In this document: positions 1-48,200 of the stretch, piece after piece
Numbering within the stretch: position 1 is the first letter of the stretch
Layout of the letters: every line of letters starts with the position of its first letter
Origin: a virus
Lineage: Duplodnaviria > Heunggongvirae > Uroviricota > Caudoviricetes
Virus record (IMG/VR): IMGVR_UViG_2563366870_000003
Reading direction: 5' to 3' (one strand)
Length of the DNA stretch: 48,200 nucleotides
The notes under the pieces: generated by a model
Databases searched by the model: none
What the model saw: only the letters and a program-made list of their open reading frames with translations
Told to the model about the DNA's origin: nothing
Made by a program: the position numbers and the translations under genes

Positions 1-1143
1 CTATGCTGTTTTGATATCTACGATAATCCAGTCTTTACCACGATCATCATTGTATCGGTCGGTCATTTTTCTGGATTTATGACCTAACAACTTTTGCGTA
101 TCCAGACCCTGTTCCCGATATAACCGTTCTGACAGAGATCGCTGCTCATGAAATGTGGGCGCAGTTCCTGGCTCCCATTTTATGCCACATTTTTCCCTGG
201 CCTTTTTAAAAGCCGTTGTAAGAGTATTTGCAGACACCTGGTCTCCTCTGTTTGCTTGAGAGGTAGTGTGACGGTAATGGACCAGATATTTACTAACAAC
301 AGCATCCCTGCACTGAGATATAACTTCACGAAGGGTAATATTCAGAGCATCGCATTTCAGGTTAAGCGGAATAGCAAGTTTTGAACCGGTTTTTTCCTGA
401 GTAATGTGCAACATGTCGTCCCAGATATCAGAGAATTTCAAATTGCAGATATCGCCTAAACGTTGTCCAGTGACAAGAGCAAGTAGCATCCCGCATTTTA
501 AATAGGGCTGCCGTCTGCTTACGCTGTCAAATATTGCCTGCCATTCGGGCAGTGATAATCTTTGGCGGTTTACTCGATTTCGCGGTTGTTTTGTTGCCTG
601 CGCTGGGTTAAATCCTGGCGGAACATGTCCTGCGTGTTGTGCTTCTTTGAAGACGTCGATCAACACCATTCTCACGACTTGCGCCATCCTGTTATGACCT
701 TCAGCCTTTACAGCATCAATTATTTCGGCAATATCAAGTGCGGTAATATCCTTGAGGTGTTGCATTCCACAATGCTCACGGAAAAGACGAATGGGTTTGC
801 CTTTTTGCCGATAGGAGTTGGGTCTTAGTTCATTATGTTGCAGCCTGTCCTCCTGGATAGAAATATATTTATCAAGCCATTCTGTCACCGTAATGTCTGA
901 GCGCCTGCCTTTCATTCTTTCTAGACGCTCATTGACGCTTAATATTTGTCGGGTACGTTGTTCAGCAATAATGGTATTTGCTTCAGTAGCAACTTGTTTT
1001 GCTTCATTCTCATCAGTTCCTAAGCTATGAAAACGACCGGATAGTGGATGTTTGTATTGCCAATATACCTTTCCGGTTCGCTTATCTAATTTGCAATATA
1101 AATTGGGTATAGAGATTTTGTGAGATCGGGGTCTAGCAGCCAT
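1..1143 (-). CDS. int: Phage tyrosine integrase (lambda-Int family), 380 aa; stop codon at window edge
   Basis: ORF track 380 aa; ATG at 1141-1143 (minus). C-terminal tyrosine-recombinase region (…HEQRSLSERLYREQG…LLGHKSRKMTDRYNDD) and N-terminal arm-binding-like region; position next to xis at prophage end. Confidence 0.88.
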   Translation of the reverse strand: MAARPRSHKISIPNLYCKLDKRTGKVYWQYKHPLSGRFHSLGTDENEAKQVATEANTIIAEQRTRQILSVNERLERMKGRRSDITVTEWLDKYISIQEDRLQHNELRPNSYRQKGKPIRLFREHCGMQHLKDITALDIAEIIDAVKAEGHNRMAQVVRMVLIDVFKEAQHAGHVPPGFNPAQATKQPRNRVNRQRLSLPEWQAIFDSVSRRQPYLKCGMLLALVTGQRLGDICNLKFSDIWDDMLHITQEKTGSKLAIPLNLKCDALNITLREVISQCRDAVVSKYLVHYRHTTSQANRGDQVSANTLTTAFKKAREKCGIKWEPGTAPTFHEQRSLSERLYREQGLDTQKLLGHKSRKMTDRYNDDRGKDWIIVDIKTA

Positions 1144-1369
1144 CAGCGATTATCCGTTGGAGTTTTGGGTTTGCGTTTATTGGGAGTTGCGGTTCTGCAA
1201 GCGTTCCTACAAAACGGGAATTTCGGTCAATCATCCAGTAGCGACCAACTTTTATAGCGGGTGGGGCCATCATTTTCCCTTGCGCGTATTTTTTCAGAAC
1301 TCGCTCACTTGGTGCTAAGTCCCCAAATTCTTCTTTAGCCCAGTCCTGTAAAGTGATTAGTCGAGACAT
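1133..1369 (-). CDS. xis: Excisionase (Xis-like), 78 aa
   Basis: Small ORF overlapping int start by 11 nt; strong SD (GGAGG) upstream of ATG at 1367-1369; N-terminus 'MSRLITLQDWA' resembles lambda Xis 'MYLTLQEWNA'. Confidence 0.7.
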   Translation of the reverse strand: MSRLITLQDWAKEEFGDLAPSERVLKKYAQGKMMAPPAIKVGRYWMIDRNSRFVGTLAEPQLPINANPKLQRIIADGC

Positions 1370-1508
1370 TTGTCCTCCTCTTAGCTGCTGAGGGAGTTTG
1401 TGACCGATATATCTGACATGATATTAAGCTCATGGCAGGTACATCTCTTGACTGGTCATAGAGATAAATTTAATGCTGAGAAATGCAGTATTGAATTTAT
1501 CAATTTTT

Positions 1509-1748
1509 CTATTTCCTGCGTATGGCACGTAACTTCTTAATGTGTTCTGCTGTTTCGATCTCTTCAGCTATCCGATCTGCGTCAGCTTTATTCACAGGTT
1601 CAAAGTCATGATTAAAGCGGAACATGCTGGCGATACATGTTCTGCCTTTTCGGATGTAGTGAACTTTGTTGTGAGTGGAACGCAGGATTTTGCAGGGAGT
1701 GCCGTGGTGGTCGACGTACCAGGTGTTAGGGTAAATCACTCTGAACAT
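1509..1748 (-). CDS. Hypothetical phage protein, 79 aa
   Basis: ORF track; ATG start; co-oriented with early-left operon. No recognised domain. Confidence 0.45.
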   Translation of the reverse strand: MFRVIYPNTWYVDHHGTPCKILRSTHNKVHYIRKGRTCIASMFRFNHDFEPVNKADADRIAEEIETAEHIKKLRAIRRK

Positions 1749-1773
1749 TCTTGACCTTGTGTTGTGCGGATTG

Positions 1774-2058
1774 TTATTCAGTGCCGATATTTACCTTTAT
1801 CGCGTATACCTTTACCGGTTTATCACCGAAGTGCGGATGTGTGATTGTCTTCACTTCATATCCGTCATACGGAACATCAACTCTGCGGCTGGAATCGTCG
1901 CGCTTCGGATATCCCTTTGTGATAATCAGGCGGTCATGCTTACGGTTAACGAGGCGCTTTTTCCAGTAGTCATTACACAGGCGATACTCTTCCGTTTTCT
2001 CTCCGCGAATCATGGCATCGAAGTATTCACCTTTAACGGCAAGTTGCAGGTTAGCCAC
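1774..2058 (-). CDS. Hypothetical phage protein (start uncertain; ORF extends to 2142 with TTG)
   Basis: GTG at 2056-2058 preceded by AAGGAG with 6-nt spacer; overlaps stop of upstream gene by 8 nt. No motif I can name. Confidence 0.4.
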   Translation of the reverse strand: MANLQLAVKGEYFDAMIRGEKTEEYRLCNDYWKKRLVNRKHDRLIITKGYPKRDDSSRRVDVPYDGYEVKTITHPHFGDKPVKVYAIKVNIGTE

Positions 2059-2791
2059 GGTTAACTCCTTGCTGTGTGGCGTCGAGTAATAAATCCCACA
2101 ACCGCTGAGAGCAATTTCCGCATGTACAGCGTTGACCCACAACGTTTATCGCGTTGCTGATTTCCGGCGTTACCTGTTTAGGAACCATAACCCAACCATC
2201 CGGAGTTACCGGAAGCGAGAACGGCAGCACATCTCTGTGAACAAGTTTTTGCTGTGACAGGTTATCCAGAACTTTCTGTACTGCTGCATCACCGAATACA
2301 CCAAGCGCATCTGCCATAACTCCTACAACCTGATAAGCCTCAGCGCATACCGTGGATAAACCATCCGGAATTACCGGAGAGTTGCCGGGTTCTTTAATGT
2401 GCAAGCGAGGCTCACCATCTTTTGGCTCAGGCCACTGGCGCTCCATGTTGATCTTCAATTTATCTTCCATAGCAACGGTAATTTCAGCATCGCTGATGCC
2501 AGCACGGCGCTGTGCATCCCACAACAGAAACTGCATATCAGCCCACTCGCTAAGATCGTCTGGTTCGGCTGCGGCTTCCAGTGCCTCTTTTGAGAGGTGT
2601 TTCAGTGGACCAATGGGGCCAACGCAGCCAAATGTGGAGTCAGACCATTTGGCATGCTCGTGGCGAATCTGTTCGCGTTCCAGTGATGCCAGTGCAATTC
2701 GTGCTAGTTCCATTTGTTCGCCACGAGTAAGCCCGTTTTCAAGCGGATTTTTAATGAACAATTCAATACGTTCTTTGGTAATAGTGGTCAT
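2051..2791 (-). CDS. Phage protein with MazG-like / dATP-dGTP diphosphohydrolase-type domain (DUF550-like), 246 aa
   Basis: ORF track; ATG at 2789-2791 with GAGGA SD. Region '…EWADMQFLLWDAQRRAGIS…AMEDKLKINMER' resembles MazG-type nucleotide pyrophosphohydrolase motifs. Assignment from memory. Confidence 0.5.
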   Translation of the reverse strand: MTTITKERIELFIKNPLENGLTRGEQMELARIALASLEREQIRHEHAKWSDSTFGCVGPIGPLKHLSKEALEAAAEPDDLSEWADMQFLLWDAQRRAGISDAEITVAMEDKLKINMERQWPEPKDGEPRLHIKEPGNSPVIPDGLSTVCAEAYQVVGVMADALGVFGDAAVQKVLDNLSQQKLVHRDVLPFSLPVTPDGWVMVPKQVTPEISNAINVVGQRCTCGNCSQRLWDLLLDATQQGVNRG

Positions 2792-2997
2792 GTGTTAATC
2801 CTCAAAACTTTATGCCCGGGCGCAAAAGTACGTGTTTTGTCTTTGCTTATTCGCCACCCGTCTTTACGGGCCTCTTTTGCACAACCAGACCATGACGTAC
2901 CGATATACTCACCGAAGTCTGGCACTGGATATACACCTTCCGTACACTGGCGACAATCACAATAGAGATGCATGGTGTAACTTGCGGCAATAGCCAT
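2788..2997 (-). CDS. Small Cys-rich hypothetical protein (69 aa from ATG at 2997; ORF extends to 3039)
   Basis: ATG at 2995-2997 one nt after upstream stop (TGAtATG); alternative ATG at 3039. Contains C-x-C-x2-C. Confidence 0.4.
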   Translation of the reverse strand: MAIAASYTMHLYCDCRQCTEGVYPVPDFGEYIGTSWSGCAKEARKDGWRISKDKTRTFAPGHKVLRINT

Positions 2998-2998
2998 A

Positions 2999-3532
2999 TC
3001 ACTCTCTTTTTCCCTGAAGCATGGCAGCGTGGCAGGCATCCTCTACGCCCTTAACTGCATCTGCGCAGTAGTTATAGCGATTGCATTCCACTAACTTCTG
3101 CCTGAGATTTTCAATTGCTTGCGCGACATCAGCCTGTATTACAGGAACTGGCGGAACGGCTGTCTGCTGCTCTCGAACGTCATTAGTCGCTATCGGTTCT
3201 GCTGCCAACTGACTGGCATATTTGTTAATGGTAACGATAAGCTCTTGCTCAGCCTCATCCAGACAATCACCGATACCTCGCCTGTCGCCGTCAAAATCAT
3301 CGAAATCAGCACGAACTCTGGCAAATTTCAGGATTGCGGACAACACCTCACCAGGAATTACCGGAGAGTTGGTTGACGTTTCCGAAATTTCCCGAAAATT
3401 ATTGGTTGACGAATTCGCGTTTTCCCGAAAGTTTCCGGCATGAAGCATAGCCGCGCGGCAGGCGTTCCAGCCTCTCACCTCTGCAATAGCGGCAACAGCA
3501 TCGACCGCGTACATGCTAAGAGGGTTAGGCAT
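2999..3532 (-). CDS. Hypothetical phage protein (start uncertain; ORF extends to 3607 with TTG)
   Basis: ORF track 202 aa with non-ATG first codon; in-frame ATGs at 3532 and 3514. Confidence 0.4.
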   Translation of the reverse strand: MPNPLSMYAVDAVAAIAEVRGWNACRAAMLHAGNFRENANSSTNNFREISETSTNSPVIPGEVLSAILKFARVRADFDDFDGDRRGIGDCLDEAEQELIVTINKYASQLAAEPIATNDVREQQTAVPPVPVIQADVAQAIENLRQKLVECNRYNYCADAVKGVEDACHAAMLQGKRE

Positions 3533-3549
3533 TGGTTTTTCTTCAGGTA

Positions 3550-3804
3550 CTACTGGCACTGGCTTGGCATATATAGCGGCTGAACATACCAACCCTTTGA
3601 TAACCAACTGTCAGCAATGTTTTTACTCCTCGTTATTGCCGGAATACCTAAGCCATTGTCTGAATGCAGCCATGCCACCGGATTCTCTTCCAGCGATGCC
3701 AGAGCAATTTCATAAGCCCGGCGCTCAACATTGTCTCGCACATCCAAACTGCTGATACGCTCTTTGATTTCTTTAATCAGTTCTTTGTCGGTAAAAGTGC
3801 TCAT
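3550..3804 (-). CDS. Hypothetical phage protein, 84 aa
   Basis: ATG at 3802-3804 with GGAG SD, immediately after upstream stop. Shares an '…ALASLE…' N-terminal motif with the 2051-2791 product. Confidence 0.45.
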   Translation of the reverse strand: MSTFTDKELIKEIKERISSLDVRDNVERRAYEIALASLEENPVAWLHSDNGLGIPAITRSKNIADSWLSKGWYVQPLYMPSQCQ

Positions 3805-3805
3805 A

Positions 3806-4570
3806 TCAATCTCCATTGGTATCAATGTTTACAGCCTGACAAGACTCTTTGAGCACCCAGTCAATAGCGTCTTTCCATGCCTCTGTTTCGACTGGTGGAT
3901 TTTCACGCTTAACCTGTTCATAGAAGCGCACTGCTTTAACCAGTCCTTCCGGTACTACTGGTGATGGCTGTTTAGCTTCTAAATCAGCAATTCTGTCAAC
4001 CACGGCATCGACAGCATCTGAAAAGCCGAACCAGTTGCTCCACTCCGGCTCATCCCCGGTTGCTGCAAAGTACATATCTGCTAAAGCAGATTCAGCATGG
4101 TCACGCTCGTTAATGAGTTGCTCTTCGCTTTTCTCCAGTTCAGCAATACGCTTACCCCCATCCGAGATAACACCTTCGTAATACTCACGCTGCTCGTTGA
4201 GTTTTGATTTTGTCTCCTCAAGCTCAACTCTCAGCTTCCCAACAGTAAGAGCAATATCCTCGTTCTCCTGGTCGCGGCGTTTTATGTATTGCTGGTTTCT
4301 TTCCCGTTCATCCAGCAGTGCCAGCACAGTAGCCGGATTGGCTGCGGCGATGAATTCAGCATTGGCCTGCTGTTCCATTTGGAAATCTTCATCGAAACCG
4401 CTTTCTGGATGCGCTCCTTCAATTCTGCAAATGGGAATATATCCAGCAACTTCACGATGAATTAGCGCATAATCACCATCAAATCGGCTCTCTCCATATT
4501 CGAGCGACCACTCACCACACGTTGCTTTTTCTGCCGCTTCACGCAGTGCCTGATAGTTAATTTCGCTCAC
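3806..4570 (-). CDS. Ead/Ea22-like protein, 254 aa
   Basis: ORF track; GTG start overlapping upstream stop (GTGA); acidic coiled-coil-rich sequence at the position of lambda ea22. Confidence 0.55.
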   Translation of the reverse strand: MSEINYQALREAAEKATCGEWSLEYGESRFDGDYALIHREVAGYIPICRIEGAHPESGFDEDFQMEQQANAEFIAAANPATVLALLDERERNQQYIKRRDQENEDIALTVGKLRVELEETKSKLNEQREYYEGVISDGGKRIAELEKSEEQLINERDHAESALADMYFAATGDEPEWSNWFGFSDAVDAVVDRIADLEAKQPSPVVPEGLVKAVRFYEQVKRENPPVETEAWKDAIDWVLKESCQAVNIDTNGD

Positions 4571-4788
4571 TTCGAACCTCTCTGTTTACTGATAAGCTCC
4601 AGATCCTCCTGGCAACTTGCACAAGTCCGACAACCCTGAACGACCAGGCGTCTTCGTTCATCTATGGGATCGCCACACTCACAACAATGAGTGGCGGATA
4701 TAGTCTGGTAGTTCAGACGACGCATTTTTATTGCTGTATTGCGCTGTAATTCTTCAATTTCTGATGCTGAATCAATGATGTCCGCCAT
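4567..4788 (-). CDS. TraR/DksA-family C4 zinc-finger protein, 73 aa
   Basis: ORF track; ATG at 4786-4788; C-x2-C…C-x2-C motif (HCCECGDPI…CRTCASC). Confidence 0.6.
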   Translation of the reverse strand: MADIIDSASEIEELQRNTAIKMRRLNYQTISATHCCECGDPIDERRRLVVQGCRTCASCQEDLELISKQRGSK

Positions 4789-4886
4789 CTTTCATTAATC
4801 CCTGAATTGTTGGTTAATACGCTTGAGGGTGAATGCGAATAATAAAAAAGGAGCCTGTAGCTCCCTGATGATTTTGCTTTTCATGT

Positions 4887-5168
4887 TCACCGTTCCTTAA
4901 AGACGCCGTTTAACATGCCGATCGCCAGGCTTAAATGAGTCGGTGTGAATCCCATCAGCGTTACCGTTTCGCGGTGCTTCTTTAGTACGCTACGGCAAAT
5001 GTCATCGACGTTTTTATCCGGAAACTGCTGTCTGGCTTTTTTGATTTCAGAATTAGCCTGACGGGCAATGCTGCGAAGGGCGTTTTCTTGCTGAGGTGTC
5101 ACTGAACAAGCCCCATGTCGGCAAGCATAAGCACACAGAATATGAAGCCCGCTGCCAGAAAAATGCAT
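4887..5168 (-). CDS. Hypothetical protein in lambda orf61 position, 93 aa
   Basis: ORF track; ATG at 5166-5168. Confidence 0.4.
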   Translation of the reverse strand: MHFSGSGLHILCAYACRHGACSVTPQQENALRSIARQANSEIKKARQQFPDKNVDDICRSVLKKHRETVTLMGFTPTHLSLAIGMLNGVFKER

Positions 5169-5178
5169 TCAGTGGTTG

Positions 5179-5370
5179 TCATACCTGGTCTCTCTCATCT
5201 GCTTCTGCTTTCGCCACCATCATTTCCAGCTTTTGTGAAAGGGATGTGGCTAACGTATGAAATTCTTCGTCTGTTTCTACTGGTATTGGCACAAACCTGA
5301 CTCCAATTTGAGCAAGGCTATGTGCCATCTCAATACTCGTTCTTAACTCAACAGGAGATGCTTTGTGCAT
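5179..5370 (-). CDS. Lambda orf63-like small protein, 63 aa
   Basis: ORF track; ATG at 5368-5370; position and size match lambda orf63 between exo and ea22. Confidence 0.5.
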   Translation of the reverse strand: MHKASPVELRTSIEMAHSLAQIGVRFVPIPVETDEEFHTLATSLSQKLEMMVAKAEADERDQV

Positions 5371-5520
5371 ACCGCCTCCCGTTTATTATTTATCTTCTCA
5401 GCCAGCCGCTGTGCTTTCAGTGGATTTCTGATAACAGAAAGGCCGGGAAATACCCAGCCTTGTCAACGCCACGATGTTTGACCGTTATTTGCCATTTTCA
5501 TGCCCGCTAAGATACTTTCG

Positions 5521-7490
<1,970 letters not shown>

Positions 7491-7656
7491 GTTGATGTCC
7501 TTTCTGGTGTGAGAACCTTAAGGAAACAACATGTTGGGTGGAGCGGACAATCCAAATGGTGAATTACCGTCTTATATCACTGGCGCTGACAGCCTCGCTT
7601 TGTAACGGAGTAGACGAAAGTGATCGCGCCTACCCGGATATTATCGTGAGGATGCG

Positions 7657-8337
7657 TCATCGCCATTGCTCCCCAAATACAAAACTAATTTCAGCCAGTG
7701 CCTCGTCCATTTTTTCGATGAACTCCGGCACCATCTCGTCAAAACTCGCCATGTACTTTTCATCCCGCTCAACCACGACATAATGCAGTCCTTCACGCTT
7801 CATACGCGGGTCATAGTTGGCAAAGTACCAGGCATCTTTTCGCGTCACCCACATGCTGTACTGCACCTGGGCCATGTAAGCCGATTTTATGGCCTCGAAA
7901 CCACCGAGCCGGAACTTCATGAAATCCCGGGAGGTAAACGGGCATTTCAGCTCAAGGCCGTTGCCGTCACTGCATAAACCATCGGGAGAGCAGGCGGTGC
8001 GCATACTTTCGTCGCGATAGATGATCGGGGATTCAGTAACATTCACGCCGGAAGTAAACTCAAACAGGGCTCTGGCGTCGTTCTCGTACTGTTTTCCCCA
8101 AGCCAGCGCCTTAGCGTTAACTTCCGGAGCCACACCGGTGCAAACCTCAGCAAGCAGGGTGTGGAAGTAGGACATTTTCATGTCAGGCCATTTCTTTCCG
8201 GAGCGGGGTTTTGCTATCACGTTGTGAACTTCTGAAGCGGTGATGACGCCGAGCCGTAATTTGTGCCATGCATCATCCCCCTGTTCGACAGCTCTCACGT
8301 CGATCCCGGTACGCTGCAGGATAATGTCCGGTGTCAT
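7657..8337 (-). CDS. exo: Lambda exonuclease (Red-alpha), 226 aa
   Basis: Sequence reads as near-identical to lambda Exo ([40 protein letters not shown]…) from memory; ATGA overlap with bet. Confidence 0.95.
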
Positions 8338-9119
8338 GCTGCCACCTTCTGCTCAGTGGCTTTCTGTTTCAGGAATCCAAGAGCTTTCACTGCTTCGGCC
8401 TGTGTCAGTTCTGACGATGCGCGAATGTCGCGGCGAAATATCTGGGAACAGAGCGGCAATAAGTCGTCATCCCATGTTTTATCCAGGGCGATCAGCAGAG
8501 TGTTAATCTCCTGCATGGTTTCATCGTTAACCGGAGTGATGTCGCGTTCCGGCTGACGTTCTGCAGTGTATGCGGTATTTTCGACAATGCGCTCGGCTTC
8601 ATCCTTGTCATAGATACCAGCAAATCCGAAGGCGAGACGGGCACACTGAATCATGGCTTTATGCCGTAACATCCGTTTGGGATGCGACTGCCACGGCCCC
8701 GTGATTTCTCTGCCTTCGCGGGTTTTGAATGGTTCGCGGCGGCATTCATCCATCCACTCGGTAACGCAGATCGGATGATTGCGGTCTTTGCGGTAAATCC
8801 GGCATGTACATGATTCATTGTCCTGCTCAAAGTCCATACCATCAAACTGCTGGTTTTCATTGATGATGCGGGACCAGCCATCAACGCCCACCACCGGAAC
8901 AATGCCGTTCTGCTTATCAGGGAAGGCGTAAATTTCTTTCGTCCACGGATTAAGGCCGTACTGGTTGGCGACGATCAACAATGCGATGAACTGCGCATCG
9001 CTGGCATCACCTTTAAATGCCGTCTGGCGAAGAGTGGTGATCAGTTCCTGTGGGTCGACAGAATCCATGCCGACACGTTCAGCCAGCTTCCCTGCCAGCG
9101 TTGCGAGTGCTGTACTCAT
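8334..9119 (-). CDS. bet: Lambda Bet single-strand annealing protein (Red-beta), 261 aa
   Basis: Reads as near-identical to lambda Bet ([37 protein letters not shown]…) from memory. Confidence 0.95.
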
Positions 9120-9124
9120 CCGTT

Positions 9125-9421
9125 TTATACCTCTGAATCAATATCAGCCTGATGGTGAGCAATGGTTTCAACTATGTACCGGATGTGTTCTGCCATGCGC
9201 TCCTGAAACTCAACATCGTCATCAAACGCACGGGTAATGGCTTTTTTGCTGGCCCCGTGGCGTTGTAAATGATCGATGCATAGCGATTCAAACAGGTGCT
9301 GGGGCAGGCCTTTTTCCATGTCGTCTGCCAGTTCTGCCTCTTTCTCTTCACGGGCGATCTGCTGGTAGTGACGCGCCCAGCTCTGAGCCTCAAGACGATC
9401 CTGAATGTAATAAGCGTTCAT
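9125..9421 (-). CDS. gam: Gam (RecBCD inhibitor), short 98-aa form
   Basis: [56 protein letters not shown]… matches lambda Gam residues 41-138; the N-terminal extension is in another frame (see findings). Confidence 0.9.
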
Positions 9422-9496
9422 GGCTGAACTCCTGAAAATGGCTGTGAAAATATCGCCCGCGAAATGCCAGGCTGATTAGGAAAACAGGAAAGGGGG

Positions 9497-9640
9497 TTAG
9501 TGAATGCTTTTGCTTGATCTCAGTTTCAGTATTAATATCCATTTTTTATAAGCGTCGACGGCCTCACGAAACATCTTTTCATCGCCAATAAAAGTGGCGA
9601 TAGTGAATTTAGTCTGGATAGCCATAATTGTTTGATCCAT
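9497..9640 (-). CDS. kil: Kil (host-killing / FtsZ inhibitor), 47 aa
   Basis: In-frame ATG at 9638-9640 inside the 89-aa track ORF gives [47 protein letters not shown]; overlaps cIII by 32 nt as in lambda. Confidence 0.7.
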
Positions 9641-9773
9641 TTTTTGGGACTCCTGGCTGATTAAGTATGTCGATAAGGCGTTTCCATCCGTCACGTAATT
9701 TACGGGTGATTCGTTCAAGTAAAGATTCGGAAGGGCAGCCAGCAACAGGCCACCCTGCAATGGCATATTGCAT
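9609..9773 (-). CDS. cIII: cIII (inhibitor of FtsH-mediated CII degradation), 54 aa
   Basis: Not in ORF track (<60 aa). Manual translation from ATG 9771-9773: [54 protein letters not shown]. Confidence 0.8.
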   Translation of the reverse strand: MQYAIAGWPVAGCPSESLLERITRKLRDGWKRLIDILNQPGVPKNGSNNYGYPD

Positions 9774-9845
9774 GGTGTGCTCCTTATTTATACATAACGA
9801 AAAACGCCTCGAGTGAAGCGTAATTGGTATGCGGTAACGCCGCGC

Positions 9846-10214
9846 TCAGGCGGCCTTGATAGTCATATCATCTGAATCAAATATTCCTGATGTATCGATA
9901 TCGGTAATTCTTATTCCTTCACTACCATCCATTGGAGGCCATCCTTCCTGACCATTTCCATCATTCCAGTCGAACTCACACACAACACCATATGCATTTA
10001 AGTCGCTTGAAATTGCTATAAGCAGAGCATGTTGCGCCAGCATGATTAATACAGCATTTAATACAGAGCCGTGTTTATTGAGTCGGTATTCAGAGTCTGA
10101 CCAGAAATTATTAATCTGGTGAAGTTTTTCCTCTGTCATTACGTCATGGTCAATTTCAATTTCTATTGATGCTTTCCAGTCGTAATCAATGATGTATTTT
10201 TTGATGTTTGACAT
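9846..10214 (-). CDS. ea10: Ea10-like protein, 122 aa
   Basis: ORF track 122 aa at the lambda ea10 position between cIII and ral; ATG at 10212-10214. Confidence 0.7.
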   Translation of the reverse strand: MSNIKKYIIDYDWKASIEIEIDHDVMTEEKLHQINNFWSDSEYRLNKHGSVLNAVLIMLAQHALLIAISSDLNAYGVVCEFDWNDGNGQEGWPPMDGSEGIRITDIDTSGIFDSDDMTIKAA

Positions 10215-10232
10215 CTATTCATATCCTCATAG

Positions 10233-10260
10233 ATAAAAAATCGCCCTCACACTGGAGGGC
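10233..10260 (-). terminator. Intrinsic terminator between ral and ea10 (tL-type)
   Basis: Perfect hairpin GCCCTC-ACACTG-GAGGGC (10243-10260); minus-strand RNA follows with UUUUUU (plus-strand A-run 10235-10240). Confidence 0.5.
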
Positions 10261-10396
10261 AAAGAAGATTTCCAATAATCAGAACAAGTCGGCTCCTGTT
10301 TAGTTACGAGCGACATTGCTCCGTGTATTCACTCGTTGGAATGAATACACAGTGCAGTGTTTATTCTGTTATTTATGCCAAAAATAAAGGCCACTA

Positions 10397-10597
10397 TCAG
10401 GCAGCTTTGTTGTTCTGTTTACCAAGTTCTCTGGCAATCATTGCCGTCGTTCGTATTGCCCATTTATCGACATATTTCCCATCTTCCATTACAGGAAACA
10501 TTTCTTCAGGCTTAACCATGCATTCCGATTGCAGCTTGCATCCATTGCATCGTTTGAATTGTCCACACCATTGATTTGTATCAATAGTCGTAGTCAT
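10397..10597 (-). CDS. ral: Ral (restriction alleviation), 66 aa
   Basis: MTTTIDTNQWCGQFKRCNGCKLQSECMVKPEEMFPVMEDGKYVDKWAIRTTAMIARELGKQNNKAA; matches lambda Ral from memory. Confidence 0.85.
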   Translation of the reverse strand: MTTTIDTNQWCGQFKRCNGCKLQSECMVKPEEMFPVMEDGKYVDKWAIRTTAMIARELGKQNNKAA

Positions 10598-10667
10598 ACG
10601 GATAGTCCTGGTATTGTTCCATCACATCTTGAGGATGCTCTTCGAACTCTTCAAATTCTTCTTCCAT
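10581..10667 (-). CDS. orf28-like acidic micro-protein, 28 aa
   Basis: Manual translation MEEEFEEFEEHPQDVMEQYQDYPYDYDY*; overlaps ral start by 17 nt, the same arrangement as lambda orf28. Confidence 0.4.
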   Translation of the reverse strand: MEEEFEEFEEHPQDVMEQYQDYPYDYDY

Positions 10668-10810
10668 ATATCACCTTAAATAGTGGATTGCGGTAGTAAA
10701 GATTGTGCCTGTCTTTTAACCACATCAGGCTCGGTGGTTCTCGTGTACCCCTACAACGAGAAATCGGATAAACTCTATTCACCCCTACAGAGAGCAAAAG
10801 AGAAACGCCG

Positions 10811-11392
10811 ATGAACAACTCATGGTGGCAGGAACTAATGCATTTTTTCCTGCAAGGAATGACACTTAAACAGTTGATTCATATGCTAATCATCCTGATC
10901 ATATTGATTATTGTTATGCCGGTAAGCGTAAAAGAATGGATAAACCTGCATAGTCCAGAAATCCTTCCTCATTACTGGATGTATTACATCCTGTTGTTTT
11001 GCGTTAGCTATGTGCTTAACGGCGTTGTTAATTCCGCTTATCACGCTGTGACTGAAAGAATTGAGGTATTCGCTGCTCAGAAGCGCAAATCTAAAGAAGA
11101 AAAATATGTGCAAGATTTGTTTGATTCGTTAACTCTTGGAGAAAGAGCGTATTTGGCATTCGCTGTAGCCGCTAATAACCAGCTACAAACGGAAAAGGGC
11201 GCTCATGAATCAATTTCATTGCTCAAAAAAGGACTCCTCGTTCGAAGGCCTCCTGCTGTTGGATATCCTGATACCGACCGTTTCGTTATCCCTGAAAGCT
11301 ATAGACATGAGTGCTACATTAGGTTTGCCGGGAAGGCAGACAGCCTTATGGATGAACTTATCGCTCAGGATAAGCATGGCAAAAACAAGTAA
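10811..11392 (+). CDS. sieB: Superinfection exclusion protein B, 193 aa
   Basis: ORF track; hydrophobic N-terminal segments (LIHMLIILIILIIVMPV); matches lambda SieB from memory. Confidence 0.85.
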   Translation: MNNSWWQELMHFFLQGMTLKQLIHMLIILIILIIVMPVSVKEWINLHSPEILPHYWMYYILLFCVSYVLNGVVNSAYHAVTERIEVFAAQKRKSKEEKYVQDLFDSLTLGERAYLAFAVAANNQLQTEKGAHESISLLKKGLLVRRPPAVGYPDTDRFVIPESYRHECYIRFAGKADSLMDELIAQDKHGKNK

Positions 11393-11408
11393 TTAGCAAA
11401 TGAATTTA

Positions 11409-19671: not shown

Positions 19672-19858
19672 CCCATCTCAATCCCTTCAATACCTGAAAG
19701 AAAGCATAGAGCGGGCTTCAATGTGCACAGAGTGGATTCTATCTAGGTTTAGCGCATACAGAAGATTGCCGGTAAAGGGCATGCCAAGCAAGTCGATGCT
19801 GCATATGCAAAAGAATGCGCGCTGGAAGGTATGGCGAGAACACAGGTTATGTGGCTGA
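19664..19858 (+). CDS. NinF-like small protein, 64 aa (only the N-terminal ~20 aa resemble lambda NinF)
   Basis: N-terminus [18 protein letters not shown] resembles lambda NinF; remainder lacks the Cys-rich NinF C-terminus. Confidence 0.4.
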
Positions 19859-19877
19859 AAGAGGGGGTTATTAAGGC

Positions 19878-20240
19878 GTGAATACCTACAGCATCACATT
19901 ACCCTGGCCTCCGAGCAATAATCGCTATTACCGCCATAATCGCGGGCGCACGCACGTCAGCGCAGAGGGGCAGGCATACCGCGATAACGTCGCCCGAATC
20001 ATTAAAAACGCAATGCTGGATATCGGCCTGGCTATGCCTGTGAAAATCCGCATTGAGTGCCACATGCCGGATCGCCGTCGCCGTGACCTGGATAATCTGC
20101 AAAAAGCCGCTTTTGACGCACTCACTAAAGCAGGTTTCTGGCTGGATGATGCTCAGGTCGTTGATTACCGCGTTGTGAAGATGCCCGTTACCAAAGGTGG
20201 GAAGCTGGAGCTGACTATCACTGAACTGGGAGATGAATGA
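19878..20240 (+). CDS. rusA: RusA Holliday-junction resolvase, 120 aa (GTG start)
   Basis: [47 protein letters not shown]…; recognised as RusA from memory. Confidence 0.9.
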
Positions 20241-20377
20241 TGTTTGAGTCTTATATGGCAGAGCGTCTTCGCCGCCGCTGGGTGCGCCTGCGCTTATATC
20301 GTTTTCCTGGTTCTGTTTTGACCGATTACCGAATACTGAAGAATTACGCCAAAACCCTGACAGGAGCAGGAGTATGA
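20240..20377 (+). CDS. Small protein downstream of rusA, 45 aa (ylcG-like position)
   Basis: Manual translation [48 protein letters not shown] overlaps rusA stop by 1 nt. Confidence 0.4.
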   Translation: MFESYMAERLRRRWVRLRLYRFPGSVLTDYRILKNYAKTLTGAGV

Positions 20378-20462
20378 AGTCAGAGATAACAATCAACTAA
20401 TACTGTTTTGTTGATTTTTGCTTGTAATTGGCGTTCTGGTCTGATTTTTGTGGAGTAAGTTG

Positions 20463-20846
20463 ATGCGTGATATTCAGATGGTTCTTGAGCGTTGGGGAGC
20501 GTGGGCGGCTAATAATCATGAAGATGTGACCTGGTCGTCCGTTGCCGCCGGTTTTAAGGGATTAATTCCTTCAAAAGTAAAATCTCGCCCGCAATGTTGT
20601 GACGATGACGCGATGATCATTTGCGGGTGCATGGCCCGTCTGAAAAAGAACAACAGCGATTTACACGATTTATTAGTAGATTATTATGTATGTGGTATGA
20701 CATTCATGTCACTGGCAAGTAAGCATTGCTGCTCGGATGGTTATATCGGGAAAAGGTTACAGAAGGCTGAGGGCATAATTGAAGGGATGTTAATGGCATT
20801 AGATATCCGGTTAGATATGGATATCGTTGCTAATAATTCTAATTGA
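20463..20846 (+). CDS. Late-gene antiterminator Q (DLP12 QuuD-like), 127 aa
   Basis: ATG at 20463 after GGAGTAAG; Cys-rich region (…[18 protein letters not shown]…KHCCSDGY…); position immediately upstream of the late promoter region. Confidence 0.8.
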
Positions 20847-20867
20847 TATGCAATTGTTTACTAAAAG

Positions 20868-20896
20868 TTATTAAAAATGGGGCGTGGAAACGCCCC
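20868..20896 (-). terminator. Minus-strand intrinsic terminator downstream of the porin gene
   Basis: Hairpin GGGGCG-TGGAAA-CGCCCC (20879-20896); minus-strand RNA follows with AUUUUUAAUAA. Confidence 0.45.
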
Positions 20897-20987
20897 CAAA
20901 ATAAAGGGTAATATATAACAGAAGGTTTATATAGTAAGAAGCAAGGTAGTGCTTCTAAAGGAAGTGGCTTGAGGGCTCCACTTATAT

Positions 20988-21023
20988 GTTGCGGAGGCAA
21001 AGCCTCCCGCAACATATCTTTTT
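20988..21023 (+). terminator. Plus-strand intrinsic terminator after the Q/late promoter region (tR'-like)
   Basis: 10-bp stem with one bulge (GTTGCGGAGG…CCTCCCGCAAC) followed by ATATCTTTTTCG; about 140 nt downstream of the Q stop. Confidence 0.5.
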
Positions 21024-21034
21024 CGTAAGTCAGA

Positions 21035-22117
21035 TTAGAACTGATAAACCAGACCTACAGCGACGATGTCGTCGGTATCAATACCAGCTGTTTTGGTAAA
21101 CTTACTATCGTCAATTAAGTTGATTTTGTAATCAACAAAAGTGGACATGTTTTTATTAAAGTAGTAAGTAGCACCGACATCGACATACTTGACTAAGTCT
21201 CGGTCACCATGAACACCAAGGTCTTTACCTTTTGACTGAAGGTAAGCAACAGATGGTCGCAGACCGAAGTCAAACTGATATTGTGCTACTGCTTCAAAGT
21301 TTTGTGCTTTGTTTGCAATATGGTTATTACCAAAAACGGTCATATTCTGAGTTTCAGAATATGTGGTAGCCAGATAGATATTGTTCGCATCATATTTCAG
21401 GCCTGCAGCCCATACTTCCGCATTTTTGCCGGAGGCATTGAATTTGCTCTTACCATAGGCGACCTGACCGTCAGTGCGATCTGATTTAGCATAGGTTGCA
21501 CCCACGCCGAATCCTTCATACTCATAAGTAGTGGAGAAACCGAAACCATCACCATTGGCTTCAGTTACGTCAGTGCGGTCATTTTTACCCTGATACTGAG
21601 CAGCAAAGTTCAGGCCATCGACCAGACCAAAGAAGTCGTTGTTACGATAAGTTGCAACACCAGTAGTGCGACCAGTCATGAACACATCTGTTTGGGTCCA
21701 GGTATCACCACCGAATTCTGGCAGGACGTCAGTCCACGCACCGATGTCGTATGCTACACCGTAGTTACGGCCGTAATCGATTGAGCCGTAATCACCAAAT
21801 TTCAGGCCTGCAAATGCAAGACGGGTTTTGTCTTTGGAAGAACCTTGAGATTCAGCACGGTTGCCTTTGAATTCATATTCCCACTGACCGAAACCAGTCA
21901 GTTGATCGTTGATTTGGGTTTCACCTTTGAAGCCAAGACGGGCATAAGTAGTATCACCATCATCTGCATCATTAGAGGAGAAGTAGTGCTTGGCATTAAC
22001 TTTCCCGTATAGATCCAGCTTGTTACTGTCTTTATTATAAATTTCAGCTGCCTGAGCAGACATCGCCATCAGTACTGATGCAGCTACAGCAGAAATTGCC
22101 ACTGTTAATTTTTTCAT
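21035..22117 (-). CDS. Phage-borne general porin (OmpC/OmpF/NmpC family), 360 aa
   Basis: Signal peptide [29 protein letters not shown]; porin signature …GFGQWEYEF…; C-terminal …VGLVYQF; antisense to the late operon. Confidence 0.9.
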
Positions 22118-22544
22118 TGTACGCCCTTTTTTTTGAACTATTATTAAAAAATGATGTCACTGCGCGATAAATATTCATCTAATCAATGCGATTATTTCAA
22201 GATGTAAGTTTTAGTTTCTCATTTAATTTGTGAAGTAGATCTCTATTTTTATCTGAACCTTTTCTATCTAATCCTATTCATGGCTCTTGTTTGAACGAAA
22301 ATAAATCTATTAGCTAATTTATATTAATGGCACTTATTTATAAGCACTCTATAATTCTTTAGCTTAATTTAAACAAACTAAAAATAACATCGGAAATTAT
22401 TCATTGGTTATTTGTTGAAGTTTTCTTATGTATTTGTGGTGGTGTTTTGAACACTCGGTGGCATTCTCACAAATATCATTTAGTAGTTTACGTACGTAAA
22501 AAATTGGTTATGCTGTTAAGAGTGGTTACTTCGTCACACAGCTT

Positions 22545-22577
22545 AAACCCGCCGTCGAGCGGGTTTTTCCATTTTTT
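22545..22577 (+). terminator. Plus-strand intrinsic terminator upstream of the holin gene
   Basis: Hairpin AAACCCGC-CGTCGA-GCGGGTTT (22545-22566) followed by TTTTCCATTTTTT. Confidence 0.5.
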
Positions 22578-22706
22578 GAGTCTCGATATTAGCTGATAAC
22601 CCAATACCTGAGTTATTCACTGACTCCGAATCTGTTACGTTTCTGCCTTTATTGCGATACGTAGTATCCCCTTAATTTACACCCGCTTTGTCTGCGAGGT
22701 GGGGTT

Positions 22707-22922
22707 ATGAAATCCATGGATAAGTTAACAACGGGTGTCGCCTATGGCACCTCAGCAGGTAGTGCCGGGTACTGGTTTTTACAGTTGCTCGATAAAGTCA
22801 CGCCCTCACAGTGGGCGGCAATAGGTGTGCTGGGTAGCCTGGTATTTGGCCTGCTGACGTACCTGACAAACCTTTATTTCAAGATTAAAGAAGATAAGCG
22901 TAAGGCTGCACGGGGAGAGTAA
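22707..22922 (+). CDS. Holin, phage-21 S-type (pinholin), 71 aa with dual start (M1/M4)
   Basis: [71 protein letters not shown]; two TM segments; dual-start motif MKSM. Confidence 0.85.
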
Positions 22923-22926
22923 TTCA

Positions 22927-23241
22927 ATGACTCAAAACTATGAACTGATTGTGAAAGGGATCCGCAATTTTGAGAATAAAGTTACGGTAACTTTAGCGTT
23001 ACGGGACAAAAAACGCTTTGACGGTGAAATTTTTGACCTGGACATCTCGCTGGACCGTGTTGAAGGTGCCGCGCTGGAGTTTTATGAGGCTGCAGCCAGA
23101 AGGAGCATCAGACAGGTCTTCCTGGATGTTGCTGCCGGGTTATGTGAAGGGGACGAGCTGTTGCCAGAAACGCGCCCCTGTTCAGAGGCGCGGTATACCA
23201 TAAAAATTAACAGTTCAGATAACTCGATTACTGGTTGTTAG
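22927..23241 (+). CDS. Hypothetical protein inserted between holin and endolysin, 104 aa
   Basis: ORF track; ATG at 22927 five nt after holin stop; no recognised motif. Confidence 0.45.
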   Translation: MTQNYELIVKGIRNFENKVTVTLALRDKKRFDGEIFDLDISLDRVEGAALEFYEAAARRSIRQVFLDVAAGLCEGDELLPETRPCSEARYTIKINSSDNSITGC

Positions 23242-23477
23242 CCTTTTGTTTCAGTTGGTTTTCCAATATCTTTCATTGGTAGCAGCATTTCCAGATTGCT
23301 TTTGATATATGGATTATTTACATGTTCATTTAATTGATGAATGATTCCATTTTTTTCATTCTGGTCCAATACGGAAAATATTACTGTAATCATATATTTA
23401 AGAGCTTCAATTTCTTTTGCTGTTGATGCAGGAGATGAGCAGTCAGCTGTAATATTGATAAAAACTTCTTTTTGCAT
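23238..23477 (-). CDS. Hypothetical small protein, 79 aa, very AT-rich, convergent with the 22927-23241 ORF
   Basis: ORF track; ATG at 23475-23477; stop overlaps the plus-strand ORF stop by 4 nt; roughly 30% GC. Confidence 0.4.
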   Translation of the reverse strand: MQKEVFINITADCSSPASTAKEIEALKYMITVIFSVLDQNEKNGIIHQLNEHVNNPYIKSNLEMLLPMKDIGKPTETKG

Positions 23478-23611
23478 ATCAAATCCTCAGATGGGGTAGC
23501 TCAGCCAGCATCCCCCATAATCCTTAACCAGAGCGCCAGTGTCCTACCACTGACGGGCTGAATGCTTAACATATCCAGGGTTCAGAAACCGATAAATCCT
23601 GATAAATATCC

Positions 23612-24145
23612 ATGAACGTAAAAATCAGATACGGCCTGTCGGCTGCTGTTCTGGCGCTGATTGCCGCAGGCGCGTCTGCTCCTCAGATACTTGACCAGTT
23701 TCTGGACGAAAAAGAGGGTAACCACACAAAGGCATACCGCGATGGTTCCGGCATATGGACCATTTGCCGGGGTGCCACGGTGGTGGATGGTAAACCTGTT
23801 ATTCCGGGCATGAAACTGTCGAAGGAAAAATGCGCCCAGGTTAACGCCATTGAGCGGGATAAGGCGCTGGCATGGGTGGAGCGTAATATAAAAGTTTCAC
23901 TGACCGAGCCACAAAAAGCAGGTATCGCGTCATTTTGCCCCTATAACATTGGCCCCGGTAAGTGTTTCCCGTCGACGTTTTATAAGCGGCTTAATGCCGG
24001 TGATCGTAAAGGTGCCTGTGAGTCGATTCGCTGGTGGATTAAGGACGGTGGGCGTGATTGCCGCACACGTTCAAATAACTGCTACGGACAGGTTATTCGT
24101 CGTGACCAGGAAAGCGCATTAGCCTGTTGGGGGATAGATCAGTGA
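23612..24145 (+). CDS. SAR endolysin (T4-lysozyme family, signal-anchor-release type), 177 aa
   Basis: N-terminal Gly/Ala-rich weak TM segment ([18 protein letters not shown]) followed by the catalytic E-x8-D-x5-T pattern ([19 protein letters not shown]); resembles phage 21 R. Confidence 0.85.
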
Positions 24146-24603
24146 GAAGAGTTGCCGCGATTATCTCCGCTCTGGTTATCTGCATCATCGTCTGCCTGTC
24201 TTGGGCTGTTAATCATTACCGCGATAACGCGATTACCTACAAAGCCCAGCGCGACAAAAATGCCAGAGAACTGACGCTGGCGAACGCGGCAATTACTGAC
24301 ATACAGATGCGTCAGCGTGATGTTGCTGCGCTCGATGCAAAATACACGAAGGAGTTAGCTGATGCGAAAGCTGAAAATGATGCTCTGCGTGATGATGTTG
24401 CCGCTGGTCGTCGTCGGTTGCACATCAAAGCAGTCTGTCAGTCAGTGCGTGAAGCCACCACCGCCTCCGGCGTGGATAATGCAGCCTCCCCCCGACTGGC
24501 AGACACCGCTGAACGGGATTATTTCACCCTCAGAGAGAGGCTGATCACTATGCAAAAACAACTGGAAGGAACCCAGAAGTATATTAATGAGCAGTGCAGA
24601 TAG
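24142..24603 (+). CDS. Rz (i-spanin), 153 aa, GTG start overlapping endolysin stop
   Basis: GTGA overlap; N-terminal TM segment ([20 protein letters not shown]) then coiled-coil; Rz1 is embedded in the +1 frame. Confidence 0.75.
24362..24544 (+). CDS. Rz1 (o-spanin lipoprotein), 60 aa, embedded in Rz
   Basis: Signal peptide with lipobox LVVVGC; proline-rich mature region ([15 protein letters not shown]). Confidence 0.75.
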
Positions 24604-24634
24604 AGCTGCCCATATCGATGGGCAACTCATGCAA

Positions 24635-24928
24635 TTATTGTGAGCAATACACACGCGCTTCCAGCGGAGTATAAATGCCTAAAGTAATAAAACCGAGCAA
24701 TCCATTTACGAATGTTTGCTGGGTTTCTGTTTTAACAACATTTTCTGCACCACCACAAATTTTTGCTGCATCGACAGTTTTCTTCTGCCCAATTCCCGAA
24801 ACGAAGAAATGATGGGTGATGGTTTCCTTTGGTGTTACTGCTGTAGGTTTGTTTCCAACAGTAAACGTCTGTTGAGCACATCCTGTAATAAGCATTGCCA
24901 GAGCGGCAGAAAACAACATTTTTTTCAT
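24635..24928 (-). CDS. bor: Bor lipoprotein (serum-resistance protein), 97 aa
   Basis: In-frame ATG at 24926-24928: MKKMLFSAALAMLITGCAQQTFTV…EARVYCSQ; matches lambda Bor from memory. Confidence 0.9.
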   Translation of the reverse strand: MKKMLFSAALAMLITGCAQQTFTVGNKPTAVTPKETITHHFFVSGIGQKKTVDAAKICGGAENVVKTETQQTFVNGLLGFITLGIYTPLEARVYCSQ

Positions 24929-25408
24929 CTTATTATCCTGCATTGTTAAAAACGGCAGAATCCTATGTGACAACAATTAAACGATAGTTAAATGGATTGA
25001 TGAAAATTAAAACTACACAGGTGGGCTCAGACTATTGGAGGAAGTTGGGGACACTCAGAATCCTGTGGAATGAAATAAACCGGTCTATCCGTCCATTACC
25101 CTTTTAGCTGCGCTGTATCGTCGCCGTATTCCCGCATTAACCATGACCGTAGCCCGACGGGGAATTCCTTCTGCGTGAGTGTGCGGGAATAATTAAAAAC
25201 GATGCACACCGGGTTTTTACCGCGTTAATGATTCGCGGGTTTATCCCGGTGCGATGGTGGAAGAAACAGGAAGCTGTATTACAGAAAGTGCTACTACTGT
25301 ATCCCGATGCGATGTATGTAATGTGAGTCAGATAATGGCACAGGATGTGGTGATGTGGCAGTCTGGAACACAGGATATATTGTCAGAATAAGACCCGTAG
25401 GAATAAAA

Positions 25409-25735
25409 ATGAAAAGACGCCTTTTACTACTTTTTCTGTTATCTGTCCTGGCAGTGGGATGCTCGCAGCAAAAAGCTGATGAGCCCCGGCAATTAGTGAC
25501 GGTGTATCCACGATATCCGGAATATGCTGCAGCAAATTATATCAAGGGGCTGGTTGAGGTTAAGTTCGATATTGGTGCTGATGGGACTGTGACACGGATC
25601 GTTTTTCTCCGCTCAGAGCCTCATAATTTGTTTCGTGATGAAGTGGTGAAGGCCATGGCGAAATGGCGATTTGAAAAGAATCGCCCCTGTCAGGGAGTGA
25701 AGAGACAATTTATCTTTACGCCGTCACGTCCTTGA
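25409..25735 (+). CDS. Putative lipoprotein, 108 aa
   Basis: ATG at 25409; signal peptide with lipobox LAVGC (MKRRLLLLFLLSVLAVGCSQQ). Confidence 0.55.
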   Translation: MKRRLLLLFLLSVLAVGCSQQKADEPRQLVTVYPRYPEYAAANYIKGLVEVKFDIGADGTVTRIVFLRSEPHNLFRDEVVKAMAKWRFEKNRPCQGVKRQFIFTPSRP

Positions 25736-26098
25736 TGCTTCCAGATAGAGAGGGGCTGGAAGCAGGAGAAAAATGAAAGAGCCAGCGGTTATATTTTTGT
25801 CATGGCTGACGAGGAATGATGGAAGAAGGCGTTGTATGCCACACAACGCCTCACTGTTCATTTCTTCTTTTTCTCTGGTGGAACCCGATGAATAAGAGTT
25901 GCACTGGTTTCCGATGAGATGGCGATATACTCGGGCAAAGTATGCTGGCAGTTTTCCAACTGGTCAAAAATACCTGCTCTCGTCTGTTGCAATGCCTGCA
26001 GCATGCGGCGGCAATGCGCCTTGCTTTTACTAACCATCTTTCCTTCCTCTATCAGTCGCTGCGTGAACTCATCATGGAATACCAGGTAAATGCGGATG

Positions 26099-26350
26099 TT
26101 ATCGGTTTTGGCTACGCAGCATAGTACAAAACGGGCAGGTGCATCCCGGGACGGGGGAGGCGTCACATGTCCCTGTGATGGTTGTTCCGGGTAATGTACT
26201 GTGTGGGGCATAAAAATGTCCGATAATTTTACTTTCTACCGCAGTTAGTTGATTCGTTGGTCCTGGTAGCACATTGGGCGAGGATTTAAATGCCAGGCAA
26301 CTGAAGGATGATGTCGCAAGGGAGATAGCGAGAATATTTCTGATTTTCAT
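26099..26350 (-). CDS. Possible small secreted Cys-rich protein, 83 aa (uncertain)
   Basis: In-frame ATG within track ORF 26099-26419 gives a signal-peptide-like N-terminus MKIRNILAISLATSSFSCLA; overlaps another candidate ORF (25858-26211). Confidence 0.25.
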   Translation of the reverse strand: MKIRNILAISLATSSFSCLAFKSSPNVLPGPTNQLTAVESKIIGHFYAPHSTLPGTTITGTCDASPVPGCTCPFCTMLRSQNR

Positions 26351-26498
26351 TTGATGATGCCTCTGTGTGAAATGACGGTAAACGACGCACTTGTGCCGGC
26401 ACATAATAGCAAGCACCATAATAGATCAGATTCGATTCTTGCTGTAAGTGATAATTATTCTCGTTTTCGGGTCCTTTCCGTCGATCCAACAGGTTACG

Positions 26499-26510
26499 GG
26501 GCGGCGACCT
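26499..26510. other. cos: cos cohesive-end site (cosN 12-nt overhang GGGCGGCGACCT)
   Basis: Exact match to the lambda left cohesive end, preceded by …ACAGGTTACG (the lambda right end) and followed by the CTCGCGGGTTTTCGCTATTTATGAAAATTTTCCGG cosB region upstream of nu1. Confidence 0.85.
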
Positions 26511-26687
26511 CGCGGGTTTTCGCTATTTATGAAAATTTTCCGGTTTAAGGCGTTTCCGTTCTTCTTCGCCGTAACCTAATGTTTTTATTTAAAACACCCC
26601 CTGAAAAGAAAGGAAACGACAGGTGCTGAAAACGGGCTTTTTAGCCTCTGTCGTTTCCTTTCTCTGTTTTTGTCCGTGGAATGAACA

Positions 26688-27207
26688 ATGGAAGTCAACA
26701 AAAAGCAGCTGGCTGACATTTTCGGTGCGAGTATCCGTACCATTCAGAACTGGCAGGAGCAGGGAATGCCCGTTCTGCGAGGTGGTGGGAAGGGTAATGA
26801 GGTGCTTTATGACTCTGCCGCCGTCATAAAATGGTATGCCGAAAGGGATGCTGAAATTGAGAACGAAAAGCTGCGCCGGGAGGTTGAAGAACTGCGGCAG
26901 GCCAGCGAGGCAGATCTCCAGCCAGGGACTATTGAGTACGAACGCCATCGACTTACGCGTGCGCAGGCCGACGCACAGGAACTGAAGAATGCCAGAGACT
27001 CCGCTGAAGTGGTGGAAACCGCATTCTGTACTTTCGTGTTGTCGCGGATCGCAGGTGAAATTGCCAGTATTCTCGACGGGATCCCCCTGTCGGTGCAGCG
27101 GCGTTTTCCGGAACTGGAAAACCGACATGTTGATTTCCTGAAACGGGATATCATCAAAGCCATGAACAAAGCAGCCGCGCTGGATGAACTGATACCGGGG
27201 TTGCTGA

Positions 27208-27233
<26 letters not shown>
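26688..27233 (+). CDS. nu1: Terminase small subunit Nu1, 181 aa
   Basis: Reads as near-identical to lambda Nu1 (MEVNKKQLADIFGASIRTIQNWQEQGMPVLRGGGKGNEVLYDSAAVIKWY…) from memory. Confidence 0.95.
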
Positions 27234-30914
<3,681 letters not shown>

Positions 30915-30934
<20 letters not shown>

Positions 30935-32246
30935 TCTCCCGCATATTGCCAGCATGGCCTTTAATGAGCCGCTGATGCTTGAACCCGCCTATGCGCGGGT
31001 TTTCTTTTGTGCGCTTGCAGGCCAGCTTGGGATCAGCCGCCTGACGGATGCGGTGTCCGGCGACAGCCTGACTGCCCAGGAGGCACTCGCGACGCTGGCA
31101 TTATCCGGTGATGATGACGGACCACGACAGGCCCGGAGTTATCAGGTCATGAACGGCATCGCCGTGCTGCCGGTGTCCGGCACGCTGGTCAGCCGGACGC
31201 GGGCGCTGCAGCCGTACTCGGGGATGACCGGTTACAACGGCATTATCGCCCGTCTGCAACAGGCTGCCAGCGACCCGATGGTGGACGGCATTCTGCTCGA
31301 TATGGACACGCCAGGCGGAATGGTGGCGGGGGCATTTGACTGCGCTGACATCATCGCCCGTGTGCGTGACATAAAACCGGTATGGGCGCTGGCCAACGAC
31401 ATGAACTGCAGTGCAGGTCAGCTGCTTGCCAGTGCCGCCTCCCGGCGTCTGGTCACGCAGACCGCCCGGACAGGCTCCATCGGCGTCATGATGGCTCACA
31501 GTAATTACGGTGCTGTCCTGGAGAAACAGGGTGTGGAAATCACGCTGATTTACAGCGGCAGCCATAAGGTGGATGGCAATCCCTACAGCCATCTTCCGGA
31601 TGACGTCCGGGAGACACTGCAGTCCCGGATGGACGCAACCCGCCAGATGTTTGCGCAGAAGGTGTCGGCATATACCGGCCTGTCTGTGCAGGCTGTGCTG
31701 GATACCGAGGCTGCAGTGTACAGCGGTCAGGAGGCCATTGATGCCGGACTGGCTGATGAACTTGTTAACAGCAGCGATGCGATCACCGTCATGCGTGATG
31801 CACTGGATGCACGTAAATCCCGTCTCTCAGGAGGGCGAATGACCAAAGAGACTCAATCAACAACTGTTTCAGCCACTGCTTCGCAGGCTGACATCACCAC
31901 CGTGGAGCCTGCGAAGGAGGGCGAAAACGCCAGCGCGGCGCAGCCGGATGTGAACGCACAGATCACCGCAGCGGTTGCGGCAGAAAACAGCCGCATTATG
32001 GGGATCCTCAACTGTGAGGAGGCTCACGGGCGCGAAGAACAGGCGCGCGTTCTGGCAGAAACCCCCGGAATGACCGTGGAAACGGCCCGCCGCATTCTGG
32101 CCGCAGCACCACAGAGTGCACAGGCGCGCAGTGACACTGCGCTGGATCGTCTGATGCAGGGTGCACCGGCACCGCTGGCTGCAGGTAACCTGGCATCTGA
32201 TACCAATAAAGAATTACTTAATACACCTGAAGCTTTACCGGTATAA
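30915..32246 (+). CDS. C: Capsid protease / minor capsid protein C, 443 aa (GTG start); scaffold Nu3 probably nested in-frame in the 3' part
   Basis: GTG at 30915 after GAGGAGGAG, overlapping B stop; protein VTAELRNLPHIASMAFNEPLMLEPAYARVFF… matches lambda C from memory. An in-frame ATG at 31839 (MTKETQSTTVSA…) is a plausible Nu3 start. Confidence 0.9.
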
Positions 32247-32255
32247 GAGGCAGTT

Positions 32256-32588
32256 ATGGCGACAAAAGAAGAGTTTAACCATTACCAGCCGCTGGGTAAC
32301 AGTGATCCGGCTCATACAGCAATTGCGCCTGGCGGATTGAGTGCGAAAACGCCTGCAATGACCCCACTGATGCTGGATGGCACTACCCGTAAGCTGGTTG
32401 TGTGGGATGGCACCACCGACGGTGCAGCCGTTGGCATTCTTGCGGTTGCTGCTGACCAGACCAGCACCACACTGACGTTCTACAAGTCCGGCTCGTTCCG
32501 TTATGAGGATGTGCTCTGGCCGGAGGCTGCCAGCGACGAGACGAAAAAACGGACCGCGTTTGCCGGAACGGCAATCAGCATCGTTTAA
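32256..32588 (+). CDS. D: Head decoration protein D, 110 aa
   Basis: [41 protein letters not shown]…; matches lambda D from memory. Confidence 0.95.
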
Positions 32589-32609
32589 TCTTCCCCTTCA
32601 TCAACAAAG

Positions 32610-32630
32610 GCCGCCTGTGCGGCTTTTTTT
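32610..32630 (+). terminator. Hairpin plus T-run between D and E (attenuator-like)
   Basis: GCCGC-CTGT-GCGGC followed by TTTTTTT (32624-32630). Confidence 0.4.
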
Positions 32631-32643
32631 ATGGAAATAATTT

Positions 32644-33669
32644 ATGTCTGTATATACAACTGCAGAATTACTGGCATCGACCCAGCATCACTTTAAGTTC
32701 GATCCGCTGTTTCTGCGCCTGTTTTTCCGTGAAACCTATCCTTTCACCACGGAAAAAGTCTATCTCTCACAAATTCCGGGACTGGTAAACATGGCGCTGT
32801 ACGTTTCGCCGATTGTTTCCGGTGAGGTTATCCGATCCCGTGGCGGCTCCACCTCTGAATTTACGCCGGGTTATGTCAAACCCAAGCATGAGGTGAATCC
32901 GCAGATGACCCTGCGTCGCCTGCCGGATGAAGATCCGCAGAACCTGGCTGACCCGGCTTACCGTCGTCGCCGTATTATTCGGCAGAATATGCTGGATGAA
33001 AATCTGGCGATTGCCCAGGTCGAAGAGATGCAGGCAGTTTCTGCCGTGCTTAAGGGCAAATATACCATGACCGGTGAAGCCTTCGATCCGGTTGAGGTGG
33101 ATATGGGCCGCAGTGAGGCGAATAACATCACGCAGTCCGGCGGCACGGAGTGGAGCAAGCGTGACAAGTCCACGTATGACCCGACCGACGATATCGAAGC
33201 CTACGCGCTGAACGCCAGCGGTGTGGTGAATATCATCGTGTTTGATCCGAAAGGCTGGGCGCTGTTCCGTTCCTTCAAAGCCGTCAAGGAGAAGCTGGAT
33301 ACCCGTCGCGGCTCTCATTCCGAGCTGGAGACAGCGGTAAAAGACCTGGGCAAAGCGGTGTCTTATAAGGGAATGTATGGCGATGTGGCCATCGTCGTGT
33401 ATTCCGGACAGTACGTGGAAAACGGCGTCAAAAAGAACTTCCTGCCGGACAACACGATGGTGCTGGGGAACACTCAGGCACGCGGTCTGCGCACCTATGG
33501 TTGCATTCAGGATGCGGACGCACAGCGCGAAGGCATTAACGCCTCTGCCCGTTACCCGAAAAACTGGGTGACCACCGGCGACCCGGCGCGTGAGTTCACC
33601 ATGATTCAGTCAGCACCGCTGATGCTGCTGGCTGACCCTGATGAGTTCGTGTCTGTACAACTGGCGTAA
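32644..33669 (+). CDS. E: Major capsid protein E, 341 aa
   Basis: Reads as near-identical to lambda E from memory. Confidence 0.95.
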   Translation: MSVYTTAELLASTQHHFKFDPLFLRLFFRETYPFTTEKVYLSQIPGLVNMALYVSPIVSGEVIRSRGGSTSEFTPGYVKPKHEVNPQMTLRRLPDEDPQNLADPAYRRRRIIRQNMLDENLAIAQVEEMQAVSAVLKGKYTMTGEAFDPVEVDMGRSEANNITQSGGTEWSKRDKSTYDPTDDIEAYALNASGVVNIIVFDPKGWALFRSFKAVKEKLDTRRGSHSELETAVKDLGKAVSYKGMYGDVAIVVYSGQYVENGVKKNFLPDNTMVLGNTQARGLRTYGCIQDADAQREGINASARYPKNWVTTGDPAREFTMIQSAPLMLLADPDEFVSVQLA

Positions 33670-33710
33670 TCATGGCCCTTCGGGGCCATTGTTTCTCTGT
33701 GGAGGAGTCC

Positions 33711-34106
33711 ATGACGAAAGATGAACTGATTGCCCGTCTCCGCTCGCTGGGTGAACAACTGAACCGTGATATCAGCCTGACGGGGACGAAAGAAGAACTG
33801 GCGCTCCGTGTGGCAGAACTGGAAGAAGAGCTTGATGACACGGGCGACACTGCCGGTCAGGATATCCCTCTCAGCCCGGAAAATGTGCTGACCGGACATG
33901 AAAATGAGGTTGTATCAGCGCAGCCGGATACCGTGACTGATACGGCTGATCTGGTCACGGTTGTGGCACTGGTGACGCTGCATACTGATGCACTTCACGC
34001 CACGCGGGATGAGGCTGTGGCATTTGTGCTGCCGGGAACGGCGTTCCGTGTCTCTGCCGGTGTGGCAGCTGAAATGACAGAGCGCGGCCTGGCCAGAATA
34101 CAATAA
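33711..34106 (+). CDS. FI: DNA-packaging protein FI, 131 aa
   Basis: ATG at 33711 after GGAGGAG; MTKDELIARLRSLGEQLNRD… matches lambda FI from memory. Confidence 0.9.
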   Translation: MTKDELIARLRSLGEQLNRDISLTGTKEELALRVAELEEELDDTGDTAGQDIPLSPENVLTGHENEVVSAQPDTVTDTADLVTVVALVTLHTDALHATRDEAVAFVLPGTAFRVSAGVAAEMTERGLARIQ

Positions 34107-34117
34107 CGGGAGGCGCT

Positions 34118-34471
34118 GTGGCTGATTTCGATAACCTGTTCGATGCTGCCATTGCCTGCGCCGATGAAACGATACGCGGGTACATGGGAACGTCAGCCAC
34201 CATGACATCCGGTGAGCAGTCCGGTGCTGTGATACGTGGTGTTTTTGATGACCCTGAAAATATCAGCTATGCCGGACAGGGCGTGCGCGTTGAAGGCTCC
34301 AGCCCGTCCCTGTTTGTCCGGACTGATGATGTGCGGCAGCTGCGGCGCGGCGACACGCTGACCATCGGTGAGGAAAACTTCTGGATAGACCGGATTTCGC
34401 CGGATGATGGCGGAAGCTGTCATCTCTGGCTTGGGCGGGGCGTACCGCCTGCCGTTAACCGTCGCCGCTGA
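34118..34471 (+). CDS. FII: Head-tail connector protein FII, 117 aa
   Basis: Matches lambda FII from memory. Confidence 0.95.
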   Translation: MADFDNLFDAAIACADETIRGYMGTSATMTSGEQSGAVIRGVFDDPENISYAGQGVRVEGSSPSLFVRTDDVRQLRRGDTLTIGEENFWIDRISPDDGGSCHLWLGRGVPPAVNRRR

Positions 34472-34482
34472 AAGGGGGATGT

Positions 34483-35061
34483 ATGGCCATAAAAGGTCTT
34501 GAGCAGGCCGTTGAAAACCTCAGCCGTATCAGCAGAACGGCGGTGCCCGGTGCCGCCGCAATGGCCATTAACCGCGTTGCTTCATCCGCGATATCGCAGT
34601 CGGTGGCACAGGTTGCCCGTGAGACAAAGGTACGCCGGAAACTGGTAAAGGAAAGGGCCAGGCTGAAAAGGGCCACAGTCAAAAATCCGCAGGCCAGAAT
34701 CAAAGTTAACCGGGGGGATTTGCCCGTAATCAGGCTGGGTAACGCGCGGGTTGTCCTGTCCCGACGCAGGCGTCGTAAAAAGGGGCAGCGTTCATCCCTG
34801 AAAGGTGGCGGCAGCGTGCTTGTGGTGGGAAACCGTCGTATTCCCGGCGCGTTTATTCAGCAACTGAAAAATGGCCGCTGGCATGTCATGCAGCGTGTGG
34901 CCGGGAAAAACCGTTACCCCATTGATGTGGTGAAAATTCCGATGGCGGTGCCGCTGACCACGGCGTTTAAACAGAATATTGAGCGGATACGGCGTGAGCG
35001 TCTTCCGAAAGAGCTGGGCTATGCGCTGCAGCATCAACTGAGGATGGTAATAAAGCGATGA
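34483..35061 (+). CDS. Z: Tail completion protein Z, 192 aa
   Basis: Matches lambda Z from memory. Confidence 0.95.
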   Translation: MAIKGLEQAVENLSRISRTAVPGAAAMAINRVASSAISQSVAQVARETKVRRKLVKERARLKRATVKNPQARIKVNRGDLPVIRLGNARVVLSRRRRRKKGQRSSLKGGGSVLVVGNRRIPGAFIQQLKNGRWHVMQRVAGKNRYPIDVVKIPMAVPLTTAFKQNIERIRRERLPKELGYALQHQLRMVIKR

Positions 35062-35453
35062 AACATACTGAACTCCGTGCAGCCGTACTGGATGCACTGG
35101 AAAAATATGACACCGGGGCGACGCTTTTTGATGGTCGCCCCGCTGTTTTTGATGAGGCGGATTTTCCGGCAATTGCCGTTTATCTCACCGGCGCTGAATA
35201 CACGGGCGAAGAGCTGGACAGCGATACCTGGCAGGCGGAGCTGCATATTGAAGTTTTCCTGCCTGCTCAGGTGCCGGATTCAGCGCTGGATTCGTGGATG
35301 GAGTCCCGGATTTATCCGGTGATGAGCGATATCCCGGCACTGTCAGATTTGATCACCAGTATGGTGGCCAGTGGCTATGACTACCGACGCGACGATGATG
35401 CGGGCCTGTGGAGTTCAGCCGATCTGACTTATGTCATTACCTATGAAATGTGA
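35058..35453 (+). CDS. U: Tail terminator protein U, 131 aa
   Basis: Matches lambda U from memory. Confidence 0.95.
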
Positions 35454-35460
35454 GGACGAT

Positions 35461-36201
35461 ATGCCTGTACCAAATCCTACAATGCCGGTGAAAGGTGCCG
35501 GGACCACACTGTGGGTTTATAAGGGGAACGGTGACCCTTATGCGAACCCGCTTTCAGACGTGGACTGGTCGCGTCTGGCAAAAGTTAAAGACCTGACGCC
35601 CGGCGAACTGACCGCTGAGTCCTATGACGACAGCTATCTCGATGATGAAGATGCGGACTGGACTGCGACCGGGCAGGGGCAGAAATCAGCCGGAGATACC
35701 AGCTTCACGCTGGCGTGGATGCCCGGAGAACAGGGGCAGCAGGCGCTGCTGGCGTGGTTTAATGAAGGTGATACCCGTGCCTATAAAATCCGCTTCCCGA
35801 ACGGCACGGTCGATGTGTTCCGTGGCTGGGTCAGCAGTATCGGTAAAGCGGTGACGGCGAAGGAAGTGATCACCCGCACGGTGAAGGTCACCAATGTGGG
35901 ACGCCCGTCGATGGCAGAAGATCGCAGCACGGTCACAGCGGCAACCGGCATGACCGTGACGCCTGCCAGCACCTCGGTGGTGAAAGGGCAGAGCACGACG
36001 CTGACCGTGGCATTCCAGCCGGAAGGCGCAACCGACAAGAGCTTCCGTGCGGTGTCTGCGGATAAAACAAAAGCCACCGTGTCGGTCAGTGGTATGACCA
36101 TCACCGTGAACGGCGTTGCTGCAGGCAGGGTCAACATTCCGGTTGTATCCGGTAATGGTGAGTTTGCTGCGGTTGCAGAAATCACCGTCACCGCCAGTTA
36201 A
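35461..36201 (+). CDS. V: Major tail tube protein V, 246 aa
   Basis: ATG at 35461 ([22 protein letters not shown]…); C-terminal Ig-like domain. Confidence 0.95.
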
Positions 36202-36216
36202 TCCGGAGAGTCAGCG

Positions 36217-36639
36217 ATGTTCCTGAAAACCGAATCATTTGAACATAACGGCGTGACCGTCACGCTTTCTGAACTGTCAGCCCTGCAGCGTATTGAGCAT
36301 CTTGCCCTGATGAAACGGCAGGCAGAACAGGCGGAGTCAGACAGCAACCGGCAGGTTACTGTGGAAGACGTCATCAGAACCGGTGCTTTTGTGGTGGCGA
36401 TGTCCCTGTGGCATAACCATCCGAAGAAGACGCAGATGCCGTCCATGAATGAGGCCGTTAAACAGATTGAGCAGGAAGTGCTTACCACCTGGCCCACAGA
36501 GGCAATTTCTCATGCTGAAAACGTGGTGTACCGGCTGTCCGGTATGTCTGAGTTTGTGGTGAATAATGCCCCTGAACAGGCAGAGGACGCCGGGCCTGCA
36601 GAGCCTGTTTCTGCGGGAAAGTGTTCGACGGTGAGCTGA
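36217..36639 (+). CDS. G: Tail assembly chaperone G, 140 aa
   Basis: Matches lambda G from memory. Confidence 0.95.
   Translation: MFLKTESFEHNGVTVTLSELSALQRIEHLALMKRQAEQAESDSNRQVTVEDVIRTGAFVVAMSLWHNHPKKTQMPSMNEAVKQIEQEVLTTWPTEAISHAENVVYRLSGMSEFVVNNAPEQAEDAGPAEPVSAGKCSTVS
36615..36621 (+). promoter_or_regulatory. Programmed -1 ribosomal frameshift slippery site (G GGA AAG) producing the G-T fusion
   Basis: Heptamer GGGAAAG at the G/T overlap, as in lambda. Confidence 0.8.
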
Positions 36640-37055
36640 GTTTTGCCCTGAAACTGGCGCGTGAGATGGGGCGACCCGACTGGCGCGCCATGCTTGCCGG
36701 GATGTCATCCACGGAGTATGCCGACTGGCACCGCTTTTACAGTACCCACTATTTTCATGATGTTCTGCTGGATATGCACTTTTCCGGGCTGACGTACACC
36801 GTACTCAGCCTGTTTTTCAGCGATCCGGATATGCATCCGCTGGATTTCAGTCTGCTGAACCGGCGTGAGGCTGACGAAGAGCCTGAAGATGATGTGCTGA
36901 TGCAGAAAGCGGCAGGGCTTGCCGGAGGCGTCCGCTTTGACCCGGACGGGAATGAAGTTATCCCCGCTTCCCCGGATGTGACGGGCATGACGGAGGATGA
37001 CGTAATGCTGATGACAGTATCAGAAGGGATCGCAGGAGGAGTCCGGTATGGCTGA
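36621..37055 (+). CDS. T: Tail assembly protein T (made as a G-T fusion by -1 frameshift)
   Basis: ORF in -1 frame relative to G; sequence matches lambda T from memory. Confidence 0.9.
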   Translation: MFDGELSFALKLAREMGRPDWRAMLAGMSSTEYADWHRFYSTHYFHDVLLDMHFSGLTYTVLSLFFSDPDMHPLDFSLLNRREADEEPEDDVLMQKAAGLAGGVRFDPDGNEVIPASPDVTGMTEDDVMLMTVSEGIAGGVRYG

Positions 37056-39615
37056 ACCGGTAGGCGATCTGGTCGTTGATTTAAGTCTGGATGCGGCCAG
37101 ATTTGACGAGCAGATGGCCAGAGTCAGGCGTCATTTTTCCGGTACGGAAACTGATGCGAAAAAAACAGCGGCAGTCGTTGAACAGTCGATGAACCGGCAG
37201 GCGCTGGCTGCACAGAAAGCGGGGATTTCCGTCGGGCAGTATAAAGCTGCCATGCGTATGCTGCCTGCGCAGTTCACCGACGTGGCCACGCAGCTTGCAG
37301 GCGGGCAAAGTCCGTGGCTGATCCTGCTGCAACAGGGTGGTCAGGTTAAGGACTCCTTCGGCGGGATGATCCCCATGTTCCGGGGGCTTGCCGGTGCGAT
37401 CACCCTGCCGATGGTCGGGGCCACCTCGCTGGCGGTGGCGACCGGTGCGCTGGCGTATGCCTGGTATCAGGGTAACTCAACCCTGTCCGATTTCAACAAA
37501 ACGCTGGTCCTTTCCGGTAATCAGTCGGGTCTGACGGCAGATCGTATGCTGGTCCTGTCCAGAGCCGGGCAGGCGGCAGGGCTGACGTTTAACCAGACCA
37601 GCGAGTCACTCAGTGCACTGGTTAAGGCGGGGGTAAGCGGTGAGGCTCAGATTGCGTCCATCAGCCAGAGTGTGGCGCGTTTCTCCTCTGCATCCGGCGT
37701 GGAGGTGGACAAGGTCGCTGAAGCCTTCGGGAAGCTGACCACTGACCCGACGTCGGGGCTGACGGCGATGGCGCGCCAGTTCCATAACGTGACGGCGGAG
37801 CAAATTGCGTATGTTGCTCAGTTGCAGCGTTCCGGCGATGAGGCCGGGGCATTGCAGGCAGCGAACGAGGCCGCAACGAAAGGGTTTGATGACCAGACCC
37901 GCCGCCTGAAAGAGAACATGGGCACGCTGGAGACCTGGGCAGACAGGACTGCGCGGGCATTCAAATCCATGTGGGATTCGGTGCTGGATATTGGTCGCCC
38001 GGACACAGCCCAGGAAATGCTGGAGAAAGCAGAAAAGGCTTTTGATGAGGCGGACAAAAAATGGCAGTGGTATCAGAGCCGGAGCCACCGGCGCGGTAAA
38101 ACATCCGCATTTCTTGCTAATCTCCGGGGAGCATGGGAGGACAGAGCGAATGCGCAACTTGGGCTTTCAGCCGCCACGTTGCAGGCCGATCTTGAAAAGG
38201 CCAGAGAGATGGCAGCAAAGGACTGGGCCGAGTCTGAGGCATCACGGCTGAAATATACCGAAGAGGCGCAGAAGGCTTATGAACGCCTGCAGACGCCGCT
38301 GGAGAAATATACCGCCCGTCAGGAAGAACTGAATAAGGCCCTGAAAGACGGAAAAATCCTGCAGACAGATTACAACACGCTGATGGCGGCGGCGAAAAAG
38401 GACTATGAAGCGACACTGAAAAAGCCGAAGCAGTCCGGCGTGAAGGTGTCTGCAGGAGAGCGTCAGGAAGACAGTGCTCATGCCGCCCTGCTGACGCTTC
38501 AGGCAGAACTCCGGACGCTGGAGAAGCATGCCGGAGCGAATGAGAAAATCAGCCAGCAGCGCCGGGATTTGTGGAAGGCGGAGAGTCAGTTCGCGGTACT
38601 GGAGGAAGCGGCGCAACGTCGCCAGCTGTCTGCACAGGAGAAATCCCTGCTGGCGCATAAAGATGAGACGCTGGAGTACAAACGCCAGCTGGCTGCACTT
38701 GGCGACAAGGTCACCTATCAGGAGCACCTGAACGCGCTGGCACAGCAGGCGGATAAATTCGCACAGCAGCAACGGGCAAAACGGGCCGCCATTGATGCAA
38801 AAAACCGGGGGCTGACTGACCGGCAGGCAGCGCGGGAAGCCACGGAACAGCGCCTGAAGGAACAGTATGGCGATAATTCTCTGGCGCTGAATAACGTCAT
38901 GTCAGAGCAGAAAAAGACCTGGGCGGCTGAAGACCAGCTTCGCGGGAGCTGGATGGCAGGCCTGAAGTCCGGCTGGAGTGAGTGGGAAGAGAGCGCCACG
39001 GACAGTATGTCGCAGGTAAAAAGTGCTGCCACGCAGACCTTTGATGGCATTGCACAGAATATGGCGGCGATGCTGACCGGCAGTGAGCAGAACTGGCGCA
39101 GCTTCACCCGTTCCGTGCTGTCCATGATGACAGAAATTCTGCTTAAGCAGGCAATGGTGGGGATTGTCGGAAGTATCGGCAGCGCCATTGGCGGCGGCGC
39201 ATCAGCGTCAGGCGTTACAGCCATTCAGGCAGCTGCGGCGAAATTCCATTTTGCGACCGGAGGATTTACGGGAACCGGCGGCAAATATGAGCCAGCGGGG
39301 ATTGTTCACCGTGGTGAATTTGTCTTCACGAAGGAGGCAACCAGCCGGATTGGCGTAGGAAATCTTTACCGGCTGATGCGCGGCTATGCCACCGGTGGTT
39401 ATGTCGGTGGCACCGGAGGTCCGGCGCAAATGCGGCGTTCAGAGGGTATCAGATTTGAGCAGAACAACAACGTGGTGATTCAGAACGACGGTACGAATGG
39501 TCTGCCAGGTCCACAGATGCTGAAGGCAGTGTATGACATGGCCCGCAAGGGTGCCCGTGATGAAATTCAGGCACAGATGCGCGATGGTGGTCTGTTCTCC
39601 GGAGGTGGACGATGA
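37048..39615 (+). CDS. H: Tail tape-measure protein H, 855 aa
   Basis: Matches lambda H from memory. Confidence 0.95.
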   Translation: MAEPVGDLVVDLSLDAARFDEQMARVRRHFSGTETDAKKTAAVVEQSMNRQALAAQKAGISVGQYKAAMRMLPAQFTDVATQLAGGQSPWLILLQQGGQVKDSFGGMIPMFRGLAGAITLPMVGATSLAVATGALAYAWYQGNSTLSDFNKTLVLSGNQSGLTADRMLVLSRAGQAAGLTFNQTSESLSALVKAGVSGEAQIASISQSVARFSSASGVEVDKVAEAFGKLTTDPTSGLTAMARQFHNVTAEQIAYVAQLQRSGDEAGALQAANEAATKGFDDQTRRLKENMGTLETWADRTARAFKSMWDSVLDIGRPDTAQEMLEKAEKAFDEADKKWQWYQSRSHRRGKTSAFLANLRGAWEDRANAQLGLSAATLQADLEKAREMAAKDWAESEASRLKYTEEAQKAYERLQTPLEKYTARQEELNKALKDGKILQTDYNTLMAAAKKDYEATLKKPKQSGVKVSAGERQEDSAHAALLTLQAELRTLEKHAGANEKISQQRRDLWKAESQFAVLEEAAQRRQLSAQEKSLLAHKDETLEYKRQLAALGDKVTYQEHLNALAQQADKFAQQQRAKRAAIDAKNRGLTDRQAAREATEQRLKEQYGDNSLALNNVMSEQKKTWAAEDQLRGSWMAGLKSGWSEWEESATDSMSQVKSAATQTFDGIAQNMAAMLTGSEQNWRSFTRSVLSMMTEILLKQAMVGIVGSIGSAIGGGASASGVTAIQAAAAKFHFATGGFTGTGGKYEPAGIVHRGEFVFTKEATSRIGVGNLYRLMRGYATGGYVGGTGGPAQMRRSEGIRFEQNNNVVIQNDGTNGLPGPQMLKAVYDMARKGARDEIQAQMRDGGLFSGGGR

Positions 39616-39941
39616 AGACCTTCCGCTGGAAAGTGAAACCCGGTATGGATGTGGCTTCAGCCCCTTCCGTCAGGAAAGTGCGCTTTGGTGATGGCTATTC
39701 CCAGCGAGCGCCTGCCGGGCTGAATGCCGACCTGAAAACGTACAGCGTGACGCTTTCTGTTCCCCGTTGGGAGGCCACGGCGCTGGAGTCGTTTCTGGCT
39801 GAGCACGGGGGCTGGAAAGCCTTTCTGTGGACGCCGCCTTATGAGTGGCGGCAGATAAAGGTGACCTGCGCAAAATGGTCGTCGCGGGTCAGTATGCTGC
39901 GTGTTGAGTTCAGCGCAGAGTTTGAACAGGTGGTGATCTGA
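39612..39941 (+). CDS. M: Tail tip protein M, 109 aa
   Basis: Matches lambda M from memory. Confidence 0.95.
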   Translation: MKTFRWKVKPGMDVASAPSVRKVRFGDGYSQRAPAGLNADLKTYSVTLSVPRWEATALESFLAEHGGWKAFLWTPPYEWRQIKVTCAKWSSRVSMLRVEFSAEFEQVVI

Positions 39942-40639
39942 TGCAGGATATCCGGCAGGAAACACTGAATGAATGCACCCGTGCGGAGCAGTCGGCCAGC
40001 GTGGTGCTCTGGGAAATCGATCTGACAGAGGTCGGTGGAGAACGTTATTTTTTCTGTAATGAGCAGAACGAAAAAGGTGAGCCGGTCACCTGGCAGGGGC
40101 GACAGTATCAGCCGTATCCCATTCAGGGGAGTGGTTTTGAACTGAATGGCAAAGGCACCAGTACGCGCCCCACGCTGACGGTTTCTAACCTGTACGGTAT
40201 GGTCACCGGGATGGCGGAAGATCTGCAGAGTCTGGTCGGCGGAACGGTGGTCAGGCGTAAGGTTTACGCCCGTTTTCTGGATGCGGTGAACTTCGTCAAC
40301 GGAAACAGTGACGCCGATCCGGAGCAGGAGGTGATCAGCCGCTGGCGCATTGAGCAGTGCAGCGAACTGAGCGCGGTGAGTGCCTCTTTTGTACTGTCCA
40401 CGCCGACGGAAACGGATGGTGCTGTTTTTCCGGGGCGCATCATGCTGGCCAACACCTGCACCTGGACCTATCGCGGTGATGAGTGCGGTTATAGCGGTCC
40501 GGCGGTCGCGGATGAATATGACCAGCCGACGTCCGATATCACGAAGGATAAATGCAGCAAATGCCTGAGTGGCTGTAAGTTTCGCAATAACGTCGGCAAC
40601 TTTGGCGGCTTCCTTTCCATTAACAAACTTTCGCAGTAA
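39941..40639 (+). CDS. L: Tail tip protein L, 232 aa
   Basis: Matches lambda L from memory. Confidence 0.95.
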   Translation: MQDIRQETLNECTRAEQSASVVLWEIDLTEVGGERYFFCNEQNEKGEPVTWQGRQYQPYPIQGSGFELNGKGTSTRPTLTVSNLYGMVTGMAEDLQSLVGGTVVRRKVYARFLDAVNFVNGNSDADPEQEVISRWRIEQCSELSAVSASFVLSTPTETDGAVFPGRIMLANTCTWTYRGDECGYSGPAVADEYDQPTSDITKDKCSKCLSGCKFRNNVGNFGGFLSINKLSQ

Positions 40640-40644
40640 ATCCC

Positions 40645-41388
40645 ATGACACAGACAGAATCAGCGATTCTGGCGCACGCCCGGCGATGTGCGCCAGCGGA
40701 GTCGTGCGGCTTCGTGGTAAGCACGCCGGAGGGGGAAAGATATTTCCCCTGCGTGAATATCTCCGGTGAGCCGGAGGCGTATTTCCGTATGTCGCCGGAA
40801 GACTGGCTGCAGGCAGAAATGCAGGGTGAGATTGTGGCGCTGGTCCACAGCCACCCCGGTGGTCTGCCCTGGCTGAGTGAGGCCGACCGGCGGCTGCAGG
40901 TGCAGAGTGATTTGCCGTGGTGGCTGGTCTGCCGAGGGACGATTCATAAGTTCCGCTGTGTGCCGCATCTCACCGGGCGGCGCTTTGAGCACGGGGTGAC
41001 GGACTGTTACACGCTGTTCCGGGATGCTTATCATCTGGCGGGGATTGAGATGCCGGATTTTCATCGCGAGGATGACTGGTGGCGTCACGGTCAGAATCTC
41101 TATCTGGATAATCTGGAGGCCACAGGGCTGTATCAGGTGCCGTTGTCATCAGCACAACCGGGCGATGTGCTGCTGTGCTGTTTTGGTTCATCGGTGCCGA
41201 ATCATGCCGCCATTTACTGTGGTGATGGCGAGCTGCTGCACCATATTCCTGAACAACTGAGCAAACGAGAGAGGTATACCGACAAATGGCAGCGACGCAC
41301 ACACTCCCTCTGGCGTCACCGGGCATGGCGCGCATCTGCCTTTACGGGGATTTGCAACGATTTGGCCGCCGCATCGACCTTCGTGTGA
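40645..41388 (+). CDS. K: Tail tip assembly protein K (MPN/JAMM plus NlpC/P60 domains), 247 aa
   Basis: JAMM motif …LVHSHPGG…; NlpC/P60-like Cys/His region (…VTDCYTLFRDAYHLAG…); 3' end overlaps gene I by 103 nt. Confidence 0.85.
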   Translation: MTQTESAILAHARRCAPAESCGFVVSTPEGERYFPCVNISGEPEAYFRMSPEDWLQAEMQGEIVALVHSHPGGLPWLSEADRRLQVQSDLPWWLVCRGTIHKFRCVPHLTGRRFEHGVTDCYTLFRDAYHLAGIEMPDFHREDDWWRHGQNLYLDNLEATGLYQVPLSSAQPGDVLLCCFGSSVPNHAAIYCGDGELLHHIPEQLSKRERYTDKWQRRTHSLWRHRAWRASAFTGICNDLAAASTFV

Positions 41389-41957
41389 AAACGGGGGCTG
41401 AAGCCATCCGCGCACTGGCCACACAGCTCCCGGTGTTTCGTCAGAAACTGAGCGACGGCTGGTATCAGGTACGGATTGCCGGGCGGGACGTCAGCACGTC
41501 CGGGTTAACGGCGCAGTTACATGAGACTCTGCCTGATGGCGCTGTGATTCATATTGTTCCCAGAGTCGCCGGGGCCAAGTCAGGTGGCGTATTCCAGGTT
41601 GTCCTGGGGGCTGCCGCCATTGCCGGATCATTCTTTACCGCTGGAGCCACCCTTGCAGCATGGGGGGCAGCCATTGGGGCCGGTGGTATGACCGGCATCC
41701 TGTTTTCTCTCGGTGCCAGTATGGTGCTCGGTGGTGTGGCGCAGATGCTGGCACCGAAAGCCAGAACTCCCCGTACACAGACAACGGATAACGGCAAACA
41801 GAACACCTATTTCTCCTCACTGGATAACATGGTTGCCCAGGGCAATGTTCTGCCGGTTCTGTACGGTGAAATGCGCGTGGGGTCACGCGTGGTTTCTCAG
41901 GAGATCAGCACGGCAGACGAAGGGGATGGTGGTCAGGTTGTGGTGATTGGTCGCTGA
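41286..41957 (+). CDS. I: Tail tip assembly protein I, 223 aa
   Basis: Matches lambda I from memory. Confidence 0.95.
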   Translation: MAATHTLPLASPGMARICLYGDLQRFGRRIDLRVKTGAEAIRALATQLPVFRQKLSDGWYQVRIAGRDVSTSGLTAQLHETLPDGAVIHIVPRVAGAKSGGVFQVVLGAAAIAGSFFTAGATLAAWGAAIGAGGMTGILFSLGASMVLGGVAQMLAPKARTPRTQTTDNGKQNTYFSSLDNMVAQGNVLPVLYGEMRVGSRVVSQEISTADEGDGGQVVVIGR

Positions 41958-42017
41958 TGCAAAATGTTTTATGTGAAACCGCCTCCGGGCGGTTTTATCG
42001 TTTATGGAGCATGACGA

Positions 42018-45000
42018 ATGGGTAAAGGCAGCAGTAAGGGGCATACCCCGCGCGAAGCGAAGGACAACCTGAAGTCCACGCAGCTGCTGAGTGTGATCGA
42101 TGCCATCAGCGAAGGGCCGGTTGAAGGTCCGGTGGATGGATTAAAAAGCGTGCTGCTGAACAGTACGCCGGTGCTGGACAGTGAGGGGAATATCAATATC
42201 TCCGGTGTCACGGTGGTGTTCCGGGCAGGTGAGCAGGAGCAGACTCCGCCGGAGGGGTTTGAATCCTCCGGTTCCGAGACGGTGCTGGGTACGGAAGTGA
42301 AATATGACACGCCGATCACCCGGACCATCACGTCGGCAAACATCGACCGTCTGCGCTTTACCTTCGGTGTGCAGGCACTGGTGGAAACCACCTCAAAGGG
42401 GGACCGGAATCCGTCGGAAGTCCGCCTGCTGGTTCAGATACAACGTAACGGTGGCTGGGTGACGGAAAAAGACATCACCATTAAGGGCAAAACCACCTCG
42501 CAGTATCTGGCCTCGGTGGTGGTGGGTAACCTGCCGCCGCGCCCGTTTAATATCCGGATGCGCAGGATGACGCCGGACAGCACCACAGACCAGCTGCAGA
42601 ACAAAACGCTCTGGTCGTCATACACCGAAATCATCGATGTGAAACAGTGCTACCCGAACACGGCACTGGTCGGCGTGCAGGTGGACTCGGAACAGTTCGG
42701 CAGCCAGCAGGTGAGCCGTAATTATCATTTTCGCGGGCGCATCCTGCAGGTGCCGTCGAACTATAACCCACAGACGCGGCAATACAGCGGTATCTGGGAC
42801 GGAACGTTAAAACCGGCATACAGCAACAACATGGCCTGGTGTCTGTGGGATATGCTGACCCATCCGCGCTATGGCATGGGGAAACGTCTTGGTGCGGCAG
42901 ATGTGGATAAATGGGCGCTGTATGTCATCGGTCAGTACTGCGACCAGTCGGTGCCTGACGGATTTGGCGGCACGGAGCCGCGCATCACCTGTAATGCGTA
43001 CCTGACCACACAGCGCAAGGCGTGGGATGTGCTCAGTGATTTTTGCTCGGCGATGCGCTGTATGCCGGTATGGAACGGGCAGACGCTGACATTCGTGCAG
43101 GACCGACCGTCGGATAAGGTGTGGATCTATAACCGCAGTAATGTGGTGATGCCGGATGATGGCGCGCCGTTCCGCTACAGCTTCAGCGCCCTGAAAGACC
43201 GCCATAATGCCGTTGAGGTGAACTGGATTGACCCGGATAACGGCTGGGAGACGGCGACAGAGCTTGTGGAGGACACGCAGGCCATTGCCCGTTACGGTCG
43301 TAACGTCACGAAGATGGATGCCTTTGGCTGTACCAGTCGGGGGCAGGCACACCGCGCCGGGCTGTGGCTGATTAAAACGGAGCTGCTGGAAACGCAGACC
43401 GTGGACTTCAGCGTGGGCGCAGAAGGGCTTCGTCATGTACCGGGCGATGTCATTGAAATCTGCGATGATGACTATGCGGGTATCAGCATCGGCGGGCGCG
43501 TGCTGGCGGTGAACAGCCAGGCGCGGACACTGACGCTCGACCGTGAAATCATGCTGCCATCCTCCGCCACCACGCTGATAAGCCTGGTTGACGGAAATGG
43601 CAATCCGGTCAGCGTGGAGGTCCAGTCCGTCACCGACGGCGTGAAGGTGAAAGTGAGCCGTGTTCCTGACGGCGTTGCCGAATACAGCGTGTGGGGGCTG
43701 AAGCTGCCGACGCTGCGCCAGCGCCTGTTCCGCTGTGTGAGTATCCGGGAGAACGATGACGGTACGTATGCCATCACCGCCGTGCAGCATGTACCGGAAA
43801 AAGAAGCCATCGTGGATAACGGGGCGCACTTTGACGGCGACCAGAGCGGCACGGTGAATGGTGTCACGCCGCCAGCGGTGCAGCACCTGACCGCCGAAGT
43901 CACCGCAGACAGCGGGGAATATCAGGTGCTGGCGCGATGGGACACGCCGAAGGTGGTGAAGGGCGTGAGCTTCCTGCTTCGCCTTACCGTGGCAGCGGAC
44001 GACGGCAGTGAGCGGCTGGTCAGCATGGCCCGGACGACGGAAACCACATACCGCTTCAGGCAACTGGCGCTGGGGAACTACAGGCTGACAGTCCGGGCGG
44101 TAAATGCGTGGGGGCAGCAGGGCGATCCGGCATCGGTATCGTTCCGGATTGCCGCACCGGCAGCGCCGTCGCAGATTGAGCTGACACCGGGGTATTTTCA
44201 GATAACCGCCACGCCGCATCTTGCGGTTTATGATCCGACGGTACAGTTTGAGTTCTGGTTCTCGGAAAAGCGGATTGCGGATATCAGGCAGGTTGAAACC
44301 ACAGCACGCTATCTTGGCACGGCGCTGTACTGGATAGCCGCCAGTATCAATATCAAACCGGGCCATGATTATTATTTTTACATCCGCAGTGTGAACACCG
44401 TTGGCAAATCGGCATTTGTGGAGGCTGTTGGCCAGCCGAGTGATGATGCATCCGGCTATCTGAATTTTTTCAAAGGAGAGATAGGGAAAACCCATCTGGC
44501 TCAGGAGTTGTGGACGCAGATTGATAACGGTCAGCTTGCGCCTGACCTGGCTGAAATCAGGACGTCCATTACGGGTGTCAGCAATGAAATCACGCAGACC
44601 GTCAATAAGAAACTGGAAGACCAGAGTGCAGCGATCCAGCAGATACAGAAGGTTCAGGTTGATACAAATAATAACCTGAACAGCATGTGGGCTGTGAAGC
44701 TGCAGCAGATGCAGGACGGACGCCTTTATATCGCGGGTATTGGTGCCGGTATTGAGAATACCCCTGACGGTATGCAGAGTCAGGTGCTGCTGGCGGCGGA
44801 CAGGATTGCGATGATTAATCCTGCGAATGGCAATACAAAGCCGATGTTTGTTGGTCAGGGCGATCAGATATTTATGAATGAAGTGTTCCTGAAATATCTG
44901 ACGGCTCCCACCATTACCAGCGGCGGTAATCCTCCGGCATTTTCCCTGACACCGGACGGGCGGCTGACGGCGAAAAATGCGGATATCAGCGGTAACGTGA

Positions 45001-45500
45001 ACGCGAACTCCGGGACGCTCAACAATGTCACGATTAATCAGAACTGCCGGATTCTGGGAAAACTGTCAGCCAACCAGATTGAAGGCGATATTGTTAAAAC
45101 GGTGGGAAAAGCCTTTCCGAGAAATAGCAGTTATGCCAGCGGTACAATAACGGTCACGGTGTACGATGACCAGGCTTTTGACCGTCAGATAGTAATCCCC
45201 CCCGTTCTGTTTCGCGGTGGTAAGCATGAAAACTTCAACAGCAACAACCAACAGTCATACTGGTATTCAACCTGTAAGCTGCAGGTGCTGAAGAACGGAC
45301 AGGAAATCTTTCAGCAACCCGCGACGGATGTCAGCAGGGTATTTTCATCAGTCATTGATATGCCTGCCGGACACGGCCATGTCACCCTGACTTTCAATGT
45401 TTCTTCATATGGTGCTAATAACTGGACGCCAACGACCAGTATCAGCGACCTTCTTGTTGTTGTGATGAAGAAATCTACAGCCGGTATCAGTATCAGTTGA
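42018..45500 (+). CDS. J: Central tail fibre / host-specificity protein J, 1160 aa
   Basis: Lambda J-like along most of its length; 28 aa longer than lambda J. Confidence 0.95.
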
Positions 45501-45558
45501 ATTTTATAACCCAGATACGGGTGCCAGAAATGGCGCCTTTTTTATTTGTGGAGTGAAT

Positions 45559-47619
45559 ATGGCAGTACAGATTTCAGGCGTGCTGAAAGACGGTGCAGGA
45601 AAACCGATACAGAACTGCACCATTCAGCTCAAAGCAAAACGTAACAGCACCACGGTTGTGGTGAACACGGTGGCCTCAGAAAATCCGGATGAAGCCGGAC
45701 GTTACAGCATGGATGTCGAGTATGGCCAGTACAGCGTTATCCTGCTGGTTGAAGGTTTTCCGCCTTCACATGCCGGGACCATCACCGTGTATGAGGATTC
45801 TAAGCCGGGGACGCTGAATGATTTTCTGGGCGCTGCAACAGAAGATGATGTTCGTCCGGAGGCACTGTATCGTTTTGAAAAGATGGTGGAAGAGGTGGCA
45901 CGCAACGCTGAAGCCGCCTCTCAGAGCGCAGCGGCAGCAAAGAAATCAGAAACAGCAGCGGCATCGTCCAGGAATGCGGCGAAAACATCAGAGACGAATG
46001 CAGGTAACAGCGCGAAAGCGGCAGCTTCTTCAAAAACAGCCGCACAAAACGCAGCAACAGCGGCAGAACGTTCAGAGACAAATGCCCGTGCGTCAGAAGA
46101 AGCCTCCGCAGACAGTGAAGAGGCTTCCCGCCGTAATGCAGAGTCAGCCGCTGAAAATGCCGGAGTCGCCACCACAAAAGCGCGGGAGGCCGCAGCAGAC
46201 GCAACAAAGGCCGGGCAGAAAAAGGATGAGGCTCTGTCGGCAGCGACACGGGCTGAAAAGGCGGCAGACCGCGCAGAAGTCGCAGCGGAAGTGACTGCAG
46301 AGCCCTATGCGAATATAGTGCCGCCGCTGCCTGATGTGTGGATACCGTTTAACGATTCACTGGATATGATTGCGGGTTTTTCTCCGGGCTATAAAAAAAT
46401 AGCTATTGGTGACGATGTGGTTCAGGTCGCCAGTGATAAACAGGTTAATTTCAGTCGCGCATCAACGGCAACATATATCAACAAATCTGGCGAACTGAAA
46501 ACGGCGGAAATTAATGAGCCGCGATTTGAGTGTGATGGCCTGCTTATTGAGGGACAAAGAACGAACTACATGCTCAATTCGGAAAGTCCAGCCAGCTGGG
46601 GGAAGTCATCAAACATGGATGTGCCCGAAACCGGGACAGATAGTTTTGGTTTTACTTATGGAAAGTTTGTCTGCAACGATTCTCTGGTTGGGCAAACTTC
46701 GGCTATTAATATGGCATCAATTGCTGCAACAAAGTCAGTTGATGTCTCAGGCGATAACAAGTACGTGACAACCTCATGCCGTTTTAAAACAGAACGACAG
46801 GTAAGGTTACGTATACGGTTTGATAAGTATGATGGTAGTGCAACAACTTTTCTTGGCGATGCGTACATTGATACGCAAACGCTTGAAATTAATATGACAG
46901 GTGGGGCTGCCGGCAGAATTACGGCACGAGTCAGGAAGGATAAGACCACAGGCTGGATTTTTGCAGAGGCAACGATTCAGGCAATTGATGGTGAGTTAAA
47001 AATAGGCTCTCAGATACAGTATTCTCCTGAGCAGGGTGGGGCAACAGTATCTGGTGACTATATTTATCTTGCCACCCCACAAGTAGAGAATGGGCCGTGT
47101 GTATCATCATTTATTATTTCAGGAGGCAGCGCAACGACAAGAGCCAGTGATTTGGTTAGTATCCCCACCAGAAATAATCTTTATAAGTTACCATTTACTT
47201 TTTTACTTGAGATTCATAAAAACTGGGATATTGCACCAAACGCCGCACCCCGCGTGTGGGATATAGCAGCAGCCAATACCGGGCAATCAGCAATTGCAGC
47301 AATCAACAGAGGTAGTGGTAAGTTATATATGAGTCTGTCAAACCCTTCAGGCTCGTATGTTAATAGCGCAGCGACAGATGTATTTGCAGAGAAAACCACA
47401 TTTGGATGTATTGCAAAAGCTGATGGTCACTTTCATGTGGTGACAAATGGTAAAGCGGTTAATGAAGTTTATTGTGAATATAATGGCGTGACCGCTGATA
47501 AAAATATCCGATTTGGAGGGCAGACGAACACTGGAGAACGACATCTGTTTGGCCATATTCGCAATTTCCGCATATGGCATAAAGAATTAAATGACAGGCA
47601 ATTAAAAGAGGTCGTATGA
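45559..47619 (+). CDS. stf: Side tail fibre protein (lambda-Stf-like N-terminus, Ala-rich central region, distinct C-terminal domain), 686 aa
   Basis: ATG at 45559 after GGAG; N-terminus MAVQISGVLKDGAGKPIQNCTIQLKAKRNSTTVVVNTV… resembles lambda Stf; C-terminus ends …IRFGGQTNTGERHLFGHIRNFRIWHKELNDRQLKEVV, which looks like a lectin/LamG-type jelly-roll. Confidence 0.8.
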   Translation: MAVQISGVLKDGAGKPIQNCTIQLKAKRNSTTVVVNTVASENPDEAGRYSMDVEYGQYSVILLVEGFPPSHAGTITVYEDSKPGTLNDFLGAATEDDVRPEALYRFEKMVEEVARNAEAASQSAAAAKKSETAAASSRNAAKTSETNAGNSAKAAASSKTAAQNAATAAERSETNARASEEASADSEEASRRNAESAAENAGVATTKAREAAADATKAGQKKDEALSAATRAEKAADRAEVAAEVTAEPYANIVPPLPDVWIPFNDSLDMIAGFSPGYKKIAIGDDVVQVASDKQVNFSRASTATYINKSGELKTAEINEPRFECDGLLIEGQRTNYMLNSESPASWGKSSNMDVPETGTDSFGFTYGKFVCNDSLVGQTSAINMASIAATKSVDVSGDNKYVTTSCRFKTERQVRLRIRFDKYDGSATTFLGDAYIDTQTLEINMTGGAAGRITARVRKDKTTGWIFAEATIQAIDGELKIGSQIQYSPEQGGATVSGDYIYLATPQVENGPCVSSFIISGGSATTRASDLVSIPTRNNLYKLPFTFLLEIHKNWDIAPNAAPRVWDIAAANTGQSAIAAINRGSGKLYMSLSNPSGSYVNSAATDVFAEKTTFGCIAKADGHFHVVTNGKAVNEVYCEYNGVTADKNIRFGGQTNTGERHLFGHIRNFRIWHKELNDRQLKEVV

Positions 47620-47894
47620 AAGATTTAACTTTGAAGTTTCATGACAAACTGCAGTTTAAGGCCTTCCTGTCATCTCTTGGCTGGGCGGAAGATGAAGACC
47701 TCCAGAATAAACTGTTAGTTGATGAAATTGGTTTCACCTACACAGAAACAGGGGTAACAGAAGAGGGAGAACCTGTCTGTATCCGGAATGATGGTTATTT
47801 TGTCAACATTCGCATTCTTGATGACTTGTTTGATGTTTCTGTATTCTCTGATTATGTCGTGGAGCTGGAAACACCGCTTCGGGAATGGAGCTGA
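47616..47894 (+). CDS. Hypothetical protein downstream of stf, 92 aa
   Basis: ATG overlapping stf stop (ATGA); acidic; does not resemble the lambda Tfa chaperone. Confidence 0.45.
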   Translation: MKDLTLKFHDKLQFKAFLSSLGWAEDEDLQNKLLVDEIGFTYTETGVTEEGEPVCIRNDGYFVNIRILDDLFDVSVFSDYVVELETPLREWS

Positions 47895-47906
47895 AAGGAG
47901 GAAATA

Positions 47907-48200
47907 ATGGATATAAGCCCCTTACTTCATGCACTTTGTGCTGTGGCTGCGCAGATACTGGTTGGTCTTTTTACCGGAAACTGGGCTTACGGAGCGATAG
48001 CCGGTTGTACGTTCTTCATTGCGCGTGAACATACCCAGGCAGAATATCGCTGGATTGAAATGTTCGGGCATGGCAAGCGAATGAATATGCCGTGGTGGGG
48101 CGGTTTTGATCCGCGTGCTTGGGATGTGGCAAGCCTGATGGATTTTGCTGTGCCGGTGGTGGCGTGTCTGCTGGTCTGGCTGTTGGTTAATCGTGGGTGA
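47907..48200 (+). CDS. Small membrane protein, 97 aa
   Basis: ATG at 47907 after AAGGAGG; two predicted TM segments (AVAAQILVGLFTGNWAYGAIAGCTFFI and FAVPVVACLLVWLLV). Confidence 0.5.
   Translation: MDISPLLHALCAVAAQILVGLFTGNWAYGAIAGCTFFIAREHTQAEYRWIEMFGHGKRMNMPWWGGFDPRAWDVASLMDFAVPVVACLLVWLLVNRG

Follow-up and report, generated by a model that had tools for sequence, protein, structure and literature searches.

The literature on lambda Gam treats the long form of the protein, GamL, as a real isoform and states that Gam "exists in two isoforms" (PMC5218532; PMC11610958). GamL is the product of the 138-codon gam of NC_001416, and the short form, GamS, corresponds to residues 41-138 of NP_040618 (PDB 2UUZ, 5MBV). 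Both GamL and GamS lower the quinolone MIC when expressed from a plasmid, and the solved RecBCD complex contains GamS (PMC5218532). In disc assays with K. pneumoniae GamL was sometimes slightly better than GamS (PMC5218532); a functional difference between the isoforms may therefore exist.

The DNA analysed here, referred to throughout as the window, is a stretch of 48,200 nucleotides with the layout of a lambdoid genome in prophage order. In the neighbourhood of 9125-9421 the ORF listing gives cIII, kil, gam, bet and exo, all on the minus strand; this is the Red module of the leftward early (pL) operon, gam included. The gam gene (9125..9421, minus strand) is of the GamS type and encodes a 98-residue RecBCD inhibitor, a DNA mimic, recognised from its ORF, from Pfam PF06064 and from the solved GamS chains. 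Directly downstream lies bet (8334..9119, minus strand; 261 aa), and exo (7657..8337, minus strand; 226 aa) completes the module. On the other side are kil (9497..9640, minus strand; 47 aa), assigned from its ORF and the annotation of the identical segment of PhiR63_2, and cIII (9609..9773, minus strand; 54 aa), together with a cIII thermoregulator RNA at 9728-9786 (Rfam RF01804, 88.5 bits). The window as a whole (1-48200) is a mosaic; identity is 99.8% to ev017 and PhiR57_1 in the early (left) half, and in the late (structural) half it is 98.3% to PhiR47_2 and Perceval and around 96% to the lambda-like "ev" phages.

The Gam of the window is collinear with lambda GamS over all 98 residues, with 96% identity. 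The 4 residues of 98 that differ are conservative changes (I22L, A61S, I83M, A92V). The two genes also share the same Shine-Dalgarno sequence, start context and place between kil and bet-exo, and nothing of substance distinguishes them.

Sequence of the kil-gam junction

Read along the gene (minus) strand, the junction is CAGCCATTTTCAGGAG in the window and CAGCTA-TTTCAGGAG in lambda NC_001416; in the fuller alignment of the junction the window has CACAGCCATTTTCAGGAGTTCAGCCATG and lambda CACAGCTA-TTTCAGGAGTTCAGCCATG. Two differences are seen here. The first is a T-run longer by one nucleotide, T4 at 9435..9438 on the minus strand (A4 on the plus strand) against T3 in lambda; the second is an adjacent SNP at 9440 (minus strand), which is C in the window and T in lambda on the gene strand and is fully linked to the indel. 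The original prediction held that an extra T breaks the long form of gam and that only the 98-residue Gam remains in frame, and a nucleotide alignment with lambda gam had been set beforehand as its check. The T3 run of NC_001416 and the T4 run of the window bear it out, as do the ORFs and the NC_001416 translation. The lambda sequence given with the prediction proved right, as it matches both the 138-residue translation and the nucleotide alignment. The run had been placed at about 9435-9445, which is correct as to location but too long, since it ends at 9438.

One extra T and the linked SNP thus put the upstream ORF out of frame with gam, so that no 138-residue product can be encoded in the window. 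This ORF is indeed the N-terminus of lambda long Gam in another frame, as had been proposed, and it ends soon after the gam start, with its stop at 9390, 32 nt inside gam. The short Gam was said to be untouched and the 98-residue gene is intact.

Among 46 distinct spacer haplotypes every one is either CCATTTT or CTA-TTT; neither the C-T3 nor the T-T4 combination occurs. With only two haplotypes in existence, the difference is one old complex event. Repeated slippage within the T-run, or its phase variation, was considered and is ruled out by this strict two-haplotype pattern. Furthermore, identical GamS protein backgrounds carry T3 in some loci and T4 in others, a pattern that favours recombination over repeated mutation. 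Polarisation of the indel with outgroups gave no direction; the divergent leaders share only ATTTCAGGAG and are unalignable further upstream.

Frequency of the two alleles in nature

Queries of 36 nt were built so that any 28-nt megablast seed has to cross the T-run. Of 5,426 complete E. coli genomes, 2,236 contained the exact T4 36-mer, at 2,538 places in all; the exact T3 (lambda) 36-mer was found at 821 places in 782 of the same 5,426. A 36-mer within gamS, which takes in all lambda-type gam 5' ends, gave 3,710 places in complete E. coli genomes; relative to this total T4 accounts for around 68% of lambda-type gam loci, T3 for around 22% and other sequences for around 10%. Among phage records, 89 carry the T4 allele, EDL933-Stx, VT1-Sakai, Stx2-86, P27, ev017 and PhiR47_2 being examples, and 86 carry T3, including phage 21, HK630, VT2-Sakai and SfI, many of the T3 records being lambda and its laboratory derivatives. 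Phages ev017, PhiR57_1 and PhiR63_2 share with the window, at 100% identity, a 521-bp segment around the junction, and they have the same Gam sequence variant. The segment is found at 98.7-98.8% identity, gapless, in many Stx phages, and many Stx phages carry the T4 junction allele as the window does.

These figures bear upon the possibility that the extra T is a homopolymer error of sequencing or assembly and that the true sequence is T3, as in lambda. The difference does sit in a mononucleotide run, but one of just 4 nt. Further, the identical 521-bp segment comes from independently sequenced phages, the T4 36-mer recurs throughout the complete genomes and phage records, and the same adjacent SNP always accompanies the indel, unlike what an error would produce. 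With independent assemblies and 2,236 genomes in agreement, such an error is excluded for practical purposes and its probability is negligible.

An allele-blind sample was taken from IMG/VR with a pattern on the Shine-Dalgarno sequence and gamS 5' end that is indifferent to the T-run; 119 of the 120 contigs obtained were informative. T4 was found in 84 of the 119 loci. The type seen in the window, T4 with kil upstream, was present in 26/119, and T4 with a different upstream gene in 56/119. T3 with an intact 40-codon in-frame extension was present in 31/119 and T3 with that other upstream gene in 2/119, while in a further 4/119 a C-run indel breaks the long frame too. GamL can thus be encoded in only 26% (31/119) of these loci. 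Most of the T3 loci of this sample come from sources other than laboratory lambda; the natural "IAMV" variant of GamS is present in 26 of 29, versus the "LSMV" of lambda.

It is clear that most natural kil-gam junctions carry the T4 allele, which is found in viable phages, and that the 138-codon ORF of lambda is a minority configuration. The term "frameshifted", used in the original prediction, is therefore correct relative to lambda, but its hint of a derived lesion or an error is not upheld, as T4 is the common state in nature and the short form is found family-wide. Since around three quarters of natural lambda-type gam loci, those of inducible Stx phages and plaque-forming coliphages included, are unable to encode GamL, the short form suffices in nature. 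Counting against a short-only view, early purifications of Gam reportedly gave a subunit of around 16.5 kDa, which is nearer to GamL.

Matches to non-enteric genome contigs were left out as evidence of distribution, many of them being lambda contamination. One group of these loci has lambda-type gam in assemblies of Shewanella, Pseudomonas, Neobacillus, Oceanobacillus, Kitasatospora, Leeuwenhoekiella and others; several of the contigs are around 48.4-48.5 kb and several have low coverage. These are almost certainly lambda DNA contamination.

The upstream reading frame and the spacer

The ORF left over upstream of gam (9390..9542, minus strand; 50 codons, 153 nt) starts from an ATG at 9542 inside kil and overlaps the last 46 nt of that gene; in lambda this ATG is the start of the annotated 138-residue gam. 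Apart from two substitutions, P25L and Y35H, the first 35 codons of the ORF specify the N-terminus of GamL. The gam frame itself is open for only 18 codons upstream of the 98-residue start and contains no ATG there, the ORF that begins MDIN being in another frame. The same architecture is found in Stx2 phage 86 (NC_008464; gp53A, gp53), where a 153-nt ORF overlaps a 297-nt gam on the T4 allele; the two sequences differ by a few SNPs, and the remnant ORF is recorded there as a CDS, "gam alternate". The configuration of the window is already known, being present and annotated in public records.

A continuous GamL frame requires three coincidences: kil upstream, as the source of an ATG without a Shine-Dalgarno sequence, a T3 run and a C5 run. 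The weakness of this ATG as a start is seen from the 20 nt preceding it, GCCGUCGACGCUUAUAAAAA, which have an anti-SD duplex energy of +0.4 kcal/mol. Nor is the ATG a constant feature of the locus. In around 57 of the 119 IMG/VR loci an unrelated gene takes the place of kil; its product ends in RGNGLNH and is termed "phage encoded cell division inhibitor protein" in PGAP naming. The mosaic breakpoint coincides exactly with the stop codon, CACTAA, so that the MDIN ATG is absent and the 75-nt leader stays with gam; altogether the ATG is missing from 56 of the 84 T4 loci.

The kil-gam spacer (9422..9496, minus strand; 75 nt), which is the 5' leader of gam, therefore travels with gam where the upstream gene differs. 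Its polymorphism density is around twice that of gamS. For the spacer the GamL frame gives a pN/pS of 0.71, and the remaining frames give 0.67 and 1.49; the values are alike in the GamL frame and one other, and there is thus no frame-specific signal. A hand count on T3-only haplotypes gave 9 nonsynonymous and 6 synonymous changes, numbers so small that the extension may still be under weak constraint. A regulatory RNA within the spacer was also considered and rejected, there being no Rfam family match and an ordinary folding energy (z = -0.73).

It might be argued that the 50-codon ORF is a small-protein gene in its own right, as it is an open, ATG-initiated frame with a hydrophobic stretch and has been annotated once in public, in Stx2 phage 86. 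However, it has no Shine-Dalgarno sequence and no Pfam match, its start is lost wherever kil is replaced, its C-terminus differs between the T3 and T4 alleles, C-run indels shorten it in some relatives and the spacer lacks frame-specific constraint. A separate gene is highly improbable; most likely the ORF is not a gene and the sequence is untranslated leader.

A further possibility is that GamL is made from the T4 allele by programmed +1 frameshifting at CAU UUU CAG, where tRNA-Phe in the P site would move from UUU to UUC and translation would continue as AGG AGU UCA GCC AUG. Inspection of the sequence indicates that re-pairing of tRNA-Phe from UUU_C to UUC could occur, and the +1 frame runs directly into gam. 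This re-pairable P-site codon is a feature shared with +1 frameshifting of the prfB and Ty1 type; the slow A-site codon, the 5' stimulator and the conserved initiator of those systems are not. In the 0 frame the A-site codon would be CAG, a sense codon that is not rare, and the SD-like AGGAG is found on the 3' side of the shift site, whereas in prfB it is 5'. Furthermore, the ATG from which such a product would be initiated is the one without a Shine-Dalgarno sequence that most T4 loci lack, and gam goes unmentioned in a review of frameshifting. Programmed frameshifting at this site is accordingly extremely improbable.

The stop codon of kil (9497-9499) is itself polymorphic, being changed from TAA to TAC in some relatives, phage P27 among them (CACTACCCCCC). 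This change makes Kil 8 residues longer, extending it into the spacer, and the P27 annotation of kil is 165 nt rather than 144 nt. In a single IMG/VR locus of the classified sample the alternative upstream gene has no stop (CACTAC) and is followed by a T4 spacer; the loss of the stop with this spacer would take the upstream frame straight into gam, predicting a fusion ORF.

The 98-residue Gam, its family and its translation

Residues 1-98 of the window Gam match positions 1-98 of the 98 in the PF06064 model with a score of 211.7 bits (curated cut-off 25), and the solved GamS chains 5mbv_A and 2uuz_A are matched gaplessly, 1-98 on 1-98, with E=3.5e-60. In the annotated Gam of lambda the PF06064 match covers residues 41-138. 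A HMMER search of 1.84 billion cluster representatives returned 73 Gam relatives; the full-length divergent ones (34-60% identity) are all 95-101 residues and align from residue 1 of both sequences, and the 40-residue N-terminal extension was found in no divergent representative of this search. Closer homologues from Citrobacter, Klebsiella, Raoultella, Pseudescherichia and Escherichia sp. (69-75% amino acid identity) are 98 residues from the equivalent methionine; an in-frame upstream ATG is absent in all of them and an AGGAG-type Shine-Dalgarno sequence is present in most. A family of around 98 residues throughout means that the short form is the general, and probably the ancestral, gene and the long ORF of lambda the exception.

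The translation signals are consistent with this. The gam AGGAG (9429..9433, minus strand) lies 7 nt before the ATG at 9421 and has an anti-SD duplex energy of -6.9 kcal/mol; the values elsewhere in the operon are -6.9 for kil, -7.1 for bet, -7.3 for exo and -8.5 kcal/mol for cIII. The AGGAG motif is retained in most of the gam loci examined, and in most of the divergent homologues among them. Even on the T3 allele PGAP calls a 297-nt gam, in an O157:H7 prophage, and the record of phage 21, also T3, has a 98-residue "RecBCD inhibitor" annotated with a ribosome binding site.

Among distinct haplotypes the variants of gamS comprise 29 synonymous and 34 nonsynonymous changes, giving a pN/pS of around 0.29; gamS is intact and under purifying selection. 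This result must be set beside the proposal that the extra T is a derived +1 frameshift by which a degenerating prophage lost a functional long Gam. The two IS elements of the window would fit such a history, as they make it probably a resident prophage with some decay, and the polarity of the indel fits either direction. Against it, the allele is not private to the window but is that of the majority and occurs in plaque-forming phages (ev017, PhiR63_2, PhiR47_2, Stx phages), the 98-residue gene is maintained by selection and the extension that would have been lost is present in no divergent member of the family. Decay of this kind is very unlikely.

The locus is very probably an ordinary, functional GamS-type gam on the common T4 junction allele of a wild lambdoid E. 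coli prophage or phage, encoding the 98-residue Gam only. The protein would be translated from its own AGGAG and ATG, and gam is expected to be expressed together with the rest of the leftward early operon, cIII-kil-gam-bet-exo. Given the 96% identity to GamS and the known complex (PMC5218532), it can be expected to bind RecBCD and to block the binding of DNA ends by this enzyme. By homology to the solved GamS structures, a Gam dimer would mimic a DNA end and plug the DNA-binding channel of RecBCD, and the block to RecBCD would protect linear and rolling-circle phage DNA and allow Red recombination. We infer that this phage needs no more than GamS for full Gam function and that little translation starts at the upstream ATG.

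Two more far-reaching readings of the T3/T4 difference may be put forward: that it is a maintained switch of a real second isoform, or that the 138-residue gam of lambda is an accidental fusion never meaningfully translated. These are unlikely. Were there a switch, T3 phages would make both GamL and GamS and T4 phages GamS only, and the isoforms would differ in potency, in stability or in their visibility to defences that sense RecBCD inhibition or Gam. Were the fusion accidental, the statement that Gam has two isoforms would be a product of cloning constructs and not of phage biology. For the preferred reading, an ordinary GamS-type gene, no new mechanism or gene is involved; the population view, in which the 138-codon ORF of lambda is a minority, lineage-specific state, is mildly useful and matters modestly. 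In a search of the literature no paper was found on the T3/T4 polymorphism, or on the 138-codon ORF as a minority configuration. In practice, annotation of lambdoid genomes should call the 98-residue gam start, and the locus should not be flagged as a pseudogene or a frameshift.

Two insertion sequences are present in the window. Directly downstream of exo is an IS21-family ORF for an istA-like transposase (6318-7490, minus strand; 390 aa). An IS3-family element (14757-15970, plus strand) lies between the immunity region and an O-like replication gene (16277..); it consists of orfA (14757..15083, plus strand) and orfB (15080..15970, plus strand) and contains an ALIL frameshift pseudoknot at 15038-15154 (Rfam RF01497, 120 bits). 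Together the two elements probably explain why roughly 19% of window 1-25000 has no counterpart in ev017 and PhiR57_1, its closest phages, and their insertion suggests a resident prophage.

Follow-up and report, generated by a model that had tools for sequence, protein, structure and literature searches.

The 48,200-nt Caudoviricetes sequence analyzed here (IMG/VR record IMGVR_UViG_2563366870_000003; hereafter the window, with positions counted from its first letter) carries a porin gene in antisense orientation between the antiterminator gene Q and the lysis genes, which raises the question of where late transcription begins relative to the porin and how the two transcription units are kept apart. 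The explanation that we consider highly probable is that a self-contained porin/IpeX moron separates Q from Q's own late promoter pR', with the porin and late promoters divergent. The features on which the argument rests are as follows.

20463-20846, plus strand: Q antiterminator gene of the QuuD/933W type, 127 aa (PF06530, E=9e-54)
20873-20896, minus strand: porin/IpeX intrinsic terminator from the terminator scan, hairpin 20879-20896 followed by AUUUUU
20873-21034, minus strand: porin 3'UTR, homolog of the ipeX sRNA region, on the porin strand between the porin stop codon and the rho-independent terminator
20984-21023, no strand assigned: long imperfect palindrome of 15 bp interrupted by one bulge; read on the minus strand, it forms a 5' stem-loop of the IpeX region, and on the plus strand it has the shape of a terminator (CTTTTT)
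21035-22117, minus strand: Lc/NmpC-type general porin, 360 aa (Pfam, OmpC match, PA-2 Lc alignment), with the signal peptide encoded by 22049-22117
22118-22316, minus strand: porin 5'UTR and promoter-proximal region, equivalent to K-12 PnmpC (-199 to -1), with the CRP-site homolog at 22226-22246
22251-22483, no strand assigned: AT-rich spacer of low conservation that separates the divergent porin and late promoters, delimited by composition and conservation
22487-22521, plus strand: predicted late promoter pR', -35 TTTACG at 22487-22492, 16-bp spacer, -10 TATGCT at 22509-22514, putative start A22521
22515-22544, plus strand: conserved initial transcribed region, candidate qut (Q-loading and pause) element by conservation
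22545-22578, plus strand: tR'-like intrinsic terminator, with no other between pR' and the holin gene (terminator scan; conserved module)
22707-22922, plus strand: S21-type holin with a dual start (MKSM...), the first late gene (PF04971, E=2e-35; annotated EssD in E. coli genomes)

Identity and distribution of the locus

The region is the classical lc/nmpC lysogenic-conversion porin moron of lambdoid E. coli prophages (DLP12/qsr', PA-2), an arrangement that is already known; the porin cassette is textbook lysogenic conversion, studied since the 1970s-80s, and IpeX, PnmpC and the 933W-type pR' have each been described before. Phage Perceval is 100% identical to the window, which also matches the gene order quuD-nmpC-essD-rrrD-rzpD-borD of K-12 DLP12, and, of 5426 complete E. 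coli genomes, at least 2462 contain 80% or more of the locus. An IMG/VR search with the porin yielded 80 loci whose porins are all 100% identical, so that the resulting figures are linkage counts and the set holds no divergent sequences for covariation in the IpeX fold; every flanking element is kept in 75-80 of these 80 loci.

Two relatives are especially close. K-12 DLP12 (qsr') carries quuD-nmpC-essD in the same order and orientation and is 88-90% identical to the window at the nucleotide level over Q, the spacer, the porin, the upstream region, the pR' module and the holin, with a 3'UTR and a pR'-tR' segment almost identical to those of the window. In PA-2 lc (GenBank J02580), which has the IpeX sRNA in its 3'UTR, the porin is 91% and the spacer 93.7% identical to the window. 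The hallmarks of a moron are all present, namely, a promoter of its own (characterised in K-12), a terminator of its own (mapped in K-12) and atypical base composition, with 23-28% GC upstream of the porin compared to about 50% in the flanks, and the insert is absent from Stx phages with an 80%-identical Q. As a known moron with its own promoter, terminator and IpeX, the porin cassette between Q and the late promoter is therefore ordinary.

The porin gene and its upstream region

The sequence-only reading of this stretch described a complete minus-strand porin of the OmpC/NmpC family, carrying its own signal peptide, and database comparison bears this out. Residues 29-360 cover positions 1-337 of the 337 in the Pfam profile PF00267 (Porin_1) at E=1.9e-151 and 504.7 bits, against a curated cut-off of 23.7; solved chains of OmpC, OmpK36 and OmpF match by sequence with E-values down to 6e-137 (OmpC); and the C-terminus, read from the translation as LVYQF, ends in an aromatic residue. 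The first 98 residues are identical to those of PA-2 Lc, including its annotated 23-aa signal peptide, and on this identity a cleavable N-terminal signal peptide is predicted for the porin of the window. The differences between the two proteins cluster at aa 181-186, at aa 219-232 and near the C-terminus; the former two are surface-loop segments, and, compared with Lc, the protein is 5 residues shorter. The placement of the gene between Q (PF06530) and the lysis genes, beginning with the S21-type holin, was likewise read correctly.

Upstream of the porin, GC content is 23-28% over 22125-22500, in agreement with the long AT-rich region reported there from the letters alone. The proposal that this region holds a porin promoter, making the porin an independent antisense unit, fits the homologous promoter of K-12. 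PnmpC lies within -199 to -1 according to deletion data and a start mapped by 5'RACE; CRP activates it, and OmpR, IHF and MprA act as repressors (PMC11677980). The CAP site annotated in PA-2 maps by alignment to 22226-22246, where it is conserved, and 84% of the alignment columns over 22118-22250 are invariant. When the minus strand was searched by eye for the -10 and -35 hexamers of the porin promoter, none could be placed with confidence.

Farther upstream, conservation falls to its lowest level in the locus, with 67% invariant columns over 22251-22483. A conserved sRNA or small ORF in this segment was considered and rejected, given that conservation is lowest here and that the lone promoter-like match, at 22327-22355 on the plus strand, is within chance (5 such matches found by the promoter scan versus 9.2 expected). 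Three further ORFs, at 20839-21015 (minus), 22044-22178 (minus) and 22447-22596 (plus), are unsupported and overlap the spacer or regulatory elements.

The Q-porin spacer and IpeX

The Q protein is 80% identical to the 933W-type Q of phage SC370 and has a distant match (E=3e-8) to Q21 in PDB 6p18; homology to Stx-phage Q runs out near 20822. Between Q and the porin, the 188-bp spacer is approximately 94% identical to the ipeX region of K-12 DLP12 and PA-2. IpeX, 167 nt long, arises by processing of the phage porin transcript and represses ompC and ompF post-transcriptionally (PMC12197685; PMC5069750), and the length of the 3'UTR in the window agrees with the 167 nt reported for IpeX (PMC12197685). 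With a folding energy of -53.6 kcal/mol (z -6.5), the 167-nt stretch 20868-21034 is strongly structured, and by analogy with these relatives it would function as IpeX in this phage. A small RNA had been guessed at 22118-22545, which is the wrong side of the gene: it is the porin 3'UTR (about 20873-21034, minus strand) that constitutes the known IpeX. Rfam searches of 19800-23600 at permissive thresholds returned no family over IpeX or the pR' leader, and the only two matches in this interval were at chance level (sau-19, E=0.67; Trp leader, E=0.99).

The spacer contains two hairpins with a T-run on one strand each, as the sequence-only reading noted, one at 20879-20896 on the minus strand (dG -13.8, z -3.5) and the other at 20984-21017, followed on the plus strand only by CTTTTTCG. 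The accompanying description of back-to-back convergent terminators does not hold. The hairpins are crossed, with the minus-strand terminator adjoining Q and the plus-strand one adjoining the porin stop codon, so that two transcripts, each stopping at its own hairpin, would share about 150 nt of overlap. The region is not enriched in terminator-like sites beyond chance (5 found in the scan versus 4.3 expected); for the minus-strand terminator, RNA ends have been mapped in a relative, the K-12 Term-seq minus-strand 3' ends 574367 and 574366 corresponding by alignment to 20873 and 20872.

The palindrome at 20984-21023 is stable on both strands (dG -21.9, z -5.6 on the plus strand; dG -22.5, z -6.0 on the minus strand), and the plus-strand fold of 20984-21017 was equalled by none of 200 shuffles. 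It may serve mainly as a plus-strand terminator that shields the porin from rightward early transcription rather than as a structural element of IpeX, a possibility to which we give some, although less than even, credence. Such a role would suit the strong stem and its CTTTTT tract, which follows the stem on the plus strand but not on the minus strand, as well as the observation that an extra rrnB terminator in the nmpC/quuD spacer of K-12 caused no change, which the authors credited to the existing intrinsic terminators (PMC11677980). However, on the minus strand the K-12 Term-seq list places a 3' end (574476) at the equivalent of 20981, 3 nt beyond the palindrome base, and on the plus strand it has none at the homolog of 20984-21023; SfII manages without any terminator between Q and the antisense gene; and in strain N9 the T-run of the palindrome is shortened to TTTT. 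Both roles could coexist.

A probable late promoter beyond the porin

The segment 22484-22568 is homologous to a Stx-phage segment that abuts or overlaps the 3' end of Q in more than 300 records and is called pR' plus terminator in those records that have regulatory annotation. The predicted pR' aligns with the annotated pR' of VT2-Sakai and SC370. In Sakai, the start site A738 is fixed by dRNA-seq and Term-seq anchors (GU/AUU at +173 and tR' at +258), and A738 aligns to A22521; from this homology, we infer that pR' occupies 22487-22514, with transcription starting near A22521. The pR'/first-hairpin module (22484-22577) is the most conserved non-coding segment of the locus, with 94% invariant columns, and in four phages a -10-like hexamer precedes a shared AAGAGTGGTTAC start region. 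The pR' hexamers themselves are weak, matching at 8 of 12 positions with a 16-bp spacer, and the consensus scan missed them.

Immediately downstream, 22515-22544 hardly varies among the window, Sakai, SfII and PC-NDM34, even though their Q proteins are only 43-80% identical, and overlaps the "putative Q-utilization" annotation of VT2-Sakai, which is consistent with a qut element. The -10-like pause hexamer reads TACTTC here, with the final T missing, versus TACATT in Sakai, which makes it hard to recognize the sigma-dependent pause element that would be expected, and the initial transcribed region yielded no assignable Q-binding repeat.

The late cassette of the 933W/Sakai Stx phages, the source of the StxS sRNA, provides a direct comparison: Q is 80% identical to that of the window, and from the promoter through the initial transcribed region to the first hairpin the two are collinear, with 78-89% identity. 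In those phages, the 3' end of Q runs into pR', and the morons, such as tRNAs and stx, follow tR'; the window, unlike them, carries a 1.66-kb antisense moron between Q and pR', such that about 1.64 kb with the antisense porin unit separates the Q stop codon (20846) from the -35 hexamer at 22487. The slot is occupied in other phages as well. PC-NDM34 has an antisense KAP NTPase gene that ends 29 bp from the Q stop codon, and SfII has two hypothetical antisense genes, the nearer ending 3 bp from the Q stop codon, with the pR' homolog beyond the insert in both phages; these distances leave no room for a promoter next to Q. The porin, earlier placed inside the late operon, accordingly sits upstream of the pR' homolog.

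Two other positions for the late promoter have to be weighed. According to the first, pR' immediately follows Q, the palindrome at 20984-21023 is tR', and Q-modified polymerase crosses the porin in antisense and the 22545-22577 terminator to reach the lysis genes. The textbook cassette does have pR' directly after Q, and a strong plus-strand hairpin with a T-run does lie at a tR'-like position, about 140 nt after the Q stop codon. Against these points, 20847-20984 shows neither a promoter-like site in the scan nor homology to pR'; homology of the Q-porin spacer is confined to porin-carrying phages, with the full spacer kept in 36 of 36 matches; K-12 Term-seq reports only minus-strand ends in the spacer; SfII and PC-NDM34 have the antisense genes almost abutting Q; and the real pR' homolog is at 22487-22521. 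We consider this reading very improbable.

The second position is 22327-22355 (ATGGCA-17-TATAAT), which would give a leader of about 215 nt to 22577, close in size to the lambda 6S RNA, with 22487-22514 secondary or inactive. This site is the best plus-strand hexamer match of the region (10 of 12), and its TATAAT is retained in K-12. Yet the number of promoter-like matches in this AT-rich DNA is below the chance expectation, the -35 hexamer is not conserved (ACGGCT in PA-2 and K-12, AAGGTT in N9), conservation within the locus is lowest in the segment around the site, and SfII, PC-NDM34 and the Stx phages, all of which have the downstream pR' module, lack the site. There is, in our judgment, very little chance that it is the late promoter.

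The tR'-like terminator

Between pR' and the holin, the hairpin at 22545-22566 is followed by a T-run on the plus strand, 130 bp ahead of the holin ATG. The sequence-only reading took this to be a strong terminator; the hairpin, T-run and position are as described, but the fold is modest, with 8 pairs (5 of them G-C), a z-score of only -2.0 and 12 of 200 shuffles folding equally well. The Sakai homolog of this hairpin must be at least partly read through because tR' there was mapped at +258; the window has no counterpart of this second terminator, given that both the +258 terminator and the StxS-generating segment are outside the homologous stretch, which ends at 22568. Among the K-12 Term-seq 3' ends, none on the plus strand falls at the tR' homolog; the small size of a 50-nt RNA or the inactivity of a cryptic prophage could explain the missing K-12 plus-strand ends.

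Late transcription had been expected to pass at least two terminators on its way to the lysis genes, but only this one lies between pR' and the holin. Q dependence of the lysis genes, deduced from that count to be strict, remains the expectation, as in any lambdoid phage, although the reason given for it is not supported.

A model of transcription and its implications

Taken together with what is known of the relatives, these observations suggest that a leftward unit of approximately 1.66 kb (roughly 20823-22483) was inserted between the last codons of Q and Q's own late promoter. In a lysogen, the porin would be transcribed from a CRP-activated, OmpR/IHF-repressed promoter in the AT-rich upstream DNA, and its transcript would end near 20873 at the intrinsic terminator adjoining Q. 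The structured 3'UTR of about 160 nt would be the IpeX RNA, lowering host OmpC and OmpF, and the phage porin would thereby substitute for the host porin, which is the known conversion phenotype of PA-2. The lc porin and IpeX of PA-2 reportedly follow this lysogenic-conversion logic, and by analogy the same logic (OmpC repression, receptor exclusion) would apply to the phage of the window.

Late transcription, in turn, would begin beyond the cassette at pR' (-35 at 22487, -10 at 22509, start near A22521). In the absence of Q, the late RNA would stop at the single hairpin and T-run at 22545-22578, yielding a product of roughly 50-58 nt, whereas, in the presence of Q, polymerase would read through into the holin, endolysin and spanin genes. 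Both the activity of pR' and the efficiency of termination are extrapolated here from homologous phages. With the two promoters divergent, the porin gene would not be crossed by late transcripts.

An additional connection between the two units can be envisaged, in which rightward transcripts that pass Q and stop at 21019-21026 are perfectly antisense to IpeX and the porin 3' end over about 150 nt, so that on induction early rightward transcripts pair with IpeX or the porin mRNA and inactivate them, for example, through RNase III. We regard this as quite unlikely; if true, antisense pairing would couple the lytic switch to host porin expression, and the slot between Q and pR' would be set aside for antisense morons, which phage transcription would sense although they are insulated from it.

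The consequences of the model are small beyond correct annotation. They amount to a positional correction, namely that the late promoter in this large lc/nmpC prophage family is beyond the porin and not next to Q, so that predictions of how late genes and morons are expressed, and the design of reporters and deletions, should take 22487-22578 as the Q-responsive module. For the same kinds of predictions and constructs, 20873-21034 is to be treated as an sRNA-bearing 3'UTR.

Within the family, the K-12 and window loci differ in several details. The nmpC gene of K-12 is broken by IS5 near its 3' end, whereas the porin of the window is an intact 360-aa allele in a viable phage (Perceval). The holin leader of K-12 DLP12 has a 17-bp deletion relative to the window, and only the window carries a DUF1327 gene and a 79-aa antisense ORF between the holin and endolysin genes.

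Gene content and identity of the porin locus

The porin locus is already known: it is the lc/nmpC moron, an independent transcription unit that carries the small RNA IpeX, located beside a 933W-type Q-pR' cassette. The features described in the sequence-only reading, namely, the porin gene, two spacer hairpins with T-runs on one strand each, AT-rich upstream DNA, and the hairpin at 22545-22577, are all present. Its observations are partly confirmed, and its interpretation is partly supported.

Features of the locus (window positions)
20463-20846, plus strand: Q antiterminator, 127 aa (PF06530, E = 9e-54)
20879-20896: hairpin with a T-run on the minus strand only (dG -13.8, z -3.5)
20984-21017: long bulged palindrome, followed by CTTTTTCG on the plus strand only (dG -21.9, z -5.6)
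21035-22117, minus strand: porin, 360 aa (Pfam Porin_1, full length, E = 1.9e-151)
22487-22521, plus strand: pR' by alignment with Sakai; -35 TTTACG (22487-22492), 16-bp spacer, -10 TATGCT (22509-22514), start A22521
22545-22577, plus strand: hairpin and T-run, 130 bp before the holin ATG
22707-22922, plus strand: S21-type holin (PF04971)

Similarity of the porin extends to OmpC, OmpK36, and OmpF chains of solved structure (E down to 6e-137). Compared with Lc of phage PA-2, the porin shows 91% identity; no difference occurs in residues 1-98, which take in the annotated 23-aa signal peptide, and those beyond are grouped in a few short segments. Positions 20400-22950 are 100% identical to Escherichia phage Perceval, and at least 80% of this region is present in 36 phage records. 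Genes follow in the order rusA-ylcG-Q-porin-holin-lysozyme-Rz-Bor, as in the K-12 cryptic prophage DLP12 (quuD-nmpC-essD-rrrD-rzpD-borD), in which nmpC is split by IS5. When a 2-kb query from the locus was compared with 5426 complete E. coli genomes, 4076 produced some match and 2462 matched at least 80% of the query. Porin relatives are encoded on 461 IMG/VR viral contigs; Q, the spacer, the promoter region, the pR' module, the leader, and the holin are each kept in 75-80 of the best 80 of these.

The late promoter probably lies beyond the porin gene

A sensitive search with 22118-22706 as the query matched 22484-22568 to over 300 Stx-phage records (78-89% identity); the matching segment there adjoins the 3' end of Q or overlaps it and, in records with regulatory annotation, is labeled "pR' putative late promoter," "putative Q-utilization," and "terminator." The window Q is 80% identical to the 933W-type Q of Stx phages and distantly related to Q21. 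In Sakai, the pR' start has been mapped by dRNA-seq, along with an RNase E site (GU|AUU) at +173 and a Term-seq end of tR' at +258 (Sy et al. 2020). In the VT2-Sakai sequence, A738 alone fits both anchors: counting from this base, +173 falls on U910 and +258 on the final T of the run that follows hairpin 967-989. A738 is aligned with A22521 of the window, placing the pR' homolog beyond the porin gene and not, as an insertion inside the late operon would have it, ahead of it; no promoter-like site was found in 20847-20984. The segment 22484-22577 is the most conserved non-coding part of the locus (94% invariant columns among eight diverged loci). Because homology to Stx-phage Q ends at about 20822 and picks up again at 22484, the porin cassette is an insert of approximately 1.66 kb between Q and pR'. 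The porin promoter and pR' are divergent, and the porin gene is not crossed in antisense by late transcripts.

Accordingly placed, pR' is separated from the holin by a single hairpin, with no second terminator ahead of the latter, so that late transcripts meet one terminator rather than the two or more previously proposed. This hairpin, previously called strong, is modest (8 pairs, 5 of them G-C; 12 of 200 shuffled sequences fold as well), and the region has no more terminator-like sites than its shuffled counterparts. If Q is absent, transcription from pR' would yield only a short RNA of about 50-58 nt. The homologous Sakai hairpin is read through, at least partly, given that the mapped tR' is the second terminator, at +258. 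With no such second site here, either the 22545-22577 hairpin is adequate or basal expression of the lysis genes is tolerated, as reported for DLP12. The K-12 Term-seq list contains no plus-strand 3' end at the homolog of this hairpin, a result that carries no information for an RNA this short but lends no direct support either. A StxS homolog as the pR' transcript was ruled out: in Sakai, StxS arises from the downstream segment of the pR' transcript, about +174 to +258, past the end of the window homology.

The IpeX region between Q and the porin gene

Between Q and the porin gene lie 188 bp that are 94% identical to their DLP12 and PA-2 counterparts, which are the same as each other; this spacer is the IpeX region. 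IpeX was reportedly placed by Castillo-Keller et al. in 2006 between the nmpC stop codon and a rho-independent terminator. The minus-strand stretch 21034-20868 (167 nt) has a folding energy of -53.6 kcal/mol (z -6.5); no Rfam family matches the RNA of this region. The DLP12 IpeX, a 167-nt RNA that represses ompC and ompF, shares the transcript of the porin, driven by the phage porin promoter, and is then processed out (PMC12197685; PMC5069750).

K-12 RNA 3' ends from Term-seq (Adams et al. 2021, supplementary file 1) were mapped onto the window by alignment. The minus-strand ends 574367 and 574366 fall on 20873 and 20872, the last U of CCCC-AUUUUU, and thus lend the minus-strand terminator experimental support in a close relative. 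A further minus-strand end, 574476, corresponds to 20981, 3 nt past the base of the large hairpin (20984-21017), which is demonstrably part of the minus-strand RNA; a K-12 Rho-termination region, antisense to ybcQ, lies just beyond. A role of the large hairpin as a plus-strand terminator is only plausible, since the K-12 list holds no plus-strand end at its homolog. A slightly unusual detail of the locus is the crossed arrangement of the two spacer hairpins, by which a rightward transcript stopping at 21019-21026 would be antisense to the entire IpeX region; a function for such an overlap is unlikely.

The porin promoter and AT-rich upstream DNA

The proposal that the porin is an independent unit with an upstream promoter is borne out by these K-12 3' ends and by PnmpC, the K-12 promoter located within -199 to -1 of the nmpC start codon, with a start site mapped by 5'RACE; an annotated promoter map from that study has CRP activating it at two sites and OmpR, IHF, and MprA repressing it (PMC11677980). 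Upstream of the window porin, GC content drops to 23-28%, and the two CAP sites of the PA-2 GenBank record align with 22226-22246 (TTTGTGAAGTAGATCTCTATT) and 22523-22543. The proximal 133 bp comprise 84% invariant columns. A small RNA had also been suggested in this upstream segment; a conserved one in 22251-22483 is argued against by the lowest conservation of the locus (67% invariant columns), and the IpeX region is in the Q-porin spacer instead.

An orphan fragment in E. coli 1008S19 and similar strains (locus L004, 2501-2870), about 82% identical to 22077-22447, covers only the porin start and the AT-rich upstream DNA. It is unannotated, adjoins ybcM and an IS200/IS605 element, and is a decayed DLP12-like remnant.

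Similar layouts in other phages

Two other contexts confirm the layout of Q, antisense cargo, and pR' module. In E. coli PC-NDM34, Q is 51% identical to the window Q and is separated by 29 bp with one bidirectional hairpin from an antisense KAP-family NTPase gene (locus L003, 1049-2409); past that gene lie the transcribed module and hairpin seen in the window, with a lambda-type holin after them. In Shigella phage SfII, two antisense hypothetical genes (locus L096, 1778-3396) occupy the slot, and the stop codon of the nearer one lies 3 bp from the end of Q (43% identical); the module and a holin again follow. All four phages compared have a TA...T hexamer upstream of the common AAGAGTGGTTAC start region. 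The differing antisense cargo suggests that leftward-transcribed morons have repeatedly inserted in the Q-pR' slot.

Neighboring genes

Between the holin and endolysin genes lies a DUF1327 gene (104 aa, PF07041, 22927-23241, plus strand). A 79-aa ORF (23238-23477, minus strand), in the AT-rich stretch 23250-23480, is truly inside the late lysis cassette, with the DUF1327 gene on one side and the endolysin on the other. It matches phrog_21218, of unknown function (E = 1.9e-57), and lacks annotation in the Perceval record. K-12 DLP12 has neither gene, with rrrD directly after essD.

Another antisense moron, upstream of ninB/orf at about 17480-18525 (minus strand; 83-1126 of the Perceval locus L001, Perceval 41127-42170), is annotated in Perceval as an alpha/beta hydrolase (acetyl esterase/lipase). 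By the locus offset, 26498 would equal the last base (50143) of the linear Perceval record, and the window from 26499 would then run into the start of that record; the window would be circularly permuted relative to it or derive from a prophage copy such as that of E. coli SK1144.

K-12 Term-seq also includes a strong minus-strand 3' end at K-12 position 578444, antisense to rzpD/rzoD and some 156 nt beyond the stop codon of borD. The equivalent part of the window is the stretch downstream of bor, at about 24480-24635; the bor transcript thus overlaps the spanin genes in antisense.

Follow-up and report, generated by a model that had tools for sequence, protein, structure and literature searches.

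Two described systems lie closest to the locus analysed here. One is the lysis cassette of the Qin prophage of Escherichia coli K-12, essQ-ydfR-rrrQ, whose order of holin, ydfR and lysozyme gene on one strand is shared by phages Tritos and mEp460 and by the window described below; S, ydfR and R follow one another with zero gap in Qin and in Tritos. The other is the group of lambdoid morons, a moron being an accessory gene unit that a phage genome has gained. RNase E is also a known target of phage proteins, among them phiKZ Dip and T7 gp0.7. K-12 YdfR binds the catalytic (N-terminal) half of RNase E via its residues 1–72, and RNA co-purifies with it; the overproduced protein causes no growth defect and changes few transcripts (PMC13232886, 2026). 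The binding of RNase E and RNA was seen with overproduced K-12 protein, and the authors allow for a contaminant (PMC13232886).

The window, i.e. the whole stretch of 48,200 nt that was analysed, matches E. coli LF82 and phage Perceval at 99.9% identity and is the Perceval prophage of that strain. We consider it likely that two unrelated things adjoin in its lysis cassette: a standard ydfR and a self-contained moron of 447 bp on the minus strand.

Layout of the Lysis Cassette

The features of the cassette, in the order in which they begin, are as follows.

22707–22922, plus strand: class II (phage 21 S-type) holin gene, essD-like, 71 aa (PF04971, 2e-35)
22927–23241, plus strand: ydfR, late gene of the YdfR family/DUF1327, 104 aa (PF07041, phrog_2735)
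23167–23241, plus strand: segment encoding the C-terminal tail of YdfR (PETRPCSEARYTIKINSSDNSITGC), antisense of the moron terminator-like hairpin and 3'UTR
23167–23613, minus strand: moron unit delimited by blastn, comprising a promoter-like region, 5'UTR, 79-aa ORF and terminator-like hairpin
23171–23192, minus strand: GC-rich terminator-like hairpin predicted by RNA folding, 9-bp stem followed by UUUCU
23238–23477, minus strand: 79-aa ORF (phrog_21218; WP_001168526.1)
23285–23595: 311-bp segment absent in the common deletion derivative (phage mEp460 type)
23478–23611: 134-bp gap between the 79-aa ORF and the lysozyme gene
23484–23488, minus strand: putative Shine-Dalgarno GAGGA, read from the sequence, 6 nt upstream of the ATG of the 79-aa ORF
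23493–23556, minus strand: two candidate 5'UTR hairpins (23534–23556 and 23493–23516) from RNA folding, z-score only -1.3
23568–23596, minus strand: promoter-like box, TTTATC (23596–23591), 17-nt spacer, TATGTT (23573–23568)
23612–24145, plus strand: rrrQ-type phage lysozyme gene, 177 aa (PF00959, 8.5e-24)

The positions that an initial annotation had given for the stretch between holin and endolysin are all exact to the base, and PGAP calls both ORFs in LF82 with coordinates identical to those in the window (LF82 1192006–1192245 for the 79-aa ORF), naming the 104-aa product WP_000193273.1 "YdfR family protein", the 79-aa product WP_001168526.1 "hypothetical protein" and the 71-aa holin "phage lysis protein EssD". 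The GenBank record of phage Perceval leaves the 79-aa ORF out. The ydfR ATG, with GGGGAGAG upstream of it, lies 5 nt past the final base of the holin stop; ydfR and the 79-aa ORF are convergent, and their stops overlap by 4 nt (TTAG). The lysozyme has the length and type of K-12 rrrQ, "SAR endolysin" being the label of the initial annotation, which had also compared the cassette with those of phage 21 and DLP12 type, where holin and endolysin genes are adjacent. This is true for K-12 DLP12 (essD, rrrD), but DLP12 is the wrong comparator here, because the 177-aa lysozyme is of the Qin rrrQ type, which is normally preceded by ydfR. The region from Q to Rz of the window also carries an ompC/nmpC-like porin gene and iss/bor.

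ydfR in the Window and in K-12

Over residues 1–96 the 104-aa protein matches PF07041 with 132.8 bits (cutoff 25; E 5.1e-39), and it matches phrog_2735 at 3.5e-55. It has in common with YdfR of K-12 Qin the DUF1327 family, the position immediately downstream of a 71-aa class II holin and ahead of a 177-aa lysozyme, and the strand of the lysis genes; identity is 65% overall and rises to 59/72 (82%) over residues 1–72. The two proteins differ in the C-terminal tail from about residue 79: the conserved domain of the window protein spans approximately residues 1–78 and its variable tail the last ~24 residues, which, unlike the tail of K-12 Qin YdfR, are antisense of the inserted moron. The ydfR stop overlaps the R start in K-12, whereas in the window R starts 370 nt further on. 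The AF2 model of YdfR contains beta strands at residues 5–14, 18–27 and 34–43, a helix at 50–73 and a disordered tail. Fold searches with this model gave generic likeness only, with no match in BFVD at E below 0.01, and no homology is drawn from such matches. YdfR has no transmembrane segment, its top 19-residue Kyte-Doolittle mean being 0.75 compared with 1.72 for the neighbouring holin.

The stretch between holin and endolysin had been described as an insert of about 0.7 kb. It is not one insert: ydfR is native and common in Qin-type holin-ydfR-lysozyme cassettes, and the transferable part is 23167–23613 (447 bp) only. Lambdoid lysis cassettes of the Qin type have ydfR as a standard late gene, and the Q-dependent late promoter would drive it along with S, R and Rz; the earlier suggestion that it is placed for co-transcription with the lysis genes holds. 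By analogy with the K-12 protein we infer that YdfR may be a late protein with an accessory role whose target is host RNA or RNase E; binding of RNase E is reported for K-12 YdfR, to which the window protein is 82% identical over the binding region (residues 1–72). With phiKZ Dip and T7 gp0.7 the K-12 protein would share the targeting of RNase E and no sequence relationship, which makes these functional analogues only. We do not think that YdfR is a lysis effector or toxin.

Coding Evidence for the 79-aa ORF

The 79-aa ORF is a real gene. Its product matches phrog_21218 at 1.9e-57, the chance of a 79-codon open frame at 30.4% GC is ~0.001 per start, and the sense frame is the only open frame in five homologues of 44–100% identity; 13 columns are invariant across the homologues that are 44–86% identical. 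Comparison with the AR_0085 copy gives a dN/dS of 0.27; of the 33 differences, 17 fall on third codon positions. As a test of strand, dN/dS alone was discarded: one antisense frame gives 0.21, because the third codon positions coincide. The coding strand was settled by counts of stop codons across the homologues. The initial annotation had named a lack of conservation or coding signal in both ORFs as grounds for abandoning its reading; both are conserved, so these grounds fall away.

From its model and composition the product appears to be a small soluble cytoplasmic helical protein. The AF2 model has three helices at low confidence (pLDDT 63), the protein is mildly acidic (pI 5.6) and it has no transmembrane segment (top 19-residue Kyte-Doolittle mean 1.03, neighbouring holin 1.72). 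The remote homology and structure searches that had been proposed for both proteins assign YdfR to DUF1327 and give the 79-aa protein no match from which a function follows. Its only match in Pfam is DUF1514 at E 0.022, below threshold; NCBIfam returns IraP at E 0.09 and nothing usable; a profile search of PDB sequences finds no match, and the best Foldseek match in the PDB has an E of 3.6. PADLOC-DB v2, at E up to 1, contains no match for YdfR, for the 79-aa protein or for two alternative cassette ORFs, and a literature search returned nothing on the 79-aa protein, WP_001168526.1 or phrog_21218. The LF82 annotation behind the published RNA-seq counts (GSE154648) is without the 79-aa ORF, which consequently has no count there and could not figure among the listed Perceval morons. 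Most likely, production of the protein would not depend on the late operon and would probably take place in the lysogen; the protein probably binds a host or phage protein, although any one specific function that might be proposed for it is improbable.

A 447-bp Transferable Unit

The boundaries of the unit are those of a single blastn block of 88.6% identity with nucleotides 2371–2810 of another E. coli locus, L119, in which the copy sits in an unrelated lysis cassette (Phage_holin_8, Phage_holin_3_7 and Peptidase_M15_4). Its GC content is 37.8%, that of the 79-aa ORF 30.4%, that of the neighbours 47–52% and that of the window 50.7%. In the proposed organization a promoter-like box and 5'UTR hairpins beside the R start precede a strong ribosome-binding site, the 79-aa ORF and a terminator-like hairpin. 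The promoter scan called no sigma-70 site on the minus strand, since the box matches only 7 of 12 consensus positions. The box is kept in L119 and upstream of all four unrelated antisense ORF cassettes described below, and similarity among the cassettes stops just beyond the -10-like hexamer. We infer that the box may work as a promoter; alternatively, the same bases could serve translation of R on the plus strand. The position of the first hairpin is held in the 90-aa cassette by a hairpin of other sequence, and as real elements the predicted 5'UTR hairpins are suggestive only. Rfam and tRNA scans, run because the gap holds a "TAGCTCAG" string reminiscent of a tRNA D-arm, found nothing in the region.

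The terminator-like hairpin lies ~45 nt beyond the stop of the 79-aa ORF and is kept in AR_0085 and L119, where it is followed by TTTTCC; a strict terminator scan does not call it at 23171–23192 because the T-run is too short. The same hairpin anchors the variable slot on the left, in that homology with cassettes of other types stops at 23178. It lies inside ydfR, and the 3' end of the moron supplies the last ~24 codons of that gene. L119, which is without ydfR, has the tail DNA too, and in that cassette it gives the same tail, ...KRLCSEARYTIKINSSDNSIAGC, to an unrelated protein of 143 aa (phrog_11851 body). Since the moron lies antisense within the late operon, the late transcript would have to read through it to reach R.

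The unit is variably present between homologous flanks, distinct in base composition and moves as a unit, and the initial annotation is supported in reading the minus-strand ORF as a moron that is AT-rich, was acquired separately and has an upstream region to itself. The 79-aa gene is very probably a genuine protein-coding moron. Compared with the lambdoid morons as Hendrix and Juhala use the term (lambda bor and lom; in the window, iss/bor and the ompC/nmpC-like porin gene), it is likewise an extra unit of low GC, variably present between conserved neighbours in the Q-to-Rz region and dispensable for lytic growth, and like bor and nmpC it occupies the strand opposite the late operon. It differs in that its predicted product is a small soluble protein whereas those of the comparison set are envelope proteins, and in that its place is inside the lysis cassette, where it runs into the end of a late gene. 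In LF82, nmpC and bor have been shown to be expressed from the repressed prophage; for the 79-aa ORF, we put the chance that it is expressed from its own promoter in lysogens at about even.

Mobility, Loss and Dispensability

Comparison of the interval with related prophages, a check that the initial annotation had called for, shows that the unit is mobile and variably present between homologous flanks. Protein variants of 80–86% identity again lie between DUF1327 and lysozyme genes, with a different holin or a diverged YdfR, and three diverged versions from E. coli (those of the window, AR_0085 and L009) retain the convergent layout together with the 4-nt overlap of the stops. The homologue of 44% identity is found in Klebsiella prophages, after Rz/Rz1 and before an HNH endonuclease gene, with DUF1327 absent nearby. 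In every context found the gene is antisense to late genes, and judged from these contexts the unit moves on its own between genomes. The gene is independent of YdfR: in two further contexts (L119 and Klebsiella) no DUF1327 domain can be recognised alongside it. Homology of its convergent partners in these two contexts to YdfR was considered and is not demonstrable: the Klebsiella partner is unrelated to YdfR, and the 97% hhalign match of the 143-aa protein drops to 1% without the tail, to which it was entirely due. The family is small: among billions of proteins it comprises 8 clusters plus 3 distant representatives. An exhaustive HMM search of 1.84 billion representatives gave only these three true distant homologues, other matches being low-complexity or repetitive giant proteins that were discarded, and a profile scan of genome contigs with the family alignment yielded no confirmed locus.

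Loss of the gene is frequent. The full unit is present in 102 of 5426 E. coli genomes, and ~334 further genomes match only its nucleotides 1–118, a deletion remnant; thus ~334 of the 436 genomes with this YdfR tail type retain only a remnant of the 79-aa gene. The deletion is also found in 54 of 80 IMG/VR loci. A frameshifted 48-aa allele, at an A7 run, accounts for 351 blocks of the contig collection, and no such 79-aa ORF accompanies the other YdfR tail types. Homology of the window to mEp460 extends over 22691–23284 and resumes at 23596–24200, and mEp460 is a viable phage despite the 311-bp deletion of the 79-aa gene. Given this phage, the excess of remnants over full units in E. coli and the deleted IMG/VR loci, the gene is dispensable for lytic growth.

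Antisense Genes at the ydfR-R Junction

In other phages the slot between ydfR and R is filled by at least three other, unrelated small antisense ORFs.

phrog_2411, 90 aa, phage vB_EcoS-783R2
phrog_2572, 86 aa, phage 2H10, where it is unannotated
phrog_1853-like, 104 aa, locus L109

These have the slot, the orientation convergent with ydfR and the promoter-like box beside R in common with the 79-aa ORF, together with GAGG-type ribosome-binding sites, similar size and the lack of known domains; some differ in being paired with long C-terminal extensions of YdfR (183–268 aa). The four families show no mutual sequence relationship (nothing by BLASTP; hhalign probability below 1%), and these searches speak against the remote homology that a shared-looking motif, "hydrophobic helix, then P/D-x-E", had suggested. 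What the four cassettes with their unrelated ORFs do have in common is the ~45-bp promoter-like box and the position of the 5' hairpin, and the YdfR tail type co-varies with the cassette that follows.

It is conceivable, if rather unlikely, that the ydfR-R junction is a dedicated antisense expression slot in which unrelated small genes are swapped along with matching YdfR C-termini. Such a slot would be bounded by the leftward promoter and 5' hairpin beside R and by the GC hairpin inside ydfR, and at least four families of 79–104 aa would be exchanged in it with matching YdfR tails or extensions. The small proteins would then be expressed in the lysogen and either pair with or antagonise the variable C-termini of YdfR; alternatively, they would form a diversifying set of anti-phage or lysis-control factors. 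If true, this would amount to a polymorphic two-strand module inside a textbook lysis operon.

Alternative Explanations

The initial annotation suggested that the two ORFs form a toxin/antitoxin-like or lysis-timing module, in which a small protein expressed in the lysogen would neutralise or tune the late YdfR or the holin/endolysin. We regard a functional pair of this kind as very unlikely. It would account for the retention of convergence and stop overlap in the window, AR_0085 and L009, for the 21-aa YdfR tail on the convergent 143-aa protein of the second E. coli context, for the co-variation of tail type and cassette, and for the lysis genes that adjoin the 79-aa gene in all contexts. 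The genes are convergent, however, and so form no operon and are not co-transcribed, and the 79-aa gene also occurs without DUF1327. The tail is mere antisense of the moron 3'UTR, and chance alone would lead two unrelated ORFs into it in the same frame in one case out of three; once it is removed, the 143-aa protein has no significant similarity to YdfR (hhalign probability 1%), and the Klebsiella partner is unrelated. About three quarters of the E. coli genomes with this YdfR type (~334/436) have lost the gene to a remnant, and mEp460 is viable without it. Type II toxin-antitoxin modules resemble the pair in being two small adjacent prophage genes; they differ in that the window genes converge, do not strictly co-occur and encode no toxin, antitoxin or defence domain matched by Pfam, NCBIfam or PADLOC, and in that overproduction of the K-12 YdfR homologue is harmless to growth (PMC13232886). 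Neither YdfR nor the 79-aa protein has the transmembrane segment, at least one, expected of a holin, antiholin or membrane lysis regulator. A functional link of the 79-aa gene to its partner or to lysis may nevertheless exist, because lysis genes adjoin it in three contexts and both E. coli partners share the tail.

That same location beside lysis cassettes, which recurs in two genera and in three contexts independent of one another, would also be expected if the 79-aa protein were a trans-acting lysis regulator or a superinfection or anti-phage factor selected for its position. In size and type it may be likened to small cytoplasmic lysis-inhibition factors such as RIII of T4. The protein has no similarity to known lysis regulators or defence proteins, its gene is often lost or frameshifted, and the position is weak evidence because lambdoid phages generally tolerate morons between Q and Rz, where the window also has the porin gene and iss/bor; we give this explanation little probability. 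Equally improbable in our estimation is that the unit acts mainly as RNA, with a leftward promoter beside R sending antisense into ydfR/S so as to dampen leaky expression of the lysis genes in lysogens, the ORFs being secondary. The ~45-bp box and the hairpin position shared by four cassettes with unrelated ORFs speak for it, and in published LF82 RNA-seq counts, whose reads may come from either strand, the read density of ydfR is ~4–11 times that of R in two LB conditions and roughly 1–7 times elsewhere, an excess that would fit a transcript over ydfR but not R. Yet purifying selection acts on the 79-aa ORF, whose frame has stayed open down to 44% identity at other places in genomes, a strong ribosome-binding site precedes every cassette ORF, the hairpin 45 nt past the stop would restrict the overlap to the last ~70 nt of ydfR, and the conserved box may serve translation of R on the plus strand. 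Finally, frequent deletion, the common frameshift at the A7 run, the tiny family (8 clusters and 3 distant representatives) and the absence of the gene from the annotated Perceval record might be read as signs of a chance or decaying frame without a functional product. Against this stand the ~0.001 chance of such a frame at this composition, its being the sole open frame in five homologues down to 44% identity, the dN/dS of 0.27, the strong ribosome-binding site and the transfer as an intact unit, and we find this explanation scarcely credible.

Implications

For annotation, the presence of ydfR between holin and endolysin is normal in Qin-type cassettes, and the last ~24 residues of this YdfR, like the end of the 143-aa protein, are to be read as a by-product of reading into the moron. 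As the 79-aa gene is absent from the deposited Perceval record, published transcriptome tables do not cover it. Comparisons of sequence, homologues and structure models gave no supporting evidence for a role in lysis; the gene is an uncharacterised accessory gene, a classic moron, in a prophage of a pathobiont (AIEC LF82 and related B2 strains). A lambdoid lysis operon tolerates a complete antisense transcription unit, as predicted here, between two genes that need to be co-transcribed, and the ydfR-R slot has been reused by several unrelated small genes. Should the small proteins prove to have YdfR, RNase E, lysis or incoming phages as their targets, this one compact slot would be a source of new phage-host effectors.

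Organization of the Lysis Region

The window is a lambdoid prophage adjoining icd in E. coli LF82, the phage isolate of which is Perceval, and over the 1439 bp from holin to lysozyme it shares 99.9% identity with LF82 and with Perceval. The two small ORFs between holin and lysozyme lie exactly where the initial annotation placed them, as judged from the ORF listing and the raw sequence, and PGAP calls both at these coordinates; the 79-aa ORF is missing from the Perceval GenBank record. The genes are arranged as follows:

22707-22922, plus strand: class II holin (S), 71 aa (ORF listing and raw sequence)
22927-23241, plus strand: ydfR, 104 aa (ORF listing and raw sequence)
23238-23477, minus strand: 79-aa ORF (ORF listing and raw sequence)
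23612-24145, plus strand: lysozyme (R), 177 aa (ORF listing); Rz/Rz1 and then the bor/iss gene lie downstream

The stops of the convergent pair overlap by 4 bases, a 134-bp gap separates the 79-aa ORF from the lysozyme gene, and the ORF has a GC content of 30.4% against 50.7% for the window. Other features of the prophage are:

15018-15350, plus strand: emrE
21035-22117, minus strand: OmpC/NmpC-like porin, between Q and S
22327-22355, plus strand: strong sigma-70-like site (ATGGCA-17-TATAAT), between porin gene and holin
22545-22566, plus strand: intrinsic terminator, between porin gene and holin
24635-24928, minus strand: iss/bor, after Rz
25409-25735, plus strand: TonB fragment

The sigma-70-like site and the intrinsic terminator lie where a Q-dependent late promoter and its terminator would be expected. 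An Rfam match to Trp_leader, weak and below threshold, overlaps this terminator and is probably meaningless. Of the accessory genes, those for NmpC, Bor, EmrE and the TonB fragment are reported to be expressed as morons in LF82 (PMC9928086).

ydfR as a Native Late Gene

The 104-aa plus-strand product matches DUF1327 (5e-39) and phrog_2735 (3.5e-55). In the DLP12 cassette of K-12, essD is followed directly by a 165-aa lysozyme with no gene between, whereas the Qin cassette reads essQ-ydfR-rrrQ and encodes a 177-aa lysozyme. The window lysozyme is of the Qin type, and ydfR is therefore its expected neighbor, as it also is in Tritos, mEp460 and many other phages. The proposal that ydfR forms part of an insert was thus wrong, since Qin-type cassettes normally carry it, although its likely co-transcription with the lysis genes was correctly interpreted.

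The YdfR family comprises 260 clusters from Escherichia, Shigella and Salmonella, and its alignment reveals a conserved domain of ~78 residues, beyond which the members differ in carrying discrete alternative tails or extensions, total lengths including 103, 104, 114-116, 161, 176, 183 and 268 aa. According to a 2026 study, residues 1-72 of K-12 YdfR bind the catalytic, N-terminal half of RNase E, DNase-resistant nucleic acid co-purifies with the protein, and its overproduction alters few transcripts and leaves growth unimpaired (PMC13232886). Over these 72 residues the window protein is identical to that of K-12 at 59.

The 447-bp Antisense Unit

The limits of the foreign segment were set by aligning the window pairwise with related loci (blastn). 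Homology to other cassette types ends on the left at 23178 and resumes on the right at 23534-23602, and 23167-23613 forms one block with 88.6% identity to locus L119, which has Phage_holin_8, Phage_holin_3_7 and an M15 peptidase as its neighbors and lacks both ydfR and rrrQ. These alignments show that the true insert is a 447-bp antisense unit, 23167-23613. The view of the minus-strand gene as a separately acquired moron was correct. On the minus strand the unit reads, in order, a promoter-like box, two 5'UTR hairpins, GAGGA, the 79-codon ORF and a GC hairpin:

23596-23568, minus strand: promoter-like box, TTTATC-17-TATGTT, 7 of 12 consensus positions
6 bases upstream of the ATG of the 79-aa ORF, minus strand: GAGGA ribosome-binding site
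45 nt past the ORF, minus strand: 9-bp GC hairpin, then UUUCU (UUUUCC in two other copies)

Because the box matches the consensus at only 7 of 12 positions and was not called by a consensus promoter scan, its promoter role is putative and rests on conservation: the same ~45 bases precede every cassette variant, with similarity stopping just past the -10-like hexamer. These bases also lie directly upstream of the start codon of R and could serve its translation instead. The gap also contains, at 23493-23516, GGGGTAGCTCAGCCAGCATCCCCC, a tRNA D-arm-like string in which neither ARAGORN nor Rfam found a tRNA or RNA family, and which forms a hairpin immediately before the GAGGA ribosome-binding site.

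Chance would yield an open frame of 79 codons with a probability of ~0.001 at the base composition of this ORF. Among five homologues, whose protein identity ranges from 100% down to 44%, stops are absent from the sense frame alone, the three antisense frames holding 2-9 stops each. Against the AR_0085 copy (85.7% identical), dN/dS is 0.27 and 17 of 33 differences fall at third positions, but one antisense frame, whose third positions coincide, yields a similar ratio, so the stop-codon test is the decisive one. On this evidence the ORF is a gene. The family is tiny: eight clusters, every one from E. coli, were retrieved by an indexed search, and three more members, distant but genuine and 50-74 aa long, by an exhaustive profile search across 1.84 billion representatives. 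Thirteen positions are invariant family-wide, among them residues 12-13, an Asp-Cys pair. The protein, mildly acidic with a pI of 5.6, is soluble, lacks a transmembrane segment, and is predicted to have a disordered N-terminus followed by three helices (pLDDT 63); in the libraries searched it had no significant match to anything of known function.

Contexts, Mobility and Loss

The 79-aa gene occurs in three contexts, each antisense to late genes and near lysis genes. The first, between DUF1327 and lysozyme, is that of the window, of AR_0085, where the neighboring YdfR has a strongly diverged N-domain, and of locus L009, where the holin is of a different family. In the second, also in E. coli, the gene lies upstream of a different holin-endolysin set and a frameshift at an A7 run yields a 48-aa product. 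In the third, in Klebsiella prophages, it follows Rz/Rz1 and precedes an HNH endonuclease, and its convergent partner encodes a 150-aa protein not related to YdfR.

The A7 run lies at 23349-23355. A widespread allele (L119, 2501-2647) has A6 for A7 and encodes a 48-aa protein with a 6-residue out-of-frame end, the remainder of the ORF continuing uninterrupted in the +2 frame. The contig collection lists this allele in 351 blocks, and either decay or a slippage-prone tract could explain it. On Klebsiella contig L022 an IS3-family transposase ORF (5093-5356) lies just beyond the Rz gene; similarity among sixteen Klebsiella loci stops at position 5022, and the insertion therefore seems specific to that contig.

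At least 80% of the unit is present in 102 of 5426 complete E. coli genomes, and in ~334 others the match is confined to its first 118 nt. The latter pattern is the signature of the 311-bp deletion found in mEp460, a viable phage; ydfR stays in frame across the deletion, and the final 45 nt of the 79-aa ORF survive. Among 80 sampled IMG/VR loci, 73 were classifiable: 54 with the deletion, 5 with the intact ORF and 14 with other cassettes. Perceval is the only one of 50,697 phage records to encode the protein. The moron unit is thus autonomous and dispensable.

Expression in LF82

In the published LF82 transcriptome the Perceval genes listed as morons are those for the CI repressor, a membrane protein, NmpC, a TonB fragment and SitABCD; Bor and EmrE are induced in other media (PMC9928086). 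Only genes with an annotation in CU651637.1 entered the counts, and since that annotation lacks the 79-aa ORF, the ORF was never counted. In the two LB conditions ydfR received 27-50 fragments over 315 bp and R 5-14 over 534 bp (PMC9928086); these counts are low-level and may be unstranded, and they neither support nor refute antisense transcription. Per base, S and ydfR collect several times as many fragments as R and Rz in uninduced LF82 cultures (PMC9928086, S4 table; LF82_0578, LF82_767 and LF82_2835 compared).

A Reused Slot

Between the same ydfR and R flanks, other phages carry different minus-strand ORFs:

vB_EcoS-783R2, minus strand: 90-aa ORF, phrog_2411, annotated there
Phage 2H10 (NC_049950.1; locus L005, 2220-2480), minus strand: 86-aa ORF, phrog_2572 (1e-53), unannotated in the RefSeq record
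Locus L109, 3317-3631, antisense: 104-aa ORF, phrog_1853-like, convergent with a 268-aa YdfR
Locus L109, 2501-3307: DUF1327 protein extended to 268 aa

The 2H10 ORF has a GAGGTG ribosome-binding site and overlaps the 3' end of a 183-aa YdfR-like gene by ~50 nt. Each of the alternative ORFs is preceded by a GAGG-type ribosome-binding site and shares the promoter-like box; they contain no known domains, and no similarity was detectable among the slot families.

The extensions of the longer YdfR variants (161, 176, 183 and 268 aa in total) are too long for chance read-through, and no known domain was found in that of the 268-aa protein. In the window, the last ~24 codons of ydfR are the antisense of the moron hairpin and 3'UTR. 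A 143-aa late-strand protein of L119 (2736-3167, minus strand of the locus), the body of which is phrog_11851, enters the same DNA in the same frame (window 23167-23241) and shares a 21-aa tail, ending ...KRLCSEARYTIKINSSDNSIAGC against ...TRPCSEARYTIKINSSDNSITGC in the window YdfR; with the tail removed, no significant similarity between the two proteins was found. The other two antisense frames, read from the sequence, stop after 12 and 14 codons, so a shared frame is a one-in-three event and hence does not argue strongly that the tail is under selection. Coincidence or selection could account for it, and the tail may be functional.

As a description, this is a mosaic recombination slot; that it is instead a dedicated, polymorphic antisense module tied functionally to the variable YdfR C-terminus is the less likely reading, and one we consider improbable. 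The suggestion of a toxin/antitoxin or lysis-timing module is unsupported. In the best-supported mechanism, ydfR would be an ordinary late accessory gene, and its neighbor an autonomous antisense moron encoding a small soluble protein. The most interesting aspect is the reuse of the same slot by several small ORFs without detectable similarity to each other.

Follow-up and report, generated by a model that had tools for sequence, protein, structure and literature searches.

A recombinant side-tail-fibre cassette in a phage-21-like prophage couples a predicted lectin-type tip to a small acidic protein in the position of Tfa

Host recognition begins with side and lateral tail fibres, which are also what is exchanged when phage particles are re-targeted. 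Among characterised fibre systems, lambda Stf (orf-401/orf-314) has an N-terminal anchor and an Ala-rich shaft, is encoded after J and is followed by a small gene, and the locus described here shares all of these features. Lambda differs in its unrelated distal half, in the presence of lom and in its follower, Tfa, which is distinct by sequence, Pfam and predicted fold. Lambda Tfa, P2 gpG and Mu Tfa are Caudo_TAP chaperones, encoded directly after the fibre gene and swapped together with the fibre tip through recombination. The gene transfer agent RcGTA binds capsular polysaccharide through Rcc01080 (GhsB; PDB 6TB9; NF048003), a flexible appendage (PMC7296036, PMC10218006). For the T5-like phage IrisVonRoten, a published model makes Gp22 a proximal fibre whose C-terminal domain is "galectin-like" (PMC11990801). 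In phage 21, three consecutive genes are annotated as side tail fiber (CPT_21_22), hypothetical protein (CPT_21_23) and putative membrane protein (CPT_21_24). We found no functional work on phage 21 Stf, its two small neighbours or sitABCD in the searchable literature.

The cassette analysed encodes the side tail fibre of a phage-21-like prophage inserted at icd. It closes the window, by which we mean the whole stretch of 48,200 nucleotides of the Caudoviricetes record IMGVR_UViG_2563366870_000003. Three coupled genes (45559-48200, + strand) encode a 686-aa Stf, a 92-aa acidic protein and a 97-aa protein with two transmembrane (TM) segments, the stop codon of the last being the final bases of the window (Table 1). 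The region is 99.4% identical in nucleotides to phage 21, ev017 and PhiR63_2. Its DNA is 99-100% identical to that of phage 21, ev017, mEp460 and about 530 complete Escherichia coli genomes (carriers are about 530 of 5426), and the sequence is thus already known. Several E. coli chromosomes match at 100%, and there sitABCD and an icd fragment come next. The genes come in the same order as in phage 21 (GenBank OL657228), with the same ATGA coupling, a terminator following J and sitABCD further down; there is practically no difference, and the window holds a prophage copy of that cassette. The cassette is therefore a unit already sequenced and annotated as CPT_21_22 to CPT_21_24. Its undescribed element is the 92-aa protein.

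Table 1. Positions of the cassette features in the window, with the evidence for each.
Feature	Position	Strand	Evidence
J-stf spacer (58 nt; J ends at 45500), with terminator-like hairpin (45519-45538, then a T-run) and stf RBS GGAG (45550-45553)	45501..45558	+	Sequence; terminator in the phage 21 record
stf, side tail fibre, 686 aa, one intact ORF (start codon ATG at 45559, stop at 47619)	45559..47619	+	CPT_21_22, 99.4% nt; phrog_1419 tail protein
Stf aa 1-133, lambda-type virion anchor phage_tail_N	45559..45957	+	PF08400; lambda orf-401; PDB 9e7m
Stf aa 105-250, Ala-rich repetitive shaft	45871..46308	+	Resembles lambda Stf shaft repeats
Stf aa 251-328, conserved junction "PLPDVWIPFNDSLDM..."	46309..46542	+	Homology to non-lambdoid/P2-like fibres begins here
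Stf aa 329-529, GTA head-spike-fibre-type domain, predicted beta-rich and lectin-like	46543..47145	+	NF048003; PDB 6tb9_F3
Stf aa 562-683, predicted C-terminal Laminin_G_3 (ConA-like) domain	47242..47607	+	PF13385
92-aa acidic protein, distal-module partner	47616..47894	+	ATGA overlap with stf stop; PHROG 1361
RBS AAGGAGG of the 97-aa ORF	47895..47901	+	Sequence
97-aa membrane protein, two TM-length segments	47907..48200	+	PHROG 1443; CPT_21_24 "putative membrane protein"

Stf is a chimera, in which a lambda-type anchor and an Ala-rich shaft bear a mobile distal module of about 435 aa. The anchor matches phage_tail_N over aa 3-133 in Pfam (230.9 bits against a cutoff of 26.6, E 5e-69) and the structure annotated as "Tail fiber protein" in PDB 9e7m (E 2.8e-50). 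Residues 1-158 are 75% identical to lambda orf-401, whose Ala-rich repeats align too, and alanine makes up 34% of aa 105-250. The distal part gave no BLASTP alignment with lambda orf-314 better than E 5.7. The first-pass annotation had read a lambda-like N-terminus, an Ala-rich segment and an unrelated distal half from the letters alone, and all three readings hold. Pfam found no intramolecular chaperone domain of the Peptidase_S74 type (PF13884) in Stf; among relatives, this domain is present only in an optional second fibre.

The distal module consists, by profile comparison, of two beta-rich lectin-type domains, predicted as GTA-head-spike-fibre-like and then Laminin_G_3. The NCBIfam model NF048003 (GTA_spike_fiber) scores 55.7 bits on aa 329-529 (cutoff 36), and 50-124 bits in relatives. 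Using phmmer, we find that Rcc01080 (PDB 6tb9_F3) is homologous to Stf aa ~297-543 (E 6e-10); of Rcc01080, only residues 44-285 align, with the spike-fibre part of Stf, and nothing in it corresponds to the LamG domain. Rcc01080 has 325 aa and is mounted on the capsid as a single subunit, whereas in the window the spike-fibre domain would lie at the end of a tail fibre that is presumably a trimer, with LamG and the 92-aa gene after it. The gathering score of the Laminin_G_3 model is 27.6 bits; full-length Stf falls short of it at 24.6 bits, and its C-terminal 160 aa, taken alone, pass it marginally at 28.1 bits. The model also matches 12 of 14 diverse relatives (E<0.01), and the domain ends in a conserved motif, GGQT..G.RHLFGH.RN.R.WHK.L.D.QL. 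These results agree with the LamG/concanavalin-type C-terminus that had been proposed. A profile of the LamG domain found no meaningful match among PDB sequences. The lectin fold of the module is assigned from profile matches, one of them marginal, because the AF2 model of aa 249-686 (from a 14-sequence alignment) failed: at pLDDT 48 it is all-beta in secondary structure and too poor for a fold search.

The module most likely binds a surface glycan, judging from its homology to Rcc01080 and to lateral tail fibres regarded as O-antigen binders (PMC10218006, PMC8594841). It would most likely provide reversible primary adsorption via a surface polysaccharide, be it O-antigen, capsule or another glycan. 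A functional recombinant fusion of the RcGTA head-spike fibre was made without any partner (PMC10218006), and no neighbour of the 92-aa type accompanies RcapMu gp58, a protein with the spike-fibre domain only. At least the spike-fibre domain thus folds alone, a point against the accessory role proposed below for the 92-aa protein.

We show that recombination put the whole three-gene cassette in place of the distal part of stf together with tfa, leaving a 3' scar of tfa behind. The left boundary of the cassette is, by sequence comparison, aa 251-328, where the mobile module begins; the junction motif PLPDVWIPFNDSLDM is retained in a fibre with only 28% overall identity (L177). At the right, a 20-codon stretch 20-80 nt past the stop of the 97-aa ORF is 80% identical to lambda Tfa 156-175, and a P2-like prophage has a 74-aa Caudo_TAP remnant after its cassette. 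No homologue of lom or tfa was detected by tblastn anywhere in the window. Lambda Lom in particular found nothing in the 58-nt spacer between J and stf (lom is present in the related prophages L009-L010), and lambda Tfa aligned with none of the cassette proteins. This upholds the earlier observation that no lom follows J. The first-pass annotation had also left room for a known Stf distal domain with a tfa gene just outside the window; what lies there is sitABCD and no tfa, which is reduced to the 20-codon scar.

The distal module belongs, on sequence grounds, to a widespread class of lateral tail fibres. It is joined to a non-lambdoid siphophage fibre (54% identity) and to a P2-type H N-terminus (88% identity), and occurs in the lateral tail fibres of T5-like, Dhillonvirus, rV5-like, Drexlerviridae and Nonagvirus phages. 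In IrisVonRoten (Bas32 Gp22-Gp23-Gp24), KarlBarth, tunus, JenP1 and EmilHeitz, the module is 40-57% identical to that of the window, and a homologous gene of 85-110 codons overlaps the fibre stop. These phages differ from the window in being virulent, in having other fibre N-termini and a second fibre, encoded beyond the small gene, and in lacking the 97-aa protein.

The distal module has the 92-aa protein as its obligatory genetic partner, in the position that Tfa has in lambda and gpG in P2. The acidic ORF, described in the first-pass annotation as ATGA-coupled to stf, was found as such (pI 4.2); it belongs to PHROG 1361 ("unknown function") and has no Pfam family. Its invariant residues are D3, L6, N64, R66 and the PxRxW at the C-terminus. 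In all of 171 loci, the 92-aa homologue begins in overlap with the stop of a fibre gene that carries the distal module, by 4 nt in 137 and by 1 nt in 34. The coupled gene extends across at least seven groups (lambdoid, P2-like, T5-like, Drexler-, Dhillon-, Nonag- and rV5-like phages). The pair persists where fibre identity falls to 26-32% (L177, Leclercia, Silvania and Atlantibacter), and is also found in Aeromonas phage AhP_Mru1 and the alphaproteobacterium Martelella. The family is small: a profile search of 1.84 billion representatives gave 77 matches, none of them in any other gene context, and no informative fusions. The profile also matched large proteins with TPR or PKD repeats, which were rejected as spurious. 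Conservation and purifying selection (dN/dS 0.35 for the 92-aa ORF in loci without a second fibre, 0.17 for the 97-aa ORF) indicate that both small ORFs are real genes rather than chance ORFs.

We propose that the 92-aa protein is a dedicated fibre accessory, either an assembly factor or an adaptor, a role suggested by its gene context. It may act in folding or assembly of the distal module, or stay on the fibre as a small adaptor, which in relatives could assist docking of a second fibre protein. Coupled translation would hold it and Stf at matching amounts. Its AF2 model is confident (pLDDT 90) and has an alpha/beta fold, with no match to a Tfa-like fold; nor did Pfam, NCBIfam or BLASTP place the sequence in Tfa/Caudo_TAP (PF02413). 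The absence of a Tfa-like chaperone after stf, claimed from the letters, is thus borne out. Compared with Caudo_TAP chaperones, the protein shows no likeness in sequence or fold, is half the size, and has alleles that do not track those of the tip. The alleles are shuffled relative to those of both distal domains (5 x 8 x 7 types), and no specific pairing with alleles of either domain emerged. A chaperone specific to one tip might be expected to vary in step with a single receptor-binding allele, and the 92-aa protein does not.

The 97-aa protein is a separable passenger after receptor-binding-protein genes and, among phages, is found in temperate ones only. As had been predicted, it has two hydrophobic segments of TM length, at aa ~3-24 and ~74-95. 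The family is found in lambdoid, P2-like and epsilon15-like temperate phages, follows gpJ in a Comamonas prophage, and was absent from the module-carrying virulent phages examined. It is also a stand-alone chromosomal gene in Aeromonas. A paper on phiv142-3 was considered as a source of data on a homologue and set aside, since its subject is the neighbouring tailspike gene. The presence of the protein in temperate phages and its absence from the virulent ones examined suggest an envelope or exclusion role. The first-pass annotation had named receptor-blocking exclusion for this protein and fibre folding for the 92-aa protein as functions to test, and the present observations are consistent with both. 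It probably works in the envelope of the lysogen, where we speculate that it may exclude superinfecting phages or alter a receptor or glycan pathway. Small inner-membrane proteins with exclusion or conversion functions are encoded near tail genes elsewhere, for example HK97 gp15, T4 Imm and the small O-antigen-conversion proteins of epsilon15. The 97-aa protein resembles this type in being small, predicted to be membrane-bound, encoded beside a receptor-binding-protein gene and restricted to temperate phages. The likeness is one of description only, and the protein departs from the type in its stand-alone occurrence in Aeromonas and in having no PADLOC match; neither small protein matched the PADLOC defence models at E<=1.

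The order of genes in relatives raises another reading of the 92-aa protein: a pure connector for a second distal fibre in a branched arrangement, left over in cassettes of the phage 21 type. In 26 lambdoid loci, and in the virulent relatives, the gene directly after the 92-aa gene encodes a second fibre. Across phage families, these second fibres have the N-terminus "MVTKTxIPxDITxLK" in common, which suggests a common docking partner, and in the model of the BASEL authors Gp24 docks on the proximal fibre Gp22 (PMC11990801). However, an intact, coupled 92-aa ORF is retained by 124 loci without a second fibre, among them the window, in which the second-fibre motif was nowhere found. Nor is dN/dS higher without a second fibre (0.35) than with one (0.55), so no relaxation is seen. 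We regard a purely connecting role as unlikely.

Both small ORFs might instead be unrelated morons, that is, lysogenic-conversion cargo hitch-hiking beside stf with no role in the fibre. The distal end of the lambdoid tail operon is a known cargo site, which sitABCD adjoins here; neither small protein has a family annotation, and the 97-aa family is found apart from this fibre, even outside prophages. For the 92-aa ORF, this is very unlikely given the invariant coupling and its occurrence in strictly virulent phages and in both Alpha- and Gammaproteobacteria, never in another context. For the pair of ORFs together, we consider it improbable. Still less probable is that the distal module is a glycanase or lyase of the ConA-like lectin/glucanase superfamily rather than a passive lectin, with the 92-aa protein as its intracellular inhibitor or immunity partner; a motif search found no GH16 catalytic motif in Stf.

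We favour the reading that the locus encodes a recombinant, lectin-tipped Stf with a dedicated 92-aa fibre accessory and a separable 97-aa passenger, the whole having replaced tfa, and give it a probability of roughly 0.6. A broader proposal covers both families jointly: the acidic proteins of PHROG 1361 (~95 aa) may be a widespread, unrecognised class of fibre accessory, chaperone or fibre-bound adaptor, specific for tips of the lectin type (spike-fibre plus LamG) and standing in functionally for Tfa/gpG, and the 97-aa protein may be a new, broadly conserved exclusion or envelope factor of prophages. We put this forward tentatively, at somewhat less than an even chance.

The basic picture of lambdoid tails is unchanged by these results, and the sequence was already in GenBank; their value lies in giving two "hypothetical" families an annotation that is concrete and can be tested. 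The lectin-type tip is among the commonest in E. coli prophages and is common to many virulent coliphages. If the proposed role is correct, the 92-aa protein would represent a non-Tfa solution to the problem of fibre assembly. If the protein is needed for assembly or branching of the fibre, it would be a missing component both for fibre engineering and for the prediction of host range from sequence. Should PHROG 1361 be a tip-specific accessory, its co-transfer would be required when such modules are grafted onto lambda or P2 particles. The 97-aa protein, in turn, is a candidate for a conserved envelope or exclusion function encoded by prophages.

In the Stf of this phage, a lambda-like base carries a distal part with no relation to lambda Stf. 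Identity to lambda orf-401 is 75% over residues 1-158, and among PDB sequences the first 94 residues hit a solved 'Tail fiber protein' chain (9e7m, E 2.8e-50); the likeness to lambda continues through the Ala-rich shaft to about residue 251 ('PLPDVWIPFNDSLDM'). The first-pass annotation had proposed just such a lambda-like start, Ala-rich segment and unrelated distal part, with a LamG/concanavalin-like end. This last point is also upheld: the Laminin_G_3 match, sub-threshold in the full protein, reaches 28.1 bits on the isolated C-terminus (gathering score 27.6) and recurs in 12 of 14 diverse relatives. Upstream of it, residues ~297-543 hit Rcc01080 among the PDB sequences (E 6e-10); in the gene transfer agent of Rhodobacter capsulatus this protein forms the head-spike fibre. 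Rcc01080 is a flexible appendage of one subunit and binds capsular polysaccharide, and its AlphaFold model has been described as beta-rich, 'as in lectins' (PMC7296036, PMC10218006). Because the AF2 model of the Stf distal part has a pLDDT of only 48, its lectin fold is predicted here from profile matches. Neither a Peptidase_S74 domain nor a GH16-type catalytic motif was found in Stf.

Features of the cassette and of related loci. Positions are window nucleotides, Stf residues (aa) or coordinates in fetched loci (L-numbers; L001, phage 21 record; L182, NZ_CP023388; L013, P2-like prophage; L015, Aeromonas rivipollensis chromosome).
Feature	Position	Strand	Detail
J	42018-45500	+	
J-stf spacer, 58 nt	hairpin 45519-45538		terminator-like hairpin plus T-run; GGAG RBS
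stf	45559 (ATG)-47619 (stop)	+	686 aa; L182:7560-9620
phage_tail_N domain	Stf aa 1-133		PF08400, 5e-69
Shaft	Stf aa 105-250		34% Ala; aligns with lambda shaft repeats
'phage head spike fiber domain'	Stf aa 329-529		NCBIfam NF048003, 55.7 bits vs cutoff 36
Laminin_G_3	Stf aa 562-683		24.6 bits in full protein, below gathering score 27.6
92-aa ORF	47616-47894	+	start overlaps stf stop (ATGA)
97-aa ORF	47907-48200	+	12 bases past 92-aa ORF, after AAGGAGG RBS; reaches last base of window
CII-site consensus	L001:5645-5658 (~window 46044-46057)	-	ttgynnnnnnttgy
tfa 3' scar	L182:10221-10280		20 codons
sitABCD	L001:7893-11342; L182:10293-13742	opposite	directly beyond cassette
icd fragment	L182:14655-14822		past sitABCD
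Caudo_TAP remnant	L013:7612-7836		74 aa
Stand-alone 97-aa homologue	L015:6001-6309		57% identical
Second fibre genes	L145:4593-5633; L179:5590-7314; L186:4099-5154; L185:4096-4833; L180:5053-5349		

The gene-level reading of the region was borne out in every detail, from the ORF coordinates and the ATGA overlap to the acidic 92-aa product (pI 4.2; D+E 20 vs K+R 8) and the two TM-length hydrophobic segments of the 97-aa protein (aa ~3-24 and ~74-95). An automatic ORF call starts stf at GTG 45553, within the RBS; we use the ATG. As claimed, there is no lom and no Tfa-like gene: J is separated from stf by the short spacer only, and lambda Lom, Tfa and orf-314 gave no tblastn match anywhere in the window. 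J shares 83% overall identity with lambda J. Two stretches stand out as sharply divergent, aa ~835-900 and the final ~150 residues (the receptor-recognition end), so the receptor specificity of the central fibre probably differs from that of lambda. The CII-binding-site consensus marked within the Ala-rich part of stf in the phage 21 record is likely a chance match.

The cassette sequence is already public. Its 2.8 kb match Escherichia phage 21 (OL657228) at 99.4% identity; the side tail fibre there is of the same known kind, and ev017, mEp460 and PhiR63_2 are as close. In the phage 21 record the three genes are labelled 'side tail fiber', 'hypothetical protein' and 'putative membrane protein'; sitABCD, an iron/manganese transporter operon, comes next on the other strand. 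At least 80% of window 44000-48200 is present in 531 of 5426 complete E. coli genomes, several being 100% identical; one of these, NZ_CP023388, has sitDCBA and an icd fragment after the cassette. The window represents a prophage of phage-21 type at the icd attachment site, with sit as cargo. PGAP/RefSeq splits the intact stf into a pseudogene N-fragment and a 'phage head spike fiber domain-containing protein'. The split is an annotation artefact, given that the ORF is continuous, and it affects many E. coli genomes.

The small gene is invariably coupled to the fibre. In all 171 loci fetched from IMG/VR and elsewhere, the 92-aa homologue begins before the preceding fibre gene has ended (overlap of 4 nt in 137, 1 nt in 34), and it accompanies every intact module that has downstream sequence, the only exceptions being IS-disrupted or truncated copies. 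The pair occurs in virulent phages of five other groups: IrisVonRoten (T5-like; Gp22 and Gp23), KarlBarth (Dhillonvirus), EmilHeitz (rV5-like), tunus (Drexlerviridae) and JenP1 (Nonagvirus). Further cases come from a T5-like Aeromonas phage and from Leclercia, Silvania and Atlantibacter; in the alphaproteobacterium Martelella the two genes overlap by 8 nt. Enterobacterial and metagenomic relatives keep the pair at fibre identities down to 26-32%. RcapMu gp58, which has the spike-fibre domain without LamG, has no 92-aa-type neighbour; this lone case is a hint that the small gene tracks the complete two-domain module.

The module moves between fibres. In a non-lambdoid siphophage-like prophage, a 704-aa protein resembles Stf only over its last 435 residues (54% identity) and is directly followed by a 92-aa homologue (54%). 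A P2-like prophage carries the module (88%) on a P2-type fibre N-terminus (PF12571), followed by the 92-aa ORF (90%), the 97-aa ORF (81%) and a remnant of a P2 gpG-type chaperone (Caudo_TAP). The same place after our cassette, just outside the window and 20-80 nt past the 97-aa stop, holds a tfa 3' scar (ATEEETPLLEARKKYRVLL); it matches residues 156-175 of lambda Tfa at 80% identity. The first-pass annotation had allowed for a Tfa-like chaperone there; in NZ_CP023388 we find only this scar, then sitABCD. Recombination has thus swapped 'fibre tip + tfa' for the three-gene cassette, one breakpoint lying near Stf residue 250 and the other towards the 3' end of tfa, where the gene is conserved.

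Some copies are interrupted, and others probably misfiled. A ~2.7-kb insertion breaks stf ~45 codons before its end in two IMG/VR loci (L030, L129), and an IS4 InsG transposase is annotated at the equivalent break in Lambda_4B5 (LR595863). The records MG065692 (Campylobacter phage C13), MG065676 (A116) and OR849447/OR848352 (Listeria phage LM 4-14-1), labelled as Campylobacter and Listeria phages, contain copies of this enterobacterial module (40-72% protein identity); mislabelling or contamination with coliphage sequence is the probable reason.

The 92-aa protein has no match in Pfam, NCBIfam or PADLOC and belongs to PHROG 1361 ('unknown function'). Its profile gave only 77 matches among 1.84 billion representatives, essentially all of 85-120 aa; large matches were rejected as spurious repeat proteins. 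The module is strongly mosaic: with clustering at 80%, the spike-fibre domain falls into 7 types, the LamG domain into 8 and the small protein into 5, in shuffled combinations. The small protein is thus not paired with one receptor-binding allele and, if fibre-binding, should contact regions that are conserved, for instance the junction or the invariant strand motif at the C-terminus.

The main rival reading is that the 92-aa protein is purely a connector for a second fibre, whose gene lies directly 3' of the small gene in virulent relatives and 26 lambdoid loci. These second fibres share an N-terminus, 'MVTKTxIPxDITxLK', across lambdoid, T5-like, Nonagvirus, Drexlerviridae and Dhillonvirus phages, and this conservation suggests a common docking site. 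The BASEL authors' model, in which Gp24 docks on the proximal fibre Gp22 and the C-terminal 'galectin-like' domain of Gp22 protrudes, also suggests an adaptor (PMC11990801). However, the second fibre is missing from 124 loci, including the window, where its N-terminal motif is absent, and these loci retain an intact small gene under comparable constraint (dN/dS 0.35, vs 0.55 with a second fibre). We therefore favour a role tied to the distal module of the proximal fibre, in which the 92-aa protein would act as an assembly factor or bound subunit.

The 97-aa gene is separable from the fibre. Its family reaches far more widely than that of the 92-aa protein (577 matches, 57-60% identity even in Aeromonas and Comamonas), with a dN/dS of 0.17 and no PADLOC family match. 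Homologues lie past the cassette in lambdoid and P2-like prophages, past gpJ in a Comamonas prophage, past the tailspike gene of the epsilon15-like prophage phiv142-3, and alone on the Aeromonas rivipollensis chromosome; none was found in the module-carrying virulent phages examined. The Aeromonas copy is flanked by pirin and RIO1 kinase genes, with lipid A acyltransferases close by and no phage genes around. A small inner-membrane protein that is restricted to temperate phages and encoded downstream of receptor-binding genes would fit, speculatively, a function in the lysogen envelope, for example exclusion or a change of receptor or glycan pathway.

The distal module is the same as that of T5-like and small siphovirus lateral tail fibres, which are thought to bind O-antigen (PMC8594841, PMC11990801). 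We found no description of its invariant, deeply conserved coupling to a small non-Tfa protein, or of the tfa scar as a sign of a displaced classical chaperone. The cassette may be seen as a variation on the theme of a fibre plus dedicated accessory, with the accessory mechanism proposed here. It would not surprise a specialist, but fibre engineering and annotation can make use of it.
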